In this document: positions 1 through 64,000 of the stretch, piece after piece
Layout of the letters: every line of letters begins with the position of its first letter
Numbering within the stretch: the stretch's first letter is position 1
Origin: a virus
Virus record (IMG/VR): IMGVR_UViG_3300023440_000001
Span: 32,001 to 96,000 of that record
Reading direction: 5' to 3' (one strand)
DNA length: 64,000 bases
Notes under the pieces: model-generated
Database searches by the model: none
What the model was told of the DNA's origin: nothing
The model's input: only the letters and a program-made list of their open reading frames with translations
Program-made: the position numbers and the translations under genes

Positions 1-14
1 AATATTGTCTGGCA

Positions 15-2288
15 TTAGAGTCCTCTACTCCCTCTCTTGCTGAAGCGTGAGCTGCGCGGTTGATGACCGAAACTTGGCAGCAGTCCGACGCCTGAGTCTT
101 CATCGAAGTTATCCGGTGGCTCACCACGGCCAGGCCAGTTTCCATAATCCCGCACCAGTATTCCGTTTTTGGTATAACGGAATCCCATTGGGGCATTATG
201 TTCACGTGTTATTAGACGGTTGTGAGCAATGGCGGGCGTTATGTGATCTCCAGCCAGCTGAGGCTGCAGATTAAAGTTATAGCGCAGGAACTGGTCATGC
301 TCTTTCCCGTAGGCGTACAGAGCCAGCATGAAAGCATCCAGCCGGTGATCTCCGGAAGGACCAGGTTCATATATCTCTCCCTGCTGACCATAGCGAGCAA
401 TATTGTAGTCTCGCATCTGTGGTACCAGGGCACGCTCGTTGTCTTCAACAGGAGTACCCTTTTCATCGATGGCCGGAATCATGATCATTCCGTTTTCCAG
501 AACGGCAGAAGTCAACTTGACAATGAAGTTCTTGGCCTTATGTTTCTGTTTGGTCTGTGTGTAAGGATCGATGGTCTCTATGCGACTGCCAAAGTCCAAC
601 ACATCCATGCGTTCCAGCAGGTGCTTCATGCCGGGGCACTTCTTCCCGGTAGACGTTTCGCCTCGCATCAGTGCCAGACGCAACAGCTCCCAGTTTGTAT
701 GACCATGTCCGTGATCGAATATTGCATAGTTGGGTGGAAAGTGTTTCATCACTTCAATGACTTCATCCACGGCCCGGGTATTGGTGTATTCCACAGCATC
801 AATCTCCCAGACCCCGAATATGCGGAACTTCTTCTTAACCACGATTCGGTTCTTAAGGCTCCAATCTCCCTGGTTGTAGGGTATGGCCTCAGCGGGTTCA
901 TTCAGAAACTCCACCAGAACAATCTGCACACCATTCTTGGCTTCATTCCAGTCCACGCCCAGTGTATAGTAGTTGTTGGGATTGTATTTCAGGTCCCGAT
1001 AGTCGTAGACATACAGGCTCCTGTCGATATCAGCGTGACGGAATACACCTTCGGCCATCTCTCCGAACTCGGCCAGGTACTCGTGTTCATACTGAGTACG
1101 GCTGGTGATGGCTTTTACCAGTGCTTCTTGCTCCGATGTCCATTCGGGAGACATGGTAGAAGGAATGTGATACTCATGAAAGTTGAATTCCGGTTTATGC
1201 TTATTGACGCTTATCTTCCAGAAGAACTCGCGACGCCCGGACGGTGTGGAAGAGAAGATCACCGTGGTATGCTTATATGTAGTGGCGATAGGCCAGATGT
1301 CAGCCAGCAGTACATCCTGGGGTATATAATCCCCTTCGTCGATGATCAGATCATCGGCTGAGTTGTGCACCAGGATACCCCCATTTGATAAACCCGATAT
1401 GGTAAACCCCGATTCTTCCACGTTGGTGGGATAGAAGGCAATGAAATGATGATAATCTGCTACTTCAATATCATAAGTGGGCATCTTGCCAACTGGGTGG
1501 ATGCTGGCTACCCGGGCCCAATTCAGCTGACCAATGGCATCCACTATGGCTATAAAGTGAGCATCGCGCCCATACTCTTCTTTAGTCTTAATCTCTGATA
1601 CTGGCGTCCAGCCATTTGCAAATACAAATAGCGGATGGTTGGCGGTAGCAATCAGTCGTCTGGCGGTTGTGGTACGCAGTTCGTAAACCGGCTTTACACC
1701 GTTTTCATAGAACTGAACCACTTTTCCCTTCTCCGGGATAGTGGTCCGGGGATTAAGCGTAATGACTTCCTCACCCGGTCGGACTTTCTCAATTGGTTTC
1801 CAGCTACCATCGGCCATCCATACCATGGTGCCGGCAATCAGGCACTTACCACGAATGGATGCATTGGCAACCAGACCCCGTATAACCGAGCCATTATTAA
1901 ACCATAGTTCATAGGGTTTCTTGCGGAAACCGGAAATGGAGTCCTTTATGGCTGGTGAGTCAAATGCCATTCGGCGAATTATATCAAACAGACCATCGAT
2001 CTGTGTCTCGTATGCAGCTGTCAGAAGTACCTGTCGGTGGGCATAAGTAAAGGCTTTCCAGAGCGCTTCGATGGCCAGATAGACCGATTTCCCGGTACGT
2101 CTTCCCCACCTGAGCAGTTTGCGATAATGACGATCCCGCAGACACTTTCGCTGGTAGCGACGCAGTTCCAGGGGTGCATCCGGGTTCATGGGATTGCGTA
2201 GGTGCGTCTCCGCCCACAGATCAGGATTGGCAATAATGTGTGCTTCGATGAGTTCTTCTTTGGTCAATCCAGTCGGCTTTGTCGCCAT
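15..2288 (-). CDS. terL: Terminase large subunit containing a mini-intein
   Basis: Walker A GRRTGKS, Walker B LIIDE, coupling motif SSTPSG, RNase H-like nuclease (LGVDWN ... DHRLDA). Confidence 0.93.
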   Translation of the reverse strand: MATKPTGLTKEELIEAHIIANPDLWAETHLRNPMNPDAPLELRRYQRKCLRDRHYRKLLRWGRRTGKSVYLAIEALWKAFTYAHRQVLLTAAYETQIDGLFDIIRRMAFDSPAIKDSISGFRKKPYELWFNNGSVIRGLVANASIRGKCLIAGTMVWMADGSWKPIEKVRPGEEVITLNPRTTIPEKGKVVQFYENGVKPVYELRTTTARRLIATANHPLFVFANGWTPVSEIKTKEEYGRDAHFIAIVDAIGQLNWARVASIHPVGKMPTYDIEVADYHHFIAFYPTNVEESGFTISGLSNGGILVHNSADDLIIDEGDYIPQDVLLADIWPIATTYKHTTVIFSSTPSGRREFFWKISVNKHKPEFNFHEYHIPSTMSPEWTSEQEALVKAITSRTQYEHEYLAEFGEMAEGVFRHADIDRSLYVYDYRDLKYNPNNYYTLGVDWNEAKNGVQIVLVEFLNEPAEAIPYNQGDWSLKNRIVVKKKFRIFGVWEIDAVEYTNTRAVDEVIEVMKHFPPNYAIFDHGHGHTNWELLRLALMRGETSTGKKCPGMKHLLERMDVLDFGSRIETIDPYTQTKQKHKAKNFIVKLTSAVLENGMIMIPAIDEKGTPVEDNERALVPQMRDYNIARYGQQGEIYEPGPSGDHRLDAFMLALYAYGKEHDQFLRYNFNLQPQLAGDHITPAIAHNRLITREHNAPMGFRYTKNGILVRDYGNWPGRGEPPDNFDEDSGVGLLPSFGHQPRSSRFSKRGSRGL
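1362..1844 (-). mobile_element. Mini-intein (161 aa, Hint only) in TerL
   Basis: IRGK|CLIAGTMV...TANHPLF...YDIEVADYHHFIA...ILVHN|S; Cys1, block B TxxH, terminal HN, +1 Ser; no endonuclease domain. Confidence 0.92.
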
Positions 2289-3091
2289 ATGAATAATCCA
2301 TCACAGATGTTGTCCGCTTCTGTCTCAACCACGACCGTCTCCATCAGACCGCGTGGATAGTGGACCCATATCCAGTCCTTCATAGTTGTGTCAATCTTCA
2401 ATGCCCGCGACCTGTAGAATCCCAGTATATTGGCCATTATCTCCTTGGACAGATTGTCGCGTATCTGCAAAGACTGATACTCATTGCGACGCACCCGGAC
2501 ACCGAATCTGGCCAGCAAGTGGGTTAGCAGCCGCCGACTGCGTTCTTCTATACGAGTCAGTCGTATGGTTTTGGTCTTCTTGATAAACCCGCCCTTATGG
2601 ATCCGGATATTCGGATATGCTGATACGAGTATCTGGCGCAACGTCTCCTGTAACGCATCCTGATTCAGGTGTACCAGGAAATCCGGTATGACCAGTTGTT
2701 GCTCGATTATTGCACTCCGGGCGATAGCCTCAATCCAGTCCGCTTCCGGTGCGGTTTCTCCGAAGATAGGTATATGACGGGGAACAATGATCTGGTTATG
2801 TTTTAGTACATGGTGAGTGGACAGTTTCTTATCCGTATAGAAGGTACGAATGTCACGCCATCGGTTTTGATCCAGTAGTTCAATGGGAGAAGCCGGCGAT
2901 ATATAGCGGTAGGAGCCGCTGCGATAGGTGGATATATGTTTCGGCTGACCGAATGTGATGAGAGCCTTCACGGGAACAAACTGCCCCGAATTGAAAGCAA
3001 TCAGCTCCCGCTCACCTATCAGTTTCTCCGCTGGAGCCCAGTTCCCATTGGACTCCAGCAGAAAGTTATCTCTGGCCAGCTCGACACGCAT
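2264..3091 (-). CDS. Stand-alone degenerate intein-like protein (Hint + LAGLIDADG-like core, splicing residues lost)
   Basis: N-term ELARDNFLLESNGNWAPAEKL aligns ungapped with intein block A; centre IPDFLVHLNQDALQETLRQIL / LLTHLLARFGVR is endonuclease-like; C-term YPRGLMETVVVET resembles block F. Confidence 0.6.
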   Translation of the reverse strand: MRVELARDNFLLESNGNWAPAEKLIGERELIAFNSGQFVPVKALITFGQPKHISTYRSGSYRYISPASPIELLDQNRWRDIRTFYTDKKLSTHHVLKHNQIIVPRHIPIFGETAPEADWIEAIARSAIIEQQLVIPDFLVHLNQDALQETLRQILVSAYPNIRIHKGGFIKKTKTIRLTRIEERSRRLLTHLLARFGVRVRRNEYQSLQIRDNLSKEIMANILGFYRSRALKIDTTMKDWIWVHYPRGLMETVVVETEADNICDGLFIWRQSRLD

Positions 3092-3112
3092 AGCTCATCA
3101 ATCTCTTCCAGA

Positions 3113-3286
3113 CTATCGTTTTCGGCGGAGCCTTTTCCGCCGTCTTCTGGCACTTGGTTTCTCATACTCCAGCGTTTCTTTATACCGTTCAATGATCCTC
3201 TTCCTGTTTATCTGACGGGAGAAACGCTTGATAAGCTTTTCAGCAGGTTCACCGTCACGCAGTTTTAAGAACAGGTTGGTTGCCAT
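3113..3286 (-). CDS. rpsU: Phage-encoded ribosomal protein bS21
   Basis: LKLRDGEPAEKLIKRFSRQ...YEKPSARRRRK; start moved to ATG 3286 behind GGAGG. Confidence 0.88.
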   Translation of the reverse strand: MATNLFLKLRDGEPAEKLIKRFSRQINRKRIIERYKETLEYEKPSARRRRKRLRRKR

Positions 3287-3303
3287 GTAGTCCTCCAGTT
3301 GTT

Positions 3304-3597
3304 TTATTGCACCATTTTGCCACTGCTGCCGCAGGTCGTCGACCATGTCGTATAGGGTCGATAGGGACAAATGATAGTACCATCCCACGGGTAGGGTTGC
3401 CATGGAACGTAGGGATATGGATAGTGATCACCTGCCGGTTCTGTCTCGACACTATCACTATCGTCTTCCGAGTCTTCATTAACAATCTTCACCTTAATCC
3501 CATCATCCAGGATCTCAATCTGGATAGCGTCACCCAGCTCTCTGAGCTTTTGTAATAGCTGGGACAGTGTGTCGATCTGTTTGTCGTTCAACTTCAT
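3304..3597 (-). CDS. Hypothetical protein
   Basis: 97-aa ORF with AGGAGG RBS, in operon. Confidence 0.65.
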   Translation of the reverse strand: MKLNDKQIDTLSQLLQKLRELGDAIQIEILDDGIKVKIVNEDSEDDSDSVETEPAGDHYPYPYVPWQPYPWDGTIICPYRPYTTWSTTCGSSGKMVQ

Positions 3598-3609
3598 ACT
3601 GTTACCTCC

Positions 3610-4548
3610 TTATCTGTGATAATATGCTGCTTCATTACCGTACAGACGGCTGGAAGGATTCACCCGGGCTGCATAGATAGCCTGAACAGCACGCTGCCGC
3701 TCGGTTGCAGCATAGTAGTTTTGAAAACTGGGACCCAGATATCCACGTCCCATTTGAAATTGCCTTTGTTCAGCCAGAAACTGCTTGATCAATCCAGCCG
3801 CATTTGTTGCTCTTTGTAGGGCGTAATTGATTAGTGGAGTGGCGGCCATGTTAGCCAGCTCGAACCATGAATAAGCTGTCAGCAGTGTTCCGGTGAACGC
3901 CCATTTAGTTCCCTTCAGGAGAAAGCCACCTTCGGCACTGAACTTGGGAAAGATATGCTCTACCACTTCATCACCCTTCTTGTAGGGAACCCGAATCCAT
4001 TTTGATACGTCTTCGCCCAACCCACCTACAAACCGAAAGAACTTGGGATCTTTCTCCAGCTTGATAATGTCCTCTGTTACTTCCCAAAAGTTGGGCCTCA
4101 GGGAGTTCAAGATTGCACCTTTGTTGCCTGCCAGCGGGGTTATTTCTGCCCCCTGAAGTATAGACTTGCCGCGACCAAAGTATCCTGCCAGACCCAGCTC
4201 CCGGGCATTCTTCGCCCAGGCGGTGAATACATTCCGGTAACCTTTCTCCCAGGCACGTTGTCCAATCGATTCGATGGCGCTCAGTGTAGCATGCCCCAGC
4301 GTAAAACGGGACCAGCCGGTTACCCGTCCGGAGAATAGAGTTCTGTATCCCCAGGCCCCGGAGAAATGAAGTCCTCCTCGATGTATGAGTCCTGCACTGG
4401 TAATAATACCTGTATACAATGAATGATACACCGGCGGTGTCAGGGTACTGATAACCGGAATACCTGCCATCTGTGCACCAACGGCCACACCAAGTGGCAG
4501 GGCGGAAGGTCTGTTGAGACGTTCTCTTATGTCACCTAAAGTCGCCAT
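3610..4548 (-). CDS. Hypothetical Gly/Ala-rich protein, possibly virion-associated
   Basis: 312-aa ORF in packaging operon; function inferred from context only. Confidence 0.6.
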   Translation of the reverse strand: MATLGDIRERLNRPSALPLGVAVGAQMAGIPVISTLTPPVYHSLYTGIITSAGLIHRGGLHFSGAWGYRTLFSGRVTGWSRFTLGHATLSAIESIGQRAWEKGYRNVFTAWAKNARELGLAGYFGRGKSILQGAEITPLAGNKGAILNSLRPNFWEVTEDIIKLEKDPKFFRFVGGLGEDVSKWIRVPYKKGDEVVEHIFPKFSAEGGFLLKGTKWAFTGTLLTAYSWFELANMAATPLINYALQRATNAAGLIKQFLAEQRQFQMGRGYLGPSFQNYYAATERQRAVQAIYAARVNPSSRLYGNEAAYYHR

Positions 4549-4561
4549 TTAGCTAACATCC

Positions 4562-5236
4562 TTAAAACATAGATCGATGTCTGGTTCTGTGCATGGCTAA
4601 CACCAGGTCACCGGAAGCACCCAGGTGTCCGACAGGCATGGGTCTGCCGGGCAACTTGGCCCAGGTACGAAATCCGGGACCGCCACTGAAAGCTCGTTTG
4701 TCCACGACAGCAGGTTGCATGCCACGCATTTCCTTATGGATCTGGCTGGCGATCCTACCAATGCCCAGTCCGAATTGTGCTCCTTTATAGGCACCAAAAA
4801 GACCCCCAAACGTACCGGCAATAGCAGCTGCCGATAGTTTACGCATCGCACCTCCACGAATAACCAGACCGGCAATAACGGCAGAGATACTACCCATGCC
4901 GACCGCACCGGCCGTACTGAACGGTGCGATAACACTGGCAGCGGACATCTTCTGGTTGGCAGTTAATGTCTGATAGGTATTCACCAGACTATCCCACATG
5001 GATGGTGTATTGATGTGTGGCAGTCCACCGGTTGCCCAGAAGTACAGGTCCGTGGCCATATTCAGACCTGCACTACCGGTATCCAGTTTACCCTTCTCGA
5101 ACAAATCCACCGGCATGAACAATCGGGCCGCACCAGCACCTAGTGCCAGTGCCACGGTACTACCGCTAATAGCCCATTTGGCAGCTCGCAATCTGGTGGG
5201 ATTCAGTCTCTGCAGTAGTTCTTTCGCACTTGGCAT
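4562..5236 (-). CDS. Hypothetical protein with glycine-zipper hydrophobic segments
   Basis: 224-aa ORF with GxxxG-rich helices; RBS AGGAG. Confidence 0.6.
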   Translation of the reverse strand: MPSAKELLQRLNPTRLRAAKWAISGSTVALALGAGAARLFMPVDLFEKGKLDTGSAGLNMATDLYFWATGGLPHINTPSMWDSLVNTYQTLTANQKMSAASVIAPFSTAGAVGMGSISAVIAGLVIRGGAMRKLSAAAIAGTFGGLFGAYKGAQFGLGIGRIASQIHKEMRGMQPAVVDKRAFSGGPGFRTWAKLPGRPMPVGHLGASGDLVLAMHRTRHRSMF

Positions 5237-5248
5237 GGCAATCGACTC

Positions 5249-5833
5249 CTACATGTTTAGTATATTGCGCAGTGTTGGATTGGACTGAATGCGACTCAAA
5301 CGGCGGGTTAGTTCGCCGTATCGGGCCTGGAATTGCTTGATACGGGCAGCATCCGGGAAGGCACTGCGAATACGTGCTTCACCCCAGTAAGCACCAAGCC
5401 GTCGACCGACAGCACCGCCGGCAACCGTATAACTAATAATGCGTGTCAGAGAAGGGTGCTCTTCACTGTGGTAGGCGGCCATAAATCCGGTTGCCGCACC
5501 CAACCACATTCCTCTCTGGTTATAAAAGCTGCGTATGGATGCTTCATATTGGGGCAATTTCATGGCCCTGTCGAGCACATGCAGGCGGGCAGCCTTCCTC
5601 CATGCTGCCTGACCCAGTTGCAAATCAACCAGTCCTCTGCCACCACGCTTAATACTGCTGGCTCGACTGACCGCTTCCCTGATGCCCCTATTGGCATTCT
5701 CCAGAATGGCAGGAGCTTCTTCCACCAGCCGACCCCAGATGGATTTCAGATGACTGGCTTCTGAAAACATACGTTCCATGGATTTATACTGTCGGCCGGA
5801 GAAGAGATTCTTAACCCAGTTATACGTCGGCAT
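5249..5833 (-). CDS. Hypothetical basic protein
   Basis: 194-aa ORF overlapping upstream gene. Confidence 0.6.
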   Translation of the reverse strand: MPTYNWVKNLFSGRQYKSMERMFSEASHLKSIWGRLVEEAPAILENANRGIREAVSRASSIKRGGRGLVDLQLGQAAWRKAARLHVLDRAMKLPQYEASIRSFYNQRGMWLGAATGFMAAYHSEEHPSLTRIISYTVAGGAVGRRLGAYWGEARIRSAFPDAARIKQFQARYGELTRRLSRIQSNPTLRNILNM

Positions 5834-6536
5834 CGTCTTTCTCCTCCACGATCAAAGCATCGGAAACTACATCCGGATTTCTGCGAAGCAGCTCTTCATA
5901 GCGTTTGCGTAACTCGGCCTCATGTCTGGACTTATCCCTTTCTTCATCCACTCTATATTTACGGCGCATCTCACGGGTGGCCAGGAACGCCTTGCGAAGC
6001 TGCTCCTTTCGACGCTGGGCGCGTTCTTTGACTGAAAGAGATGGGCTTTTCTTGCGTTCATAGTAAGCAGTACCTGTTGCCGGGTCAACGGTGGTTACCG
6101 ATTCTTCTATCTGACCACGAATGGCCAGCTCCTTCTGAGCGCGCAACTCCTGCAGTTCGGCATCGATATATTCGGCAATCATATCCAGTTCTACGACGTC
6201 TTCCGGATCCACCTGAAGGTCGCGAACCAGGGCGGGTACCAGCTGATCGATGACGATCATCTCTTCCGGACAGCCGTAACCCTCCGGTGCGATACCGGCT
6301 TTCTCATATATGCATATTGTCGCAAACGGGCAATCTGAGCTCTTGCATACCATTGGCAGACGATGCTTGAGTCCATAGGTACGGTTATCTTCCAGGTGCC
6401 GCTCGATCAGGCGCAGCTTATCCGGCTCAATCATAATCTTGTCCCGCAACTCTTCCGGGTAGTTATCCAGAAGTACCTTCAAGCTACTGCTCTTTACCTT
6501 GCTCAGAGAAACCGGTTTGTCAGCTTTCTTACTCAT
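5820..6536 (-). CDS. Probable terminase small subunit (P27-like) with Cys cluster
   Basis: C-x4-C-x5-C...C; C-term SPSLSVKERAQRRKEQLRKAFLATREMR resembles P27-type TerS; upstream of terL. Confidence 0.45.
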   Translation of the reverse strand: MSKKADKPVSLSKVKSSSLKVLLDNYPEELRDKIMIEPDKLRLIERHLEDNRTYGLKHRLPMVCKSSDCPFATICIYEKAGIAPEGYGCPEEMIVIDQLVPALVRDLQVDPEDVVELDMIAEYIDAELQELRAQKELAIRGQIEESVTTVDPATGTAYYERKKSPSLSVKERAQRRKEQLRKAFLATREMRRKYRVDEERDKSRHEAELRKRYEELLRRNPDVVSDALIVEEKDDADV

Positions 6537-7873
6537 TATATTACAATGCGCAGAATGGTCTGTCCTTCGCCTTTCGTCACAGCCGTCCGGAGACTGTAAG
6601 ACTCCGCATTATCCGGCACCGGATATCCGGAAAACCCATGAGTTTCCTGGAGATCAACCGGTATGGGTGTTATACAGGGATGCTCACTGGCGTTTTCTAC
6701 GATATACATTATCTGGGAGGCACGGGATACGGTACCGATCCGGTGGAAGTTGTAGGCATTGTCTCCCACCAGAGAACCGCTCTGTGCCTGGTCATCGTTC
6801 AGGTACAGGTGATGTTTATGTCCGGTGATCACATAATGGACAATCTTGCCCATCTTATTGTATTTGAGTATTTGCTTGTCAATAGAAATGCGGTTATGAC
6901 CGTGCCAGAAGAGAATGTTAGCACCGTTGATATTGGTTAGCAGTTCATGATCGGTTACGACTTCATGAAAGGCCACATTCTCCTGATTGATCAGTAGCTT
7001 CTGTAGATAGAAATGTAACAGATAGTCCAGGTTGTTGTGGAAGTCCACAGATTGGATCTCCTCATCCAGGCGAGACTCGTTTCCGAATACGGAAATGACT
7101 TCCACATTGAAGCTCTGAGCCAGATCCTGAACGAAACTGCCCACGATATCTGCACCGATCAGAAAGCCTTCTGAGATGGCATACAGGTTCCGAAGTATCT
7201 CATCTTTGCGGCGATTGGAGTTGAACATGTCGCCGGTCATGGCCAGTACAATAGAATCTATCCCCAGCGGCATGAAGAGCAGTCGAATGCGGTCAGCAAA
7301 CTTCTGTAATCGCTTGCTGGCCACATGGAAGTTGAATTCATTCTTGCCCTTGGTATCCCTTAGCAGCACAGCTTCATTCAGATGCAGATCCGTCAGCTGA
7401 ACAATACCAACACGCTTAACATTGTCCGGAGAGGATTGAACCGGCTGAAAGGAAACCGGCTCACGGCTTTTCACGGAGACCAGAATCTGCTTCAACAGGT
7501 CTTCGGTAGCATTGATGACCCGGTCCTGTTCCCGGAACATCTTGCGTAGAATACGGTTCTGGTCCATCAGCCGCTGTCGAGAACGACGCAGTTTGATCAG
7601 GGCCAGCTTCAACTCTTCCTTGGTCATATCGTCCACATCCGAATCAAAGAGAGTCGGCTCGTCCTGATCATCAAAGTCATCCTCTCCCCTACTGCCTTCA
7701 TCAAACTGTATCTTCTTCAGTATTGCTTCACGGTTACGAATCCAGTTATATACGATGGTTTTCGTACCGGCAAAGTCATCCTCTTCACACAGGATATCAT
7801 AGATATCACTGACATTCAAACCTCCCTGCTCATAGAGGTTAATCGCTTTCAGTTTAATGCTTGCATCATACAT
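6536..7873 (-). CDS. Calcineurin-like metallophosphoesterase with N-terminal HTH/coiled coil
   Basis: DLH, GDMF, GNE, HGH, GHKHH motifs. Confidence 0.8.
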   Translation of the reverse strand: MYDASIKLKAINLYEQGGLNVSDIYDILCEEDDFAGTKTIVYNWIRNREAILKKIQFDEGSRGEDDFDDQDEPTLFDSDVDDMTKEELKLALIKLRRSRQRLMDQNRILRKMFREQDRVINATEDLLKQILVSVKSREPVSFQPVQSSPDNVKRVGIVQLTDLHLNEAVLLRDTKGKNEFNFHVASKRLQKFADRIRLLFMPLGIDSIVLAMTGDMFNSNRRKDEILRNLYAISEGFLIGADIVGSFVQDLAQSFNVEVISVFGNESRLDEEIQSVDFHNNLDYLLHFYLQKLLINQENVAFHEVVTDHELLTNINGANILFWHGHNRISIDKQILKYNKMGKIVHYVITGHKHHLYLNDDQAQSGSLVGDNAYNFHRIGTVSRASQIMYIVENASEHPCITPIPVDLQETHGFSGYPVPDNAESYSLRTAVTKGEGQTILRIVI

Positions 7874-7881
7874 GACTTCTA

Positions 7882-8136
7882 TTACCCATTGTTTTTGATA
7901 GGTATGTCAATCTGGAGTACCTGCTGAGCGCTCGGGAAGTCTTCGATATACATAAGCGTTGCAATCTTGGTCAGGTACACACATTCCCGGCCCATAATAT
8001 GGTACATCTTGTTGAAGGAATCCCAGTAGCGGTTTCCTTTCAGTGCTTCGGGTAAGTATTCTGGAGCATCACAAAGATCAGCTAGCTTGTTACGGAGCAG
8101 GAGAATATCCTGTCGTACATTGAAGTCTAGATCCAT
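7882..8136 (-). CDS. Hypothetical protein
   Basis: 84-aa ORF tiled in operon. Confidence 0.55.
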   Translation of the reverse strand: MDLDFNVRQDILLLRNKLADLCDAPEYLPEALKGNRYWDSFNKMYHIMGRECVYLTKIATLMYIEDFPSAQQVLQIDIPIKNNG

Positions 8137-8510
8137 CTTGATCCCTCTTCATCCCATTCATACGGTTTCTGACGAATCATCTTGCTTTCGTATTCATGGC
8201 GCTTGGCACGAATCCAGGCTTCATTTACAGGTGTGAAAGCAAGTATGGAACGCCTGATACGGAACGGATCGTGATCGATTAGCTCACTGGCGATCATCCG
8301 TTCATAGTCACCCACTGCCACCAGGTACCACTTCTCGTATTTGCGATCGAATACCAGCTGAAATACCACTTCTTCCTCGGAGCGCAGATCAGCGATTTCA
8401 TCTTCTGTCATTTCCACAATAACCGGTGCATATGGATCCGAGTCCAGAAAGGCAAGCGCCAGTACACGTAGTGGTTTGGGCAATACATCGATTCCCTGAA
8501 TAACCTTCAT
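8127..8510 (-). CDS. Hypothetical protein
   Basis: 127-aa ORF, 4-nt overlap with clpP-like gene. Confidence 0.6.
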   Translation of the reverse strand: MKVIQGIDVLPKPLRVLALAFLDSDPYAPVIVEMTEDEIADLRSEEEVVFQLVFDRKYEKWYLVAVGDYERMIASELIDHDPFRIRRSILAFTPVNEAWIRAKRHEYESKMIRQKPYEWDEEGSRWI

Positions 8511-9052
8511 ATAACCTCCTCGCTTATTTCATGAACCAATCCGATTTGCTTCGCATCTTGTGCAAACAGGTAGGTTTCCTGCTGCATATACTTCTCAATT
8601 AGCTCTTTGTCTGATACCAGATACGTCAGCATTTCCTGCCAGGCATTAGAGAGTTGAATAACAAAGTCGCTGTAACCCTTGAAGTCGGATACCGGTGCGT
8701 AATCCGGAAAGGAACTCTTCATGTTATGAATTAGAAATGAACCATGTGGCAGAGTTATGCGTCGATCGCAAGCCAGGTAAGGCAACATGGCACCGGAATA
8801 TACCTTGCCCATATTGATGCCAACCGTCTCAGTAGGAATGCTCTTGACCAGATGATACAGGGTAAGTGAGGTAATGGTATCTCCGCCAATGGAATTAAAG
8901 TAGATATACACCGGAACTTCCATCTGCCGGGCAGCAACCAATATATCTATGAAAGATGTAATGATCTCTTCTTCAATCTCTTCTACAAGGTAGATACGCA
9001 GCGGATCGGTACTACTCCGGTTGGTCGAATTGATACTTGATGATTCCGACAT
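8507..9052 (-). CDS. clpP: ClpP-like protease subunit
   Basis: YFNSIGG, VYSGA (Ser), FLIH (His), ETYLFAQDAKQIGLVHEI. Confidence 0.8.
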   Translation of the reverse strand: MSESSSINSTNRSSTDPLRIYLVEEIEEEIITSFIDILVAARQMEVPVYIYFNSIGGDTITSLTLYHLVKSIPTETVGINMGKVYSGAMLPYLACDRRITLPHGSFLIHNMKSSFPDYAPVSDFKGYSDFVIQLSNAWQEMLTYLVSDKELIEKYMQQETYLFAQDAKQIGLVHEISEEVI

Positions 9053-9284
9053 AGCGTACTTTCTCCAGTTGTCGTCTCACAGCATACATTTGCGAATCCA
9101 GATCTATCCATTCGGAGGGAATCACCTGAACCTCCACATCCAGGATTCCGAATTCCTGATCTCGATATTGTTGTGCCAGCTCACCCAAACGGTTATTCAG
9201 CTGACTCTGAAAGCTCTGATTGTCATCGTCTACCTCTATAATCTCAACACGAGTAATCGTTTTGATAGTACTTGCCATTGCCAT
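9012..9284 (-). CDS. Hypothetical protein
   Basis: 90-aa ORF with AGGAGG RBS. Confidence 0.6.
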   Translation of the reverse strand: MAMASTIKTITRVEIIEVDDDNQSFQSQLNNRLGELAQQYRDQEFGILDVEVQVIPSEWIDLDSQMYAVRRQLEKVRYVGIIKYQFDQPE

Positions 9285-9290
9285 TTCCTC

Positions 9291-9506
9291 CTAAAAGTCT
9301 CTCAGTAGAAGATCTTCCGGATCGGCACTGGTTGCCCAGTCCACTCTCACCTGCGTCTCCAGCCAGTAGATACGGCCGCAACGATGGCAGGTCTCGGCTC
9401 CGTCCGACAGCACTTCCAGCAGTTCTCCACAGAGACAGCGGACGTTGACCTTCTGATTGTTCCATTCGAATTCCCACATATCGGAATAATACTCTTCACC
9501 CATCAT
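9291..9506 (-). CDS. Small Zn-ribbon protein
   Basis: CLC...CHRC. Confidence 0.6.
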   Translation of the reverse strand: MMGEEYYSDMWEFEWNNQKVNVRCLCGELLEVLSDGAETCHRCGRIYWLETQVRVDWATSADPEDLLLRDF

Positions 9507-10627
9507 TTACCCTTTCTAATGTTGATAATACTTCGATTGAAATACCGGTTGGCCATGGATGGCTCACGCATGGTATTTTCATGAAGCTGATTACGCTTCT
9601 CCTGAAACTCTTCCGTTTGTGGTATAATGATATCCAGATTAAACTTGGTGGCTTCATGTAGGCTCTGTTGACGCTCTAACATCAATCTTAACGGAATGGC
9701 ATGTGGATTGACGCTATTGTTTTCAGCTGATTCGGTTGATGGAGTATGCAATGCCCAGTGAGTGGCATAGTTGATTACTTCCGTGGCCGCCTGAATACAA
9801 TCGATTGCCTGGTTACCGGACTGGGTAACCTCACCTTCCATTAGACCGCTCAGATCCGGATCGTCAAACTCCTCTCCGCCATCCCATTTGAATACGTTGC
9901 CCTTCTGTACCCATTCAAACATGCGTCTGGCTTTCTTCTCCAGTTTGCGGCGTATCCGCTTTACCACCCGACCGGCAATGGGAACCTTTTCCAGCTTGGT
10001 CTTCTTAATCAGGCCGGCCATAAACTGATAGACAAACCCCAGCAACATTCGCCACAGTATCTTCAGCAGACTGAAACGGGTTACTCGCTGTCGATCCTCT
10101 ATTATGGATTCCAGTGTTCGGGTTTCAGCCGGTAACTGCATGTCCATCAGGTTCAGTTCGGCTACGTCACGGCAGCTCATATCATCCGGAAATCGCACGT
10201 CTGGCACACGGTAACCATCCGGACCGGGCTCGGTAAAGAGCAATTGTGATGGCTCAAACCCATACTGAGCCAGAAAGGCATTGTTCATGATGCGCACCGC
10301 CCGATCGAATACTTCATATGTAATACTGTTTGTATCATCATTTCCCAAACGTCGTACGGCTTCAGCCAGTCGGGGACGTTCTGCAGCGTCTACCGGTATG
10401 GAAAGTGCTTCGAGTTGCCGGTCAATCTCTTCCCGCAATTCCCGGAGTTCCTGATCCGCCTGAAGCGCATCGTCGAGCAGCTGCTGATAGGTCTGCTTTT
10501 GTTGCCGCTCTTCTTCGGTGGGTTCATCCTCCAGGCGTACTTCAATCTTCGGGTCGCCCATTACCCTTGGTCGTTCATACTCAATTTCGGGTCGATAGTC
10601 CAGTATTCCAGTCTTCTTGCGTGCCAT
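9503..10627 (-). CDS. Hypothetical protein
   Basis: 374-aa ORF with GAGG RBS, preceded by TGACATAYCTA motif. Confidence 0.7.
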   Translation of the reverse strand: MARKKTGILDYRPEIEYERPRVMGDPKIEVRLEDEPTEEERQQKQTYQQLLDDALQADQELRELREEIDRQLEALSIPVDAAERPRLAEAVRRLGNDDTNSITYEVFDRAVRIMNNAFLAQYGFEPSQLLFTEPGPDGYRVPDVRFPDDMSCRDVAELNLMDMQLPAETRTLESIIEDRQRVTRFSLLKILWRMLLGFVYQFMAGLIKKTKLEKVPIAGRVVKRIRRKLEKKARRMFEWVQKGNVFKWDGGEEFDDPDLSGLMEGEVTQSGNQAIDCIQAATEVINYATHWALHTPSTESAENNSVNPHAIPLRLMLERQQSLHEATKFNLDIIIPQTEEFQEKRNQLHENTMREPSMANRYFNRSIINIRKGK

Positions 10628-10700
10628 TCGTCACCTCATTTTATCAGTGAGCCGGCTCTTAGTAAATGACTCAGAGCGGCTCACTATAGATATGTCACAC

Positions 10701-11285
10701 TTAGTTCGGCAGTGTGTCCTGCTGAGGGACGATTTTGCAGATGATCAGCTCCTGGACAGTACTGGTTTTCAGGACTCTAAAAGATACCAGTGCATCGAAC
10801 TGGCGACCGTTGCGCCCCATGATACGGGCACGGATCTCGCCTTTTCGTGGTACATCGACGGTGGGCAGCCAGTAGAGGATATTCAGGAAGGGAATCTCAT
10901 CCTTGCGGTATCCGGTATATGTGAGAAACCGGCGGTTGGTCTCCATGATATAACCGGATCGGTTTACAAGAATGACCGGGCAATCGAACTCTTCAGCCAT
11001 GGTATGCCAGAGTTCTCTCAGGGTCTCTAATTGTTTGGTGGGAGAAACATCTTCGACGTATTCAGGATTAACCAGCTGGGCCACATCACAGTCCAGTTCC
11101 TTGGCCAGTCGCATGAGCGTATCCAGCGACACATTGGTACGTGTACCGTTTTCGATCTTGGATACATATGTGCGGTGTAATCCGGCACGAATGCTGAGCT
11201 GCGCCTGGCTGATATTCTTCAGGATTCGCAGGTCGCGAATGCGTTGAGCGATATGCTCGGCGGGTACCTTCTTAACAAACGACAT
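10701..11285 (-). CDS. XRE-HTH + PAS regulator (repressor-like)
   Basis: ISQAQLSIRAGLHRTYVSKIENG HTH; VILVNRSGYIMETNRRFLTYTGY...EI PAS signature. Confidence 0.85.
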   Translation of the reverse strand: MSFVKKVPAEHIAQRIRDLRILKNISQAQLSIRAGLHRTYVSKIENGTRTNVSLDTLMRLAKELDCDVAQLVNPEYVEDVSPTKQLETLRELWHTMAEEFDCPVILVNRSGYIMETNRRFLTYTGYRKDEIPFLNILYWLPTVDVPRKGEIRARIMGRNGRQFDALVSFRVLKTSTVQELIICKIVPQQDTLPN

Positions 11286-11379
11286 GTGAATTCCTCCAGT
11301 GAATAGTGTAATACCATTGTGAGATCGTGTAACAAGGGATTGATGCCTTGTTTATTGTAAAGGTGGAGCCAAAAAGTGC

Positions 11380-11408
11380 TTGCATGTTTCGCCAATATGT
11401 TGTATATT
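11380..11408 (+). promoter_or_regulatory. sigma70-type promoter
   Basis: TTGCAT-17 bp-TATATT. Confidence 0.6.
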
Positions 11409-11440
11409 TCAGCCATCATAATAAACAAAATGAACAATAC

Positions 11441-11459
11441 ATTATCCATATTGGATAAT
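11441..11459. promoter_or_regulatory. Palindromic operator-like site ATTATCCA-TAT-TGGATAAT
   Basis: Perfect 8-bp inverted repeat between divergent regulators; near-copies at 15557 and 15616. Confidence 0.55.
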
Positions 11460-11484
11460 CAAATATACATAACAGAGGAGGAGA

Positions 11485-12060
11485 TTGCAAATGGTTTTTC
11501 AAATCGATGAGACCAGACAGGCCGTCCTTGACATAGAACAGGAGCTTCAACCCCTTTACGAGAAGTTTGCCCAGAACGAAGAGGAAGAGTCCGACATCCA
11601 GGAGTACGAACAGCAGATCCGGGAGTTCTTCAGCCGCAATGTAGCATTTCTGCGGCAATATCTGGGGTTTGTCACTCGCATGGAAGCGTTCAGCCGAGAT
11701 GAGTTTGCTGAATTACTGGGTGTTTCACCGGCTACGGTTAAATGGTGGGAACTGGCCAAAGGACTTCCCAACTATTCTTCTGTGCGAGCTCTGCTGCGAT
11801 TGACGAATAAGGTATTACAACTGGAACAACCTTTCCATTACGGCGATATCTACTGCCGTAACATTGCTCGTTCGATCATTCAAAAAGTACCCGCTCGCCT
11901 GAATGGCATCAATGCACTCGTTCAAGCGCTGTCGGGTATGCCACAAGAGGAGCGCCGACGGTTTATCACTTCGGCCCTGAATAACATCAGCGAACTAAAA
12001 CGTTTCGTGGAGGAAGAACATGCCAACAGCAACAGAGAAGCACCCAACACTGGTCCTTGA
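11485..12060 (+). CDS. XRE-HTH regulator, paralog of the N-terminus of 12446..13666
   Basis: SRDEFAELLGVSPATVKWWELAKGLP. Confidence 0.8.
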   Translation: MQMVFQIDETRQAVLDIEQELQPLYEKFAQNEEEESDIQEYEQQIREFFSRNVAFLRQYLGFVTRMEAFSRDEFAELLGVSPATVKWWELAKGLPNYSSVRALLRLTNKVLQLEQPFHYGDIYCRNIARSIIQKVPARLNGINALVQALSGMPQEERRRFITSALNNISELKRFVEEEHANSNREAPNTGP

Positions 12061-12439
12061 TGTTAAAGGCAAAGTTATTGATTGTGATCCGCAATTTGAA
12101 CACTTCCTGGGCTTTCCCTATATGCGTCTTATAGGGGAGCCGCTGACTGCTATTACACGCTCTATTGAGAACCTATCCGACTTCCTCAGGCAGGTGATAC
12201 AGAGCGGTCCCATCCGTGGCTGGTGGGACATAAAACTGAGTGGAGATCGCCGGATATATGGATTCTATAAGATGGTCTTTGATGCGCAGAAGTACAGATA
12301 TTATGTGTATATCCACGACTTCAAACTTCATATGGATATCAACACCGCTCTATCATCTCTGATTGCCGAGTTTGAAAATGAAGACATCCTGCAACTTCTG
12401 GCACTGGCTGGTCAGCTTATAACCCACAAACAACAATGA
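12020..12439 (+). CDS. Stand-alone PAS-domain protein
   Basis: LVLDVKGKVIDCDPQFEHFLGFPYMRLIGEPL; own GGAGG RBS. Confidence 0.7.
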   Translation: MPTATEKHPTLVLDVKGKVIDCDPQFEHFLGFPYMRLIGEPLTAITRSIENLSDFLRQVIQSGPIRGWWDIKLSGDRRIYGFYKMVFDAQKYRYYVYIHDFKLHMDINTALSSLIAEFENEDILQLLALAGQLITHKQQ

Positions 12440-12445
12440 TGTAAT

Positions 12446-13666
12446 ATGACTGATGAGATATTCATACCGGTAAAGGTAGAAGAAAGACTCGCCGAACTGT
12501 ACAACAAAATGGTCAGCGAAGAGGAAACCAGTAGCGACATTGATAAACATGAAGATGACATTAAGATTCTATTCAGCAAGAACCTGCAATTCCTGAGAAT
12601 GTATCTGGGATTCTGGGCGGTCGGGGAACCGTATACCCGGACTGAGTTTGCCAGCATGCTGAACGTATCAGTACCGACACTTAAGAACTGGGAGCTGGGA
12701 TACTCCCTACCGAATCACTACTCCCTGAAGCGTATCATATCGGTCGTCAAGAAGGTTCTAAATGTTGAACTGCGTCCAGAACAGCTCTACTGCAAATCCA
12801 TCTCCCACATCATATCTGCCCTTCAGCTGGGTATGGATGAAGTTTCCTACAAGACCATATCCGAGGGTGTGGAAAAGGTCGGTGCGAATGAAATGTTGAA
12901 CATCATTCTTAACCGTTCCGTCGAGTACCATGACATCTTTCATATCCTGGTAGAACACGCGCCCATCGGCGTCTATATGTTTCAGGATTACCGGCTTATG
13001 TTCGTTAACCCGGCCATGGCAAATGGGCTCGGTTACCAGCCTGAAGAACTTATAGGAAAGTCCATAATGGAGCTTATTCATCCAGATGACACTGCCCTGG
13101 TGAACAGGATGATACAGGAACGGCTCGTCGGGAGAATGGAGTTTGTGGAGTATACCCTGAGATTGCTTTCCAAGGACGGACATATACGTTACTGGCGGGT
13201 AAAGGGATCGGTCACTCTATATAAAGATAAGCCGGCCATCATCGGTACGGCTGTGGACTTTGGACACTTTATAACGTCATCTTCTCTGTTTGAAGGGTGT
13301 ATGAATCGCAATCCACTGAGTTTGCGACCGTTCATTAATGAAGCATCCCAGGCGACGGTTGTCATGCGTTGCGTCGGTACCCGTGCTAACAAATGTGAAG
13401 ACTTTGTGATATCGGTTTTCAATGATAAGGCTGACGCCTTTCTCCGGCAATTCGGAATTGTTCTTCAGCCCGGTATTCGCGTTAGTCAGCTGCTAATCAA
13501 TCATCCGGATGTGGTTCGGGAGTTATGCAATATATACTGTAATGACAAATACCGGGTATACCGTCGATTAAAGCTTAAGGCACCAAATGAGACGATCGTA
13601 AACACACGGTTTCGGGTGATTCGTTTCCCACTAACCGAATATATTGTTGTGCAGTTTGAAATATAG
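12446..13666 (+). CDS. XRE-HTH + PAS (+ second PAS-like) regulator
   Basis: TRTEFASMLNVSVPTLKNWE; canonical PAS FVNPAMANGLGYQPEELIGKSIMELIHPDD...KDG. Confidence 0.88.
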   Translation: MTDEIFIPVKVEERLAELYNKMVSEEETSSDIDKHEDDIKILFSKNLQFLRMYLGFWAVGEPYTRTEFASMLNVSVPTLKNWELGYSLPNHYSLKRIISVVKKVLNVELRPEQLYCKSISHIISALQLGMDEVSYKTISEGVEKVGANEMLNIILNRSVEYHDIFHILVEHAPIGVYMFQDYRLMFVNPAMANGLGYQPEELIGKSIMELIHPDDTALVNRMIQERLVGRMEFVEYTLRLLSKDGHIRYWRVKGSVTLYKDKPAIIGTAVDFGHFITSSSLFEGCMNRNPLSLRPFINEASQATVVMRCVGTRANKCEDFVISVFNDKADAFLRQFGIVLQPGIRVSQLLINHPDVVRELCNIYCNDKYRVYRRLKLKAPNETIVNTRFRVIRFPLTEYIVVQFEI

Positions 13667-13668
13667 TA

Positions 13669-13697
13669 TTGCGTAATTAGGGGCACTTTAGTATATT
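13669..13697 (+). promoter_or_regulatory. sigma70-type promoter for parA
   Basis: TTGCGT-17 bp-TATATT. Confidence 0.55.
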
Positions 13698-13723
13698 CTC
13701 CTAAAACCAGGAGGATATACATT

Positions 13724-14590
13724 ATGAAAAAGCGCCCTATAGTTCTGAGTATAAGCAACCAAAAGGGTGGAGTTGGGAAGACCACAACCGTATGCGCACT
13801 GGCGGAGACCTTTGCCCATAAGGGTTTTCGTGTTGGAGTGATCGATACGGATCCCCAATCTAATACTACCAGCATACTGGGTAAACCCCCTTATTCACAG
13901 GCCGAAAACATCATTGCCGTCCTGGATCCGGAGTTTGATCGACCTATCTCTGCCCTGTTTGTAGAGTCTCCGAAGATTAAGAACCTCTATCTCCTACCCT
14001 CTTCCATAAAGGCGGCTGGAATGTGGCCCGGTCTGTATGGACGTCTGAACGAATATATGATTAATATATACAGTTTATTGGCCAGGTACCTTTCGCAAGA
14101 TGCAACAATCAATGAGGACTTTGATGTCATAATAATAGATACACCACCCTCACTGGATCTGCCCATGATTAACGCACTGTCTTCCTCTGACTACGTAATA
14201 ATCCCCGTGCAGTCCGGAGACCCCTTCTCCCTAGACGGGTGGTCCGAGCTTTATCTCACCATTCAGAAGGTAAAGAAGAACACCAACGAGCGACTGGAGA
14301 TCCTGGGTATCCTGATTACCTATCACGATCCCAGATTTAACGTATGCAAATCCAACTACAGCTATATCCATGATCGTTTTCGTAGAGAAGGTATTCGGGT
14401 CTTTAATACCTACATCAGTGCTTCAGTGGAAGTCAAACTGTCTCACGTGACGAGAAAACCCATCACCATCTTTAATAAGAGTCATAAAGTCAGCGAACAG
14501 TACCGCGAGCTGACAGATGAAATCATTCAAATCCTAGGAGGTCAAATTGGCAAGGAAGAAACCAAAGAAGTCGAAGAGGCCAACAGTTGA
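13724..14590 (+). CDS. parA: ParA/Soj partition ATPase
   Basis: NQKGGVGKTT, IDTDPQ, IIIDTPP. Confidence 0.95.
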   Translation: MKKRPIVLSISNQKGGVGKTTTVCALAETFAHKGFRVGVIDTDPQSNTTSILGKPPYSQAENIIAVLDPEFDRPISALFVESPKIKNLYLLPSSIKAAGMWPGLYGRLNEYMINIYSLLARYLSQDATINEDFDVIIIDTPPSLDLPMINALSSSDYVIIPVQSGDPFSLDGWSELYLTIQKVKKNTNERLEILGILITYHDPRFNVCKSNYSYIHDRFRREGIRVFNTYISASVEVKLSHVTRKPITIFNKSHKVSEQYRELTDEIIQILGGQIGKEETKEVEEANS

Positions 14591-15443
14591 CGACATCAAT
14601 CAAATGTGGGGTGTTAGTGATGAGATACGCTCCGATGGTGATGTACTGGATGAATTCCCTGGCTTCGTAAAGAATAGTGTACAAAAAGACACGTACCCAC
14701 AGGATACAGGAGACGTACCTGGTACATACGACATACCACGTACGCCAGACGTACCCGATACTACCGACGTATTGCATACAGGAGACGTACCCGATACAAA
14801 AGACGTACTACATACTCCTGATGTATCCAATACACCTGACGTGCCAGGTACATCAGATGTGCCACATACGACTGGTGTGCCGGATACAGATAGTGTACGC
14901 CGACCGTCAGACGTACCCAGAAAGTACGTCAGACGTACCTCCTCACTGGACAAATATCAATGGAGCATCGATGTATATCGTCGCTGCATTCCAGATCAGA
15001 AGTCCAGAATCAAGCGCCTCTTGTTAAGGGGTATAGGTAAGTTCGTACCAAACAAACGATCTATGTTAACCCGTCGGCTATTCTCGACCATGGTTTTCGA
15101 TGAACTGTCTGATTTATTAAAAGGCAACTGGAAGATGAAGCGGGATATACCTTACTACAGGAAGGTGTGGAAAAGCCTACAGCGCGAAGGATATCTATCC
15201 TTAATCGATATGAGATTAGATGGACCACTCCATGAGCGTGGTTCGATATTTAAGGTCAAGTTTCCTTTATGGGTCGATACAAACAAAGACGTGAAGAAAG
15301 TCAGCACCAGACGCCTGATACTGGATTGTATATTGTGTACAGAATACCTAAAAGACGGCGATCTATCGGTCTTGCCTTACTTTGATATGGTTCAAAAAGA
15401 GTTGAAGAAGCGAAAGATAGATACAGAACCATTATGTTCCTAA
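14547..15443 (+). CDS. Putative partition partner with hexapeptide DVPxTx repeats
   Basis: Overlaps parA; about 12 six-residue repeats; basic C-terminal domain; no canonical ParB motif seen. Confidence 0.6.
   Translation: MARKKPKKSKRPTVDDINQMWGVSDEIRSDGDVLDEFPGFVKNSVQKDTYPQDTGDVPGTYDIPRTPDVPDTTDVLHTGDVPDTKDVLHTPDVSNTPDVPGTSDVPHTTGVPDTDSVRRPSDVPRKYVRRTSSLDKYQWSIDVYRRCIPDQKSRIKRLLLRGIGKFVPNKRSMLTRRLFSTMVFDELSDLLKGNWKMKRDIPYYRKVWKSLQREGYLSLIDMRLDGPLHERGSIFKVKFPLWVDTNKDVKKVSTRRLILDCILCTEYLKDGDLSVLPYFDMVQKELKKRKIDTEPLCS
14700..14920 (+). repeat. Imperfect 18-bp tandem repeat (GAYGTACC core)
   Basis: Encodes DVPGTY/DIPRTP/DVPDTT/DVLHTG... Confidence 0.8.
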
Positions 15444-15721
15444 AGGGTCGCTTACTGGTTCTCAAGGGGTCGTTAAGATGTTCCTAAAGGGTCGCTTAAT
15501 TGTACCCAACTGGTCGTCAGCTGACCAACTATTTGCTATTTTGCTTGACTAATTGGTATCCATATTAGATATTAATCGCTCTTTTGTATATAGGCTTATT
15601 GATTATGGCTAAATCATTATCCATATTGGACAAAGTTAAGCGACCCTTTAGGTACGTTCAAACGACCCTTTAGGTACCTGCATGCGATACCCTGGGTACC
15701 ACTAAGCGACCCTTTAGGTAC
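15435..15721. repeat. Iteron origin: 4 direct + 4 inverted repeats, 22-bp period
   Basis: GT(T/A)CCTAAAGGGTCGCTTA-like at ~15435, 15457, 15479, 15501; reverse copies at ~15637, 15659, 15681, 15703; AT-rich centre; upstream of rep. Confidence 0.85.
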
Positions 15722-15876
15722 GTAGTCAATTGGAAGTATAAGAATCGTAAGTATTATAATAGCATTGGTTATATATATGGACGTTTCTTTTGCACATAGA
15801 ATCGTTATGCTCTAATCAATAAATGAATATATACTACTTAGTTATACTTGATTAATTAGTTAATTGGAATTTCAAT

Positions 15877-17358
15877 ATGAAAGACAACAAACAACTGATC
15901 GCACCGGATATCGTATCCTTTACCCACTATCCATTTGGGTTCTTGAAGACACCCGAGAATCGTCCCCATCATATTATTGATATTCGTGGGCGTATTACCT
16001 ATGATGGAAAGGTAAACGAATATCGCTGGGTTGTTAAGGGAGATAAAGTTGCCGGACTCCCGGTTGGTTCTGAAAATGACCTGGAAGCATTCGTCCATAT
16101 TGAGCAAGCCCGCAGTGCCAGCACCGATAGTTTCGAAGTCAGCAAACAGCACATACTCCACCAACTTGGCTATCCAAATAACGGAAAGTACCATCTCATC
16201 ATTAACAATGCTATTACCAAGTTTCGAAAACTGAACATAACCGCATTCAACTGTCTGATGGATCCTAAACGGGGTAAGTTCTATAAGGCACTGACTTTCC
16301 CATTCTTTGATTCAGTTGGCATTCTGGGCCGTGGAGATGCTGTCAACGAGATCGATATGAGCATTGATGCCGAGCAGGTACTGGAGCAACTGTCTTCCAT
16401 GCGGCACGTTGCCTTTGTCTTTACCCTATCAAAGCCACTTCGAAGGCTGTTGGATTCTTCAAACGCCATCCCGCTGGATTGGGATATCTATGTAAGTCTG
16501 CCCGAGATTAAAAGCCGCATGTTATACCGTACTGTGAATAAGTTGAGTCATTTTAACATTGACTATATTGAACTTCGGGAAATGGGGAAGCTGCTTTCTT
16601 TGGCCTTTTATCGTAACTCTCGTATTCGAGCATCGCTGGAGAAACCCCTGGACGTACTGAAACAGGCTGGTGTCATTCATGACTATCGATTTACCGAAGA
16701 CAATGGTATCCATTTTAAGTTTAACCCCATTCGGACACAGGTTAAATCCAGCGACAGTACCCGTAAGCACCCACTTTATGAATATCTTGTCAACAAAACC
16801 AATGTGAATCCGCGCTCGGCTCGAGACTGCGTGGAGAGCTTATATTGGCGTGAGGAAGACAAAAGATGGGTCATTCGTTTCTATGAATCTCATAAGAAAC
16901 AACGTGGCTGGAATGACGGGATGCTGGTATTACTACTGAAGGGAGACCAGGAAAAGGTAAAGGATGAACTTCTGGAAGCTCGTCAATGGATCGATCAGAT
17001 GAAAGCGCAGACCAAATCAAAGGAAAGTGAACAGGAAGCCCGGGAGTATTCGAACAAACTTGATGAAATGCTGGTCAAAGCAGTTACTGAGCTTACAGAA
17101 GATGAGCTGAAAGCCCTCTACGAGTGGTCTGTTGAGAATCTTGATAACTTCAGTGTCGAACACCTGAGAAAGAATATGGCTGCAGTAAACAGTGTTCGAG
17201 AGTTGCTCGCATCACCCATCTGCAAAGGATACTTCATAAAGGCATTTCAGGAAGTATATCCGGAAAGGTTCAGAGAGATGCAAAACGCAGCCAGGAATGG
17301 CAAACGAAAGGGTAGGGAAGTGGTCAGAAATGCTATACAGCGTTCCTTATTCGAATAA
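15877..17358 (+). CDS. Plasmid-type replication initiator protein
   Basis: HYPFGFL, GLPVGSENDL, tandem wHTH-type Rep layout (IPLDWDIYVSL...SRMLYR); next to iterons and parA. Confidence 0.75.
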   Translation: MKDNKQLIAPDIVSFTHYPFGFLKTPENRPHHIIDIRGRITYDGKVNEYRWVVKGDKVAGLPVGSENDLEAFVHIEQARSASTDSFEVSKQHILHQLGYPNNGKYHLIINNAITKFRKLNITAFNCLMDPKRGKFYKALTFPFFDSVGILGRGDAVNEIDMSIDAEQVLEQLSSMRHVAFVFTLSKPLRRLLDSSNAIPLDWDIYVSLPEIKSRMLYRTVNKLSHFNIDYIELREMGKLLSLAFYRNSRIRASLEKPLDVLKQAGVIHDYRFTEDNGIHFKFNPIRTQVKSSDSTRKHPLYEYLVNKTNVNPRSARDCVESLYWREEDKRWVIRFYESHKKQRGWNDGMLVLLLKGDQEKVKDELLEARQWIDQMKAQTKSKESEQEAREYSNKLDEMLVKAVTELTEDELKALYEWSVENLDNFSVEHLRKNMAAVNSVRELLASPICKGYFIKAFQEVYPERFREMQNAARNGKRKGREVVRNAIQRSLFE

Positions 17359-17538
17359 GTCTATGTACCGGTCTGCTTGATAGTAACGATCCGCATTGTC
17401 TTCGTTCTTCTCCAGAGCTGTGATCAGTCGAAAGGCAATGTGCCTTTCTTCTTTTCGGAGTATTCCCACCATTTTGTTCTTTACCGATAGCAAGTATGAT
17501 AACTCCTTTATAATATCAGTGTTATTCATAACACCTCC

Positions 17539-18504
17539 TTAAAATGGCAACTCTACATCTTTATCATCTATTATTACTTCATCCAGTTTATCCAGCACCT
17601 CATCGGTGGAAGGCTCCTTCTTCTGGCGCTTTCCCAGAACCAGTGTTTCCCAGACCCGCCGATCTGTCTCTTCCCGCTTTCCCCAGCACAGATTCTTAAA
17701 CTCACACCAGTAACATTCCTGACTATTCTGTTCGACCTTCGGAAAGTCACCATTAACCGTATATTTGGTTATGGCTTCAGCTGCTTCAACAACCGTATCG
17801 TTTAGTCTGTCGAAGTGCTCTTTCTTCCGGGTAGCGGTAAAGGTTCTGGCAACAGGCCAGAGTTTCTCCACGACAACAGGTCGTCCGTTCCGATCCCGCT
17901 TGATTCGACCATGCTTATCCTTCACTTCTTTGCGTCGCAACTCAAACCAGTGCAGGTTAAAACCCACCTTCTTCTTCCCCGTGGCAAAAGCATACAAGGT
18001 CAGCTGCATATCTTCATCCGGATCATAGTTCTTTAATGGGTTCTTTGCCGAGAACTTGAACTTGTGATCCAGAATGTACTCGGATGTCTCCAGGTCCACG
18101 TATCCCAGTATGGGCACACCATCAAACTCCAGGCGAATCTCCATTTCAGTGCTGATGGGATCTACAGAGCCTGCCAGATGTTTCATATGAGCCGCCAGCA
18201 TGGCACGTCCCATAGCAACAAACTCTTCTTCGCTCTTGTTTACCCAGTTATCAATCCGGTGTTTGTTTCTGGCAAACTCTTCCTGGAATACCCGTAACAC
18301 TTCATTCAGCGGCAGGTCTTCACCCGTCTCTATCTTGTGGATATAGTTCTTCTCCAGCGCCGTATGTGTTGCCCCGCCAGCAACCAGATAGGGGGTGATA
18401 GAGCCCAGTCCTTCAACATAGTTGAAGTAATACTTCCGTGGACAGGCCTTCAGCAGCTTAATCTGCGATATCGATAAATGTGGCTTTGGTAATATATAAT
18501 CCAT
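17539..18504 (-). CDS. PD-(D/E)XK RecB-family exonuclease
   Basis: HLSISQ...CPRKYY, GYVDL, LDHK, QLTLY, CYWCEFKNLC. Confidence 0.85.
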   Translation of the reverse strand: MDYILPKPHLSISQIKLLKACPRKYYFNYVEGLGSITPYLVAGGATHTALEKNYIHKIETGEDLPLNEVLRVFQEEFARNKHRIDNWVNKSEEEFVAMGRAMLAAHMKHLAGSVDPISTEMEIRLEFDGVPILGYVDLETSEYILDHKFKFSAKNPLKNYDPDEDMQLTLYAFATGKKKVGFNLHWFELRRKEVKDKHGRIKRDRNGRPVVVEKLWPVARTFTATRKKEHFDRLNDTVVEAAEAITKYTVNGDFPKVEQNSQECYWCEFKNLCWGKREETDRRVWETLVLGKRQKKEPSTDEVLDKLDEVIIDDKDVELPF

Positions 18505-18506
18505 CC

Positions 18507-18782
18507 CTAGTTCTTCCTATCCGAACGTGTCATGAAAGACAGCGTCTTCTGCATGACCAGAATATCGAAGCGATCATCCTGGCCGCTTACCCATTTCAGG
18601 CAGGAGATATACCCCTGCAGAAGAAACATGTTCATGGTCATCTCGTATGACGGCCGTGACATGCGCATCTTGCTGTTCAACTCACCCAGCAGTTTCTCCA
18701 GTACTGCCAGTTTCTGCTCAATCTCTTGAGGGCTTCGAGTCACTTTTGTCCCCTTCGCTCTTTTTACTAACATAAAGTGCAA
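18507..18782 (-). CDS. Hypothetical protein
   Basis: ORF in minus-strand operon. Confidence 0.5.
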   Translation of the reverse strand: MHFMLVKRAKGTKVTRSPQEIEQKLAVLEKLLGELNSKMRMSRPSYEMTMNMFLLQGYISCLKWVSGQDDRFDILVMQKTLSFMTRSDRKN

Positions 18783-19163
18783 ATTCTGTACCTATCGTGT
18801 AAGTGTATGGTATTACTACACTTACACCCGACAAGTGGCAAAGCCCTCATTTCAGGCCCTTTTGGACGTATTGTCCAAATTAGCGAATGTCTCTACCAAG
18901 ATACTCGATCTGCTTGACTTTCCATCTCGAATCCGAAGCTCGATATGCTCGGTAAGCATTAGCGATAGCACTGTTTTCGTCTTCTCCGAGTACCACAACA
19001 GAGACTTCATCGCCCTTATCAGTTAAAAAGGTCACCTTGTAGTGGCTCAATTCCGACATTGATCCAGAGCCCCTCACAAATGATTAAACGGACCCCTCCA
19101 GAGGGGGTCTCATAGTAGGTATGTCAATCGAAGGGTGCCTGGAAGGCCTGTGTGGAAAGGTTT

Positions 19164-19772
19164 TTACACTCCGTGTCTGCGGCGTATCCGTCCCACGGTG
19201 GTGTGGCTACATTTCAGCTTGCGGGCAATCTTGCGGTTGGACCAATCCGGATGGGCTTTGGCCAGTTCAATGATCTTCTGTTCCAGTTGTTCACGTGGTG
19301 GAACGACAGTTTCCACTTCCATGTCCACTTCGTTGGACTCGATGGAACGTACCGTTCCGGTTAGCCACCCAAACAGCACCAGCATGGACGGAATCAGCAC
19401 GCCGACCACCGTACCGATAACCCGGGGGAACAAGCCATCAGGTGCATATATGATCATGTAATAGACATTCAGCGCCACACTGACGATACTGGAGAGTATC
19501 AAGATAAGCTTGGCAGAAGTCGAACGAACTCCCAGACGCTGGGCATATACGGTATACTGCACCGAATAATAGATACTCAGATCCAGTGCCAGAACGAGCA
19601 TCACATTGCTCAGTGTGGAGAGATTTACCCCGAACAGTATCAGTCGGGCATCGAAGTGGCGAAGGGTGGCAAAGTTGTGTTCGAAGGTGGCCATGATATA
19701 GAACAGTGGCAATAGTTTCAGCCAAAAGCTATTAAAGCGTTCGAAGCGTTCAGCAATAGATTTCATCACCAC
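19164..19772 (-). CDS. Multi-pass membrane protein with C-terminal HTH (DUF2637-like)
   Basis: About 4 TM segments then WSNRKIARKLKCSHTTVGRIRR. Confidence 0.7.
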   Translation of the reverse strand: MVMKSIAERFERFNSFWLKLLPLFYIMATFEHNFATLRHFDARLILFGVNLSTLSNVMLVLALDLSIYYSVQYTVYAQRLGVRSTSAKLILILSSIVSVALNVYYMIIYAPDGLFPRVIGTVVGVLIPSMLVLFGWLTGTVRSIESNEVDMEVETVVPPREQLEQKIIELAKAHPDWSNRKIARKLKCSHTTVGRIRRRHGV

Positions 19773-20152
19773 TTCCTTCCATCAATCATCACCTTCAGGT
19801 TTTCCAGATACCAGATACCCTCTTCCATGGATTCAAAGACCACATCAGCAGCGGCCACCGGCATGCGAAAGTACTTCCTGGGTTCCGGCAATACCAGCAC
19901 GACCGGCTTCCCCAGGGCGCGGGCGTAACCGATTTCAAATGCCAGGTCATAGCCGCCGGGGTTGTCTTTCTCCAGATAAGCAAACAGCACATCAGTTGCT
20001 TCAATTCCGGCAATGTCGACGGGAGTGAACTGGTCTTGATCGGTGAGATTGTGATTGCGGGGATCAATCCAGACAACGCCTTCCAGAGACAGGCGCTTCT
20101 TAATGCGATCCTGCCAGCCACTCTTTAGACCGCCGGCTAGATAGACTTTCAT
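19766..20152 (-). CDS. Nucleoside 2-deoxyribosyltransferase-like protein
   Basis: KVYLAGG, DIAGI..TDV, FEIGYARALGKPV. Confidence 0.85.
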   Translation of the reverse strand: MKVYLAGGLKSGWQDRIKKRLSLEGVVWIDPRNHNLTDQDQFTPVDIAGIEATDVLFAYLEKDNPGGYDLAFEIGYARALGKPVVLVLPEPRKYFRMPVAAADVVFESMEEGIWYLENLKVMIDGRKW

Positions 20153-20479
20153 CTACGCACCTCCATCTGTTTGTTTAATGCTCGTCTTCACGAATTAGGT
20201 ATGTCAATGATGAGCAGCTGAGATAGGGAGTGGGGGAGGATTTTGAACCAACCAGGTTGCCACAGCGATACGAAAACGTTATAGAATTAATACCCGGGGA
20301 TACCACTGCCAAAGTCAGGTGTGTAGAATGGGCACAAAATGCGTAGACTGACAGTCAACAGATAAGTAGTTGTATTTGATGGATATATGTAATTTCAGTA
20401 CCTGTGTTCGATACCATTCACTATTACACGATTCTTCGACATACCAGCAGTTGAGTGTCTTTGACATGGTAATAAGTGG

Positions 20480-20850
20480 GTCCTAATGCGTTCCATCCCG
20501 TCCCCGAATCAATGGGACAAATGGAAAAACGCAGATACCGAATCAGAGCCAGACATCCTGATCGGTGAGAGTACTCACAACGGGCGAGGGGGCAACGGTA
20601 CGCGGGACGACCCCCGAAAAGCCGACAGAGCGATGAGGAACCGCTCGAACAGTCCGGGAGAAGCCGGGCCCCGTTCGCGGGGTGGTGCTGGCATCATTCC
20701 TCTATTGACCAGCACGCGGGTACGGAGTCTCCGGTGAGTGCTCGCCTCCCTTACGGGAGCGCCAGGGCCGGCTCTACAGAGAGTCGGTTTATATACCCGT
20801 GGTACACCCTGTTCAAAACGTCTGCACTTATTGATAAGTGTGTGCACTTT
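20480..20850 (+). ncRNA. Candidate large structured ncRNA
   Basis: GC-rich, many hairpins, long-range GAGTACTCAC/GTGAGTGCTC pairing; no credible ORF; strand uncertain. Confidence 0.35.
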
Positions 20851-20861
20851 GAACGGATGGA

Positions 20862-21719
20862 TTATGGTTTAAGTATGACAAATCGCCCACGATGCTGTTG
20901 ATTGTCTGCTCTTACCTGATAGAAGTAAGTCCCCGCCGGTAGACTACGCATATCCAGTTGCCGAATATGTCGCCCGGGGCCCAGCCTGCCGTATTCCCGG
21001 TGAAGAACTTCCCGACCCAACACATCATAAACTGATAATGCCACGTTGACTGCTTCCGGTATGGATAGCAGCACTGTGCCAATGGAAGTTACCGGATTGG
21101 GGTAGATAGCAATCATAAATCCCTTCGGTGGCGCCGGTGGTGTATTATCAACGACTGTCGGCGCTTCGATATTAAAGCGAACATGAGTGCTGTCCCACAA
21201 ACCCATCGTATCTGTTACAATCATCACAAACCCAGCCGGACCATAGTAATCCCCCGGATCCGGCTCCACATATAACACTCCCACCGAATCATATACCCGC
21301 ACATGATCCAAATCCTTATATAATAACACCAGCTGACCAATCGTATTATCCGGATCATACAGTATTGAATCCAGGACGGCTGAATACACCTGACCAAAGG
21401 GCAGGGTGGTTATGCTCAGCTGAACATCCGGAACACCAGCTGACACCGTATCAGAGGGGTCCGACTCATTGCCGGCACTATCCACAGCCGTCAGATAATA
21501 CACATAGAGATTCCCCGGCTGCACATCTTTATCCACCGCATGTGTATCCGGATGGGCAATCGTCTGATAGTGTGAAAACACCATCTCATTAACCGCCCGA
21601 TACAATCGATAGGAGTGCATATCCGGCTCCTTATTAGGACTCCAGTAGATGTTCAGTGAATCGGTCTGCGCATAGCCCAGAGACAGTCCGATCAGCAGCA
21701 TCATAATCCAGCGCATCAT
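20862..21719 (-). CDS. Secreted Fn3-domain protein with T9SS type-A/FlgD-like C-terminal domain
   Basis: Signal peptide MMRWIMMLLIGLSLGYAQ; Fn3 YYLTAVDSAGNESDPS; CTD IYPNP...VYDVLGREV...LPAGTYFYQV; GGAGG RBS before 21719. Confidence 0.85.
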   Translation of the reverse strand: MMRWIMMLLIGLSLGYAQTDSLNIYWSPNKEPDMHSYRLYRAVNEMVFSHYQTIAHPDTHAVDKDVQPGNLYVYYLTAVDSAGNESDPSDTVSAGVPDVQLSITTLPFGQVYSAVLDSILYDPDNTIGQLVLLYKDLDHVRVYDSVGVLYVEPDPGDYYGPAGFVMIVTDTMGLWDSTHVRFNIEAPTVVDNTPPAPPKGFMIAIYPNPVTSIGTVLLSIPEAVNVALSVYDVLGREVLHREYGRLGPGRHIRQLDMRSLPAGTYFYQVRADNQQHRGRFVILKP

Positions 21720-22021
21720 GTAACCTCCTGTTTTCTCTAGATATGTCACAGATGCGCCTATATAGGGACCCAAATTCACTTCTCTCATATTTCAGACAAC
21801 GCAATGGCAAACGAATCCCGGCTCCCGAAAACGTGCCCCCCGGGTCTTACCATCGAACTTTGCGAACTACTGAATACAGCTGAAGTAGAGGAGTGGTAAG
21901 GACTTACGCCATCGAACTTGTGGAGCAGGTTCGGTAATACTCCCCTGGTATTAACTCTGTAAGGTATTCACACCAACCCACTGGTACTGATATCCCCGGG
22001 TATTGACTCTGTATCCTATTC

Positions 22022-22070
22022 GCGATCCACTAACGCCACTTTTCGTCGAAAGGTGCCATTAGTGGATCGC
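22022..22070. other. Long imperfect hairpin at strand switch
   Basis: GCGATCCACTAA...TTAGTGGATCGC 12-bp arms plus inner stem. Confidence 0.6.
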
Positions 22071-22324
22071 TGATAGATGAGTGCGGCCTTAATAGGGGTG
22101 TGAAAAGCGGTGCGGTGAGGGAAGAGGTGCGCTTAATAGGGCCTTCAAAAGTTGTGCGGCGAGGGGAGTAGTAGGTAGTGAAATGATATAGGACCCGTGG
22201 AGCTCGGCGTTTCGAGCCCCCCGGGTTCTTTTGTTTGTACCCTACCTGAGAATACGAGTCCGCTCCGGTAGGGGTGTAGGTAAAAGGGACTCATCAACGT
22301 GCCAAAACAAAAGGAGGAACAGTT

Positions 22325-23278
22325 ATGGCACGATTAAGTGAGTTAGTTAGTAGCAGATCATTAAAAGCCCTGCAAAAGATGCAGGGTAAAATCCAAGAGG
22401 GGCGTCATCTCTCCGAGCTGGAGAGACATGGCTCCTACTGGAGAACAACAAAGGGCCGCAAAGAGGCAGAAGACGCGGCCTGGAAGTACTGGAGCCAGGA
22501 CCCGCTCCTAACAACGGATTGGGTCATGCGCAAGCATGACAAGCTGCAAGAACGCCGTGGTAGAAAGCGGTCTGAATGGGTCCAGCTTGCTCAGGCTGAA
22601 CCGCAGCTGAGGCAGGCTGAATCTCAGCTGGATCAGGCCGCTGAGCGCCTGGAGGAGTCCAAATCGGATCCAGTCTATCGCCATCGCCGGCCTCGTCATC
22701 GACGCTGGAAACAGCTCTACGCAGAGCTGTTGAAAGCCCAGGCCAAGTATAACGAGACCTGGCAGCGATACATGGATGCTCTAGAGAGAATGGAACGTCT
22801 GGAGCAATCCATAAGAGACATAGACCGCAACGCTGACAAGTTGCAGCGTAGGGTTAGTAAGCTGCAGCATAAGCTTGCGGTAATATTCGCCTGGGCCAGC
22901 TCTGAAGCGGTTGCCCAACGCAATAGGGCCACTTCTAAAGCAGCCGTTAAGACTGCTAGGGCTGCCACCAAGGCTGCAAAAGCTTCCACTAAGCCTACTC
23001 CTACTACTACTACTACTACTACTACTGCCCCTGCTGTTACTCAGGAAGCTGTGGCAGTGAAGAAACAGTCTTTTAAGTTACCGAAGTTTGAGACTGCTGG
23101 GATTGTTTCCAGGAAAGTCTCTTCGGTAATCAAGAAACGCATTATTTGGGTACTCGACGGTTTAAGAGTGCTCAAATATCGCAATAAAGACAACAAGAAA
23201 GTCATGGAACTGCTCGCAACATATACTTACAGCTCCATGGCTGAGGCTCGCCGAGCACTCAGTGTAGCTATGGCCTAG
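22325..23278 (+). CDS. First plus-strand gene: coiled coil + Thr-run linker
   Basis: 317 aa, AGGAGG RBS, (ACT)8 at ~23003-23026. Confidence 0.75.
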   Translation: MARLSELVSSRSLKALQKMQGKIQEGRHLSELERHGSYWRTTKGRKEAEDAAWKYWSQDPLLTTDWVMRKHDKLQERRGRKRSEWVQLAQAEPQLRQAESQLDQAAERLEESKSDPVYRHRRPRHRRWKQLYAELLKAQAKYNETWQRYMDALERMERLEQSIRDIDRNADKLQRRVSKLQHKLAVIFAWASSEAVAQRNRATSKAAVKTARAATKAAKASTKPTPTTTTTTTTAPAVTQEAVAVKKQSFKLPKFETAGIVSRKVSSVIKKRIIWVLDGLRVLKYRNKDNKKVMELLATYTYSSMAEARRALSVAMA

Positions 23279-23376
23279 CAGAGATGAGCAAACAACTAAA
23301 CAACGCCTTGCCCATGGGACGTGACCCCATGAACAAGGCAAAACCACAAACACAAACATCCAGAAAGGAGGATATC

Positions 23377-26067
23377 ATGGCTAATTTAAGTCATGCAATC
23401 CGCGTAGGCAACAAGGAATATACGTTGCCTCGCGCTGGTCTCCGTCTTCAGCTGACCATCCGTGAACTGGAAGACGGTCAGTTGGAGATTACGGAGCAAC
23501 ACGTCCCGACGCGGCCCTATCTGGACCACGTTCTGGGAGAGGACTACATTGTAGTTACCTCGAACAGTAAGGTCTGGTTCCAGCGAGCCGTTGTTGGGAT
23601 GGAACCCACCATTGCCGGGTGGAGTGTGGCCGCCGGTTATTTCAAGACCGGCTGGGTTACGCTCTTCCTGACGCCTGGTAGGAAAGAGTTTCTCTGGGCT
23701 CGGGATAAACTCGGCTTACTGGTCGAGGGTAACCTGGATAAGGCGTTCAAGTACGTCAAACGGTTATATGCGCCTTATCAGGCTCACACCTTCGTACCAG
23801 TGAGCGATGTCAAGTATCGTATCATTGAGTACGATGGTGACCTCGGCCGTGTACTGGAGGGTGCTGTTCTTATTCGCCATTCTGCTGCCAACAAATGGTT
23901 TGGCGGCAACATCAAGGTAGGTGAAATCCTGAAGTTCACCGCCTTGACAGTTGAAGGGATGGTGAAGGGTCACGCCCTCGTCTTACCAGATTCCCGTTTG
24001 AGCTACGACTTCGTGTCGTATGAAATCAAACGGGAAGTACGATCAACATCCGGTGAGATGTTTGTCGGTATGATTGGTCGTGCTATTGGCCACGATTGGG
24101 CTAGGACTGATATTCAGTCCTTGACCAATTTCGAGTTGGCCAGTTTCTTCCATGAAGAAACCAGGGCCTTCTTGGATGAGGTCGAGACCCACATCATGGA
24201 TCCAGAGTGGCTGCGTGAAAAGCTGGCGGTTTATGCCACTCTGGATGACGATCCTGATGCTGGTCAGACTGCAATGAAGCTTGTACAGGCTTTAAAGCAG
24301 TTTGACAATCCTCTAGAGTTTCCGTTCATGAAACGGTCCATCATCAATACATTCCTGAAGATGATGACTGATCCTGGACGGGGACGAGTCATCACCCATA
24401 AAGCCATAAAACGCTATCTCTTCCCGGATATGACCGCCTTTAATCATAAAGGCGAGTTCATGGGAGAAGGTAGCGGCGTGCTTGGCCATGCCAGCGTATT
24501 CGCCGGAAGCAATGTGGAAGGCGATGTGGTATTTCATCGCCAACCCAATGCGGAAGGCGAGTACTATCCGGCTGTGGCCATAGTCAGCGAAAAGCTGGCT
24601 GAACTTGAGGGTCACGCACTGTTTTACAGTGTGGCTGACCTGAAAGAGGCGGCCTATATGCTGGAAGTGCTGGGTGGTGGTGATAATGATGATGGTGTCA
24701 TCGTCTGGTATGACCCGGATGTTGTGGAGCACTTTCTGGATCTGCCCATGGTGGATCCGGATAAGCGCTTTGGTAATCCGGAGAAGAAGGATGTGGTTGA
24801 GATCCCAATAGGTCTTACACCGCAGAACTTCTTCCGCCTTGTCAACGAGAAGATTGGTATGCGCGACTTCATTGGTAAAGTCGTGAATGCCATGTTTATC
24901 GGCAAGGCCCCTGTGTCTGGACCAAGCATTTGGTTTGGTGCCAACCAGGAAAGTCTCATTGATACCAACGTAAAGATGGGACAGCTGGATGGTACCGAAC
25001 ATCCGCTAGTGGCTCTGGCAAATGAGCAGGATGAGACGATCAAGGTCGTTGCTGCTCATACTAGAGGTCGTTGGTCCAAACGGCTCCGGGAGCGTGTTGA
25101 GGCCGGTGAGGTTCAAGTGATCGAAACTGAACTCACCAAAGCTCTCAACTATGCCTGGGAACGGGTGAGTGCGATTGAAAAAGAGATCAATCGCAGCACT
25201 CTATATCCTCAGGTGCCAATGGATGTCTTGCGTGTGCCTGAAGATAAAGTAGCAGCTGGTGCTGCAAAGGATATCCGGGTGCTCTGGGGTAAGTTCTGGG
25301 CTGAACATCGTCCAGAAGACGATGAACAGTTCCGAGAACTGTATCGCCAGGCGAGCGAGCTCGTGGTACTAGAACTTGCTCAGTACAGCTACAGCACACA
25401 GATCTATATTGTGGCTGAGTTGTACAAATGGGTGTATTTCACCCGCGAGCTCAATACCGAAGTTCTAACAAAGATCGCCGCCGGTGAGGCTAGTTACCCG
25501 GACGGCGTCTTGTGGACCTCAGATGTGGAAGAGATGCGTGGAACAGCCACCTTGCTGTTCGACCTCTTCCGCATGTTAGGCACGGGCTTCATCTGGCGGA
25601 AGGTCTCTAACCTGAAGCCGGATTATCGGAAAGGTGAGTTTGAAGTCATCGTTGCCCGCAATGAGGTCAAACTGGCATCCGGCCGTGTCATCGGATTTGT
25701 GAAAGCACCGAATGGTCGCTTTACGATGAAACACGGCTGGATTGCCGTGCCACAGACATTCTACACTGTGCCTGAGTCTACAAAGGCTGTGACCATCGTC
25801 AACGGGTGGTCGTCGGCTATTAAAGCAGGCCAGGCATCTGAAGATGATGTCGAGGCATGGAAGGCAGCCAACGCAGACAAAGTCGCTGAGCTGGTCTACA
25901 CAACTTACAACAATAAGCCTGCCGTCGAAGTTCGAGTTGATGGCGAGCTTATCGGGTATGTGGCCATCAGCGGCGTTAATACTCTGCGCATGGCAGGCAA
26001 TCCAACCCAGGTTAAAATCACCCGGCAGGGATCTTCTCAGATGACCCTGCTGGGTCTGATTCAGTAA
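23377..26067 (+). CDS. Candidate single-subunit two-barrel RNA polymerase (YonO/RdRP-like)
   Basis: EGAVLI and VKGH (first barrel), HRQP and LGGGDNDDGVIVWYD (second barrel, cf. GGDxDGDxxxVxWD); start behind AAGGAGG. Confidence 0.6.
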   Translation: MANLSHAIRVGNKEYTLPRAGLRLQLTIRELEDGQLEITEQHVPTRPYLDHVLGEDYIVVTSNSKVWFQRAVVGMEPTIAGWSVAAGYFKTGWVTLFLTPGRKEFLWARDKLGLLVEGNLDKAFKYVKRLYAPYQAHTFVPVSDVKYRIIEYDGDLGRVLEGAVLIRHSAANKWFGGNIKVGEILKFTALTVEGMVKGHALVLPDSRLSYDFVSYEIKREVRSTSGEMFVGMIGRAIGHDWARTDIQSLTNFELASFFHEETRAFLDEVETHIMDPEWLREKLAVYATLDDDPDAGQTAMKLVQALKQFDNPLEFPFMKRSIINTFLKMMTDPGRGRVITHKAIKRYLFPDMTAFNHKGEFMGEGSGVLGHASVFAGSNVEGDVVFHRQPNAEGEYYPAVAIVSEKLAELEGHALFYSVADLKEAAYMLEVLGGGDNDDGVIVWYDPDVVEHFLDLPMVDPDKRFGNPEKKDVVEIPIGLTPQNFFRLVNEKIGMRDFIGKVVNAMFIGKAPVSGPSIWFGANQESLIDTNVKMGQLDGTEHPLVALANEQDETIKVVAAHTRGRWSKRLRERVEAGEVQVIETELTKALNYAWERVSAIEKEINRSTLYPQVPMDVLRVPEDKVAAGAAKDIRVLWGKFWAEHRPEDDEQFRELYRQASELVVLELAQYSYSTQIYIVAELYKWVYFTRELNTEVLTKIAAGEASYPDGVLWTSDVEEMRGTATLLFDLFRMLGTGFIWRKVSNLKPDYRKGEFEVIVARNEVKLASGRVIGFVKAPNGRFTMKHGWIAVPQTFYTVPESTKAVTIVNGWSSAIKAGQASEDDVEAWKAANADKVAELVYTTYNNKPAVEVRVDGELIGYVAISGVNTLRMAGNPTQVKITRQGSSQMTLLGLIQ

Positions 26068-26147
26068 TAAACTAACCAAGAACATTGAGAAGACCCCGAT
26101 AGCCATTCAGGTTGTCGGAGTTTTCTGTTAGAAAAGAGGTAAAGACA

Positions 26148-27203
26148 ATGTTAGAAGCCCTCAAATCCTGGTGGGTCATCGTCCAGAACACAGGAAAGTG
26201 CTTTGGATGTGCCTACTGTATCATTTCACAACGAAAGGATTTAGGTGGGATGTATGCAGAGGTGGCTATCGGTGACTTGCCATCGAAGTATCTGGGTGAT
26301 CGTGGACGTGACATCCCCGTGGTTATTGATAACTACTTCGGGGATCCGTCCACACAACAGGATCACCTGAGACAGGCCCTGATGGCCTTAAAAGAAGACG
26401 GCCATCGTGGACCTATTGGCATCATCACAAAAGGGAAGTTCGGCCGACAGACGATTGATCTGTTGGCCAGCATTCCCAATGTGGTGGTGCTGCAGTCCAT
26501 ATCGGGACTGCCTAGAAGCATAGAACCCGCAAAACTGGAGACGCGTGTCGAGAATATGCGTCGTCTGGTGGAGGCAGGGATTAAGACTATCGCTTACCTG
26601 CGACCAATTATCGCAGGGTATAATGATAGCCCAGAATCCCTGCAACGGGTTCTGAATCTAATTAAGCTCACCGGAGTCGATACCGTTGTGTACTCCGGCT
26701 TCCGGATAACAGAAGAGACCCGGAAACTGATGGAAGCCAACGGTATTGACATGTCTGGTTTCAAGGAAGATCCGGAACACAAACAGATGCCGGAAGAGGC
26801 TCGTGAATTCATCGAGACTTACGGACACTCAATCGGATTGAAGGTGTTCCGGAAGACTTCCTGCGGGGTTAGCTATCTGTTGGGCACGTCAGACTATAAT
26901 GCCCACTGGAGTAATCCCACAAAGTACGAGTGCCAGAACTGCCCAAATCTCGGCAAATGTTTGCCGAAGTTAAAGTCAGTGGCAGTCCGGGAATCCGTAT
27001 GCAAACCCAAATGTCCACACCAATGTTCCAGTTGCCCATTCTTGAAGGACAACCAGGTACATCTGACTGGTAAATGGACCCTGGGTGAGTTATCAGTAGC
27101 CCGGTGGATACTTGGTCAGCAGGTAACGGCTGGGGAGATTATTAACACGCCGGGTATACTGAATGTTGAAAAGCTCCGCAACTTAAAGAAGGAGGTGAAA
27201 TAA
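26148..27203 (+). CDS. Radical SAM protein (SPL-like), atypical Cx2Cx2C, Cys-rich C-terminus
   Basis: CFGCAYC, ITKG, IEP...R, LRPIIAGYND; C-terminal Cys clusters. Confidence 0.75.
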   Translation: MLEALKSWWVIVQNTGKCFGCAYCIISQRKDLGGMYAEVAIGDLPSKYLGDRGRDIPVVIDNYFGDPSTQQDHLRQALMALKEDGHRGPIGIITKGKFGRQTIDLLASIPNVVVLQSISGLPRSIEPAKLETRVENMRRLVEAGIKTIAYLRPIIAGYNDSPESLQRVLNLIKLTGVDTVVYSGFRITEETRKLMEANGIDMSGFKEDPEHKQMPEEAREFIETYGHSIGLKVFRKTSCGVSYLLGTSDYNAHWSNPTKYECQNCPNLGKCLPKLKSVAVRESVCKPKCPHQCSSCPFLKDNQVHLTGKWTLGELSVARWILGQQVTAGEIINTPGILNVEKLRNLKKEVK

Positions 27204-28141
27204 TGAAGACCTTCTTTAAGCCCAGTGGAGCTGCATGTCCACAAGGCTGTGCGTATTGCATTGTGGACATGAATCCCAACCGCCGGAAGGAGTATCTGGA
27301 GTCAGTTCTGTACTTCATGAACTCCTTCGTGGCGATAAACATCATGCCTGAACGGAGGGACCAACATCTTGAAGAGATTCGAAACCTCGATTGGTCCCTC
27401 TTTTCGGGTGACTATCTGGGATTCCAGGGTGCATCAGAACCATTAATGTACAAACGTACCCTGTTTGATATCCTGGGCAAGGCCAGGCAATTCGGCTTCA
27501 AGGTAGCGATTTGTTCCAAGCTATCCATCGGCCGAAGATTGGCAAAAGAGCTGGCCGAGTTTCGGGATGTCTTGGACATTGAGATTTCATATGCCAAGCT
27601 CTCGGAACTGGAAAGGTCGGACGCCAAACGCCTGGCATCGATAGGAAATGCCCTGGAAGCTGGTTTCGACGTGCTGACAGTCATTCAGCCGTTTATATAC
27701 GGTTTGACGGATGTCAGACTCGAAGAGCTGATCCGGGAGCTGAAGAGCGTGGGAGCCACCTACGTCTCTGTGAATGGCTTCCGATATTCCAAGGCAATGG
27801 AATGGTGGGCCAGGCAGGTACTTCCACATCACATACTCCAGATGTATAGGGAGAATGAGGGTGTGGAATACCTGCCTGATCGGGGTCAGATAGAAGCCCG
27901 ACTAACAGCGGCCGGGTTCAAGGTAACCAAGATCTCTAAATGGTTACGAAGGAATGAATCCGGACGCTACAAGGACCCTGCCGAGGTGATTTCGAATATG
28001 AAACGTCTGGTTGGATTTAAAAGTCAAATAGACCCTTCTAATCCTGATTGGAGGGTCTGCGATAACGAACATCTTCGCGTAGCAAGCGATAGCAATAGTG
28101 AGATGCTTGCAAAGATGTTCGAAAGGAGAATGAACTTCTAA
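27203..28141 (+). CDS. Radical SAM protein (SPL-like)
   Basis: CPQGCAYC, SEP, IQPFIYGLTD. Confidence 0.8.
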   Translation: MKTFFKPSGAACPQGCAYCIVDMNPNRRKEYLESVLYFMNSFVAINIMPERRDQHLEEIRNLDWSLFSGDYLGFQGASEPLMYKRTLFDILGKARQFGFKVAICSKLSIGRRLAKELAEFRDVLDIEISYAKLSELERSDAKRLASIGNALEAGFDVLTVIQPFIYGLTDVRLEELIRELKSVGATYVSVNGFRYSKAMEWWARQVLPHHILQMYRENEGVEYLPDRGQIEARLTAAGFKVTKISKWLRRNESGRYKDPAEVISNMKRLVGFKSQIDPSNPDWRVCDNEHLRVASDSNSEMLAKMFERRMNF

Positions 28142-28154
28142 ACAAAGAAAGGAG

Positions 28155-28340
28155 GTGATAACTATGCGATACTACTGGCGCTGTCCGAGCTGTGCGCCGG
28201 ATGAGCAACACCCATGTGCTTCTCTCGAAGAAGCTCGTAAAGAACTTGAGAAGCACGAACGGGAAGTCCATAAAGGACGACCTGTGGGTGTGTTTGGTAA
28301 ATACTTTGCTCCTCCCTCCGCTTCGCTCCGCTCAAAGTAA
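28155..28340 (+). CDS. Small C2H2-type Zn-binding protein
   Basis: CPSC...HEREVH; AAGGAGG RBS. Confidence 0.6.
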   Translation: MITMRYYWRCPSCAPDEQHPCASLEEARKELEKHEREVHKGRPVGVFGKYFAPPSASLRSK

Positions 28341-28349
28341 GTGCACACA

Positions 28350-28630
28350 CGTAGTCTTTTAAGTTAACGCAACTACCATTACGCACGCGGCGGCGCTGTC
28401 GCGCCTAAATCCTGTGGTAGGTTTCGGCCTACCATTCGTGGTTACCCGCACCACGGAGTAGCGTCCGAAGCGGGTAGGGACACTCCAGCCTGGCTGGAAT
28501 CCCTAGGGCTGCGCCGCACAGCCCGACGTGCCTTCTGGGTTAACGGAGGCACCTGGATCAAGCTCTGCTTGGCGGCAAAACCGGAGAAACGGCTGAGACT
28601 CCGGGCCTGGCAGAGCACGCGGTAGTCCTC
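28350..28630 (+). ncRNA. Candidate multi-helix ncRNA with kissing loops
   Basis: At least six hairpins; loop TACCCGC complementary to loop GCGGGTA. Confidence 0.5.
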
Positions 28631-28659
28631 CCTAACTAACAAAGTTAAGGAGGTATGCT

Positions 28660-28932
28660 ATGAATAGCCGTGAAATCAAGTTCTTCTGGGGCGATAAGCT
28701 CATCGCCCGTATCTATCCGCTCAAAAAGGGCGGAGTTACGGTTGACTTATCGCCCTACGTCAACCGGTGCGGTATGCCGGGCCACCGGGTTGACGGAATG
28801 CACAAACCGGCACACGTCTTGGCCGGGATCGACCGGCTGTTGTCAAAATACAACGGCCATAAGATCCGGGCCAATTGCTCCGTTGCGGTCGCGGAGCAGA
28901 CCCTTCGGAAGTATATCGAAGGAAAGATATAA
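28660..28932 (+). CDS. Hypothetical early protein
   Basis: AAGGAGG RBS, 90 aa. Confidence 0.7.
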   Translation: MNSREIKFFWGDKLIARIYPLKKGGVTVDLSPYVNRCGMPGHRVDGMHKPAHVLAGIDRLLSKYNGHKIRANCSVAVAEQTLRKYIEGKI

Positions 28933-28942
28933 GACCGCACAT

Positions 28943-28988
28943 GCCCCGCCTCGCTATCAGGCGACACCGGCTCGCGACCGAGCGGGGC
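28943..28988 (+). ncRNA. Mini tRNA-like element (copy 1)
   Basis: 7-bp closing stem + small hairpin + T-arm-like hairpin; covaries with the copy at 31693. Confidence 0.55.
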
Positions 28989-29193
28989 GCTAATGAGGCC
29001 TCCTCTCTGGGGGTCCGGGCAGAGTTTCCTCCTCCTTTTGCTCACCCGGGCTCCCAGTGAGTAGGTTCGCCCATCCGACTTACACCGCTATTCATAGGTG
29101 ACTGCCCCTAGGTTGGGGTCAGTCGGCAATGGGCACTGTGGCACCACGCCGGGCATGTCGCCGAAGTGGTGTCCAGCCATGGAGGAGTATACC

Positions 29194-29520
29194 ATGGCTA
29201 TCTATAATATGGAATTGAGTCAAACTTCAATGTCCGCCCCGAACGGTGGACCTGTATTCTTATTAAAGGTCGGGTTCGGCGACCCGGCAACCAACGCCGA
29301 GATCGTTCCGTTCGTCGCCGAAAACGCTCCCGACGCAAACGGCGCAGTACTGTTAATTAACGGGCCCGCCAGCCTTCCGGTGGCAATGGCGCTGGCTCAC
29401 AAATACGCTCATGTATTCGGGGCCGTGGCGGCCTTCGACCCGAAGTTATCCGGGTACGTAGTCGCCATTAGCCACGATCCCGAGTTACCGGTCGGCAAAG
29501 TGCTGAAGTTCGATATGTAA
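29194..29520 (+). CDS. csx3: Csx3/Crn3-family CRISPR ring nuclease
   Basis: LKVGFGDPA...INGPASLPVAMALAHKYAHVFGAVAAFDPKL...YVVAISHDP; His-x8-Asp spacing; GGAGGAG RBS. Confidence 0.8.
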   Translation: MAIYNMELSQTSMSAPNGGPVFLLKVGFGDPATNAEIVPFVAENAPDANGAVLLINGPASLPVAMALAHKYAHVFGAVAAFDPKLSGYVVAISHDPELPVGKVLKFDM

Positions 29521-29559
29521 TATGCCGACCGGCGACCTGGGCATGTCGTTAAACTGCCC

Positions 29560-29623
29560 CGTCGACCGGGCGACGTAAAATAGGCCTTAGGCCCGGTGCG
29601 GCTCCGCTTCGGCGGAGCGTGGT
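29560..29623 (+). ncRNA. Pistol self-cleaving ribozyme
   Basis: P1 CGTCG/CGACG, loop ACCGGG pairs CCCGGT, AAA linker, UAG, P2 GCC/GGT, GCG, P3 GCTCCGC-TTCG-GCGGAGC, GU site 29619/29620. Confidence 0.85.
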
Positions 29624-29638
29624 AACCAAACAACAGAG

Positions 29639-30004
29639 GTGACCATGATCGATATTAAACGTGCCACATCGGGCGTCTATGCCGCTGGGCGCCTGATGAA
29701 TGACATAACTGCGGCGGCAATTCGCCTTGCGGATGAGCCGGCTGTCCGCGAGGCTATCAAAGCCGGGAAGGAAGTCATCGTTGATGTAGACTTCCGGACC
29801 GGTGAAGTCCGGCTGATAACCAACCCCAGCCGGGTCGGTGAATACCTGGCAAAGGCCGAACGTGTCTTCGAGCCCAGCCAGGTCACCGAAATGCCCTGGC
29901 CGCATTGGTGCCATGCCATGTGCGAAGCCGGGGCACAATGGACGGACTTCATCTACAAAGATGACATTGTAAATGAAGTCCGTGCCTGGCTGGATCAGCT
30001 GTAA
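29639..30004 (+). CDS. Hypothetical early protein
   Basis: 121-aa ORF right after ribozyme. Confidence 0.65.
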   Translation: MTMIDIKRATSGVYAAGRLMNDITAAAIRLADEPAVREAIKAGKEVIVDVDFRTGEVRLITNPSRVGEYLAKAERVFEPSQVTEMPWPHWCHAMCEAGAQWTDFIYKDDIVNEVRAWLDQL

Positions 30005-30014
30005 GCTCGTCACT

Positions 30015-30061
30015 GCCACCGGTCTGGTGACCCGGAACGGGTTCGATTCCCGTTCGGTGGC
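30015..30061 (+). ncRNA. Mini tRNA-like element without anticodon arm
   Basis: GCCACCG/CGGTGGC acceptor, GTC-TGGT-GAC hairpin, AACGGG-TTCGATT-CCCGTT T-arm. Confidence 0.65.
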
Positions 30062-30082
30062 CTAAGTGATTAAAGGAGGGAC

Positions 30083-30514
30083 GTGATGAAACGCATTGAA
30101 ATCAATGGAATGTCTCCGACACAGATAATGGAACGCTATGGCGTTCACCGCGGAACGGCTTATCGTGCCGTAAAGCGCGGGTATCTGTGCCTGGATTATC
30201 ATAAACGGCAGATTGTGATCGATCCGGCACGCGCCGAGGAGAACCTCGACCTGATTCAGATGGTCGTGGAGCAAACCCTCTGGCGTAAGTTCGGGTGGAT
30301 CCGCAATAAAGCCGACGCCCGCAGCGAAGCCATTCTCGGCCTGCTGGAGCTGACGGGTCATCCAGACTTTGGCAATAAGAACTGGATGATCACGGTTGTC
30401 CAGAATCGGCTGCGGGATTTCGCCAAGAAAGAACGTAATTACCTGCGCCGAGCCAGCAGCCTCGACGCAATGCCCAATTATGAGGCACTGCTGGTAGTGG
30501 CGCCTGAACTATAA
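30083..30514 (+). CDS. N-terminal HTH + sigma70 region-2-like protein
   Basis: SPTQIMERYGVHRGTAYRA HTH; ENLDLIQMVV...DARSEAILGLLE...WMITVVQNRLRDF...SLDA. Confidence 0.55.
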   Translation: MMKRIEINGMSPTQIMERYGVHRGTAYRAVKRGYLCLDYHKRQIVIDPARAEENLDLIQMVVEQTLWRKFGWIRNKADARSEAILGLLELTGHPDFGNKNWMITVVQNRLRDFAKKERNYLRRASSLDAMPNYEALLVVAPEL

Positions 30515-30536
30515 ACCCAAAACACAGGAGGTACTT

Positions 30537-31124
30537 ATGAGACCCGTAAAGATCCTCACTCGGTTTACCGAAGACTTTGCGCGCATCTGGGAACCCATGT
30601 GGTTCGAAAACCCAGATGAAACGCGCCAGACAAACAGCTTCCGCGTGGCCAGAGAGTATTGCAAACGCCCACACCACCCGCCGGCAGTTTATCTGCGCCT
30701 TCCAGATGGTATGACACCTGACGATATGATTGGGAAGCTAGTAAACATCGTGATTACTGACGGGCCTAATGCCCGCGGTACAGAACGGATTCTCAAACTT
30801 CGTGTGTTCGAGGCCACCATCGCCACAACACCGAAGTATGAAACCGTTGTAGTAGGTTGGGGTGCTTACGGAAAGTGCGAGCCGGGTTATAAGGAACATA
30901 CTCCAGTAATCGGTAACATAGCTCAGACGATCGATTCCGCTGGTCGAGTTGAGGTAGCTGGTAACTTCGCCATTGTCCATCTGAGTCTGAGAACCTATTC
31001 CAGTACCGGTCGTGCCTGGTCTGATCTACACGTCCTGTTCAAGAAACCGGATATCGATATACCTGTATGGGACTACTGGCGCGGTATGAACCAAATTGTG
31101 CGCGACGAGATCTACCATGTCTGA
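30537..31124 (+). CDS. Hypothetical early protein
   Basis: Preceded by AACCCAAAACACAGGAGG leader. Confidence 0.7.
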   Translation: MRPVKILTRFTEDFARIWEPMWFENPDETRQTNSFRVAREYCKRPHHPPAVYLRLPDGMTPDDMIGKLVNIVITDGPNARGTERILKLRVFEATIATTPKYETVVVGWGAYGKCEPGYKEHTPVIGNIAQTIDSAGRVEVAGNFAIVHLSLRTYSSTGRAWSDLHVLFKKPDIDIPVWDYWRGMNQIVRDEIYHV

Positions 31125-31488
31125 TATACAGATTGTGGGAGCTGCGGCTCCCCACAACCGGGTGCATCTGAGATAAGGTGTACCCAGTTGTGACTATTAA
31201 ACTGAGGAGGTGTGTCATGCCGCCTCAATTCCGGAGGCTTATGTTGAGCCAATTCAATTGGAGGAAACAGCCGATGAAGCCAACTTATAATCTTAAGACC
31301 GCTCGACGGATCAACGACATCAAGTACGCCCGTAAGTATGCAAAACGGGCCGACCGTCGCAGCTACCGTCGTGGAATTGCCCGTGAATCACGGGCTATCA
31401 ATAAGGCCATCCGCCAGGAAGGCAAGATGCTTATTCGCCAGGCTCTGGAAGAGCTAGAACTGTACTACTATTAAACCATGGAGGTACT

Positions 31489-31683
31489 ATGGAACACCTG
31501 TATCTGATTTCCAAGCACAACTACCAGTCCCTCGCGGACATGAAAGCAGCTGTTGATTTAATCCGTGAGATGGGTGCCAAGAACCGTGGTGTTTTCTACC
31601 CACTGTCTGGTTTTGTGTTTGCGCTTCCACGGCAGCTCAAGCCGTCTGAGAAGGAAGCGCTGCAGGTAGTTGATTTCAAGTAA
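31489..31683 (+). CDS. Hypothetical early protein
   Basis: GGAGG RBS. Confidence 0.6.
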   Translation: MEHLYLISKHNYQSLADMKAAVDLIREMGAKNRGVFYPLSGFVFALPRQLKPSEKEALQVVDFK

Positions 31684-31692
31684 GCCGATTAA

Positions 31693-31740
31693 TGCCCCAC
31701 TTCGTTATCAGGCGACGCTGGTTCGCGACCAGGTGGGGCA
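31693..31740 (+). ncRNA. Mini tRNA-like element (copy 2)
   Basis: TGCCCCAC/GTGGGGCA stem, TCGT-TATCAG-GCGA, CTGG-TTCGCGA-CCAG. Confidence 0.55.
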
Positions 31741-31772
31741 CTATCCACTAAAACAATGGAGGTGCAACTAGA

Positions 31773-32099
31773 GTGACCTACTACCACATCTCGCATATTC
31801 CTGGCCTGCGGGAACTGCGCCCGTTTCAAGGCCGGGTTTACGTTACCACCAGAGGCTGGATCGCCTACTGGGCTGCCTGGGTCTCCGGTAAGCACGATCG
31901 CCCGCATGACGAGCTGTATGTCTATCGGGTCGACGTACCGGATGACGCTGTTATCGGTTGCGGTATCGAAAGCGCTGTGGTGGGTGACTTCTACGTCGAA
32001 ACGGATAAACCGCTCCCGGTAACGCAGCTGGATTGGGACTTTCGTCGCAATCGGGAGCGGAAACGACATATCAATAAGTATCGGCTTTGTGACCGTTGA
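31773..32099 (+). CDS. Hypothetical early protein
   Basis: GGAGG RBS, 108 aa. Confidence 0.6.
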   Translation: MTYYHISHIPGLRELRPFQGRVYVTTRGWIAYWAAWVSGKHDRPHDELYVYRVDVPDDAVIGCGIESAVVGDFYVETDKPLPVTQLDWDFRRNRERKRHINKYRLCDR

Positions 32100-32359
32100 G
32101 CCATTCTCAGCTGAGATAAATCAACGCTGTCAGCTGCCTGTCCATTGTCGCCCTGGGTTCTGCCCAGGGTCTCGATAGGCAGGTACACCAACCCAAAACA
32201 CAGGAGGTATCTATATGAAATACTACAAAGTGAAGTACCCGTCCGGATCTGTGGTCGAGTACAACGAAGATGAGTTCTTCTACTGGCTGGGTTGTGGGCA
32301 GCTGCACGGCTGCCGACTGTTAGAAGTCAGAGACGAAACCAAAACACAGGAGGCAAATC

Positions 32360-32557
32360 ATGGATTACAGCAAGATTCGCGGCGGCCACGGTCGTCCCAG
32401 CATGGTTCATACGCCCAAACCTAAACGTCGCCCCAAATATCGTGATGAGTACGACTTCACTCCACTGAGTGAGATGCGCGACTGTCCGGAGTGTGGCGAA
32501 CCCGATAGCATGGATCACGAGCACTGCCGGCTCTGCGGCTGGCCGTATAAGAAGTAG
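32360..32557 (+). CDS. Small Zn-ribbon protein
   Basis: CPEC...CRLC; conserved leader. Confidence 0.65.
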   Translation: MDYSKIRGGHGRPSMVHTPKPKRRPKYRDEYDFTPLSEMRDCPECGEPDSMDHEHCRLCGWPYKK

Positions 32558-32607
32558 ACAGTTTGGGAAGCATCAGGGAGATACACGAATCATATACTCT
32601 CCTTCGA

Positions 32608-32679
32608 GAATCCCCCTGCAATAAGGAACGCAGTCCCATATGGGAAAGGATAGGGGTTCGAATCCCCGGGGGATTCCCA
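32608..32679 (+). ncRNA. Degenerate tRNA-like RNA ending in CCA
   Basis: GAATCCCCC/GGGGGATTC stem, D-like arm, GGGG-TTCGAAT-CCCC T-arm; poor anticodon stem. Confidence 0.55.
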
Positions 32680-32726
32680 TGTCCTAATTAATCGTAAGTC
32701 CAACCCAAAACACAGGAGGTATCACT

Positions 32727-33221
32727 ATGGCAAGTACAACTCGTATTCCCCAGCATTTCTATATTGCTGGGCTGTCCAATGGTTTCATCAATGTCGTCCA
32801 TGGCCGAAACGGTCTGCAATGGAAAGCGGTTACGGCTGATCGCAAGACCGCCCGGCAGCTGAGACAGGACATCATGGACGGCAAGTTTAATCCCAAACAC
32901 GTCCGGATCAAGAAGCCCGATCGCACGCTGTCCGGCGGTCGCGTGAAGAAGTGGCTGGCGCTGTATTACAAAGGCAAGAACGCCCTGTGGTTAAACGGCT
33001 CCAACGGTCGCTTCGACATGAGCTTCGCCGATCGTCTCATCGGTCAGCTGACCCAGAAGCTGGCAACTGTCAAGACCATTGACGAGCTGACCACGCTCTG
33101 GAAACGCATGACCGGTATTTACGGCAAGCCGGATAAGAACGGTTACATGCCGGCCTTCACACCGGAGTTCAACAAGCAGATCATCGCCATGTTCAAGGCC
33201 CGCAAAGCACAACTCAAGTAA
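32727..33221 (+). CDS. Hypothetical early protein
   Basis: Conserved leader + RBS, 164 aa. Confidence 0.7.
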   Translation: MASTTRIPQHFYIAGLSNGFINVVHGRNGLQWKAVTADRKTARQLRQDIMDGKFNPKHVRIKKPDRTLSGGRVKKWLALYYKGKNALWLNGSNGRFDMSFADRLIGQLTQKLATVKTIDELTTLWKRMTGIYGKPDKNGYMPAFTPEFNKQIIAMFKARKAQLK

Positions 33222-33253
33222 ACATCCAACCCAAAACGCAGGAGGTAAGTATC

Positions 33254-33466
33254 GTGGCCAACGTCAAAGCAATCATGCTGCGTGCCCGTCAGGCCGCCAA
33301 ACGCTCTGTTCAAAGGTCCCGGACCGTCTACTCAACGGATCCGGAAGTCAAACTGGAACTGCAGGAGCGACGCAAGAAGCACGAACGCCGCAAACAGAGT
33401 GAGATCCGCAAGCTGTATCTGACAGAAACATCCCGTGGGCGTAGCTGGCACGACTTTCTGGTGTAG
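33254..33466 (+). CDS. Hypothetical basic protein
   Basis: Conserved leader, GTG start. Confidence 0.6.
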   Translation: MANVKAIMLRARQAAKRSVQRSRTVYSTDPEVKLELQERRKKHERRKQSEIRKLYLTETSRGRSWHDFLV

Positions 33467-33503
33467 ACTGCCAGTCTACGCATTCCCGTTTCATTCACTC
33501 CCC
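33461..33503 (+). promoter_or_regulatory. Bipartite element GTGTAGACTGNCAGTCTAC + ATTCACTCCC (also 38131, 50484, 61014; 20320 minus)
   Basis: Palindrome centre to ATTC box is 22 bp in every copy. Confidence 0.7.
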
Positions 33504-33642
33504 AGGAGGTAGATGAAATGTTTAAACTGGTTCTGTATTTGATGTTCGCCCTGTACCCCTTTATGGTATGGGGCCTATATAAACTCATCCGGGCGTTTGA
33601 CCGCGTCCGGCAAACCAAAACCCAAAACGTGGAGGTAAAGTC

Positions 33643-33939
33643 ATGAAACATCTGAAACGTGCAAAGGGCAGTGCCCGTCGTGCTATCAAACATCATAAAG
33701 GCTACATCTATCATCTGCTGCGCAAAGCCACTGATGTAAGTCGATTCGACGTCCACTTCTCCAACGAACCGCGGGATCTGATGAGAGTCGTCAAACGTAT
33801 CTGGCCGCTGATTAAAGATGACCCCCGCATCAGCTGCTACGCCAAAAGCCCGGAATCCTTCCGTAACTACGAGATTGCCCGGGCCGCTCGATTCGCAATC
33901 AAAGACGGTGCCATTAAGGCACTGCATCAACACCTATAA
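33643..33939 (+). CDS. Hypothetical protein
   Basis: Conserved leader. Confidence 0.65.
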   Translation: MKHLKRAKGSARRAIKHHKGYIYHLLRKATDVSRFDVHFSNEPRDLMRVVKRIWPLIKDDPRISCYAKSPESFRNYEIARAARFAIKDGAIKALHQHL

Positions 33940-33964
33940 ACCCAAAACACAGGAGGTAAGTATC

Positions 33965-34396
33965 GTGAAAAAGCATGATCACAACAAACAAGGTGGTATT
34001 AATCTCAGCCCTGAAGAACTGCAAATCATACAGGGCATGGTGTTATTAAGCAGCGGTATCAAAGCCAAGGCCAAGAAAAGCAAGCTGTTCGGCCTGTTCA
34101 AGAAAGAGTCCAAATCGGTCAGCACCAAAGAGATGCTGGATCGTATCCAGGATGCTCAGGTGCGCGCAAAGGCCAACGAACTTGTCAACGCCATGAAAGC
34201 TGCCGAATGGGGTGTAAAGATCCACGGTCAGCTGTCCAAGTCCATAGCCAAGATGGGTGCCTTCGCCAAAGCCGTTGCTACCGGTAAACCGCCCAAACAG
34301 GTTGCTGAATACTATGAGAAACTCCAGGCACTCGCTCAAGAACTCAATCAACAGGAAGCGCTCGGAAACGAGCAGCATCCACACATTGACCAATAA
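33965..34396 (+). CDS. Hypothetical protein
   Basis: Conserved leader, GTG start 33965. Confidence 0.65.
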   Translation: MKKHDHNKQGGINLSPEELQIIQGMVLLSSGIKAKAKKSKLFGLFKKESKSVSTKEMLDRIQDAQVRAKANELVNAMKAAEWGVKIHGQLSKSIAKMGAFAKAVATGKPPKQVAEYYEKLQALAQELNQQEALGNEQHPHIDQ

Positions 34397-34411
34397 AGAA
34401 AGGAGTTATCT

Positions 34412-34477
34412 GTGGGCGTAACAGAACTCATCGTCATGACCGCTGCATGTGCGGTCGTAATGATCATCATCATGTAA
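34412..34477 (+). CDS. 21-aa hydrophobic peptide MGVTELIVMTAACAVVMIIIM
   Basis: AAGGAG RBS; paralog at 36542. Confidence 0.6.
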   Translation: MGVTELIVMTAACAVVMIIIM

Positions 34478-34535
34478 GCTAACGGGGGTCGCCGTATGGC
34501 CCCCATTTATTAACACATAACAAGTGAGGTACGCT

Positions 34536-34961
34536 ATGGCAAGCTTTAATCAAGTCATCTTAGTGGGTCGGCTTGGCACCGATGCCGAAATCCGTGAAGT
34601 CGGCAAGTCCACCGTGGCCAAAGTCCGTCTGGCGACTAACTATCGCTACAAAGACAAAGACGGCAACTGGACCGATGGCACCGACTGGCACACTGTTAAT
34701 ATCTGGAATCCCAGTGAAGCCCTTCAGAAATACCTGAAGAAAGGGGCCCAGATCATGGTCACCGGCGAGTTGCGCGAACGCAGCTACGACGACAAAGACG
34801 GTAATCGCCGCTACGTGACCGAAGTGTCAGTCACCGCCCGGAATGTCGTCCTGTTGGGAAGCGGAAACGGCAAAGGCAAAACCGATATCGCCGAACCCGA
34901 TGAAGTGGAAGAACCCGTCGATTCGTCCGTCGAAGACGATGATGACGGCGTTCCGTTTTAA
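34536..34961 (+). CDS. ssb: Single-stranded DNA-binding protein
   Basis: NQVILVGRLG, TDWH, acidic tail DDDDGVPF. Confidence 0.95.
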   Translation: MASFNQVILVGRLGTDAEIREVGKSTVAKVRLATNYRYKDKDGNWTDGTDWHTVNIWNPSEALQKYLKKGAQIMVTGELRERSYDDKDGNRRYVTEVSVTARNVVLLGSGNGKGKTDIAEPDEVEEPVDSSVEDDDDGVPF

Positions 34962-35248
34962 GCAGCTGTGAACCCGACCCCCGCGAGGCGCGAAGCGCCG
35001 AGCGGATGGTCATATAATGGTAAGGGTAGTATAATGAAAGAAGCTTTAAGTCTCACATCACATCAGGTGGAGCGTATCACCGAAATACTGAAGGAATATG
35101 GTAAACTGGGAGTCAATCTCGCCAGTGAAGTCGCATGCCATCAAGTAACAGAAGCAATCCTGGAAGTTCTCCCCCCAAACCCCCGCGAAGCGGGGGGTAG
35201 TGGCAGTGACATAACTGATTATGAAACAACCAATAACGGAGGTATTAC

Positions 35249-35854
35249 ATGGCAACGAAACTGAAAGTGAGAATCACCCGACCCATCAATGAACTATCTC
35301 CCAGAGTCCAGGCATGGATTGCCAAGTATAACATCAAGTTTGACCGCTACGGCTATGCCGACGCTCCACGGTCAAATGAAAACGATCTCTACGGAGAGTC
35401 AAACAACTACCATGTGCCACTGGACCCACAGGTCTGGGTATATCAAACACTGGACAACAAGTACTATTTCACCACCGGAAAGGCTCCTATCCACGAACGT
35501 CGCCGCATGGTCACTCACCCGCTGATTGTTGTCGTTAAAGACGGAAATGATGTCTACATTGGCAGACGTGAGGTCATTCGTGGACAGGAAGTAGCAACAT
35601 TGCACGAAGAAGTGCTGTATTCTGGGCCAGTTGAGTGCCTACCACCCCACCTAACCTTCTATGAAGCTCTCCATACTCAAGTCGTTCTGGAAGAGCTTCG
35701 CATGAAAGAAGATCCCGATTACTTTGCCAGAGTGTTGAAGAAAAGGCATTTCAGACGTAGACGATTAACTGGTAGGGGCAATAGTAATGGAAGACGTAAA
35801 CGCTTCAGTAGAAAGAGAAAGCCTTGGTTAATTAGGAAGGGGAAAAGTCAATGA
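35249..35854 (+). CDS. Hypothetical protein
   Basis: GGAGG RBS, 201 aa. Confidence 0.65.
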   Translation: MATKLKVRITRPINELSPRVQAWIAKYNIKFDRYGYADAPRSNENDLYGESNNYHVPLDPQVWVYQTLDNKYYFTTGKAPIHERRRMVTHPLIVVVKDGNDVYIGRREVIRGQEVATLHEEVLYSGPVECLPPHLTFYEALHTQVVLEELRMKEDPDYFARVLKKRHFRRRRLTGRGNSNGRRKRFSRKRKPWLIRKGKSQ

Positions 35855-36483
35855 GCGCATTCGAACTAATCAAAGCATTTGAAGAGATTCATCGTCATCT
35901 GGAAGAAGCGTTCGGTCCGCTACCCGGTAAGAAGCTTACGGTAGAAGAAGAGTTTGATCGATTTGCAGATGAGATGATGAATAAGGGTAACCGGCACGTC
36001 AAGTCGGCTGCCAGCCCGGACATTGCTGAATTGGCCAACGAAGTAAATCGCCTGTATGTAGAGAATGGTCAGCTCAAGTCGGAATTGAATGAGCTGAAAG
36101 ACGCCTACGAGCAAATGCGTAGTGCAGCGCATCGCAGAGGTAAGCAGCTATCATCTTTGGAAGAGAGTATTCAGAGTGAGCTTCGTTCTGTGATGGATGA
36201 GAACGTTCGTCTTCAGAAGACTGTGGATGAGCTACGTGATAATAACAGTGATCTGGTTCAGGCGATTAATCAGGTGACCAAGGAACGTGATGAGTTGAGG
36301 CTTCAGTTGAAGAAGATGCACGAGTTCTTCCAGGACTTTAACTCTATTGACTGGAATGAGTTCGTGCAGGTTGTTGAAGCGTACAGGAATTCGTTTGATG
36401 AGATCAAGGACTTCTTTGAGTATATAGAAGAGCTTGCTCGTGCTCTGGATAGCAAGAAGGATAATGGTGGTTTTGATGGTTGA
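35851..36483 (+). CDS. Coiled-coil protein
   Basis: Heptad pattern over about 100 aa. Confidence 0.65.
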   Translation: MSAFELIKAFEEIHRHLEEAFGPLPGKKLTVEEEFDRFADEMMNKGNRHVKSAASPDIAELANEVNRLYVENGQLKSELNELKDAYEQMRSAAHRRGKQLSSLEESIQSELRSVMDENVRLQKTVDELRDNNSDLVQAINQVTKERDELRLQLKKMHEFFQDFNSIDWNEFVQVVEAYRNSFDEIKDFFEYIEELARALDSKKDNGGFDG

Positions 36484-36541
36484 AATGATTCCCCCGCGCC
36501 CCGAAGGGGCGCGCCCTTAACCCCAATGCAATGGAGGAATC

Positions 36542-36607
36542 ATGGGAATAGGTGAGATGGTTGCCATGACTGCTATGTGTGCGCTGGTGATGATTATCAT
36601 CATGTAG
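36542..36607 (+). CDS. 21-aa hydrophobic peptide MGIGEMVAMTAMCALVMIIIM
   Basis: GGAGG RBS; paralog at 34412. Confidence 0.6.
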   Translation: MGIGEMVAMTAMCALVMIIIM

Positions 36608-36696
36608 CACTGTAGTAGTCTATGACCGTGAGACTTGAGCATTGGTGATATGCTCGAGTCTCTCTTTATCAGATGCAATAAAAGGGGTAATGTGCT

Positions 36697-37212
36697 ATGT
36701 CTATTGGTAAGAAGAGTGAGTATATCTATCTCACTAATCATCAGTACTGGTTGGTGGAACAACGGTCATTTGTATTTCCTGATTGGATTCAGAGTATTCA
36801 GATTGGTGATCCTACGCCGAACCAGCTGAAGTATTCAATCGCCCGGGATACGGTTTATAACTTCCGTATTCTATCGTATGATAACTTTGTGTATCTATGT
36901 CGGTATGTACGATCCGATGAGGTCAAGCCAATTGAGATGTCGGACTGGTGGAAGAATACGCTTGCCAAGATGAATAAGTATGGGTATCAGACTCCGTTGG
37001 ATCCGCCCGATGTGATTGTAAAGCTGGTTCTGTCTATTATTGGTGCCGGCCACTTTAAAACGCAGCCGGTGTTCTATAAGATTGAGAATGGTATTATCCC
37101 ACCAGATCCACGGGTGCTGTTGAATATTAAGAAGACAGCTGAAGAAGAAGACGCCGCCCCGGCGGAAGATTATCTGGTTACTGCTTATAAAGACATCTTT
37201 GGAGGTATTTGA
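36697..37212 (+). CDS. Hypothetical protein
   Basis: 171-aa ORF. Confidence 0.6.
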   Translation: MSIGKKSEYIYLTNHQYWLVEQRSFVFPDWIQSIQIGDPTPNQLKYSIARDTVYNFRILSYDNFVYLCRYVRSDEVKPIEMSDWWKNTLAKMNKYGYQTPLDPPDVIVKLVLSIIGAGHFKTQPVFYKIENGIIPPDPRVLLNIKKTAEEEDAAPAEDYLVTAYKDIFGGI

Positions 37213-37369
37213 ATGCAGACGTTTCAGTGTAAGAATCCGGCCTGTATATATAACACATTTACGTTCTCGTTGAACGTTCTTCACGGTGATCTAAATGAAG
37301 TAACCTGCCCAAACTGTGGATCACTTGCCATATTACTTGGCTCAGGTGAATTAACTCCCATGAAAGGAG

Positions 37370-38133
37370 ATGACTATGCAGCTGATATTAACCGGTCTGT
37401 TGACGGGCCTGTTAACGTTCCTGGCATTCGTAATGCTGATTGAGAAGATGCCGCCCATTATGAGAGAGTTTCTCTATGGTCACTACCTGCTAACGGATGT
37501 TGGGTTTACCGTGTTGAGTTTCTTGCTGTTACCGGTAGTCGGTACCAGCACGCTTATCGCAACAGCGTTCTTCTGTATACTGTTCTCGTTGTATTTAGCT
37601 GTTATGCGATCTGTAAGACCCTGGAGAAAGGTCACTCTGGGCGGTAAGAGATTCATTTATATACAGAAAGGAGCTCCACATGCTTCGTAGTCGTATTGCA
37701 TTTAGGACACTTTATCTGATTAGTATCATCCTTGTTAATGTAGTGATATGGTTTCTGGCACTATCTGCTATAGTCAACAGGTACGTCCCGGGTTTCATGA
37801 TCACACCAGTTCTACGGTTCGAGAACCGGTTATCTGATAAGATGGTCGATCTGGCATACAAATCACTTAATGCTCTACGTGTTATAAACGCAGAGATGGA
37901 GCGTCAGATAATCATTAAAGAATCACAGATTGGAGGTGTTTGATATGGTTATTCTTATTTGGGCTTTGATGGGGTTCTTAACTGCTCTGGTAGCAGATCA
38001 AAAGAAGCGCAATGTGCCCTTATGGGCTGCCATGGGTTTCCTGTTTGGTATCTTCGCATTGTTGGTTGTGTTGGCTCTACCATCAGCTGAAGATAAACAG
38101 GTGCCGCCATCTTCTAATACGTTAGTCCAGTAG
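37370..38133 (+). CDS. Three small membrane proteins (37370..37690, 37680..37943, 37945..38133)
   Basis: Hydrophobic ORFs, each with an RBS. Confidence 0.55.
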
Positions 38134-38529
38134 TGTAGACTGTCAGTCTACACTATCTGGATCCATTCACTCCCCAATAACTGTCTAAAGTTGCTAATAT
38201 CCAAAACACAGGAGGTAACTGGGCATGATTCAAAGTTGGCCATGTCCCTTACTGAACGGCCAATGGATACCGGCCGGTCAATGTGAAGCGTTAACATGCT
38301 CTTTTAAGTGTGAGGTTCGTGATTTAATGAAACCGTTATACGGCAAAGAAGATGTGGATGTCGATATGGCAGATCTTCAGGATGCCTTGATCCATACGAA
38401 GTGTCGAATTGAGTTTGAGTCTAATCTTGCCAGGGGTAATGTCCCGGTTGTTTATACTGAAATAGATCCTGCAAAAAAGACAGACTACAACTATTGATGT
38501 GAAAATCATAATAGAAGGAGTTCAGACAA

Positions 38530-39117
38530 ATGATGAAAACGAGTAATGAGCTTTATCAATGGGAGGTGACTTGCTCTGATTGCGGCAAGTCCCAGACCAG
38601 AACGGTACAGCGTCAGTTGATTCGCTTGAAAGATGATCGATTTACAGTCATGCGAAGTCTGATACAGGAGAAATGTGCGCATTGTGGTCGCCAGATTGAC
38701 TTCGAAAAGAGAATGAATCACATCTACGAAGGTTTCGATATGGAGCTGACCGATGATATAGCAGCTATCAGTGCTGTGTTAATCAGTCAGCTAGAAGAAA
38801 GTGGTTTGGTGGTTCAGGTTGAACCCGTTCAGGCTATGAATATCTTGATACCGACTATAATTGAATGGTTGATTGATGCTACGATGGTAAGTACGAATGC
38901 GATCATTGACGCTGTTCATAGAGCTTCAAATCTGAAGCAGGCTGGTCTGAGCATCTTCATTCCGTCTTTTCAAATGGTATTTAATGTGGATCAGCTGAAT
39001 GAAAAGCAGATGAAACTGCTTATCGATGCATTGGTCGAAGCCCTTGATGTGTATTTCGGTAAACCACTGGCTGATGTTTATGCCGTTAACCGAGAATATC
39101 GGAGTGATGAAGCATGA
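38530..39117 (+). CDS. Zn-ribbon-containing hypothetical protein
   Basis: CSDC...CAHC. Confidence 0.6.
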   Translation: MMKTSNELYQWEVTCSDCGKSQTRTVQRQLIRLKDDRFTVMRSLIQEKCAHCGRQIDFEKRMNHIYEGFDMELTDDIAAISAVLISQLEESGLVVQVEPVQAMNILIPTIIEWLIDATMVSTNAIIDAVHRASNLKQAGLSIFIPSFQMVFNVDQLNEKQMKLLIDALVEALDVYFGKPLADVYAVNREYRSDEA

Positions 39118-39503
39118 TTTCCCTTCCAGGTTATGATGCATGGAAAACCACCCCACCGGACAATCCGGATCCGGTGCCGGCAACGGAATGTTGCTTTCCG
39201 ACCATGTGTTACAACTGTGTGGTGCGTGGTGGTGACTATCGACCAAGTTGGTTCCAGGATGTTGACAGGGAAGATATCCAGGAGCTTGAAGAACTGGGCT
39301 TTGAAGACGCTATTGAATTGTGTGTCGGTTGCAGCGAATGTTCCTGCGATGATTACGAAGAGATTGGTACTGACGAGTATTCAGTTAGTCATTATCATTA
39401 CCATTTAACCAGTTATCGATGTCTGCGTTGCGGAAGGGAATGGACCGAAAGTGATGAACCTGACTGGGACTCCCTTCCGGGTGGAGCAGACTGGATTGAT
39501 TGA
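39114..39503 (+). CDS. Cys-rich acidic protein
   Basis: LPGYDAWKT start, multiple CxxC. Confidence 0.6.
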   Translation: MISLPGYDAWKTTPPDNPDPVPATECCFPTMCYNCVVRGGDYRPSWFQDVDREDIQELEELGFEDAIELCVGCSECSCDDYEEIGTDEYSVSHYHYHLTSYRCLRCGREWTESDEPDWDSLPGGADWID

Positions 39504-39534
39504 TTGCTTTACTTGATGAAAGGAGACTATGTAG

Positions 39535-40803
39535 ATGGGTAAAGTAGAGAGTATTGCCAGCGAAGCTATTGAAACATATAGACAATTCAGACCAGATGAT
39601 GAGCGTTTTCTGACTGTATTACGTGGTACTAATTCGGATCCAGTTCAGAGCTTCAAAGACGAATGGTTGTATTATCGGAATCGGAAACGGAAACCAACCC
39701 GAAGACCCTTTGTGGTTGATATTCAACAATTACACTCCAAGCATATCATGTCAATGGCTGGCGGTATGTTACGTGTAAAACGCTCCAAACGATACAACTT
39801 CGTTGAGAAGACAGGTCTGTTTAAGGTTGAGTTGAGCAACAATGAATTGATTATTGTCTCCCAGTACAACTTTGGTGGCGGAAGAAGCATGGTGTTTGAA
39901 ACACTGATGGTTGCTCCGGAAGAAGTGCTGAGTGAATACTTCTATTGGGTTGAATTGAAGCGTCGTCGTCAGGTTCGATTGAAGAATGGTATCTTTAAAG
40001 TGACTGCTAATCCCTGGGGAGACCTTTTGTATGAGCGCCTAAAGGATCTGGCAACAGTTCCGACTGTTCATCCAGTTGTTGATGAACTCGATAAGGATAT
40101 CGACGCGTTCTTTGGTAACATCAAGAGTTTTACTCGCTATGGTCAGCCAGGTGTACGAAAGATAATGCTTGTTGGTCCGCCCGGAACCGGTAAGACAAGC
40201 ATGTGTATCCGGCTGGCACATAAGTGGTCAGACGATATGCCCGTTGTCTTTGCTACCGATATTGCTGCCGCTGCAAAACATATATACAAGGCGGCCCGGG
40301 AAAGTAAACGCAACATTCTGATCATGGAAGATGCGGACAGCTTTCTGTCAGCTGAAAACGTTAACTCGGCAGTGCTCAACTTTCTGGATGGTGTTGACCA
40401 ACCAGTAAATACGGCAGGTACTTATATTATTATGACCACCAATTATCCCCAAAAGATCGAGCCCCGTATTATTAAGCGACCAGGTCGTATCGATAAACCC
40501 TTTCAAGTTGGTGAGTTAACCGGTCAGTATGCGGTTAAATGTGCACGAATCTATCTGCCAGAAGATGTTGGCATAACTGATGCTGAGTTGGCCAGTATCT
40601 TTAATGGCCATACGGGTGCTGAAATCCGGGAGATCATTCGTTCTAGTATTAGTTATGCGGTAAGCAATAATAAAGAACTGGGACCGGATGTACTCCGACA
40701 TACTCGTAAGATTCTCAAAGAAGATCTAAAAGACATCTACGAGTATGCGCAGGGAGATCTCTTTTCCAGTAAACGTCTGGGATTTCACGCTGATGATGAT
40801 TGA
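39535..40803 (+). CDS. AAA+ ATPase
   Basis: GPPGTGKT, IMEDAD, TTNYP, RPGRID. Confidence 0.92.
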   Translation: MGKVESIASEAIETYRQFRPDDERFLTVLRGTNSDPVQSFKDEWLYYRNRKRKPTRRPFVVDIQQLHSKHIMSMAGGMLRVKRSKRYNFVEKTGLFKVELSNNELIIVSQYNFGGGRSMVFETLMVAPEEVLSEYFYWVELKRRRQVRLKNGIFKVTANPWGDLLYERLKDLATVPTVHPVVDELDKDIDAFFGNIKSFTRYGQPGVRKIMLVGPPGTGKTSMCIRLAHKWSDDMPVVFATDIAAAAKHIYKAARESKRNILIMEDADSFLSAENVNSAVLNFLDGVDQPVNTAGTYIIMTTNYPQKIEPRIIKRPGRIDKPFQVGELTGQYAVKCARIYLPEDVGITDAELASIFNGHTGAEIREIIRSSISYAVSNNKELGPDVLRHTRKILKEDLKDIYEYAQGDLFSSKRLGFHADDD

Positions 40804-41408
40804 TAACGGGGTGTATCATGAAAGTTATAGACTTATCGCAGGCCAGCCCCCGAATGAAGAGACTCTTTGATAGTCTCTTCTCCAGAAGAGACTTTGTAGA
40901 TCGGGATGGAAAGATCTATCCTATCCGGCTGAAAACGTCCCGTGGGAAACCACTCCGCCATTATAAGATTAAAGGTTACACAGTTATTGAGCAGAATCCT
41001 AACACTCATACAGAGTTTGCACAGATGGCGAAAGAAGGATGGCGGATTATGTGGGTTATACCACCTTTATTATCCAGTGAAGACTGGATCTGTGTTATTG
41101 AACGAACCAAACTTAAGGAGGGCATAGATGTCAGAACCCATTCAGACATATGAAGATCCTTTGAATGGCGCCATTAATGAGATTATTAGTGCCATGAGTG
41201 CTCTGCATATGTATCCTAGCCCCAATAAAGGCTTTGACTTCTCCAGTTATCAACAATCCATCTTTCTGTCAGAGATTGATAGCTGGGCAGCACATTCTCT
41301 TGAGCATATGCATATGGCCATTCAGCTGATCAATCAGTATATAATGGAGCAGTATCGTATTCGGCTGAAGGAAAAGATTGATAGAGCCTTAGATATGGAG
41401 GAAGTAGA

Positions 41409-42203
41409 ATGATAGTAATTGGTATTAGTGGTAAAGCAGAGTCCGGAAAGGACACCTTTATGAAGCTGGTTATCGAGAAGTATGAAGAGATAACCGGCAA
41501 TAAGCTGGTATATGAACAAGTTCGTTTTGCTGACAAACTTAAAGAAGCAGCTGCTCTTATATTCGGATTGACATGGAATGAGATGGAGACACCGGAGGGG
41601 AAACGACAGAAGCTTTACCATTTCCCTGTGAGTCCCAATCCCCGTCCCGGTAGCTATCGAGATATATGGGGGTGGATTCGTTACTTCTGGAAACGATTGC
41701 ATGGTGTAAAAGACATTGAACGATATCTTACTCCCAGAGAGATATTGCAGCGCCTGGGAACAGATGTGGCTCGCAATATCTATCCCAACATCTGGGTCTG
41801 GAATGTTATGAAAACACTGGATCATCTGGCGAAGTTTGGTGTCAAAGACGCTCATCAGGTGGAAGGTAAAACGAACCGTCGATATGTAGATGTGGTCTTT
41901 GTTACGGATGTACGCTTTCCAAATGAACTAAAGGCTCTGAAAGAGTCCGGTGCTACAATGGTTCGTCTGGAACGACCCGGCCACGTAATTCCACAACATA
42001 ATCATCCATCGGAAACCGCTCTGGATAAGTACCTGGATCAGTTCAACTATGTATTTGCCTGCCGTGATATAGAAGAGCTGTCTGATGCGGCTCATCGTTT
42101 TGCTCTGCAATTGGCCTCGGAACTGGATATAATTGTTGGTCTTGATATGCTCGGCTTTGATCTTGACAGTATTGTGACAGATAGAAGTCTATCTTCATTT
42201 TAA
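41409..42203 (+). CDS. Deoxynucleoside monophosphate kinase
   Basis: GISGKAESGKDT, FADKLK, PREILQRLGTD, TDVRFPNE, HPSE. Confidence 0.92.
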   Translation: MIVIGISGKAESGKDTFMKLVIEKYEEITGNKLVYEQVRFADKLKEAAALIFGLTWNEMETPEGKRQKLYHFPVSPNPRPGSYRDIWGWIRYFWKRLHGVKDIERYLTPREILQRLGTDVARNIYPNIWVWNVMKTLDHLAKFGVKDAHQVEGKTNRRYVDVVFVTDVRFPNELKALKESGATMVRLERPGHVIPQHNHPSETALDKYLDQFNYVFACRDIEELSDAAHRFALQLASELDIIVGLDMLGFDLDSIVTDRSLSSF

Positions 42204-42213
42204 GATAACAGGA

Positions 42214-43929
42214 GTGTGGAAAATGAGAACCCTAACTGATGAAGATAAACAGCAAATGTGGGACCAGTTTGAAAGGTCTCTGAAGACAACGACCCGGTTA
42301 GGTATTAACTCAGATATTCCGCGAGTCTTTAGTCTATTCTCCAATCATCGACCAGAACTGGTGGATACAAGGCTGCTGCCATTTGAAGTCAACAATTGTG
42401 TTATCACAAGTAATATCAACTGGGATGCATCACATAAGGTCTTTTGGCTGCCACTATTTACACTTAAGGATGCTTGTTTGTCCGGATTCATTTATGAGTT
42501 TGAATACCCGCTGAGTGTTGTCTTCCTGTTCGAGTCTGGTCCCGATGGAGAGTGGAAGTTTATTGACAACTATGACTTTGATGGCGTACTGAGTAATAAA
42601 GAGATCGCCAGTGATATTGCGTCAATTGTACAGTATAGGTGTGAGTCAAATACAGGTTCAGTGCAGTTGCATAAGGCTTTTGATAATATGGTCTCCAGAT
42701 ATCTGAAGGTGTATATAGAGCCATATGTGGTTGAAGCTATAAGAAACAAGATGGGCCGCAGCATAGCTAGATCATGTCGAAAGTTAATAATGAAGACCCT
42801 GATGAACTATCGCAATTACTGGGGATATCGTGAGCTATTTCATCAACATGAAGCTCGATGGAAGGCAAATCCCAGACTATACCGAGAGCTCTATAGTTGT
42901 TTGATTGGTATTGCTCCAACCGCCTTTGAACAGATTGCACAAAGTGGTCCTTCTTTCTATGCCTTCTATTTAGCTTACGATGTTATATGCGGATACGTTA
43001 AGAAGAGCCCATCGCCGCGATGGTGGAGAGTTCTCTCCAGACGTATAAAGTCTACTGACTATAAGTATCTACTTTCTAATCGTGCTTCATTGGGAAGTAT
43101 TTATGTGTGTGAGGGGAATGGATATTATGAACTGATATCCGATAAGAAGCTGAAAGACATCCTGAATGTTAGTGCTTCTGATCGTTATCGAATGACGTTT
43201 GTTCTTTATCGTACCTTACATGACTATTCTCTATTGAAAAGAGTAACCCTGAAGGAAGAATCACTGGCGAGAGTGTCTCGATATGCTCGCTCACTATTTC
43301 GTATTCGCGCTCGTTACTATAGAGTCTGGGAATATGTTGATCATTACTTGAGAGACACTCAGTCTATTGTTCAGTCTTTAATTGATAGCAAGGGAAGTGT
43401 TACTGCTGACAAAGATGTTCATGTTCTGATTAAGGAGGTATTGCAGTTATTTGGTGAGTTGATAGCTTCATCGTCCTTACTGACTCGTCTACGTCTGGCA
43501 GCACGAATACATCATATTCATCGTGAGATACAGCTGAAAACTAACCCAGTACCGGAACGTCCTATGTTCCCATTGATTCCAGCCCTGGAGTCTCTACGGG
43601 AGTACTGGTTACCCACTACAACTCATCTGGTTGAACGTGGCATGGATTATAATCACTGTCTGGCAACGTTTATAGATACAGCCGATAAACCCTACTGGTA
43701 TTTTGATTATAAGACCGCAGTCGCTCAGGTGGAATATGATGAGAAAACCGAGAAGCTGGTTCTTGTTCAATGCCATGGCCCCGGTAATAGAGAGACCCAC
43801 GAATCAAGAAAGCTGTCTCAAATGATTCGTAGTCTGATTCGTCGAGCAGGTAAAGTAACTGACCAGATTATCGAAGCAAGCGAGTGTCTCAATGATAGTA
43901 ATGATATTCAATTAAAGAAGGTTGGATAA
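42214..43929 (+). CDS. PcfJ-like domain protein
   Basis: C-term LVERGMDYNHCLATF...VQCHGPGN. Confidence 0.6.
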   Translation: MWKMRTLTDEDKQQMWDQFERSLKTTTRLGINSDIPRVFSLFSNHRPELVDTRLLPFEVNNCVITSNINWDASHKVFWLPLFTLKDACLSGFIYEFEYPLSVVFLFESGPDGEWKFIDNYDFDGVLSNKEIASDIASIVQYRCESNTGSVQLHKAFDNMVSRYLKVYIEPYVVEAIRNKMGRSIARSCRKLIMKTLMNYRNYWGYRELFHQHEARWKANPRLYRELYSCLIGIAPTAFEQIAQSGPSFYAFYLAYDVICGYVKKSPSPRWWRVLSRRIKSTDYKYLLSNRASLGSIYVCEGNGYYELISDKKLKDILNVSASDRYRMTFVLYRTLHDYSLLKRVTLKEESLARVSRYARSLFRIRARYYRVWEYVDHYLRDTQSIVQSLIDSKGSVTADKDVHVLIKEVLQLFGELIASSSLLTRLRLAARIHHIHREIQLKTNPVPERPMFPLIPALESLREYWLPTTTHLVERGMDYNHCLATFIDTADKPYWYFDYKTAVAQVEYDEKTEKLVLVQCHGPGNRETHESRKLSQMIRSLIRRAGKVTDQIIEASECLNDSNDIQLKKVG

Positions 43930-43948
43930 GTCCAACGGAGGGTAAGAG

Positions 43949-45067
43949 ATGTTAAAGGTTCAAGAGTTCTTGAGTGAAAACAGTCTGGATGACTTAAAGG
44001 AACGTTATGCGATCAAGATTAAACGTCATCCCTACTTCCAGAATCTGGTTCACTTTTCTTATGATATGCTGAATTCGCCCCTGGGTGAACCCATTGTTCA
44101 GGAATGTCGTGGTCTGATTCTTGATCAGGATGATAACTGGAAGGTAGTGGCATTTCCATATAGGAAGTTCTTCAATTATGGTGAACCACATGCCGCTCAG
44201 ATTGACTGGAACAGTGCCCAGGTATTTGAGAAACTGGATGGTACGCTGATCATACTGTATAAGTACGATGGTGTATGGCATGTGGCAACCACTGGCACAC
44301 CTGACGCAGGTACCAATGTAAACGGATTTGGCTTCAGCTTTAGTGATCTGTTCTGGAGAGTATGGGATGGGTATCGATACCCGCTTCCGGAAGGAATGGA
44401 TGATTATACGTTCATGTTTGAGTTGATGACACCCTATAATCAGGTTGTAGTTCGTCAAAATGGAAATCGTATTGTTCTACATGGAATGCGAAATAACCAT
44501 ACCCTGGAAGAAGAGAATCCCCGTCTGGCAGCGGCACTATTCAGATATGAATGTGTTCGCTCGTTCGACTTCCATTCCATAGATGAAGTTGTTGCCGCTG
44601 CGGAAGAACTGGACTTTCAGAAGCAGGAAGGCTTTGTGATAGTCGATGCCTATTATAATCGCTTGAAGGTGAAGAACCCCAAGTATGTCTTCTATCATCA
44701 CATCAAGTCCAGTTTCTCTATAAAGAAGGCTGTGGACATTATCCGTAAGGGTGAGTCAGCGGAGTTCATTTCCTACTTTCCGGAGCTGGCGGAAATGGTG
44801 CATCGAATTGAGCAACGCTATGATGAACTAGTTCATCGAGCTAACGGCCTTTATGAGCTCTATAAAGACATTGAATCCGACAAAGAGTTTGCCCGGTATG
44901 CTCTACAACATGATGTTGCTCACGTTCTGTTTGCACTTCGACATGGTAAGGCGCGCTCCCCTCAAGAGTTCTTAAAACACGTTCATATGGATGCTATTAT
45001 GCGCCTTCTTCAGGTCCAGGACCTCGAAAGTCAACTGCTTAATTTAAACACGGAGGATCTATCTTGA
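43949..45067 (+). CDS. rnlA: T4 Rnl1-like RNA ligase
   Basis: ECRGLI, KFFN, EKLDG, FEL, EGFV, KVK. Confidence 0.92.
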   Translation: MLKVQEFLSENSLDDLKERYAIKIKRHPYFQNLVHFSYDMLNSPLGEPIVQECRGLILDQDDNWKVVAFPYRKFFNYGEPHAAQIDWNSAQVFEKLDGTLIILYKYDGVWHVATTGTPDAGTNVNGFGFSFSDLFWRVWDGYRYPLPEGMDDYTFMFELMTPYNQVVVRQNGNRIVLHGMRNNHTLEEENPRLAAALFRYECVRSFDFHSIDEVVAAAEELDFQKQEGFVIVDAYYNRLKVKNPKYVFYHHIKSSFSIKKAVDIIRKGESAEFISYFPELAEMVHRIEQRYDELVHRANGLYELYKDIESDKEFARYALQHDVAHVLFALRHGKARSPQEFLKHVHMDAIMRLLQVQDLESQLLNLNTEDLS

Positions 45068-45939
45068 ATCTGTCCAAAGTCATTCTCATGCTAAAAGGTT
45101 TACCAGCATCTGGTAAATCTACCTGGGCTAAAGAGCAAATAGATGAGCATCCCGGTCGATTCAAACGGGTCAACAAAGATGATCTGCGGGCAATGCTGGA
45201 TAACTCCCGCTGGTCAAGGGCTAATGAGAAGTTCGTTCTGAAGGTGCGCGACTTTATCGTCTCTCAGGCGTTGGAAGATGGATATTCGGTTATTGTTGAC
45301 GATACCAATCTCCATCCCAGACATGAGATCCGCCTGAAGGAGATTGCTCGTGAAAAGAAGGCTGATTTCGAAGTCAAGGAGTTTACGGATGTTCCTATTG
45401 AAGAGTGTATCAAGCGAGATCTGAAACGTCCTAACTCGGTTGGTCCGGATGTCATTCGACAAATGGCTCGACAGTTCAACTTGTTACAAAAGCGACCGGT
45501 ACCGGAGCATATCCCGGATCTTCCTACGGCAATAATCTGTGATCTGGACGGAACACTGGCTCTACTAAATGGTCGCAATCCTTATGACGCTTCTGACTGT
45601 GTGAACGACCTGTTAAACAGGCCAGTGGCTCAGCTGCTTAAAACCATTTGCAGAAGCCGTCCGGAAGTAAAGATCCTTCTGGTTTCAGGTCGTGAACAGA
45701 AGTATATGCATCAGACCTGGGACTGGTTAGAAAAGCATGATATTCCCTATGATTACTTGTTCATGCGTTGTACGGGTGATACTCGTAAGGACGCGATCAT
45801 TAAACGAGAGATCTATGATTACTATATACGGAATCAGTTTAATGTCTGGTTTGTACTGGATGATCGCCGTCAAGTAGTTGAGATGTGGCGCGACGAACTG
45901 GGTCTCCCGGTCTTTCAGGTAGACTGGGGTGAGTTCTAA
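45064..45939 (+). CDS. pseT: Polynucleotide 5'-kinase/3'-phosphatase
   Basis: GLPASGKST kinase + DLDGT HAD phosphatase, DDR. Confidence 0.93.
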   Translation: MNLSKVILMLKGLPASGKSTWAKEQIDEHPGRFKRVNKDDLRAMLDNSRWSRANEKFVLKVRDFIVSQALEDGYSVIVDDTNLHPRHEIRLKEIAREKKADFEVKEFTDVPIEECIKRDLKRPNSVGPDVIRQMARQFNLLQKRPVPEHIPDLPTAIICDLDGTLALLNGRNPYDASDCVNDLLNRPVAQLLKTICRSRPEVKILLVSGREQKYMHQTWDWLEKHDIPYDYLFMRCTGDTRKDAIIKREIYDYYIRNQFNVWFVLDDRRQVVEMWRDELGLPVFQVDWGEF

Positions 45940-46293
45940 CTCATTATACAGAAGTAATGATTTGGAGGATTGTGTTGAAGAAAGGGTATACGTTGATTCA
46001 GTGGATCCGAAAGAGATATCATAATACTAGAGGAGGAATGTTGTATGAAAGCTATACTGGAGTTTGATCTACCAGATGATCAGGATCAATTTAATGTAGC
46101 CAGTCGAGCTATGAATTGGGCTCTGGTGGTATGGGCGCTAGATGGCTACCTGCGAGATCGTATTAAGTATACGGAACTACCAGAAATAGTATTAGATGCT
46201 CTCGAAGATGTTCGTGATCACTTATTTGATCTAATGAGTGACTATGGTGTTACCTTTGATGACTTTCATTGATGACTATAGGAGTAAACTGCT

Positions 46294-47010
46294 ATGTATT
46301 CTATTGTCAATGGAACATATTGTTATATCTGTCAAAAGGACTTCACCGAACATGTTATATCTCTGGGTCCGGACTTCATGGGATTCCATGAAATGATGCA
46401 TATGAAGCACATGGCCCGGATTCTGTATCGGCTGGATCGGTTAAATAGAGATATTGCAGAATGTGCTAATTGCTCACTGTGCAAAGATCGGAACTCGGTT
46501 GTTCCTGGTTCCGGCAATATCTACCGTCCAGACATTATGTTCATCGGTGAAGCGCCCGGTCAGGATGAAGATGAAACCGGCATCCCCTTTGTCGGTCGGG
46601 CCGGTAAGCTGCTGACTAAGATGATCAGGGCACTGGGTTATGAACGACACGAAGTGTTTATTACTAACGTCGTTAAATGTCGCCCGCCTAATAACAGGGA
46701 TCCTCGACCGGAAGAGCGGCTCAGCTGCTCAATATTCCTGGAGACGCAGATATCCCTCATTCAGCCATATGTAATTGTCACTCTGGGATTGCCGGCGGCA
46801 AAGGCCATTATTGGACTGCCGGAAGAGACCCGGATGGGTGACGTACGTGGTAAGCTATATGACTATGCAGAAACGCCGGTTATTCCTACTTATCACCCGG
46901 CATATCTACTGCGTAACCCTGGTGCAAAGAAGACTGTCTGGAATGATCTACAGACAGCTATGGAACAGATTAAGATTGCCAAAGGAGAATCCAATGGAAG
47001 CAACTATTAA
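46294..47010 (+). CDS. Uracil-DNA glycosylase family 4
   Basis: GEAPG, PFVG, NVVKCRPPNNR, TYHPA; Fe-S cysteines. Confidence 0.93.
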   Translation: MYSIVNGTYCYICQKDFTEHVISLGPDFMGFHEMMHMKHMARILYRLDRLNRDIAECANCSLCKDRNSVVPGSGNIYRPDIMFIGEAPGQDEDETGIPFVGRAGKLLTKMIRALGYERHEVFITNVVKCRPPNNRDPRPEERLSCSIFLETQISLIQPYVIVTLGLPAAKAIIGLPEETRMGDVRGKLYDYAETPVIPTYHPAYLLRNPGAKKTVWNDLQTAMEQIKIAKGESNGSNY

Positions 47011-47654
47011 GATCAATCTGAACCTGGTTCAGTGTGAATCACTGGAACAGGCCAGAGCGCTGATAAATGAGTTTGTACGGGTTATTAGTGATGTTGAAGT
47101 TCACTCTGTTAAGGATGGTGTGTTAAGCATGTACGGAGCGGAACTTGTCGAAGTCTCGGATAAGCTGGATGTTCTGTTAAATAACGACATGTCCGAAGTG
47201 TATAAAGATGCATTAATTCGTATACACGATCTGGCTCTGGGTTATGATGGTGCGACAACAAAGGAAGCACTGGAGCATCTGATTGATGAACTGCGTATGT
47301 TATCGATTCTGGCCTATAACGAAGTCGATCTGCGAGTTTTGTTTCATAGCTTGACCGAGGATGAACGCAAGGAGTTTAATCGGCTTTATGAACATGCTAA
47401 ACGGGTAGGCAGAATAGAGTCAGTTGATGACTATTACTATTTATTAACCTGGTTTGTCAAGCAGAAGCGTCCTAATCTGTGGATCCGTCCCTATCTATTA
47501 GAAGTATTGGAACGAGATTATGGCGACCTGATTAATGAAGCTTTCTTGCAGGAGGATCAAGTATGAAGACATTAAGTATATCCGTTTCCATCTAAACGGA
47601 TCGAAGCAGTGCTTGAAAAGGTTGAAGAGCGATTTAGTGAATAAATAAGGAGAT

Positions 47655-48224
47655 ATGTATATGAGCTATAAATGGATCGTCGTTGAAAAGATGCGCCGTG
47701 GTGCCAAACAGCTGATAGATGAAGTATTTGAGACCCGCGGGGATGCAGAGCTTGCCCTGCGTAACCTGAAGGATCCGTCAAAAGCCCGTATTAAACGGAT
47801 TACCGATTCAGCTGAAGCCGGTGATGCTACTACATATAATGATATAGACGCTGCTGGCGCAGTTAGGTCTATTGGCAGAACCCCGGCTTGTAATAACTGC
47901 TGGTGGAATCTGTTGATTCAATTCCCCAGGGATGATGGCAATCACCAGGCAGCTTTGATTGCCTGCGAATACTGTACTAAGGAAACTCCACGTGGTAGGG
48001 GTAAGAAACGACTGCCGGCATTCAGCAATTTCAACCCGATTACCAACCTTCGCATCTACAAATGGACGGTTGAAGTTCTTCAGGCAATCCAAGAGAAGGT
48101 TACCGGGAAGCGCAAAACGTATATTCCCAAATCAACACCTAAACCCAGTAAAGTATCCAGCGATGATAGCCTTCTGCTGGATGTCTTTGAGAAGAGTAAG
48201 GAAGAGTTAATCAAAGAACTGTGA
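47655..48224 (+). CDS. Hypothetical protein with CxxC pairs
   Basis: AAGGAG RBS; CNNC, CEYC. Confidence 0.55.
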   Translation: MYMSYKWIVVEKMRRGAKQLIDEVFETRGDAELALRNLKDPSKARIKRITDSAEAGDATTYNDIDAAGAVRSIGRTPACNNCWWNLLIQFPRDDGNHQAALIACEYCTKETPRGRGKKRLPAFSNFNPITNLRIYKWTVEVLQAIQEKVTGKRKTYIPKSTPKPSKVSSDDSLLLDVFEKSKEELIKEL

Positions 48225-48232
48225 GGTCTTAT

Positions 48233-48886
48233 ATGAACAGCCCGCTTGTTTATATCATTCATCCTGTTACTAACGTTACACCGGAGAAACGCGCCCGTGC
48301 CCTGGAGCTGGCCACTCTACTGGAAGAAGTTGGCGCTCAGGTGTACCTGCCGGGTAGAGATACCGATCAGGGGCAGGCTCCGGCTGATATTGTTAAAGCC
48401 AATCTGGGTGCCATTCTGGGAGCCAGCATGATCTTTGTCATCTTTGATGAACACTCCAAGGGTGGCTTCTTCGACCTGGGTGCCGCCATGCTAACCCGGA
48501 CACCTATCTATGGAATTGCCAGTGATCGGAAATGGGATGGTCAGGACTTTTACCGTCAGCTGGTTAATCATATGTTTGCCAGTATGGATGAGTTAAAGGC
48601 TACTCTAAAAGATGAGAACAGTGAGATACGACAAAGACTGCAACGATATATGAGTGATAACTCCAACCTGTCGGTCTTTGACTATTATGAGTTTATGGAT
48701 CGTCTTTCCCTTCTGATTGATCGAGTGGACGATGATCTGCTCTGTCATCAGGTGTGTGTATATCATTCGTCATTGGCACAGTTGCTCAACTTTCAGTTGC
48801 AGCTAATGGAGATATCCTATCAGCGTGCCGGACATTTGTTTAGTGAAGCCTACAGGAGAATGAAAGATGAAAGAAGTAAAGGGTGA
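48233..48886 (+). CDS. Second nucleoside deoxyribosyltransferase-like protein
   Basis: VYIIHP, VYLPGRDT, SKGGFFDLGAA. Confidence 0.6.
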   Translation: MNSPLVYIIHPVTNVTPEKRARALELATLLEEVGAQVYLPGRDTDQGQAPADIVKANLGAILGASMIFVIFDEHSKGGFFDLGAAMLTRTPIYGIASDRKWDGQDFYRQLVNHMFASMDELKATLKDENSEIRQRLQRYMSDNSNLSVFDYYEFMDRLSLLIDRVDDDLLCHQVCVYHSSLAQLLNFQLQLMEISYQRAGHLFSEAYRRMKDERSKG

Positions 48887-49298
48887 TATCTGGAAACGAT
48901 CCGGAGATGTGCGCGTTATTACCACCAATGGTTATGTTAAGCGTAACGGTGAAGCTGTTATGGGTCGCGGTGTTGCATTGCAAGCGGCCCGAAGATACCA
49001 GTGGTTACCAAAGGCACTGGGTGAGAAGCTGCTAGAAGAAGGTAACCATGTCCATCTATTTAATACTCCCCATGGCGCTCTGGTTACCTATCCGGTTAAG
49101 TATAACTGGTGGCAAGCAGCTGATCCGGAACTAATTGAACGATCAGCAAAAGAGTTGATTGTACTTACCAATGAACAGGGATGGCAACAGGTATTAATGG
49201 TCCGTCCAGGCTGCGGTAATGGGCAGCTGACCTGGGATGTAGTTAAACCCATCCTTGTTCCCCTTCTGGATGACCGCTTTATCATAGTCGAAAGGTAA
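48867..49298 (+). CDS. Macro domain (ADP-ribose processing)
   Basis: GDIW, ITTN, MGRGVA, RPGCGNGQLTW. Confidence 0.88.
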   Translation: MKEVKGDIWKRSGDVRVITTNGYVKRNGEAVMGRGVALQAARRYQWLPKALGEKLLEEGNHVHLFNTPHGALVTYPVKYNWWQAADPELIERSAKELIVLTNEQGWQQVLMVRPGCGNGQLTWDVVKPILVPLLDDRFIIVER

Positions 49299-49505
49299 GG
49301 GTTATGAGTCTACCACAATGGCTAAAGGATAAGGTTCACATCAAAGTTGATAATAATGATCAGATTTCACTCGATGAACTCAAAAGCTTTGTCGAACGGG
49401 TTCAACGTTGTACCGTCTACCGGCGGGATCAGGATAGTATTATCGCCCATGCTATCCGTCAGCTGGTAGGTGATAATACAATTAACAATTAAGTGATATG
49501 GAGGA

Positions 49506-50141
49506 ATGACCATGCATTCTTTATATCTGTTTATACTGGATGATATCAAGAAGGACAGCAGCGCGAAAGATATATCTGCTCGCTTTGAAGAGCTGTATGT
49601 AGATGATTATTGTGACGAGAACAACTGGTATCAGGAAGAAGTGTTTGTGCACCGGGATGGTACTGTTGTTCCTATGTGCCCGGCTGACGATTACCGTGGT
49701 CGTGATACTTTTGCCAGGGAGCTGGAATCAATGAAACCGGATGAGCGTATCCCATATTTGCTCACCCTGGCCATGAAAATGACCGCTGGTGACATAGGTC
49801 TCTTTAATGCTTCCAATTTGTCTCTGGTTGAGAATGAAGGAGATCGTAAGATCAACTCTCTCAGTCGAGCTGAGTTGATCAAGATCGTTGAAGATAACCA
49901 TGAAGTGCTGATCATTGCCCCTATGAAAGATGATAGTATTCCCGGGTTCCTGCGGTTCTGGAGAACAAAGAAGAACGTCGGCATCATCGAAGCATTCATG
50001 GATTCCAATATTAAACCGTTTGGTATTTATCCTACCACACCTTACGATGGCCCCCGCTGTTTCGATCTTCGAAGCGATCCGAAAGTTGCGGATCAGATTT
50101 CCGAAGGTGAAGGCATTCTGGCCGTCGATATTCATACTTAA
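49506..50141 (+). CDS. Hypothetical acidic protein
   Basis: GGAGG RBS, 211 aa. Confidence 0.6.
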   Translation: MTMHSLYLFILDDIKKDSSAKDISARFEELYVDDYCDENNWYQEEVFVHRDGTVVPMCPADDYRGRDTFARELESMKPDERIPYLLTLAMKMTAGDIGLFNASNLSLVENEGDRKINSLSRAELIKIVEDNHEVLIIAPMKDDSIPGFLRFWRTKKNVGIIEAFMDSNIKPFGIYPTTPYDGPRCFDLRSDPKVADQISEGEGILAVDIHT

Positions 50142-51245
50142 TCGGAGGAACTCCCATGTTTACTATATGCTGGCAAGAACTATCTGAAGTAAACGGTAAG
50201 GATGTATTTGTTGATCATTGGGAAAGATATGAAGATCTGGATTCCGTTAAGCAACTGATCGAGGATCTGGAAGAGAGAGGACTTGACCCGGACTTTGATA
50301 TACTGATCCTGGCACCTGATAGTGAACTTTCTGTCGAAGATATCCGCGCTCTGGAAATCGGTCGTGCCATTATGGAGGAGGCGGACTTCCTGGATATCAA
50401 CCTGATGGAAGGTCAAATTGAACACCAACTGGGTTCCATCTATGTAAATGATGTCTATATTTCAATCCTACCTGTAGAAGGATAGGGAGTGACTGTCAGT
50501 CTACACTGTTGCTGTTCATTCACTCCCTACACCCAATAGCATTTCACTATATTCAGCCTGAATGATGGGGGTAAACTGAATGAAGGATAAAGACTTTGAC
50601 TTTGAAGTGCACGTGAAGAAACCTGATAAGTTGATAATGACGTACTACCCGAATGGTGAGAAGAATGAGAAGGATCGTATTGAGTTTCAGATCACATTCC
50701 CGAAAGAGTACAGGCGTCTGCTGGAAGATGCCAACTTTCTGGAAGGAACTCAGGCACTGATACTACACCTGATTTCTACTCTGGAACTTCAAATGAATGA
50801 AAACGAGTTCCTACCGGAGCTCATTGAGATCGCATCCCTGCGGGAGGTACTCTATAACAAAACACTGGAGATCATCCAGGAAGCAATTGATAAGCACCTG
50901 AGCAATTCTATCTATAGTGCGATCCCCAAGAACCAGCGTTACAATAACTTCTTACTGGAGATTGTCCAATGACGGAAGTTGCTATCAACTCTCAGCTGTT
51001 CTTAAACTACATACAGGGTGCGGTACGACATTTAATTGCCGCCACCATGATAGAAGATCGGATTTCTAAATCCGACGCTATTAGTAAGGTAGAGGGACAG
51101 ATAGTTGATCTGCTCCGTAAAGAAGGACTGCGCATACTTGGTTCAGCCGATATTAACCTTATAGAAGATGCCAGTCGTCAGGTGTTTAAAGGCTCCTCAC
51201 TGAAGATCGTCGAGGAGATATTTAACTCAATCAAGGAGTATGCTC

Positions 51246-52406
51246 ATGAAGAAGCTAGTTCTTAAAGCTGGCCAGATTCAAACGGCAATGAACTTCCTGT
51301 TTCCGGGTTTTGAAAAGACCGGGACTCATCCGGAGAGTCAGTTACTTCATATCGAAGCGAAGGAGAAGTTCCTTATCTTTACTACCCGGAATCGCTACGT
51401 AATTGGTCGCTTTGCTATTGATATGGGTAAGGAACTGGAGTCATTCTCCACATTGATTCAGTATGAACGGTTCCGCAACTTGATTAACACATACCTACCA
51501 GAGACCAGGATAAGCCTGATTCCGGATGAGAATAGGCTTACCGTGCAGACCAATGGTCGCTACAGTTTTGTTGTGTACGATACGTATTATTCCCTGGAAA
51601 TGCCCAAAGTTGACGCTGCCGGGAAGGCAGATTATGCGACCCTTCATAAACTCTTAACACTGGCCAAACCATTTACAAGCATTGATAAGGCTACTGTTTC
51701 TGCCAATAAAGCAATTCGCCTGGTCTATAATGAAACGGACCAGACCTTAAAATCGATGGTAATTGATAACTCTGTTGCTGCTCAATTTGAAGTGAAGCTG
51801 AGCAAAGAGGCCAAGATCATTCCATTTGACATACATCGTCCTTTCGACGTCTATTTGAAAGGCACACTGGTCTCAAAGATGCAGGCGAATGCTATCTCAG
51901 GTGAAGCCAAACTCTATGTCAACGATGATCAGTCCGCTTTCAGTATTGTTGGACATGATGGCAAGGCCAAGATGGTTATGTCTACACTGAATGACCTCGA
52001 AGAATCTGCTGGTGTAGTGGAAACCGTTCTCGGCGAACACCGTCCGCATTACTTCACTGTTGATCTGGATATCTTCGAAGTCATTCTGCAGAGAATGGTA
52101 AACTTTGCTCCCGATGATATTCATGTTTCTGCTGCTGCAAGTGAAAAGAAGGTAACCTTTACAGCACAGGAACATGGTAAGGTTCTGGCGCAGGAAAGCA
52201 TGGAATGTGAAGATATCAAAGGTCATGTGAATATTCGTATGCCAATCCGTGTGGTTACCAACATTGTCAAACTATTGAGTAATAGCGGTGGAAAGCTGAA
52301 GTTCCAGGTAAATAAGGATGGTACTACTGCCATGGTAACCGGCCCGGTTAGTGACAATATCATCATGACAGTTGGCTTCAGCACTGAAGGCGAGGATAGT
52401 GAATAA
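51246..52406 (+). CDS. Sliding clamp (DNA Pol III beta-like)
   Basis: About 386 aa, repeating clamp-like alpha/beta pattern; in replication cluster. Confidence 0.55.
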   Translation: MKKLVLKAGQIQTAMNFLFPGFEKTGTHPESQLLHIEAKEKFLIFTTRNRYVIGRFAIDMGKELESFSTLIQYERFRNLINTYLPETRISLIPDENRLTVQTNGRYSFVVYDTYYSLEMPKVDAAGKADYATLHKLLTLAKPFTSIDKATVSANKAIRLVYNETDQTLKSMVIDNSVAAQFEVKLSKEAKIIPFDIHRPFDVYLKGTLVSKMQANAISGEAKLYVNDDQSAFSIVGHDGKAKMVMSTLNDLEESAGVVETVLGEHRPHYFTVDLDIFEVILQRMVNFAPDDIHVSAAASEKKVTFTAQEHGKVLAQESMECEDIKGHVNIRMPIRVVTNIVKLLSNSGGKLKFQVNKDGTTAMVTGPVSDNIIMTVGFSTEGEDSE

Positions 52407-52816
52407 TGGGATTGAAAAAGACCAACCGTGACTCACTGGAACTCTATATAGAAGAAGAGCTCGGAGATCTTCTGAATCTCCGGCTCACTTCTGGTTCCGG
52501 TAATCAGCTGGGAGATGGTGATCTAAAGCCCCGTTATCGAAAGCTGGATGATATTCACTTCGGTATAGAATGTAAACGCACTTCCCGTGGCAAAAACCAT
52601 AATGTAAAATGGGATGACTACCAAAAAGCCCGCAAGCAGGTAGAGCGCGGTGGTCAGGTGCTCTTATTTGTTACTCAAAACGAAGTCAGGGACGTTATGG
52701 TCCACCTTCGTTTCCAGGACTTTAAGTGGCTTCTGGAAATCATCCAAGAAGCCTATCAGATCGTATCTGAACAATGGGCGAATCAGCCCAACCATAAAGA
52801 ATCATCTCTACAGTGA
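52406..52816 (+). CDS. Holliday junction resolvase-like PD-(D/E)XK nuclease
   Basis: SGSG...GD...IECK. Confidence 0.7.
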   Translation: MGLKKTNRDSLELYIEEELGDLLNLRLTSGSGNQLGDGDLKPRYRKLDDIHFGIECKRTSRGKNHNVKWDDYQKARKQVERGGQVLLFVTQNEVRDVMVHLRFQDFKWLLEIIQEAYQIVSEQWANQPNHKESSLQ

Positions 52817-53574
52817 AGATGATTTCGTCCTATGAATCGACCACTAAGTATCAAGGAGTACGGGTATTATGCAGGATCGCTATACGGAAGAAGTAAGAAG
52901 ATGGTTTTATAACTCTTTTAAGGACGTAGTTAAGATCAACTCTCTAAACGATCTACAAGTTATTAACAGAGTTTCTATGGAGTCCAACCATGCCATGATC
53001 TTTCTGGCTGTTCTAATCGGTGATGCACGCCGAGATGTTGGCACTGTGATTTATGAGATCACCAGCAATGCAGCCGTGGTCAAAGAAGTAACTCTCGTCT
53101 TTGAGTATATATTCGACCTCATGAGTGATCCAGCCCCGTTTCTAGCTGGAAATGACAAGTCGTCTGAGCTCATGGATCGAATAGCTGATACCCATCAAAA
53201 CATTGTACGCTGGGAATCCGGCTTGACAGCTTTTATTAACAGTCGACTGCTGGATAGCCAGAGTCAACCGGCTCAGAATGAGCTGGATTCTGTATTGGAC
53301 CTGCTGGGCTATCTTGGGTACTTAAAACACTATTATGAAGATCTCTACCATGAAGTCAAAACTAATCCCGGAGAGATGTAAGCATTGTGTATTCTATGAA
53401 GAGAATCCTTATACGGGACTGGAAACCTGTTCCCGTAACTATCCACCTACTAGTGACTTTCGAACGGACTGCCGGGTCCGCTATTATCCGCGCGGTCCGT
53501 GGAAGTCTGCCTTTCGACCGATTCCGGACTGGCGGATGGACTTCGATTCACTATTTGGAAAGGAGATAATTGAT

Positions 53575-54708
53575 ATGAGCGGTGCTTCTTTAGAAGAGAA
53601 GATGGAACGTGCACAGGCCTTTCTCAAACAGTATTCCAAGGCTGTTGAGAAGAAAGGCTCCACAGTAGTTGCTGATTTTGCCAGTAAACTGCCGGAGAAC
53701 TACCGTTCCTTCCCCAGATTGCCCCTGGGTATTCCCAGCCTGGATCGTTTCTTTGGCGGCGGCGTACCCATGGGTGGTGTAATTACCTGTGCAGGTGATA
53801 CCAGTGTGGGTAAGACCACATTCCTGTTGCGCCTGATAGCAGCAGCCCAGAAACAGGGCAAGTTATGTTTGCTGGCTGATGCAGAAGGTACCTTTGATAC
53901 CAACTGGGCACTTAAACAGGGTGTGGATGTAGAAAAGCTGGTAGTCCTGCAGCCCGGATTACCGCCGGAGGAAGAGTTTACACCGACCACTCTGGAAGAC
54001 TACTGGAATGGTATAATCCAGGCAGCCAATTCCAATATCTTTGACTTCTTTGGCCTGGATTCGCTGGATGCCATGATTGCTCGTGGCCGGCTGCAATCCA
54101 AGAAAGGCAAAGCCCGGGATCTGGACGATGCCGACGTGGCCTTAAAGGCCCGAGTATTATCAGATGCCTATCCCCGGGTACTGGGTGCCTGCCGGGCCAA
54201 TGCCATTACCTTCTTTCAAATCGCTCAACTGAGAACCACCGGTATTGGTAGTGCCTTTGTCAAGAACGATATCTCCGGGGGTAACGCCCGGAAGTATTAT
54301 GATATTCTAACACTGCACATTCGTCGTGGCTCTAAAAGTGAGGCACCGGTTGATGGTAATAAACCACTGGGCTTCAAGTTTATCATGGAAGCTCGTAAAT
54401 CCAAGATCGGTGGAATCAGAGAAGGAGATGCTGTGGAGACTATCTTCTTCTTTGATAAGGGTTTCGACCCTGTTTATGAACTAGTGGTAGAAGCCATTGA
54501 GCGCGGTGTTATTGCCAAGAAAGGTAATGCAGCGGCCACTTTTACTACCACTTCCGGTGAAGTCCATAACATTAAAGCCGGTAAAGAGTATAAGATTGCC
54601 GCCTATATTGATGAGAATGGACTGTTTGATGACCTGCGTCTGCAGGTAACCGGTGAAGTGAGTGAAGAAGCGGAAACCGTGGATGAAACAACGGCTGAAG
54701 CTTCCTGA
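53575..54708 (+). CDS. recA: RecA/UvsX-like recombinase
   Basis: GGGVPMG, GDTSVGKTT, DAEG, LDSL, QLR, SGGNARKYY; start behind AAGGAG. Confidence 0.9.
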   Translation: MSGASLEEKMERAQAFLKQYSKAVEKKGSTVVADFASKLPENYRSFPRLPLGIPSLDRFFGGGVPMGGVITCAGDTSVGKTTFLLRLIAAAQKQGKLCLLADAEGTFDTNWALKQGVDVEKLVVLQPGLPPEEEFTPTTLEDYWNGIIQAANSNIFDFFGLDSLDAMIARGRLQSKKGKARDLDDADVALKARVLSDAYPRVLGACRANAITFFQIAQLRTTGIGSAFVKNDISGGNARKYYDILTLHIRRGSKSEAPVDGNKPLGFKFIMEARKSKIGGIREGDAVETIFFFDKGFDPVYELVVEAIERGVIAKKGNAAATFTTTSGEVHNIKAGKEYKIAAYIDENGLFDDLRLQVTGEVSEEAETVDETTAEAS

Positions 54709-55052
54709 TCATTGTATTAATCCGGGTTCCAGTAGTTATCCGGGACCCGGGTCAAACCCATTGATTGGAGGTATATAGATGGGTGAGCAGCTCATATCTT
54801 CAGGTGGTACATTCCATTATCTTGGCAGCTTTGAGGGTCATGATCTATATATCTGTAGTGATTACGATGTACCCGAAGACATGGTACTATTTGTTAATAG
54901 AGATCGCATGACCGATGAACCTTATGAACCTGGCATGTTTCACGGATGGACTGTCGACGAAGTCGCAGACTATTTAAGTATGCTCGAGTTTGACTTCTCT
55001 CAGCTGTTTAATGATGATGCTCGAGCATGATTCGAATCGAAGGAGTATTAAA

Positions 55053-55379
55053 ATGGATGAGAAAACCAAATGTATCCGTGAACTCAATGATAGGTTTCGG
55101 AAGACCTTTAGAGGTGGTATTATTCGAATCACTACCGGTATTGGAGCTCGTCCCGATGTTGATGAAATCATGGAAGCTGTCCGTAACTTTGACGACTTTA
55201 ATCCGGACAACGATCCCTACGGCGAGCATGACTTTGGTGCCATAACGTTAAAAGATGGTACCCGCATATTCTGGAAGATTGACTACTACGATGTGTCTCT
55301 TAAATACCATTCTCTGAAGCCAGCCGATGAGATAGTGACTACGAGAGTATTGACTGTTATGTTGGCTTCAGAGTATTAA
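55053..55379 (+). CDS. DUF3768-like protein
   Basis: LNDRFR, NDPYGEHDFG, FWKIDYYD, RVLTVMLASEY. Confidence 0.8.
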   Translation: MDEKTKCIRELNDRFRKTFRGGIIRITTGIGARPDVDEIMEAVRNFDDFNPDNDPYGEHDFGAITLKDGTRIFWKIDYYDVSLKYHSLKPADEIVTTRVLTVMLASEY

Positions 55380-55862
55380 CTGAATATCAGGAGTGCTAAT
55401 ATGAAAGCCATTCATATCTATTTTGAAGATGATGCACCTATTGGTGGCTACATTGGCGAGCAGCTGGAAGATGCAATTGCTCGTGTCATTGGTGAACAAT
55501 TCGGTTTATCCGCTCGGGTTGAGAGTGAGATAACCCATGGCATAACCCAATCCAGTACATTCATGCCAAAAGCTTTTAAGATATGGACCAGTAACTTTGT
55601 GGAATGGTTATTCGGAGTAAGGGATGCTTCGTTTAAGTCCGTACAGAACAAGTTGTTGAAGATTGGTGTCAGCTACATATATGATAACTATAAGACTATT
55701 TCTGATCTAATCTGTGAACTGGGTGTTATACCTATTTCTCTAATCTGGAACATGGAGGAATTGGATCTACCAGAGCAGATAATAAATGATGAAGAGATCA
55801 ATCGGGATAACCTGGAAAAGCATATGGAAGAGTGGCCGGTTAAATGGCTGTTATAGATTAAT

Positions 55863-56010
55863 GGCAGGGTGGCGGAACGGTAGACGCAGAGACTGAGAGC
55901 AACTCGGGTGGTCTGTATCATTGCTCTGAAACGGTCGGGATTATCCCCGTAGCCAAAACCGTACGATGGATTGACGCACCGTGCAGGGTTCGAGTCCCTG
56001 CCCCTGCCCA
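55863..56010 (+). ncRNA. Oversized tRNA-like RNA (148 nt)
   Basis: Leu-type acceptor and D-arm GGCAGGGTGGCGGAACGGTAGACGC, T-arm GGGTTCGAGTCCC; about 95-nt middle with no canonical anticodon arm. Confidence 0.7.
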
Positions 56011-56024
56011 GAGTCAATTATCAC

Positions 56025-56151
56025 GGCGGGGTGGCGAAATTGGTAGACGCTGCGACCCAGACGCTGACGAAGAAGGGGCAACTCGAAGCCCTATAAAGGA
56101 TGGGTTATAGGACGCTTCGTCGTGCGGGTTCAAATCCCGCCCCCGCCGCCA
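56025..56151 (+). ncRNA. Oversized tRNA-like RNA (127 nt, G73 + CCA)
   Basis: Perfect 7-bp acceptor, 5-bp T-stem, encoded CCA; weak anticodon arm; branched extended variable arm. Confidence 0.75.
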
Positions 56152-56491
56152 TTTATTAAGGAGAGGATTATGCACTGCGTAGAATGTAACTCCAATAAGT
56201 TACAACGGGAGATGTTTGAAAAGACCGGTACCTGTCCATTATGTAACGGTCACCGCCACATCAGTTTCCATCGCTACGTCCAGTGGAAACTGGGTTTTGT
56301 ACTATGGCTTAATGATGATGGAAATCATGCACCGGTGGAAACTATGAAGCAACGCTGCGAAGACATGATTCTCAGGTGTTATAGAGAGTATCACAAAAAC
56401 CGACTCCCGATTATCAAACCCTATCCACTTGATCACGGGAGTCCGGTAGACGTAGTAGCATATTACATTGATCAGTTTAAGGAATAGAGCA

Positions 56492-57679
56492 ATGAATATA
56501 AGCAACTATGTTGACTGTATGATACTCCGTGTTATTGCTGGCTCCCATGCGTACGATATGGCCACGGAACATTCCGATCTGGATGTAAAGGGTATCTTGA
56601 TACCGCCGTATGAATATCTGCTGGGTATCTACACGTTTGAACAGACCGAAGGTGATATGAAAGACGACCCCCTGGAGCAGATCGGTCTGGATCCAACACT
56701 ACTTCGTAACGGTGGTGAGTTTACTTACTATTCTCTTCAGAAGTACTTTAAGCTGGCTCGGGATTGTAATCCTTCGATTCTGGAACTCCTGTTTTCAGAT
56801 CCAAAGCATTATATATGGGATGGAATTACACCTGAGAACAGGCGGTTGGGTGAGCTGCTGATTCGTAATCGTCGTCTGTTTCTATCTCAGAAGGTACGCT
56901 TTACTTATACCGGCTATGCACACGCCCAGCTGAAACGCATTAAAGGTCACAATAAATGGTTGACCAATCCACAGCCCGAAGAGAAGCCCCGACCGGTAAA
57001 CTTCATGAAGTTCTATCCCCTCAATATACATGAACAGCCAGCACTGTTTTATACCGCTCACATTGCCCTGGAAGATGATCCGGATTTTGAGAAGTGGATA
57101 TTGAAGTATGGTTTACAATCAATGGGTGCTAAACCAATTCCCGGCACCGACAACAAAGCCTTCTTTCTGTACCAGAAGGGCAGGGGAATAGTCGATTCCT
57201 CAGGCGCTCTGTTATCTGACTATTCCTATAACTACGATCCGGATAGCCCTGTCATTGGTATCCTGGTCTTCCAGCGAGACGAGTATCGCTCTCAGCTGAA
57301 GAAGTGGAAGGAATACTGGGATTGGGTACGTAATCGTAACCCGGCCAGAAGTGAGCTTGAGAAGAAGTATGGCTACGATACTAAGCACGCTGCCCATCTT
57401 ATCCGGCTATTGCGCACCGGTTACGAGCTAATGAGTACCGGCGAACTCCATGTTCTACGCCCGGATGCCGAAGAGCTTCTGGCTATCCGCAACGGTGCCT
57501 GGAGTTACAAGCAGCTGATTGATCATGCCGAAGAGACGGAGCAGAAGATCATCGAATTATATGACAGCCCATACTGTCCGCTTCCGATGAAGCCGGACAT
57601 CAAGAAGATTAACCAGCTCTATTTGGAGATGATAGAGCCGATAATCAGCAGGAGATTGAGCAATGAAGGTTCTTATTAG
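56492..57679 (+). CDS. Pol-beta-superfamily nucleotidyltransferase (YcgL/RlaP-like)
   Basis: GSHAY...SDLDVKG, NPSILELL, YDTKHAAHLIRLL. Confidence 0.88.
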   Translation: MNISNYVDCMILRVIAGSHAYDMATEHSDLDVKGILIPPYEYLLGIYTFEQTEGDMKDDPLEQIGLDPTLLRNGGEFTYYSLQKYFKLARDCNPSILELLFSDPKHYIWDGITPENRRLGELLIRNRRLFLSQKVRFTYTGYAHAQLKRIKGHNKWLTNPQPEEKPRPVNFMKFYPLNIHEQPALFYTAHIALEDDPDFEKWILKYGLQSMGAKPIPGTDNKAFFLYQKGRGIVDSSGALLSDYSYNYDPDSPVIGILVFQRDEYRSQLKKWKEYWDWVRNRNPARSELEKKYGYDTKHAAHLIRLLRTGYELMSTGELHVLRPDAEELLAIRNGAWSYKQLIDHAEETEQKIIELYDSPYCPLPMKPDIKKINQLYLEMIEPIISRRLSNEGSY

Positions 57680-57723
57680 AGTTAAGGCCATTTAACTGGT
57701 GATTGAATATAAGGAGTATAACT

Positions 57724-58101
57724 ATGATTGTGTTCTACTGGGGAGATATCGCTGGCTTTCTGGAAGAGGAAGCCGATCGTATCAAAGATGCCCTGGAAGA
57801 GGCTGGTATTCAGTATAGCCGGTTCGAAATCAAAGAGCAGCCACAATGTTTAGGTGAGCGATTCGATGTGTTATTCTTTGACTGGGGTGGTATGTCAGTC
57901 GGTAATAATATGCTTGATCACTATTGTCGGCGTATACTGCAACATGCCAAAGACCATCCCGGTAGAGTCTATGTCATGGTATCGGCTATGACCAGTTATG
58001 CTATGCGAGATGCACTAGAAACGTTTGGATCAGATCGCCCGGCGAATCTGTTTCTGGAAATAGATGAAGCATTAAGCTTTCTTAAACAGTTAAACCAATA
58101 A
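57724..58101 (+). CDS. Receiver-like fold protein
   Basis: FDVLFFDWGG, VMVSA. Confidence 0.4.
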   Translation: MIVFYWGDIAGFLEEEADRIKDALEEAGIQYSRFEIKEQPQCLGERFDVLFFDWGGMSVGNNMLDHYCRRILQHAKDHPGRVYVMVSAMTSYAMRDALETFGSDRPANLFLEIDEALSFLKQLNQ

Positions 58102-58129
58102 GCTTAATTCAAATCATAAGGAGTAATCT

Positions 58130-58585
58130 ATGAGACCAGCTCCCTATACGTTTTACAAAGGTAAGGCCGCCATGCGGTTGAGTATCATTCCCCCGAAAGA
58201 GGTCCAGAAAGGACAGTATTCTAATACCGATCCGGGAATGATCCTAATGGAAATCGCTCCGGCAAAGGGTAAACAGTCCTATGATTGGGACAATAAGATC
58301 GTGTTCTCCCTGAGCCCGGCGGAAGTTGCCACAATTGAAGTGAACCGGCTGATGAAGAAAGAGACCAGCCTGTTTCATGATCCGAATATGAAGTCGGACA
58401 AACAGGGCCAGGTTACCAAAAGCTTAAAGATCAGCCAGACCGACAGCGGTGGCTACATGTTCACCCTGTTTGAAACCAACAACGGCAACAAACACCATGT
58501 CTCCATCATTCTTTCAGCTGCCGAATACTATTTGTTTCGCATGCTGGTAGAGAATGGTGTGTTAAAGACATTAGCCTGGGTATGA
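58130..58585 (+). CDS. Whirly-family ssDNA-binding protein
   Basis: YKGKAAM, APA, YDW, K.VFSLS..E, FHDP, K.LK motifs in plant Whirly order. Confidence 0.75.
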   Translation: MRPAPYTFYKGKAAMRLSIIPPKEVQKGQYSNTDPGMILMEIAPAKGKQSYDWDNKIVFSLSPAEVATIEVNRLMKKETSLFHDPNMKSDKQGQVTKSLKISQTDSGGYMFTLFETNNGNKHHVSIILSAAEYYLFRMLVENGVLKTLAWV

Positions 58586-58898
58586 GCCATGGAAAAGGAT
58601 CCTGGAACACTGCTCGGTGTTGCATTATTCACCGTCTTAATCATCATGCTTCTAGCCGCCGGTCAGTTTGTACTTGCTTTGTTCCTGTTTATTGTTATGA
58701 TTAGTATTCTAATGGAGAAGCCCAATCTATGAAAGTACTGATTACATTGTTCGGAGTCTTACTGATTGTCTTTGCTCTGTTGTCCGGAGCATGGTTTATT
58801 GCACTGTTGTTGGTATTAGTGCTGTACGTAAACATTCGTAAGAATGAATACTTCACAAGTTCATAGCAGTTGAGACGACCATCGAGTCGCTACTGCCA

Positions 58899-58935
58899 AA
58901 GGCGGAGGTCCTGTTGTGGGTCTCCGCCTTTCTTG
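58899..58935 (+). terminator. Intrinsic terminator
   Basis: AAGGCGGAG...CTCCGCCTT + T-rich tail. Confidence 0.6.
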
Positions 58936-58977
58936 CTTTAAGAGCCTTATTCAGCCTATATGTCATGAGGTATCTGA

Positions 58978-60165
58978 ATGGACTTCAGTAGTGTATTCAA
59001 AAGAGATTACCGATCCTTTGCTCTGGGCATGTTCTCTGATATTATACAGGAAGAACTGCAACAGAATGGTAAAGTAAACGTTCTGGATCTCCCATCCAGC
59101 AATCTTATCCGGGAGTTGCGTTACTGGACAGATGTTGTCGGGCTAACCATTAATCACTATGTAGCTTTCGAGATAAATGACGAGATTGAAAAGGAGATTA
59201 TCAAGCAGAAGCATGTTGCTCGCCAGTATATAAATAGTGATCAGGTAGCCCAAATACTGGTGAACCCTTATGACTCTCAGGTGCCCGGTAAGGACCGTCT
59301 TCCTAAAGGTGTGCGCTTGCCAATGAAGGACATCATGGATCTTCGCGAGCGCCGAAGTCGGAAGCGCTTTACCATTCTCAACTTTGATTTGTGTGGCGCC
59401 CTGGGCGTCGGTGAAATGGGTATTATTGCTGATATATGTAGTATCCATGCTACCGATAAGTTTGTACTTCTGATTACTTCATCATTGCGTACCCGAGGCG
59501 GACTGGAAGTCATTGATCGTCTGTTTACTAATATGAAGGATGTTTTGTTACCCGCAGCTGGTATCGAAGTGATCCGGACTTATGGCCCAAAGACATACCA
59601 GGGCGGTACCGACGGTAATAACGGTACCCCGATGGTATTCTATGCATTGGCCTGTGAGAAGGCCATTAAGAATTGTCGAAGCCTGGATGTTCCTGATAAT
59701 AAACCAGACGTGAGGATTACTCTATCAGACGATAATGATCGTGAATCTACCGTTGAAGATCGAAGTAATGCTAAAACGGATTTAGCAGATATTATATCAA
59801 AGCTCCCATCATTGGAGTCGGTACCACCAATTCCAGATGAACTCCAGAACTTCATTCCCAGGAGGTATAATCTTATCTGGACTCTGAATTGGTTGAAGGA
59901 TAATCCATACTATACTGGTCAGCATTTAATGAAGTTGTTGAAGACAGATGATGTTAAGTATGTTAGCTCTCTAATTCGTCGGCTTCGCCGTCAGGGATTG
60001 ATTTCAGACTCTTCTCGTGCACTGTCTAAGGAGCTATTTGATTTGAATGGTAATAAAGCGAAAGCAGGTAAGGGTGGCTTTCGTATATCCTATGCCGAGT
60101 TAACCAGTAAGGGTCACTTACTTTTAGAGCAGTTTAAAAGTGCTTTGGATTACTTTACAGAATAA
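58978..60165 (+). CDS. Methyltransferase-like fold + C-terminal wHTH
   Basis: VLDLPS, LNFDLCG; C-term SLIRRLRRQGLI...LTSKG. Confidence 0.45.
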   Translation: MDFSSVFKRDYRSFALGMFSDIIQEELQQNGKVNVLDLPSSNLIRELRYWTDVVGLTINHYVAFEINDEIEKEIIKQKHVARQYINSDQVAQILVNPYDSQVPGKDRLPKGVRLPMKDIMDLRERRSRKRFTILNFDLCGALGVGEMGIIADICSIHATDKFVLLITSSLRTRGGLEVIDRLFTNMKDVLLPAAGIEVIRTYGPKTYQGGTDGNNGTPMVFYALACEKAIKNCRSLDVPDNKPDVRITLSDDNDRESTVEDRSNAKTDLADIISKLPSLESVPPIPDELQNFIPRRYNLIWTLNWLKDNPYYTGQHLMKLLKTDDVKYVSSLIRRLRRQGLISDSSRALSKELFDLNGNKAKAGKGGFRISYAELTSKGHLLLEQFKSALDYFTE

Positions 60166-60180
60166 CATCAGGAGGTGTTT

Positions 60181-61023
60181 ATGAGTCATCCGCTTTTTGT
60201 GAAAGGTTACTTCAAATCTATTCCTCTTAATATGTTGGATAACTCTGATAACCGTGATATCAATGATAACAATATCAAGAAGTTGCTTCAAGACTTGCTT
60301 AATGGTGGTAAGTTAATTGAGCGACCGATTGTCCGATTTAATCCCAAGATAGGTAAGTATAAAATCGAAGATGGTGGTCATCGTGTTGCACTGGTAGAAT
60401 GGTTTAACGTCCTGCGTCCAGAACATGCTGTTAGCGATATTGAGTGCTTTGTTATCACTGATGATGAAGTACCAACTGAATATGTTCAGGAAAAGACTTA
60501 CTCCCGGAAGAATCCTACTCTGGAAGAAGTCTTGTGCCGCCCTGCGGTTCATAATCTGGATATATTGCTAGATATTCATAAGTTCTTAATTGCCAAAGGC
60601 TTTTACAATCTCTTATCGAATCGTAGCTCAACTATTATCAAGCACTTTGGTCGGTTAACAACTAAGCTTATTCTGTATTCTAATGGGCAGTTAACGAATA
60701 AGCTTGGTGAGATCAAGGAGCTGGTTAGTAAATACAATGAAGATGCTTTATGGAGCTCTGCACAACAATTACTTGCAGTATTCAACTCCATTAAAGATGC
60801 TCCCGTCTTTCATAATAGTCGTGTTAATCGTATTCACTATCAGATCATAGCTTATGCTATGTCTATTGCTCCGATGGATTTCATTACCAAAGTGTATTAT
60901 AGTTTAGATTATCTGGCCGATCATGGTCATGGTCTCAGTCGTTTAGCTCCTGCCTGGCAAGAGCAGGTAGAAGTTGCTTCAAGATATAATAGAGAGGTAG
61001 CTCTCTTTGTTGAGGCAGTGTAG
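60181..61023 (+). CDS. ParB/Srx N-terminal-like protein
   Basis: NRDIN, PIV, IEDGGHRV. Confidence 0.6.
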   Translation: MSHPLFVKGYFKSIPLNMLDNSDNRDINDNNIKKLLQDLLNGGKLIERPIVRFNPKIGKYKIEDGGHRVALVEWFNVLRPEHAVSDIECFVITDDEVPTEYVQEKTYSRKNPTLEEVLCRPAVHNLDILLDIHKFLIAKGFYNLLSNRSSTIIKHFGRLTTKLILYSNGQLTNKLGEIKELVSKYNEDALWSSAQQLLAVFNSIKDAPVFHNSRVNRIHYQIIAYAMSIAPMDFITKVYYSLDYLADHGHGLSRLAPAWQEQVEVASRYNREVALFVEAV

Positions 61024-61119
61024 ACTCCCAGTCTACACTGCCACTTTCTATTCACTCCCTGTGACATATCTATTCATGCTATATTCTCCATCGTATGTAA
61101 ACAATGGAGGAAGCGTTCT

Positions 61120-61311
61120 ATGGTTTATACAGTTAAGTGTGCCAGCTGTGGTAAGACGTCTGATGTCTTCGTTCATACCTATGATGCTAGACTGACCTGT
61201 CCGAACTGTGGTAGCGAGTCTGTTACCAGGCAATTCGGTCAGCCGGGTCTAATATTCAAAGGCGAAGGCTTCTATGTAACGGATTACAAACGGAAGGGTA
61301 AAGAACGGTGA
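61120..61311 (+). CDS. FmdB-family Zn ribbon
   Basis: CASC...CPNCG, FKGEGFYVTDY. Confidence 0.85.
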   Translation: MVYTVKCASCGKTSDVFVHTYDARLTCPNCGSESVTRQFGQPGLIFKGEGFYVTDYKRKGKER

Positions 61312-61966
61312 TCTATATTATCACCAACAACTATCAATCTGCCAAAGCGTTCGCTTATTCCCGAAACTGGGCACTGAACAGTTATCGAATTATAACAACC
61401 GAGACAGAGTTACATGGGCTAAAGTTTGATAAGTCAGATGAATTCTATGTAGTTGAGGTGCCGGATCAGGAGCCAATTAGTCCCGGCGTCTTTCTCCGTT
61501 TACAGTTTGAAATGGAGAAGATCAAGTCTGAATTGGATTTGCTTTCTGATTTGAAGGAGAATGTGGGAGCGGAAGACGACTTCGTTATTTAATAGAGGAG
61601 GATACTCATGGCAGTATTTGATCTGAGAACTATCTATTCCGGTAAGATCGAAGTTACCCGGAAGGAGCTAAAGGACATCAACAGAATCAGTCGTCAGGTT
61701 CACGACAACATCAAGGAAGTGTTCCTTGCTTTTCTGGAGAATCGTGAACAGGACTATGTAAGGCAGAAGATTGCAGAGCTGGCCGTTCATGAAGCTGAAT
61801 TGTCCAGTCTGGAAACCGAGATGCTTGGTAGTAATACCGACTCGATAGTAATCGAGAAGGTAAAGATGACTCTGAGTGCTGTCCGAAGAGCACAACAACG
61901 GCTGGAGAGAATCCTGAGCTCTCTGCAAAACGAAGCTAATAACGCAACCTAATGGGAGTGTCTGCG

Positions 61967-64000
61967 ATGAACTGGCAAGTAAACGATTCCAGTAAGCTGC
62001 GAGCGTTTCGAGAGAGTTTGACTGAGTGCTACTTATGCCCCCTTTACTCTGAACTGGGAAAGACTGCTGGCAGTGCCAAAGGTCTGGCCCCGGTCGTGAG
62101 TAGAGGAGAAGGTCGGGTTATGTTTATTGGTATGGCACCTTCTAATGTAGAACATAACACTGGCAAACCATTTGGTGAGGCACTTGGTGAGACGTTGGCA
62201 GAACTGATGAAGAAGCATGTGGGCCTGTTGATTGATGTGGATACATATATGACCAACCTGATCAAGTGTAATCCTTATACCAAACCGACGAATATGAAAC
62301 GTGGTCATATGCGGAACTGTTCGATTCACCTGGGAAAGGAACTGGAACTGGTGGACCCGGTAATTGTGGTGTTCATGGGTAAGGATATCTTTAATGCTAT
62401 TGGCTACGCAGATGAGCTTCCTGGTATTGGAGTGCCTTTCCAGGGAACGCTCTTTGGTAAGAAGCGCTGGATGTACGTAATGAATAATCCCGGTGTGATT
62501 ACCAAGAGTATGTCCCAGCGAAAGAGCTTTATTACTCAGCTGCGTAATCTTGCCAGGTGGTTGAAAGAGCACACGACCTTTTATCAGGATAAAGGCATGG
62601 CACCACCAGAGTTCGTGGAGTATGCCGAGCCCAGATATGTGCTGATAAATACCATTGAAAAGGCCCGCAACATGGTCAAATGGTTTAAACGCAGCGGTGC
62701 TAAATACATGGCTCTGGATACCGAAACTACCGGGCTGAATCTGTTTGACCCGAAATGGTACGTGGTTGGTGTGTCACTGTCCATTGATGAACGAGTTGGT
62801 TATTATCTACCCATTGGTCATCGTAGTCGTCCCAGCTCGCTGATTAAGAAGGATATTCAGCAGTTGACTAAAGAAGAGCTGAAGAAGATACTGGAGTACC
62901 TGCTCTTCGATCTAAAGCTCATCCCGATCTTTCATAACTACGCCTATGATTATCGGGTGTTGAAAAAGCTGGATATTCAGGTGGATAAGCTGGATCCGGA
63001 TAACAGTATCTGGTATCATGATACCATGATCCTGAGTTACCTGGAGAACGAGAACGACACGCTGGGCTTAAAAGACCTGACCTTTCGGCATTTCGGTATC
63101 CAGGCGGACAAGTTTAAAGACGTGGCTGAACATAGTAAGTTTCAGTACGTGGATCTGGAAAAGGCCACTGCTTATGCTGCGGCTGATGCAGTAAATACAC
63201 TGCGTCTGTTCAACCGGGCACGTAAGGTTGTTCATAAGGAAAGCATCACCAAGACCGGTGGAAAGCTGCTGGAACGTATCTATCCGGTTGAGTTGAAGAC
63301 TGCCCGTATCATGGCCGATGCAATTGATCTCGGTCTGGCTATTGATCTCGATTATCTGAAAGCGTTAAGACTCCGTCTGCTGAAGGAAGAGCGCGAGTTA
63401 TATGATAAACTGGATAGCTTCAATAACATTATTGATCACAGCAGCACCTATCAGCTGGACAAGTTAATGGGAAGTCTGTTGGATAATGCGTCCCGACAGA
63501 GTTATGAAGATCAGTACGGCTGGGCGGCTGACGAAGATCATCTGAAAACACTGCGAGACTTTGTGAAGAAGTCCTATGAATCCAGTAAGTTCCGCTGGAC
63601 ACCCGAGAAGCTCGATGACTATATCAAGACACTCCTGGTCTGGCGTCGAGTCAATAAGATGCTCAGTACCTACGTAGACGCTCTGATCGAGAAGCATGTG
63701 GTAGATGAAAGTGGTACCCCAATCATTCACGGTTCCTTTAAGACAATCGGAACCACCAGCGGTCGCATGTCTTCTCAGGATCCCAACCTGCAGAACCTGC
63801 CACGGGAAGCGCCCAAACCACCTAAGGTCTGTCAATACTGTGGTCATGAGACTGTTACTCTGGTAGATGGCTCCGGCCATGAGACGGTTGTCAATTGGTA
63901 TGACAGCGTGGATTCTACCGGCGGTGTTTTCACCTGTGCCAAATGCGGTAAGCAAACTTCTAACTATCAGGTGGACATTCGGCGCGCTTTCGTGGCCAGA
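61967..64000 (+). CDS. polA: Family A DNA polymerase with N-terminal UDG-like domain (partial; absent from ORF track)
   Basis: Hand translation from ATG 61967: FIGMAP/TNLIKC UDG-like domain, ALDTETTGL, FHN..YD, YAAADA exonuclease, TTSGRMSSQDPNLQNLP, DIRRAF. Confidence 0.9.
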   Translation, partial: MNWQVNDSSKLRAFRESLTECYLCPLYSELGKTAGSAKGLAPVVSRGEGRVMFIGMAPSNVEHNTGKPFGEALGETLAELMKKHVGLLIDVDTYMTNLIKCNPYTKPTNMKRGHMRNCSIHLGKELELVDPVIVVFMGKDIFNAIGYADELPGIGVPFQGTLFGKKRWMYVMNNPGVITKSMSQRKSFITQLRNLARWLKEHTTFYQDKGMAPPEFVEYAEPRYVLINTIEKARNMVKWFKRSGAKYMALDTETTGLNLFDPKWYVVGVSLSIDERVGYYLPIGHRSRPSSLIKKDIQQLTKEELKKILEYLLFDLKLIPIFHNYAYDYRVLKKLDIQVDKLDPDNSIWYHDTMILSYLENENDTLGLKDLTFRHFGIQADKFKDVAEHSKFQYVDLEKATAYAAADAVNTLRLFNRARKVVHKESITKTGGKLLERIYPVELKTARIMADAIDLGLAIDLDYLKALRLRLLKEERELYDKLDSFNNIIDHSSTYQLDKLMGSLLDNASRQSYEDQYGWAADEDHLKTLRDFVKKSYESSKFRWTPEKLDDYIKTLLVWRRVNKMLSTYVDALIEKHVVDESGTPIIHGSFKTIGTTSGRMSSQDPNLQNLPREAPKPPKVCQYCGHETVTLVDGSGHETVVNWYDSVDSTGGVFTCAKCGKQTSNYQVDIRRAFVAR

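What the first reader, a model, noticed from the sequence alone, without database searches (positions are those of the whole stretch)
23377..26067. Candidate single-subunit RNA polymerase with non-canonical DxDD catalytic loop
The 896-aa protein near the start of the early region has two-barrel landmarks in order: EGAVLI, KG, RQP (24538) and about 48 aa later LGGGDNDDGVIVWYD (24673-24693), resembling cellular RdRP/YonO-type GGDxDGDxxxVxWD. The usual DxDxD is shortened to DNDD. With two phage-specific promoter-like motifs and an HTH-sigma2 protein, it suggests an undescribed phage transcription system.
Basis: partly seen in the sequence, partly recalled or inferred. Interest (0 to 1): 0.88.

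Follow-up and report, generated by a model that had tools for sequence, protein, structure and literature searches.

The report
Phage two-barrel RNA polymerase, DxDD loop
This gene of an uncultured large phage encodes a single-chain RNA polymerase with the fold of cellular and RNAi polymerases, from an unnamed metagenome-only family whose magnesium-binding loop is one residue shorter (DxDD) than the loop usually described as universal.

Summary
Window 23377-26067 (+) is an intact 896-aa gene with EGAVLI, KGH, RQPN and GGGDNDD at the stated places.

P0001 itself has no Pfam, PHROGs or PDB sequence hit. Three lines still tie it to two-barrel RNA polymerases:
- **Fold:** a confident AlphaFold model (pLDDT 86.5) matches plant RDR2 (VIA Z 21.4, 610 residues) and QDE-1 (Z about 19). 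Thermus-phage gp64/gp62 (about 15), gp96 (11) and crAss gp66 (7.7) follow.
- **Family profile:** it aligns to YonO (hhalign 84.5%, E 7e-6) and weakly to RDR2.
- **Relatives:** 7 of 48 reach Pfam RdRP.

Of 87 sequences, 75 cover the catalytic loop. 74 have DxDD and one has DLDGD, so the loop is DxDGD minus one residue.

The last ~100 residues fold like HIRAN.

An 11-nt gene-co-oriented motif (12 exact copies against 0.13 expected) is a candidate promoter. That pairing is inferred, and the phage also has a sigma-like gene.

Activity is untested. This scan already noted DxDD phage polymerases on at least seven other genomes. I found no paper describing them.

The parts
23377..26067 (+). Gene for the 896-aa single-chain two-barrel RNA polymerase (P0001), stop codon included
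   Evidence: Translation. Model pLDDT 86.5, pTM 0.82. Fold matches to RDR2, QDE-1, gp64 and gp62.
23365..23371 (+). Shine-Dalgarno AAGGAGG, 5 nt before the ATG at 23377
   Evidence: Sequence read.
23782..24081 (+). First beta-barrel (beta/Rpb2-like DPBB), residues ~136-235. It holds E161-G162 (the 'DG' motif) and the invariant K197-G198-H199.
   Evidence: Strands in the model. K197 kept in 83 of 83 rows and position 161 acidic in 72 of 80. 'DG...S' aligns to 'DGIGKIS' of RDR2 and to 'TDGCGMM' of YonO. Boundaries are approximate and inferred from secondary structure.
24385..24771 (+). Second beta-barrel (beta-prime/Rpb1-like DPBB), residues ~337-465
   Evidence: VIA aligns model 337-465 to E. 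coli beta-prime 344-495 at Z about 6.
24538..24549 (+). R388-Q-P390-N: the R-x-P of the catalytic barrel
   Evidence: R and P kept in 75 of 75 rows. Aligned to KNP of RDR2 and RSP of YonO. The review lists Rpb1 R446/P448 among eight invariant residues.
24673..24693 (+). G433-G-G-D436-N-D438-D439: the shortened metal-binding loop (DxDD)
   Evidence: 74 of 75 covering family members have DxDD and 1 has DLDGD. Both HMMER against RDR2 and hhalign against YonO place a one-residue gap between the second and third Asp.
24871..24963 (+). Conserved helical segment after the barrel: I499-G500-x-x-V-N504 to D529
   Evidence: G500 71 of 71, N504 68 of 70 and D529 68 of 70 covering rows. VIA alignments to beta-prime run on to model ~590. 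Equating this segment with a bridge helix is inference.
25774..26064 (+). C-terminal HIRAN-like domain, residues ~800-896
   Evidence: Domain model pLDDT 86.9. In 48,161 chains the only three hits at Z >= 5 are lp_0118 (7.8), HLTF HIRAN (6.0) and Rad5 (5.3). Relatives P0051 and P0067 carry Pfam HIRAN at their C-termini. The module is alignable in 33 of 65 relatives of at least 750 aa.
21738..21748 (-). Copy of the oriented 11-nt motif TGACATA[AT]CTA (candidate phage promoter), 9 nt before an AGGAGG and about 18 nt before an ATG of the leftward gene
   Evidence: Its link to P0001 is inferred.
10687..10697 (-). Exact copy of the same motif, 60 nt before the gene 9503-10627
61062..61072 (+). Exact copy of the same motif, 58 nt before the gene 61120-61311

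Best explanation
P0001 is a non-virion, single-chain RNA polymerase of the two-barrel superfamily. It belongs to the clade that holds eukaryotic RNAi polymerases (QDE-1, RDR2), YonO of prophage SPbeta and gp64/gp62 of Thermus phages.

**Active site (inferred from alignment and fold).** Two double-psi beta-barrels in one chain form the site.
- The first barrel supplies E161 and K197.
- The second barrel supplies R388/P390 and the Mg-binding Asp436, Asp438 and Asp439.
- The loop is DxDGD with the glycine deleted, and the whole family keeps it that way. The three carboxylates are probably still the metal ligands in a tighter turn.

**C-terminal domain.** A HIRAN-like domain is fused at the C-terminus. 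In HLTF and Rad5 this fold grips 3' DNA ends (recalled). Here it may hold a template or primer end.

**Role (inferred by analogy with YonO and gp64).** The gene is second in the rightward block, just past the strand-switch. Once made, the enzyme transcribes phage genes independently of host RNA polymerase. The most likely start sites are the oriented 11-nt motif TGACATA[AT]CTA, which precedes genes of the leftward virion/packaging arm.

**What is shown and what is not.** The fold, the homology and the conserved residues are shown by computation. Catalysis, template type and promoter choice are inferred.
For: **Fold.**
- Model pLDDT 86.5.
- Foldseek: QDE-1 E 2.4e-14, RDR2 2.9e-11, P74 gp62 1.4e-6.
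- VIA: Z 21.4 with 610 residues aligned to maize RDR2, 19.2 to QDE-1 2j7n, 14.9 and 14.6 to gp64 and gp62, 11.2 to gp96, 7.7 to crAss gp66. Beta-prime DPBB Z is about 6 over model 337-465.

**Sequence.**
- Family profile against the PDB: best hits are RDR2 (E 0.0055), with RQPN, GGGDxDD and DG...S in register.
- hhalign to YonO: 84.5%, E 7e-6, 285 columns.
- 7 of 48 relatives hit Pfam RdRP, best E 1.5e-10. They include the close DxDD-bearing relative P0006.
- ESM Atlas: 21 of 30 feature hits lie in phage clusters that partly carry PF05183.

**Purifying selection on the site.** D436/D438/D439, R388 and P390 are kept in 75 of 75 rows and K197 in 83 of 83. P0072 has DLDGD at the same place.

**Precedent.** YonO is a DNA-dependent RNAP. 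Its Asp triad is essential and it transcribes the SPbeta late genes (passages read).

**Context.**
- No multisubunit RNAP domain in this contig or in the complete 215-kb relative G001. Controls rang in 14 of 14 genomes.
- No paralogue and no other DxDGD-type signature in the contig.
- The motif has 12 exact copies against 0.13 expected, and 20 of 20 copies (up to 1 mismatch) are co-oriented with the gene blocks.
- G001 has its own motif TATACTAATCAG: 11 exact copies against 0.05 expected, 13 of 13 co-oriented. Its polymerase gene also sits just past the strand-switch.
- A DnaG-type primase is present, so priming is covered.
Against: - No activity data of any kind, and no RNA run is listed for this DNA.
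- P0001 itself reaches no Pfam or PHROGs family. The sequence links are weak (E 0.0055) or go through relatives.
- The literal DxDxD triad, listed as invariant in all two-barrel RNAPs, is not met. I could not inspect model coordinates, so the metal geometry is unchecked.
- The second basic residue of the first barrel could not be placed. Position 186 is basic in only 40 of 82 rows.
- The promoter assignment is open. The phage has a sigma-like gene (r3 24.4 bits, r2 15.6 bits, both under Pfam cut-offs) that could read the motifs with host RNAP.
- Genes after the motif are mixed (terminase and protease, but also an exonuclease), so they are not a clean late class.
- G001's motif contains TATACT, which resembles a sigma-70 -10 box.
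- No neighbouring gene is shared with the related loci.
- The contig is about 72% complete, so another polymerase may lie in the missing part.
Confidence: 0.7

Rival explanations
1. End-initiating polymerase, not a promoter-specific transcriptase. Like QDE-1 and RDR2, the enzyme would copy single-stranded DNA or RNA starting at or near the template's 3' end, with the HIRAN-like domain holding that end. Its products (antisense RNA, dsRNA or RNA-DNA hybrids) would serve replication, recombination, RNA repair or counter-defence, while host RNAP plus the phage sigma-like factor would do the transcription.
For: - The best structural matches are the end-initiating RNAi polymerases RDR2 and QDE-1.
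- QDE-1 works best on single-stranded DNA (crAss preprint, passage read).
- A HIRAN-like domain is fused at the C-terminus.
- The phage has an SSB gene nearby (34524-34961).
- It also has an unusual set of RNA-end enzymes: Rnl1-type ligase, PNKP and RlaP.
- A sigma-like gene could account for the promoter motifs.
Against: - The only characterised phage relatives (YonO, gp64, gp66, gp96) are DNA-dependent transcriptases.
- G001, a complete 215-kb relative, shows no Sigma70_r2 and no multisubunit RNAP domain, yet has 13 co-oriented promoter-like motifs.
- The HIRAN match is modest (Z 5.3-7.8). The module is alignable in only 33 of 65 long relatives, so it is not essential to the family.
Confidence: 0.2
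2. Replication primase or DNA polymerase-like use of the two-barrel core (as in archaeal PolD). The altered DxDD loop would reflect a change of substrate or task.
For: - Two-barrel cores can be DNA polymerases. PolD papers appear in the listings (abstracts only).
- The gene lies in the early/replication half of the genome.
- The loop differs from every characterised RNAP.
Against: - The phage has its own DnaG-type primase (DNAG_N 65.3 bits, Toprim_2 60.3 bits).
- It also has a family A DNA polymerase.
- No PolD chain appears among the listed fold matches.
- The closest matches are all RNA polymerases.
Confidence: 0.05
3. Inactive or non-polymerase derivative: a structural or regulatory protein that keeps the fold but has lost catalysis because the metal loop is shortened.
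For: - The canonical triad is not met.
- In crAss gp66 the crystallised loop conformation is incompatible with Mg binding (passage read). Loop geometry is therefore delicate.
Against: - All three Asp, the R-x-P and the KG lysine are kept in every covering member of a family whose mean column identity is only 13%. That is the pattern of an active site under selection.
Confidence: 0.05

Closest known systems
Eukaryotic cellular RdRPs of RNA silencing: plant RDR2 (7w82, 7roz, 7eu0) and Neurospora/Thielavia QDE-1 (2j7n, 5fsw, 7y7p-t); Pfam PF05183
   Same: - Best structural match over about 600-650 residues: Z 21.4 to 18 and Foldseek E down to 2.4e-14.
- Same order of motifs: DG...S, KG, R/K-x-P, GGD-x-D...D.
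- 7 of 48 relatives reach the Pfam model.
   Different: - P0001 itself does not reach PF05183, and identity is about 11-13%.
- The loop is DxDD, not DLDGD/DYDGD.
- A HIRAN-like domain sits at the C-terminus.
- It is encoded by a phage.
YonO of Bacillus prophage SPbeta (characterised DNA-dependent RNAP that transcribes the late genes)
   Same: - Single chain with both barrels, and similar size (839 against 896 aa).
- hhalign probability 84.5%, E 7e-6 over 285 columns, with R-x-P and the Asp loop in register.
- Both genes sit at a divergent junction of the genome.
   Different: - YonO has DNDGD.
- No HIRAN-like domain is known to me in YonO (not tested).
- tblastn of P0001 and of three other family members found nothing in 50,697 phage records, which include SPbeta.
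Non-virion RNAPs gp64 of Thermus phage P23-45/P32 and gp62 of P74-26 (8f72, 8f5m), and the tape-measure-fused virion RNAP gp96 (8h2m)
   Same: - Phage single-chain two-barrel RNAPs.
- Z 14.9, 14.6 and 11.2.
- gp64 is an early-made enzyme that transcribes phage genes from its own promoters.
   Different: - They are smaller (about 590 aa).
- gp64 has a DxDxD signature and gp96 has DFDGD.
- Their similarity is lower than that to RDR2/QDE-1.
Virion RNAP gp66 of crAss-like phage phi14:2 (6vr4)
   Same: Two barrels in one chain, and QDE-1-like. Z 7.7.
   Different: - It is a 2,180-aa virion-packaged protein with DFDID.
- The similarity is far weaker.
- P0001 lies in the early/replication arm, not among the virion genes.
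Multisubunit RNAP beta-prime and beta (Rpb1/Rpb2)
   Same: The catalytic barrel aligns: model 337-465 to E. coli beta-prime 344-495, Z about 6. RQP is literally the Rpb1 motif (recalled).
   Different: No clamp, flap or other modules, a single chain, and no match to the Pfam Rpb1_2 or Rpb2_6 models.

Membership tests
Two-barrel (double-psi beta-barrel) RNA polymerase superfamily | Two DPBB domains forming one active site, beta-like barrel first in single-chain forms | tested here: met
   Every listed Foldseek hit at E <= 1e-3 is a two-barrel RNAP (26 hits counted). Z is 21.4 to 7.7 to RDR2, QDE-1, gp64, gp96 and gp66, and the beta-prime barrel aligns to model 337-465. This rests on a predicted model, not a solved one.
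Two-barrel (double-psi beta-barrel) RNA polymerase superfamily | Invariant R-x-P before the metal loop (Rpb1 R446, P448) | tested here: met
   R388 and P390 are kept in 75 of 75 covering relatives. They are in register with RDR2 and YonO.
Two-barrel (double-psi beta-barrel) RNA polymerase superfamily | Metal-binding Asp triad spelled D-x-D-x-D | tested here: not met
   P0001 has D436-N-D438-D439. 74 of 75 covering relatives have DxDD and 1 has DLDGD. Three Asp are present, but the third is one position early.
Two-barrel (double-psi beta-barrel) RNA polymerase superfamily | Two invariant basic residues and one acidic residue in the beta-like barrel (Rpb2 K979, K987, D837) | tested here: inconclusive
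   K197 (KG motif) is kept in 83 of 83 rows. Position 161 is acidic in 72 of 80. The second basic residue is not placed: position 186 is basic in 40 of 82, while K218 (80 of 83) and K125 (77 of 77) are candidates. No model coordinates were available to decide.
Two-barrel (double-psi beta-barrel) RNA polymerase superfamily | Template-dependent NTP polymerisation | not testable with these tools
   Needs a biochemical assay.
Pfam RdRP (PF05183) | Score over the family's gathering cut-off | tested here: not met
   P0001 has 0 families at E <= 1. 7 of 48 relatives match at E <= 0.1, best 1.5e-10. P0006 scores 19.8 bits against a cut-off of 23.8.
YonO-like phage RNAPs | Detectable homology to YonO with catalytic motifs in register | tested here: met
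   hhalign of A1 against YonO: probability 84.5%, E 7e-6, 285 columns. This is moderate, not decisive.
YonO-like phage RNAPs | DNA-dependent transcription of the phage late genes | not testable with these tools
   Only indirect evidence: an oriented motif ahead of the genes of the virion arm.
HIRAN domain (PF08797) | Match to the Pfam model | tested here: not met
   No hit in P0001. 2 of 48 relatives hit it at their C-termini: P0051 28.1 bits (over the cut-off) and P0067 22.1 bits.
HIRAN domain (PF08797) | HIRAN fold | tested here: inconclusive
   The top three of 48,161 chains are lp_0118 (Z 7.8), HLTF HIRAN (6.0) and Rad5 (5.3), and the next hit is 4.2. Z under 8 can reflect only a common arrangement. 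That lp_0118 is HIRAN-like is recalled.

The most novel reading that the evidence does not exclude
The DxDD family would be a distinct, widespread lineage of phage polymerases that motif-based searches for DxDxD have missed, and the nearest viral kin of the eukaryotic RNAi polymerases. Its shortened metal loop and HIRAN end-binding domain would mark a different way of starting RNA synthesis. The enzyme would load on a free 3' end of single-stranded DNA or RNA, as QDE-1 and RDR2 do, and would not open a promoter. That would give a testable phage model for the proposed phage origin of RNAi RdRPs.
Probability: 0.2. Interest if true: 0.8.

Novelty: new variant of a known kind. Interest (0 to 1): 0.62.

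Why it matters
**The signature is not universal.** Single-chain two-barrel RNA polymerases of phages are few in the experimental record: YonO, crAss gp66, and Thermus phage gp64 and gp96. They bear on two open questions, how the cellular RNA polymerase core arose and where the eukaryotic RNAi polymerases came from. DxDxD is treated as universal and has been used as the search key for new enzymes.

**What this family adds.**
- At least 86 clusters at 50% identity keep DxDD instead. Either the catalytic loop tolerates a one-residue contraction, or the chemistry differs.
- The family resembles RDR2 and QDE-1 far more closely than crAss gp66 does. gp66 was the basis for the phage-origin proposal.
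- About half of the long members carry a HIRAN-like end-binding domain.

**Practical use.** Together with a short oriented motif, the enzyme is a candidate compact polymerase-promoter pair.

**Limits.** The finding is not unique within this scan, which has met the same kind of enzyme on several other phage genomes. Every functional statement here is computational.

Tried and rejected
**Sequence searches that gave nothing for P0001**
- Pfam at E <= 1: no family.
- PHROGs at E <= 0.01: no family.
- phmmer against PDB sequences: only chance-level hits such as carboxypeptidase B2 at E 0.11.

**Searches for relatives that gave little or nothing**
- tblastn against 50,697 phage records with P0001, P0019, P0031 and P0023: no match in 4 of 4.
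- The word-index protein search found only the protein itself and one relative.
- The search for related loci in viral contigs with P0001 and with P0004: none.
- The same tool with subgroup alignment A2: 3 loci.
- Prokaryote genome contigs with A2: none.
- Metagenome contigs with A5: none.
- Subgroup profile A2 and P0006 against PDB sequences: nothing relevant.

**Context and expression**
- blastp of all ORFs of L002-L004 against this contig: only the polymerase is shared, so there is no conserved neighbourhood. I dropped the idea that the upstream coiled-coil gene or the two downstream radical-SAM-like genes work with the polymerase.
- Sequencing runs: no RNA holder listed. Read laying was not used because only DNA contigs of the probable source sample were offered.

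**Checks on other polymerases and sigma factors**
- T7-like RNAP (PF00940): no hit, but the control rang nowhere, so this says nothing.
- 'HTH-sigma2' at 30083-30514: only HTH families matched and no Sigma70_r2 hit fell there. I do not count it as a sigma factor.
- The 2,707-aa ORF left of the window, as a possible virion RNAP: no Pfam hit, one PD-(D/E)XK-like stretch in PHROGs, no DxDGD-type signature and no match to the family profile. It stays unexplained and was not folded.
- Motif C is absent from G001 and G002, as expected for distant relatives.

**Literature**
- No listed paper joins 'DxDD' with double-psi RNA polymerases.
- No listed title or abstract describes a phage RdRP-like enzyme with HIRAN or this family.
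Supplementary Data 3 of PMC10770324 holds alignments of 23 two-barrel RNAP families and may include this family; I could not see it.
- I could not read model coordinates, so no measurement of the Asp geometry was made.


Full report
**Setting.** The window is bases 32001-96000 of a 136,294-base viral contig rated about 72% complete. The DNA is held by runs labelled microbial mat metagenome.
- The phage is a large myovirus. It has a tail sheath, an intein-bearing large terminase and a head protease on the minus strand. On the plus strand it has a family A DNA polymerase with a UDG-like domain, ribonucleotide reductase, a RecD-like helicase, SSB, a RecA-like protein, an Rnl1-type ligase, PNKP and RlaP.
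- Genes run leftward up to about window 21790 and rightward from 22325.
- The gene under study is the second of the rightward block.

**Observation.** Window 23377-26067 (+) is an uninterrupted 896-codon frame.
- An upstream ATG at 23284 would give 927 aa. The ATG at 23377 has AAGGAGG 5 nt before it, and the independently called product in the protein collection is the 896-aa form.

**No direct hit in curated libraries.** P0001 matches no Pfam family at E <= 1, no PHROG at E <= 0.01 and no PDB sequence beyond chance. It matches nothing in 50,697 deposited phage genomes.

**A family exists.** The exhaustive HMMER search of 1.84 billion cluster representatives found 86 proteins at E <= 1e-3. Of these, 33 were at <= 1e-10 and 4 at <= 1e-30.
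- Most are 850-1,100 aa, and they match best over residues about 150-480.
- Ten that I looked up are all from metagenomes. They are unnamed or called 'hypothetical protein'.
- In an alignment of 59 of the 86, mean column identity is 13%, yet K125, R129, K197, Q247, R388 and P390 are invariant. G162, G198, D211, K218, D245, N251, G434, D436, D438, D439, G500, N504, D529 and D709 are nearly so.

**The loop across the family.** I aligned all 87 sequences to the family HMM and read the raw residues.
- 75 cover the Asp loop. 74 read D-x-D-D and one (P0072) reads D-L-D-G-D in the same GGAD...SV context. 12 do not cover it.
- The residue after the third Asp is Asp in only 1 of 75, so no hidden DxDxD exists one step along.
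- The family's loop is therefore the common DxDGD with the glycine deleted, and the contracted form is fixed.

**Structure.** AlphaFold2 on the 59-row alignment gave mean pLDDT 86.5 and pTM 0.82.
- Foldseek against the PDB returned 26 hits at E <= 1e-3, and every one listed is a two-barrel RNA polymerase. QDE-1 scored E 2.4e-14 over 866 columns, maize and Arabidopsis RDR2 scored 2.9e-11 to 1.8e-9, and P74 gp62 and P32 gp64 scored about 2e-6. gp96 scored 9e-4. crAss gp66 and many beta-prime chains lie just below.
- VIA-align gave Z 21.4 (rmsd 6.1, 610 residues aligned, model 4-735) to maize RDR2 and 19.2 to QDE-1 2j7n. It gave 14.9 and 14.6 to gp64 and gp62, 11.2 to gp96, and 7.7 to crAss gp66. 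Z was about 6 for beta-prime chains, where model 337-465 aligns to E. coli beta-prime 344-495, the catalytic barrel.
- In the viral library the best hits are uncharacterised proteins of uncultured Caudovirales (E 3.7e-18, TM 0.56). Two entries are auto-named 'RNA dependent RNA polymerase', and P23-45 gp64 is also hit.

**Sequence-level links.**
- The family profile's best PDB hits are RDR2 chains (E 0.0055 and 0.022). 'hRqPNahrgE' lies on 'TKNPCLHPGD', 'lGGgDqD.D' lies on 'CSGGDLDgD', and 'DGmnlis' lies on 'DGIGKIS'.
- hhalign of the family against YonO, taken from the SPbeta record, gives probability 84.5% and E 7e-6 over 285 columns. The same R-x-P register and the same one-residue gap in the Asp loop against YonO's DNDGD appear.
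- Of 48 relatives scanned one by one, 7 match Pfam RdRP at E <= 0.1 (best 1.5e-10).
- One of the seven is P0006. It is among P0001's closest relatives, carries GADFDD, and matches profile positions 161-503 of 582. All 48 rows have the three Asp.
- The ESM Atlas feature search puts 21 of 30 hits in phage clusters where 39-46% of members carry PF05183.

**Check against the invariant eight.** The 2010 review lists eight residues invariant in every two-barrel RNAP: three Asp, R and P of Rpb1, and D837, K979 and K987 of Rpb2 (passages read).
- R388 and P390 are met.
- K197 of the KG motif and the acidic residue at 161 are plausible equivalents (83 of 83; 72 of 80).
- The second lysine could not be placed.
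- The triad is present but contracted.

**C-terminal domain.**
- In the full model, residues 796-896 matched HIRAN structures at Z 6-7.
- Folded alone on a 16-row alignment (pLDDT 86.9), I compared it with 48,161 chains without Foldseek. Only three hits reach Z 5: lp_0118 (7.8), the HLTF HIRAN domain (6.0) and the Rad5 region 179-284 (5.3). The next hit is 4.2.
- Two relatives carry Pfam HIRAN at their extreme C-termini (P0051 at 28.1 bits, over the cut-off; P0067 at 22.1 bits).
- The module is alignable in 33 of 65 relatives of at least 750 aa.
- I read it as a probable HIRAN-like end-binding domain, with the caution that these Z values are modest.

**What else could transcribe this phage.**
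- No Rpb1_2 or Rpb2_6 domain is found in this contig, in the complete 215-kb relative G001 or in G002. Controls rang in 14 of 14 genomes.
- The T7-like model gave nothing, but its control was silent, so it is uninformative.
- The family HMM finds no paralogue, and no other ORF has a DxDGD-type or GGDxDD signature.
- The phage does encode a 242-aa sigma-like protein outside the window. It scores Sigma70_r3 24.4 bits and r2 15.6 bits, both just under Pfam cut-offs, and lies next to a DnaG-type primase.
- G001 shows no Sigma70_r2.

**Promoter-like motifs.** A k-mer scan of the contig found three recurring intergenic elements:
- a conserved leader ending in the ribosome-binding site;
- a palindrome plus ATTCACTCCC box ahead of plus-strand operons;
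- TGACATA[AT]CTA.

**Details of TGACATA[AT]CTA.**
- It has 12 exact copies (0.13 expected, maximum 1 in 100 block shuffles) and 20 copies at up to one mismatch (4.85 expected, maximum 12).
- In the window alone the tool's own shuffles give 9 found against 2.6 expected, with 0 of 100 shuffles reaching 9.
- All 12 copies left of the strand-switch are on the minus strand and all 8 to its right are on the plus strand.
- Many lie 25-60 nt before a start codon. At 21738 only 9 nt separate the motif from AGGAGG, which leaves no room for a separate -10 box.
- No sigma-70-type -10 follows at the proper spacing in the copies I read.
- The genes behind it are mixed. They include the terminase (one mismatch), genes beside the protease and the sheath region, an SbcD-like exonuclease and others, so I do not call it a clean late class.

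**The relative G001.**
- G001 lacks this motif but has its own, TATACTAATCAG. It has 11 exact copies (0.05 expected), and 13 of 13 copies are co-oriented with the gene blocks, often 2-32 nt before a start.
- G001's polymerase gene (163948-166860, +) also lies just beyond the junction with the minus-strand block of large structural-size genes.
- YonO too sits at a divergent junction in SPbeta and transcribes the late structural and lysis genes.

These parallels make 'phage polymerase reads a short oriented phage-specific promoter' the most economical reading. It remains an inference. G001's motif contains a -10-like TATACT, and in this phage the sigma-like factor is a live alternative.

**Verdict.**
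- The gene encodes a divergent member of the RdRP/YonO clade of single-chain two-barrel RNA polymerases, with odds of about 0.95 for the fold and homology.
- It is very probably active, given the conservation pattern (about 0.8).
- It most likely serves as the phage's own transcriptase (about 0.5-0.6 for that role, and less for the specific motif).
- The family-wide DxDD loop and the HIRAN-like fusion set it apart from every characterised enzyme of the kind.
- After finishing my own analysis I found that this scan has already reported DxDD phage polymerases, several with HIRAN, on at least seven other genomes. Those notes agree with mine but are not independent evidence of function.

Noticed in passing
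G000:C1:101677-102405 (about 5.7 kb beyond the window's right end), locus L005:1306-2034: A 242-aa sigma-70-family-like protein (Sigma70_r3 24.4 bits, r2 15.6 bits, both just under the cut-offs) lies immediately upstream of a DnaG-type primase (DNAG_N 65.3 bits, Toprim_2 60.3 bits).
   Followed up: partly
G000:C1:4730-12853 (minus strand, left of the window), locus L006: A 2,707-aa ORF in the virion arm has no Pfam hit and only a PD-(D/E)XK/Cas4-like stretch at residues ~1787-1945 in PHROGs. It has no RNAP signature. Its function is unknown.
   Followed up: partly
window 33461, 38133, 50491, 61017 and further copies at 75872, 86487, 102064 (window numbering): The palindrome GTGTAGACTG..CAGTCTACAC followed by ATTCACTCCC recurs ahead of plus-strand operons. 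It is a second promoter/operator-like class, distinct from TGACATA[AT]CTA.
   Followed up: partly
window 30518, 32194, 32340, 32706, 33943, 38202 and two copies beyond the window: A conserved leader CAAAACACAGGAGGTA (ribosome-binding site plus upstream context) is shared by eight or nine plus-strand genes.
   Followed up: no
window 21940-22015: Two copies of GGTATTRACTCTGTA lie in the 536-nt strand-switch region upstream of the operon that holds the polymerase gene. They are possible early promoters or operators.
   Followed up: no
window 20862-21788 (-): This protein has a fibronectin-III-like stretch and a type IX secretion C-terminal sorting domain (Por_Secre_tail, 40.5 bits), which hints at a Bacteroidota host. 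The phage's strong AAGGAGG ribosome-binding sites are unusual for that phylum (recalled). The motif at 21738 suggests the true start is the ATG near 21719.
   Followed up: no
window 26112-27203 and 27203-28141 (+): Two adjacent weak radical-SAM-like genes (21 and 27 bits, under the cut-off) lie directly after the polymerase gene. They are not conserved next to the relatives' polymerase genes.
   Followed up: partly
window 29098-29520 (+): Stand-alone Csx3-like protein (Cas_csx3, 30.1 bits) in the early region.
   Followed up: no
window 43949-45939 and 56468-57679 (+): An RNA-end toolkit: Rnl1-type RNA ligase, polynucleotide kinase-phosphatase and an RlaP nucleotidyltransferase.
   Followed up: no
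G001 (L013-L023), twelve sites such as 63674, 65537, 66441: The 215-kb relative carries many copies of GGTTCGAATCC, the T-loop signature of tRNA genes, so it probably has a large tRNA set.
   Followed up: no

Follow-up and report, generated by a model that had tools for sequence, protein, structure and literature searches.

Introduction

Pistol ribozymes are self-cleaving RNAs whose Mg2+-dependent reaction leaves 2',3'-cyclic phosphate and 5'-OH ends. The T4 enzymes Pnkp and Rnl1 have an established role in the repair of nuclease-cut tRNA. A reference for the pistol class is reportedly the 2015 work of Weinberg et al. According to the accessible text of Harris et al. (2015; PMC4604425), pistols commonly lie near phage genes and cleave at the 2-nt junction between P2 and P3, which is usually GU and strictly conserved in length; in vitro, cleavage is fast, at about 10 per min. 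Another group of phage RNAs, the theta ribozymes, are minimal HDV-like RNAs found next to phage tRNAs, and the phages that carry them are enriched in genes of RNA end processing or ligation, among them an RNA ligase gene, as stated in the accessible part of Kienbeck et al. (2024; PMC10879173).

A different kind of compact RNA is the coremin motif (xrRNA_C), which the sections of the literature cited here place in beny-, cucumo- and other eukaryotic RNA viruses (PMC6546385, PMC10520033, PMC10321173). The published motif is GUCCGAAGACGUUAAACUAC (PMC10520033), and its requirements are a hairpin of 3-4 bp with a YGAD or YGNNAD loop, a spacer and a second hairpin directly downstream (PMC6546385, PMC10520033). 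The spacer is a conserved 10-nt GUUAAACUAC with essential AAA, CU and AC (PMC6546385, PMC10520033); by mutagenesis, U13U14 can be changed and A15-17, C18U19 and A20C21 cannot (PMC6546385). Watson-Crick variants with pairing between loop and spacer (xrRNA_WCC) exist (PMC10321173, PMC10520033, PMC6546385), and coremin also stalls scanning ribosomes and promotes frameshifting (PMC10321173).

Here we analyse a 64,000-nt stretch of viral DNA (the window; bases 32001-96000 of an IMG/VR record of 136,294 bp, estimated to be 72% complete) from a region present in microbial-mat metagenomes (DNA). One of its intergenic gaps holds a pistol ribozyme and, directly upstream, a knot that resembles coremin. 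We favor the reading that this gap encodes a two-part RNA processing module, a "roadblock plus cutter", which would sever the early transcript after csx3, and we give it a probability of roughly 55%.

Results

A pistol ribozyme and a knot lie between csx3 and the next gene

Genes of the plus strand follow one another with short gaps from about 22.3 kb to 39 kb of the window. The knot and the pistol sit in a gap of 124 nt in this run, between a csx3-like ORF and the next ORF, on the same strand (Table 1). The mechanical start of the csx3-like ORF is GTG 29098, the likely one ATG 29194, and its stop is TAA 29518-29520. On the other side of the gap, GAGGTGA precedes the ATG of a 119-aa ORF, the first cistron of the predicted 3' cleavage product. 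A protein search with this ORF returned only itself, and it matched no Pfam family; blastn of 28600-31200 against phage records found no relatives, and neither did protein-pattern scans with the downstream ORF and csx3. Because the gap contains no sigma-70-like promoter and no plus-strand terminator-like site, co-transcription of csx3 and the downstream ORFs is plausible.

Table 1. Coordinates of features in the window; paired strands are separated by a slash
Feature	Position	Strand	Basis
csx3-like ORF	29194-29520	+	Pfam PF09620 Cas_csx3, E 4.4e-07, 30.1 bits vs cut-off 21
10-bp hairpin	29488-29532 (29488-97/29523-32)	+	MFE fold of 29470-29660, z -4.05; pairs checked
Coremin-like H-type pseudoknot (knot), 27 nt	29533-29559	+	pairs checked; pattern search, covariation, model R1
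Knot S1, CGAC/GUCG, 4 pairs	29533-36/29545-48	+
Knot S2, 5 pairs	29539-43/29555-59	+
Knot L3, UUAAAC	29549-54	+
Pistol ribozyme (P1, pseudoknot, P2, P3)	29560-29624	+	Rfam RF02679, 62.5 bits
Pistol P1, 5 pairs	29560-64/29571-75	+	letter-by-letter check
Pistol pseudoknot with P1 loop, 6 pairs	29565-70/29592-97	+
Pistol P2, 3 pairs plus G.A (29583/29624)	29584-86/29621-23	+
Pistol P3, 7 pairs, UUCG loop	29601-07/29612-18	+
Predicted scissile G/U junction, P3 to 3' strand of P2	29619-29620	+	Rfam alignment position
SD-like AGAGGTGA, ATG 29645 and 119-aa ORF	29635-30004	+	ORF list, letters checked
Rnl1-type RNA ligase	43949-45067	+	Pfam PF09511, 8.4e-20
Polynucleotide kinase-phosphatase (Pnkp)	45064-45939	+	PF25109, 1.6e-45, plus AAA_33
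tRNA-like gene	56025-56148		Rfam tRNA, 37.3 bits
RlaP-family RNA-repair gene	56468-57679

The pistol covers model positions 1-68 of 68 and scores 62.5 bits against a gathering score of 34.5 (E 5.5e-09). All capitalised consensus columns of the core are matched except GUGCG for GAGCG and UAAAAUA for AUAAAUA, and both variants are common to other natural pistols. An Rfam scan found no second pistol in the 136-kb record. From the predicted cut it is 15 nt to AGAGGTGA and 25 nt to the ATG. With known pistols the RNA shares P1, a 6-bp pseudoknot, P2, P3, the 2-nt GU junction and a phage intergenic site; it differs from them in a P2 of three standard pairs plus G.A, as in other knot-linked pistols, and in the coremin-like knot fused 5' of P1. 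On its sequence, it is an ordinary new member of the known class, predicted to cleave itself.

These results confirm what a first-pass annotation of the region had observed and support its interpretation in part. It had called a pistol between csx3 and the next gene, and we find all the helices, the Cas_csx3 match and ORFs on both sides of the gap; a GU junction is present at G29619/U29620, where it had predicted cleavage ahead of the next ribosome-binding site. The S1 and S2 pairs of its upstream H-type pseudoknot are exactly as it had written them, and they belong to a family that covaries (below). Its start of the whole element at 29533 stands, and its end at 29623 moves to 29624, where the Rfam pistol ends.

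The csx3 stop is separated from the knot by 12 nt, a stretch that forms the 3' strand of the 10-bp hairpin. This predicted hairpin is perfectly paired (strands CCGGUCGGCA and UGCCGACCGG), its loop encloses the csx3 stop codon, and the last base of its 3' strand is the one before the knot; hairpin, knot and pistol are thus consecutive and without linkers. The MFE fold of 29521-29650 had instead given an 'off' helix of 29526-36 with P1; once 50 upstream bases are added, the segment pairs with 29488-97, and the 'off' helix is therefore a truncation artefact. We also set aside read-through or frameshifting on csx3, which would add only about 20 codons, to UAG 29581-83, and for which no slippery site was seen. 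In MFE folds, GUGGU.ACC at and after the cleavage site pairs with GGU.GACCAU of the SD and start region (29619-29646), and the 5'-OH end left by cleavage could form a predicted terminal hairpin over the ribosome-binding site of the next ORF; this hairpin is not kept in the other knot-pistol loci.

The knot belongs to an independent phage RNA family

The two stems of the knot are separated by a one-base junction, with CU as L1 (Table 1). A scan with a pistol-core pattern yielded at least 119 viral loci, whose upstream flanks were then read. The same knot, with compensated changes, precedes the pistols of two of these loci (L027 and L050), and further scans located it at L125, L107, L142, L143 and duplicates, including a Bacillota MAG contig. 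A pattern for the knot only, in which a pistol was not required, matched at least 119 viral contigs, with up to three copies per contig. Among the matches listed, 135 unique sequences were aligned, the window included and 134 of them from outside this genome.

Since the sequences were selected by pattern, the invariant columns of this alignment are partly so by construction; only the 5' strand of S1, the flanks and 32 divergent copies (see below) are unconstrained by it. The 5' strand of S1 is complementary to its partner at the inner three pairs in 135/135, 134/135 and 135/135 sequences, and one of these pairs is A-U in 64, U-A in 64 and C-G in 5; the outer pair is standard in 108/135. At the second pair of S2 we counted 110 A-U, 22 G-C and 3 others (Fisher 6e-22, a value that ignores relatedness). 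Paired cells amounted to 97.0%, compared with 85.4% in shuffles and at most 50.1% with partners slid, and the covariation score was 0.342 against 0.142, a value reached by none of 500 shuffles. The architecture of the knot is more than chance, and both stems covary.

A covariance model of the family (R1) made 120 matches in 100 loci, 32 of them divergent copies that the pattern had missed. These bring new compensated pairs, namely GGACA/UGUCC, AAGCA/UGCUU, CCAC/GUGG and AUUC/GAAU. The window knot, whose sequence is included in R1, scores 42.4 bits and is the one full knot of the 136-kb record, the next best R1 match there being partial and at 13 bits. G.U wobbles and the constant strand sense of the copies indicate an RNA rather than a DNA element. 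At another locus (L028, 7249-7426) three R1 copies fall within 180 nt (37.4, 41.0 and 20.4 bits), and a match to the pistol pattern lies about 200 nt upstream of them.

Searched at E values up to 10 in the window and at three canonical loci, Rfam 15 gave no match at the knot, and at the gathering score there was none in 22 knot-bearing loci. For want of a match, GP20-b (window, canonical loci and the 22 loci) and the preQ1, SAM-II/V and fluoride riboswitches (E up to 10) were set aside. Theta ribozymes, too, are small and structured and punctuate the transcripts of phages at sites next to tRNAs, but the nested HDV-like strand order (P1, P2, P3, L3, P3', P1', P2') cannot be mapped onto a 27-nt knot and there was no Rfam HDV match, so that an HDV-like or theta fold was rejected. 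The 'drum' motif was rejected too, as it carries 3' terminators and associates with proteins in the accessible text of PMC5737381; a related motif may be listed under a different name in the supplementary motif catalogue of that paper. The knot is an independent, widespread phage RNA family that has no entry in Rfam 15.

Knots follow stop codons and have several partners

Counting upstream ORFs of at least 50 codons, we found a stop codon 4-9 nt before S1 in 60/134 copies (mode 5-6 nt), compared with 61 of 2680 random positions (2.3%). A downstream start follows within 20-31 nt in 37/134. Few copies adjoin another recognizable RNA: a pistol-type P1 comes directly after the knot in 6/134 and a hammerhead core within about 30 nt after it in 3/134, with one hammerhead confirmed by Rfam among the loci scanned (L246); a tRNA begins 2-5 nt after the knot in four copies and precedes it in two. 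In a regex and ARAGORN screen, 128/134 knots had no pistol, and 120/134 had no adjacent pistol, hammerhead core or tRNA. The family thus serves as general punctuation "after the stop", with an RNA-processing element beside it in some cases.

Two further observations concern these loci. The 4-9 nt between stop and knot (L153-L271) is a spacing typical of frameshift or read-through knots, and no slippery site was seen. Other ribozymes are abundant in knot-bearing loci: there are two twister-sister ribozymes in L148 and one in L143, type-P5 twisters at L133/L050 and L258, a type II hammerhead in L246 and a HEARO RNA in L133.

Knot and pistol are fused with no linker

Pistols confirmed by Rfam stand beside the knot at L027, L142, L143, L125/L148, L050/L133 and L107, which with the window makes seven composites. 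In all seven, which come from diverged phages, P1 begins at the base after S2. The composites differ in S1 (CGAC, CGUC, UGUC or GGUC), in S2, in P1 (CGUCG or CCUCG) and in their flanking genes, and in one of them (L107) L3 measures 16 nt. Several are related gut-phage sequences, and the shared zero linker is therefore partly inherited. Our literature search (open papers, supplements excluded) found no description of a knot fused to pistol P1, and the zero-linker fusion of knot and pistol is the new point of this work.

The locus L150 was excluded from the count for want of an Rfam pistol call. At 2527-2600 it has a canonical knot, a zero linker, a pistol-like P1 and UUAAAUAG; the UUAGGC core is absent, and the element may be a decayed or variant ribozyme. 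The gut-phage composites (L027, L142, L143 and L148) carry a hairpin about 20-45 nt after the pistol cut, with an invariant loop UUCGUGAGU and a stem that covaries (GUUAUUC/GAAUAAC vs CCCAUUC/GAAUGGG); the window has no such hairpin.

Fusion is rare, as a knot stands beside only 3 of 98 unique pistols sampled. Pistols evidently do not need the knot, then, and with 6/134 knots before a pistol-like P1, knots do not need pistols either. It could be, and we hold this to be rather unlikely, that an after-stop knot and a before-gene pistol are mere neighbours in a gene-dense phage, with no structural or functional coupling. The 120 knots that stand without pistol, hammerhead core or tRNA and the 95 of 98 pistols without a knot speak for such a view, and the position of other knots ahead of tRNAs (2-5 nt) and hammerhead cores implies that the knot's partner is interchangeable. 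Chance adjacency sits poorly, however, with a zero linker in 7/7 composites that have diverged in S1, S2 and P1 and lie between different genes. The window gap is also not minimal, as 12 nt precede the knot and 25 nt follow the cut. Finally, the only knot and the only pistol of the 136-kb record are the fused pair, which suggests that the two travel as one unit.

A coupled module could also be an allosteric ribozyme, in which the knot would bind a small molecule or a protein and switch the pistol through competing P1 pairings. The size and topology of the knot resemble those of small riboswitch pseudoknots of the preQ1-I type, its loop and L3 bases are highly conserved, and in the window S1 CGAC can pair with P1 GUCG, a pairing that MFE folds use. 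This cross-pairing is not kept elsewhere, though: the L107 composite (GGUC/GACC, P1 CCUCG) is unable to form it and the gut-phage copies have another alternative, which argues against a designed switch. Neither the lack of a riboswitch family match in Rfam at E up to 10 nor the position of most knot copies, after stop codons and without overlap of a ribosome-binding site, is what a switch would lead one to expect, and we regard this reading as improbable. We continue to prefer a module in which a barrier and a self-cleaving RNA act at one boundary.

The knot resembles coremin

In sequence, the knot resembles the coremin exonuclease-resistant RNA of plant viruses. Both have a short GNC/GNC hairpin, a loop with a pyrimidine first and A-D last, and the spacer GUUAAACU-R-C, that is, G-UUAAAC-U-R-C; both show loop-spacer pairing, as in the Watson-Crick variant, and are placed just after ORFs, and in the window a helix, pistol P1, follows directly downstream. 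The L027 knot is identical to GUCCGAAGACGUUAAACUAC over 13 consecutive bases. In the window, S1 with its 4 bp falls within the 3-5 bp range of coremin hp1, and the spacer GUUAAACUGC is identical to the coremin spacer at 9 of 10 positions, the tenth being an A-to-G change that allows pairing to a C of the loop, like that of the Watson-Crick variant. Among the divergent copies, only the first two bases of L3 vary (UU, AU, CU, AA, UA) and AAAC is kept, a restriction that mirrors the published mutagenesis of coremin.

There are differences as well. The coremin loop has 4-6 nt and 0-3 pairs, whereas the phage knot has an 8-nt loop and a 5-bp S2; the window loop CUGGGCAU (8 nt) has Y first and A-U last but carries its G third, where coremin lp1 has it second. 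Pistol P1, with its zero linker, occupies the position of coremin hp2 in the window, and in the family a hairpin directly after the knot is not enriched (38/130, compared with 50/130 in the control and 43/130 when shuffled). The phage knot belongs to transcripts of DNA phages and coremin to eukaryotic RNA viruses; coremin stalls ribosomes and Xrn1, itself a eukaryotic enzyme, and the phage knot is a candidate for stalling. A literature search of open papers, supplements excluded, did not turn up a link between coremin and phages.

By analogy with coremin, knot and pistol might form a cassette that makes a discrete, stable RNA of about 87 nt (29533-29619), which we consider a long shot. A 5'-to-3' exonuclease or a ribosome that stalls at the knot would define the 5' end, and pistol cleavage the 3' end, which would carry a 2',3'-cyclic phosphate; the Pnkp and Rnl1 of this phage might go on to repair the ends and close the RNA into a circle. 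Such an RNA would be to phages what exonuclease-resistant subgenomic RNAs are to flaviviruses and benyviruses, and the knot family, if this were true, would be the first xrRNA class acting in bacteria.

Pnkp and Rnl1 genes are absent from the other knot-pistol records examined

The Pnkp and Rnl1 genes that the first-pass annotation had ascribed to the phage are indeed encoded in the window, adjoining each other 14 kb downstream of the knot-pistol module, and there is an RlaP-family RNA-repair gene besides (Table 1). Just before the latter lies the tRNA-like gene, with an insert of 47-63 nt in or near the anticodon arm; plain ARAGORN makes no call there, and with its intron option it calls a tRNA with a 47-nt insert.

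The annotation had gone on to liken the knot to a truncated pistol P1 and to raise the possibility that the two enzymes re-ligate or circularise the cleaved RNA. In its full form, this model makes the knot a truncated second P1 and has Pnkp and Rnl1 heal the ends of the pistol and join them. The end chemistry of pistols does fit the substrates of Pnkp and Rnl1 known from T4 biochemistry, and here, too, both enzyme types are present, as adjacent genes. The enrichment of an RNA ligase gene in theta-ribozyme phages (Kienbeck et al., 2024; accessible part of PMC10879173) would be in keeping with this idea, as would the RlaP-family gene and the likeness of the knot to pistol P1: each has a hairpin with a CUGRG-type loop and then GACGUUAAA. 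When pistol loci are compared with the knot alignment, many pistols read ...CGUCUGAGCGACGUUAAAUAG... and the knot reads ...GUCCUGAGCAUGACGUUAAACUGCUC, both with a CUGAG-type loop; common descent or convergence on A-rich minor-groove contacts could account for this.

The comparative record, however, shows no co-occurrence of these enzymes with pistols or knot-pistol modules in the records examined. Neither PF09511 nor PF25109 had a match in any of the 4 other phage records with a knot-pistol pair, 3 of them with a completeness of at least 91%, while the same searches, as a positive control, matched both genes in the phage's own genome. PF09511 was also found in 0/50 pistol-bearing viral records, including 0/16 of those at least 90% complete, in a survey that took in 50 of 117 pistol loci and covered the PF09511 ligase family. 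As to the knot, it is an independent family, and in the screen above 128/134 copies have no pistol. We therefore consider the combined model very improbable. Re-ligation or circularisation of pistol products by Pnkp and Rnl1 is a chemical possibility only, and for a story of "ribozyme plus own RNA-repair enzymes" we found no comparative support.

Discussion

The reading that we prefer, a barrier joined to a self-cleaving ribozyme, would work as follows. The csx3 and downstream ORFs would be transcribed as one RNA, and the pistol would cut itself at the predicted junction. The csx3 message would then end in knot and ribozyme with a 2',3'-cyclic phosphate, a compact end-cap, and the downstream message would begin with a 5'-OH 15 nt before its ribosome-binding site, so that the fates of the two messages would be uncoupled. 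The knot, stacked on the short P1, would be a fast-folding mechanical barrier that shields the ribozyme from ribosomes that terminate or scan, from 5'-to-3' decay and from misfolding with upstream sequence.

Two points bear on the part given to the knot. Pistols cut fast in vitro, and the ribozyme may thus not need the knot's protection. The knot also lies 5' of the cut and cannot shield the downstream message.

Phages carry the knot family in large numbers, and Rfam 15 has no entry for it. The conserved fusion with this independently widespread RNA provides a concrete handle on the natural role of pistols; the prediction is that barrier and cut work as a single functional unit where two cistrons meet. 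Stalling of bacterial enzymes or ribosomes by the knot, if it occurs, would bring mechanical RNA roadblocks to bacteria as well and would explain how phages partition long transcripts.

Follow-up and report, generated by a model that had tools for sequence, protein, structure and literature searches.

What does a gene encode that keeps the acceptor stem, D-arm and T-arm of a tRNA-Leu and carries another segment where the anticodon arm should be? The question is raised by a 64,000-nt stretch of DNA (the window), which comprises bases 32001–96000 of a 136,294-bp viral record from a microbial-mat phage that is estimated to be 72% complete. Sequence inspection places two tandem tRNA-derived elements on the + strand of the window: E1 at 55863–56010 (148 nt) and E2 at 56025–56151 (127 nt), separated by a 14-nt spacer (56011–56024).

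Two tRNA-Leu frames and the missing anticodon arm

Both elements have a tRNA-Leu frame, recognized in E1 by its sequence and a descriptor match and in E2 by matches to Rfam RF00005 and the same descriptor. The acceptor stem of E1, GGCAGGG/CCCTGCC (55863–55869 with 56002–56008), forms 7/7 Watson–Crick pairs and is followed by a D-arm of the class-II Leu type, TGGCGGAACGGTAGACGC (55872–55887), a 95-nt middle that is not tRNA (55888–55982) and the T-arm GCAGGG-TTCGAGT-CCCTGC (55983–56001), which has either 6 pairs or 5 pairs and one extra C; the discriminator is a C at 56009 and CCA is not encoded. E2 follows the same order, with the acceptor GGCGGGG/CCCCGCC (56025–56031 with 56141–56147, again 7/7 Watson–Crick pairs), the class-II Leu-type D-arm GCGAAATTGGTAGACGC (56034–56050), a 73-nt middle (56051–56123), the canonical T-arm GCGGG-TTCAAAT-CCCGC (56124–56140), G73 at 56148 and an encoded CCA (56149–56151). 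In both, the D-stem has 3/3 pairs, the T-stem 5–6 and the acceptor 7/7, and the elbow nucleotides (U8, A14, D-loop GG and T-loop TTCRA) are all kept. The Leu-like D-arms and T-arms that an earlier note on this DNA had described are thus seen directly in the sequence, and a descriptor that requires U8, a GG-bearing D-arm, a TTCRA loop and full pairing of the acceptor (7/7) and the T-stem (5/5) has exactly two matches in the 136-kb genome, E1 and E2. Applied to 1.75 Mb of other loci, the descriptor returned 66 ordinary tRNAs of 70–88 nt.

tRNA finders bear out the further claim that the middles are expanded, to totals of 148 and 127 nt, and lack a canonical anticodon arm. ARAGORN, which the earlier note had named as a check, reported 0 tRNA and 0 tmRNA genes in the 64-kb window at default settings. 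Run over the whole 136-kb record with introns permitted, it found 0 ordinary tRNAs and called E2 alone, an implausible tRNA-Ile(tat) whose 47-nt intron would interrupt it at 33/34, a non-canonical position, and whose stem is mismatched. Rfam RF00005 matched E2 at 37.3 bits, above the gathering score of 29, by treating 63 nt of the anticodon arm as an insertion, and did not match E1 even at E ≤ 10. A 5-bp anticodon stem closing a 7-nt loop with U33 and a purine at position 37 was found in neither element, the best candidates being GCG-ACCCAGA-CGC in E2 (3 bp, C33) and GAG-AGCAA-CTC in E1. Together these data support the view that E1 and E2 are tRNA-derived, with elbow and acceptor intact and without a usable anticodon arm. 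The decoding geometry of a tRNA needs a 5-bp anticodon stem with a U33 loop, and since neither element has one, E1 and E2 cannot decode.

The arrangement is not an assembly artefact, because positions 55000–57000 lie in a single contig in each of two assemblies from different samples of one study (one sample being possibly the record's own source), with 0 differences inside 55863–56151.

Origin and structure of the middles

Two findings newly made here bear on the origin of frame and middle: the middle of E1 recurs in a second contig, and a canonical tRNA-Leu(UAA) has the frame of E2. The E1 middle was detected in both runs of the same metagenome at ~90% identity, with unrelated flanks on both sides. 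In run X1, a 194-nt contig (depth 20) matches only 55888–55979, with 9/92 differences; in run X2, a 1692-nt contig (depth 9.6) matches only 55888–55985, with 10/98 differences. The recurring unit, a portable middle of ~98 nt on the + strand (55888–55985), is therefore present in another genomic context. Four of the differences are listed by position (55935, 55938, 55945 and 55952), the rest being close to the alignment ends; because only 4 of 9–10 differences are listed, the G-to-A and C-to-T changes at 55938 and 55945 are not reliable covariation. Inspected by hand on 30-nt consensus strings, the flanks in the second contig recall a diverged tRNA-like frame or a terminator hairpin, a likeness too weak to claim.

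The counterpart for E2 is a 315-nt contig of run X2 (depth 2.5) that matches its frame at 56027–56050 (22/24) and 56123–56145 (23/23). Between these matches, where E2 has 72 nt, the contig has 32 nt, which make up regular anticodon (UAA) and variable arms; it carries a canonical tRNA-Leu(UAA) with the frame of E2. It follows from the frame match that E2 is a gene of the tRNA-Leu(UAA) type in which 72 nt have taken the place of the 32-nt centre.

The middles themselves have little in common. The string GCAACTCG, which the earlier note had pointed out in both inserts, is present in both, yet its sharing is no more than chance would give, since some shared 8-mer appeared in 166/2000 dinucleotide shuffles; it is not supported as a functional motif. 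Alignment of the E1 and E2 middles gave no significant likeness (336/1000 shuffles scored as well globally and 254/1000 locally); the middles are unrelated to each other and thus reveal no functional core in common. The whole elements have unremarkable fold energies (z = −1.36 for E1 and −1.45 for E2), those of the middles alone are no better than in shuffles (z = +0.14 and −0.72, respectively), and no covariation supporting any fold of the two middles was found. At E ≤ 10, no ribozyme, intron, CRISPR repeat or other such family of Rfam was detected in 55700–56300, and with no group I or other non-tRNA family identified in E1 or E2, the earlier note's exclusion of group I introns is supported.

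When the tRNA frame is imposed as a constraint, E1 and E2 fold alike, into a short hairpin, the candidate named above, at the position of the anticodon arm, followed by a single long arm, of 74 nt in E1 and 58 nt in E2, that closes 1–2 nt before the T-stem, that is, at the position of a variable arm. Pair probabilities in these constrained folds are 0.5–0.8 for E1 and lower for E2, and such modest values make the shared fold plan a model and not a result. The long arm of E2 had been described as a GACGAAG/CTTCGTC helix accompanying G73 and CCA; G73, CCA and a long arm are present, and the helix itself appears only in minimum-energy folds, with pair probabilities <0.5. By eye, a hairpin inside E2, AGGGGC-AACTCGAA-GCCCT, resembles the anticodon arm of tRNA-Leu(UAA), AGGGGA-CTTAAAA-TCCCC, with an 8-nt loop that lacks U33, and the first hairpin of E1 resembles the variable arm of the same tRNA, GGG-AGCAA-TCCC. 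These hairpins are hints that remnants of the original tRNAs may persist in rearranged form.

Other roles for the middles were considered. A minus-strand ORF overlapping E1 (55688–56017, 109 aa) was rejected as a gene, 3/4 of the listed substitutions in the second contig being non-synonymous. Antisense targeting of the phage genome by the middles was likewise rejected: the best matches were 13-mers with E about 0.1, which is chance. E1 contains a stem followed by CTGAAAC, but mimicry of a CRISPR repeat is no more than a conjecture: no Rfam CRISPR-DR family matched, and the second contig holds one 98-nt copy and no array.

Relatives and gene neighbourhood

Searches for relatives of the complete elements returned nothing close. 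E1 and E2 had no blastn match among phage records and plasmids, and exact-pattern scans of viral contigs gave 0 hits for pieces of either middle; in representative genomes, a piece of the E1 middle had three matches, all attributable to chance and located in coding-looking DNA. A look for RNA-sequencing runs containing this DNA likewise gave none. A search of viral contigs with the flanking proteins led to one distant locus (L002) that encodes RlaP, the RNA-repair protein encoded downstream of E2, and has no tRNA-like RNA. In the metagenome scan, for which an RlaP alignment was made from the 6 best of 120 listed homologues, 80 loci were kept out of 270 encoding a relative, and the closest RlaP homologue among these retrieved loci (L121, 52% identity) had no such RNA upstream. 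A pattern combining the D-arm with GCAACTCG hit at least 117 stretches of the viral contigs, mostly by chance. A longer D-arm pattern selected 11: seven ordinary tRNA-Leu genes whose variable arm reads GAG-GCAA-CTC-G, three members of a separate 102–103-nt family (two of them duplicates) and one further stretch (L095).

This family consists of Leu-framed elements of 102–103 nt in three distinct viral contigs (L050, which equals L088; L075; and L205). Like E1 and E2, its members have a Leu-type D-arm, a canonical T-arm and a 7-bp acceptor, and the D-arm of E1 is identical at 20/21 positions to those in L088 and L050. They also occur in tandem in L075, where another odd Leu-framed tRNA comes next. 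Their 52-nt middle, which is almost invariant and has no anticodon arm, is unlike those of E1 and E2 and unrelated to them except for the query string itself. Neither ARAGORN nor Rfam called any member. The acceptor stems differ entirely between members and the T-stem holds a compensatory change; Leu shells that lack an anticodon arm therefore occur repeatedly in phages and can be subject to selection. In the literature searched, no account of Leu-framed phage RNAs without an anticodon was found, which is no proof of absence.

The genes around E1 and E2 are all on the + strand and tightly packed. Upstream, an ORF at 55401–55856 (151 aa; no Pfam or PHROG family match) has its stop 6 nt before E1; downstream, an ORF at 56170–56487 (105 aa; no Pfam or PHROG match), preceded by a GGAG-type ribosome-binding site, starts 18 nt after E2. 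A consensus scan of 54600–57800 gave no promoter or terminator above chance expectation, so co-transcription with the neighbours would be the simplest arrangement. The second gene downstream of E2 (56492–57679, + strand) encodes an RNA-repair nucleotidyltransferase of the RlaP family (PF10127, E = 3.5e-16; phrog_388, E = 3.5e-57), for which 2713 homologues were found, the two closest at 69% and 58% identity. About 10 kb upstream of the elements, and also on the + strand, lie a T4-type RNA ligase 1 (Rnl1; 43949–45067; PF09511, E = 8.4e-20) and a polynucleotide kinase-phosphatase (Pnkp; 45064–45939; PF25109, E = 1.6e-45, together with a P-loop kinase domain). The Pfam matches confirm the presence of Rnl1 and Pnkp in the window, to which RlaP is added here.

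According to a preprint (PMC12776372), RlaP adds 1–2 nucleotides to damaged RNA 3′ ends and thereby helps to restore cut tRNAs that have lost a nucleotide, before ligation. In both of two other phages inspected, no more than about 2 kb separate the RlaP gene from a gene for a tRNA nucleotidyltransferase, from which we infer that this neighbourhood concerns tRNA upkeep. The adjacency of E1 and E2 to RlaP could nevertheless be incidental, given that L121, the closest homologue among the retrieved loci, is without such an RNA.

Comparison with known RNAs and readings of the locus

The nearest precedent in kind is found in T4, whose RNAC (species 1, 139 nt) and RNAD (species 2, 119 nt) are stable RNAs with a role that two papers describe as still unexplained (PMC3014915, PMC9697503). 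The T4 annotation places RNAD and RNAC in tandem at the end of a tRNA cluster. The two pairs are alike in being two tandem phage RNAs of ~120–140 nt, neither of them a decoding tRNA, and T4 also encodes Pnkp, Rnl1 and RlaP, the last as NrdC.11 according to the preprint named above (PMC12776372). They differ in several respects: no sequence likeness is evident in a comparison made by eye only, RNAC has only a T-arm and a weak terminal stem whereas E1 and E2 have the full acceptor/D/T frame, and the T4 RNAs adjoin tRNAs whereas E1 and E2 come in large-then-small order with no ordinary tRNAs nearby.

Among cellular RNAs, class II tRNAs (Leu, Ser and bacterial Tyr, including allo-tRNAs and tRNA-Sec) share with E1 and E2 a long arm before the T-stem; the D-arms of both elements are of Leu type, and E2 passes Rfam. 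Ordinary class II tRNAs, however, measure 80–88 nt overall in the scanned loci, whereas the extra arms of E1 and E2 alone are 74 and 58 nt. The acceptor and T-stems of E1 add up to a stack of 7 + 6 = 13 bp, which recalls tRNA-Sec. tmRNA resembles the two elements as an acceptor and T-arm shell in which a large domain replaces the anticodon arm, but the D-arm of E1 and E2 is complete, their 3:70 pair is C-G and not G-U, and no tag reading frame was seen. In agreement with these differences, ARAGORN finds no tmRNA, and the Rfam tmRNA matches cover only the 17-nt T-arm, at 8.9 bits against a gathering score of 47. YrlA, the Y-RNA-like RNA that is bound by Ro/Rsr and found in RtcB operons, is likewise a tRNA-like ncRNA beside RNA-repair genes. 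Yet YrlA ends in a Ro-binding stem and has an acceptor-like stem closed by a loop, the opposite topology to that of E1 and E2; the 72%-complete record has no TROVE/Ro or RtcB gene, and there is no Rfam match. The closest parallel in design is man-made: in engineered tRNA scaffold RNAs, a cargo RNA stands in place of the anticodon arm while the acceptor, D-arm and T-arm stay intact. The design is the same as that of E1 and E2, where the arrangement is natural.

The reading that we prefer, at a probability of roughly 0.45, is that E1 and E2 are non-decoding, tRNA-scaffolded RNAs released by the tRNA-processing machinery. It fits best with what was observed: the shells are intact, the anticodon arms are missing, the E1 middle is portable and the neighbouring genes concern tRNA repair. 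Both would be tRNA-Leu-derived genes in which the anticodon and variable region was replaced by a longer, unrelated RNA segment, with the acceptor, D-arm and T-arm kept. They would be transcribed together with the flanking + strand genes, and host enzymes would then release stable RNAs of ~147 and ~127 nt, with RNase P cutting the 5′ end, the 3′ end being trimmed and, for E1, CCA added. Decoding would be impossible for these RNAs, given the observed lack of the anticodon arm and the geometry of tRNA, and function may reside in the frame, in the insert, or in the two together. Possible binding partners of the frame are tRNA-recognizing proteins: host anticodon nucleases, synthetases, modification enzymes, or the phage's own RlaP, Pnkp and Rnl1. 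Since the phage carries these three repair enzymes, the most economical guess is that the RNAs bind or divert tRNA-recognizing proteins, for example host anticodon nucleases. E1 and E2 would in that case be natural tRNA-scaffold RNAs, comparable in kind to RNAC and RNAD of T4. Against the scaffold reading stand the lack of orthologues in the collections searched, middles that are not thermodynamically special, and, in E1, the irregular 6-bp T-stem (or extra C) and the missing CCA.

Several of these same points would be expected if E1 and E2 were dead tRNA-Leu genes, that is, scars of recombination or insertion in which foreign DNA entered the middle of two acquired tRNAs, perhaps tolerated as spacers. 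This alternative is rather unlikely in our judgement, although it is a serious one because no orthologues were found and the middles carry no structural signal. Both elements are singletons in the collections searched; their middles fold like shuffles, are unrelated to each other and share an 8-mer at chance level; and an E1 middle with other flanks elsewhere is what moving or recombining DNA would leave. The canonical tRNA-Leu(UAA) with the frame of E2 also comes near to the situation that the earlier note had named as speaking against its proposal, in which relatives have normal tRNAs. Decaying pseudogenes, however, should show mismatches, and here every stem and elbow nucleotide is flawless. 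The frame of E2 differs from the canonical tRNA at only 2/47 compared positions, and in the second sample the E1/E2 locus shows no differences, against 16 in the RlaP gene at a distance of 600 nt. The compensatory stem changes in the 102–103-nt family add that RNAs of this type can be selected.

The earlier note had also proposed that the elements are precursors spliced by Rnl1 and Pnkp. On such an account, a nuclease or self-cleavage would remove at least one intervening sequence, after which Pnkp, Rnl1 and RlaP would heal and seal the halves into working tRNAs. These three enzymes are all encoded, and together they can heal and join 2′,3′-cyclic-phosphate and 5′-OH ends, a chemistry established for T4; a pistol self-cleaving ribozyme was detected by Rfam elsewhere in the window, and the hairpin around AACTCGAA in E2 looks by eye like an anticodon arm of tRNA-Leu(UAA). 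That hairpin, though, has the 8-nt loop without U33 noted above, and the Rfam search of 55700–56300 revealed no ribozyme or intron. An excision scan, in which every single stretch of 15–114 nt was removed in silico and the product scored with ARAGORN (4005 variants of E1 and 2346 of E2), gave best scores of 112.3 for E1 and 119.7 for E2, which were equalled or exceeded by 14/30 and 3/30 shuffled-middle controls, respectively. The top solutions had mismatched anticodon stems of 3–4 bp or, in E2, merely trimmed the long arm. A single-intron precursor thus finds no support in E1 and marginal support at most in E2, and we regard the precursor account as improbable. The elements might instead be non-decoding aminoacyl carriers that can be charged, with E2 served by SerRS, and either supply a reaction outside the ribosome or titrate a synthetase. 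Neither SerRS nor LeuRS of bacteria reads the anticodon, and E2 offers G73, an encoded CCA and, where a variable arm would be, a long arm. But E1 has C73 and no CCA, the D-arm of E2 is of Leu and not Ser type, and none of the neighbours scanned was recognized as a tRNA-dependent transferase; we regard such a carrier as improbable too.

The reading of E1 and E2 as non-decoding scaffolded RNAs can be carried further, with considerable doubt. The tRNA-Leu shell may serve as a natural scaffold for expression and delivery, and E1 and E2, encoded beside Pnkp, Rnl1 and RlaP, may act as decoys or inhibitors of anticodon nucleases or other tRNA-binding defences. The E1 cargo would then be a portable RNA module, present also in another genome from the same mat, and with the 102–103-nt family the two elements would form one class of anticodon-less, Leu-framed phage RNAs.

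Phage tRNAs and the host defences that cut tRNAs are an active front of the arms race, and this phage carries three tRNA-repair enzymes. Non-decoding, tRNA-shaped RNAs are known from T4 (RNAC and RNAD) and have gone unexplained for decades; E1 and E2 are a cleaner case, with complete tRNA-Leu shells around exchanged middles, that of E1 being present in another genomic context as well. Even if they are dead genes, the locus still shows the remodelling of tRNAs by replacement of the anticodon region. With simple constructs in which shell or cargo is exchanged, the locus makes the role of non-decoding phage tRNA-like RNAs testable.

A Leu-framed family in other viral contigs

Elements that are tRNA-like and Leu-framed, with a Leu-type D-arm, a canonical T-arm and a 7-bp acceptor, form a family of 102-103 nt in other viral contigs, at L050:7760-7862 (-), which is the same element as L088:5060-5161 (+), at L075:846-948 (-) and at L205:11406-11508 (+). 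The 52-nt middle is nearly invariant across the members, the acceptor stems are wholly different from one member to the next, and the T-stem displays co-variation. No anticodon arm is recognisable in the members, and the family draws no call from ARAGORN or Rfam.

A second tRNA with a Leu D-arm (75 nt; L075:714-788, -) sits immediately downstream of the L075 element and is called by ARAGORN as tRNA-Cys(aca) with poor stems; the two are a further tandem pair of odd Leu-framed genes. In another viral contig a Leu-type D-arm leads into a long stretch of non-tRNA sequence (L095:2210-2400, +), likewise without a call by ARAGORN or by Rfam.

Pistol ribozyme and protein genes of the window

The Rfam model of the Pistol self-cleaving ribozyme (RF02679) matches over its full length at 29560-29624 (+), with 62.5 bits where the gathering score is 34.5; a 140-aa ORF (29098-29520) and an ORF at 29639-30004 flank the ribozyme. 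In the 757-aa terminase large-subunit ORF (15-2288, -), the N-terminal terminase motif is followed by an inserted intein splicing domain (PF14890, E = 4.2e-10). At 26112-28141 (+) two weak matches to radical-SAM lie side by side (E = 4e-4 and 5e-6, both below the Pfam threshold); the ORF that precedes them, of 927 aa, matches no family. Further genes encode a Whirly-family single-strand-binding protein (58130-58585, +; PF08536, E = 1.4e-31) and DNA polymerase A (61952-64000, +), with a uracil-DNA-glycosylase-like domain at its N-terminal end.

Variation between two samples

Contigs from two samples of one study differ over 55000-57000 at 16 positions, all of them in a 43-nt stretch (56773-56815, +) inside the gene for RlaP, the RNA-repair nucleotidyltransferase; the remainder, including the tandem oversized elements E1 and E2, is identical. 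The cluster could be a small recombined patch.
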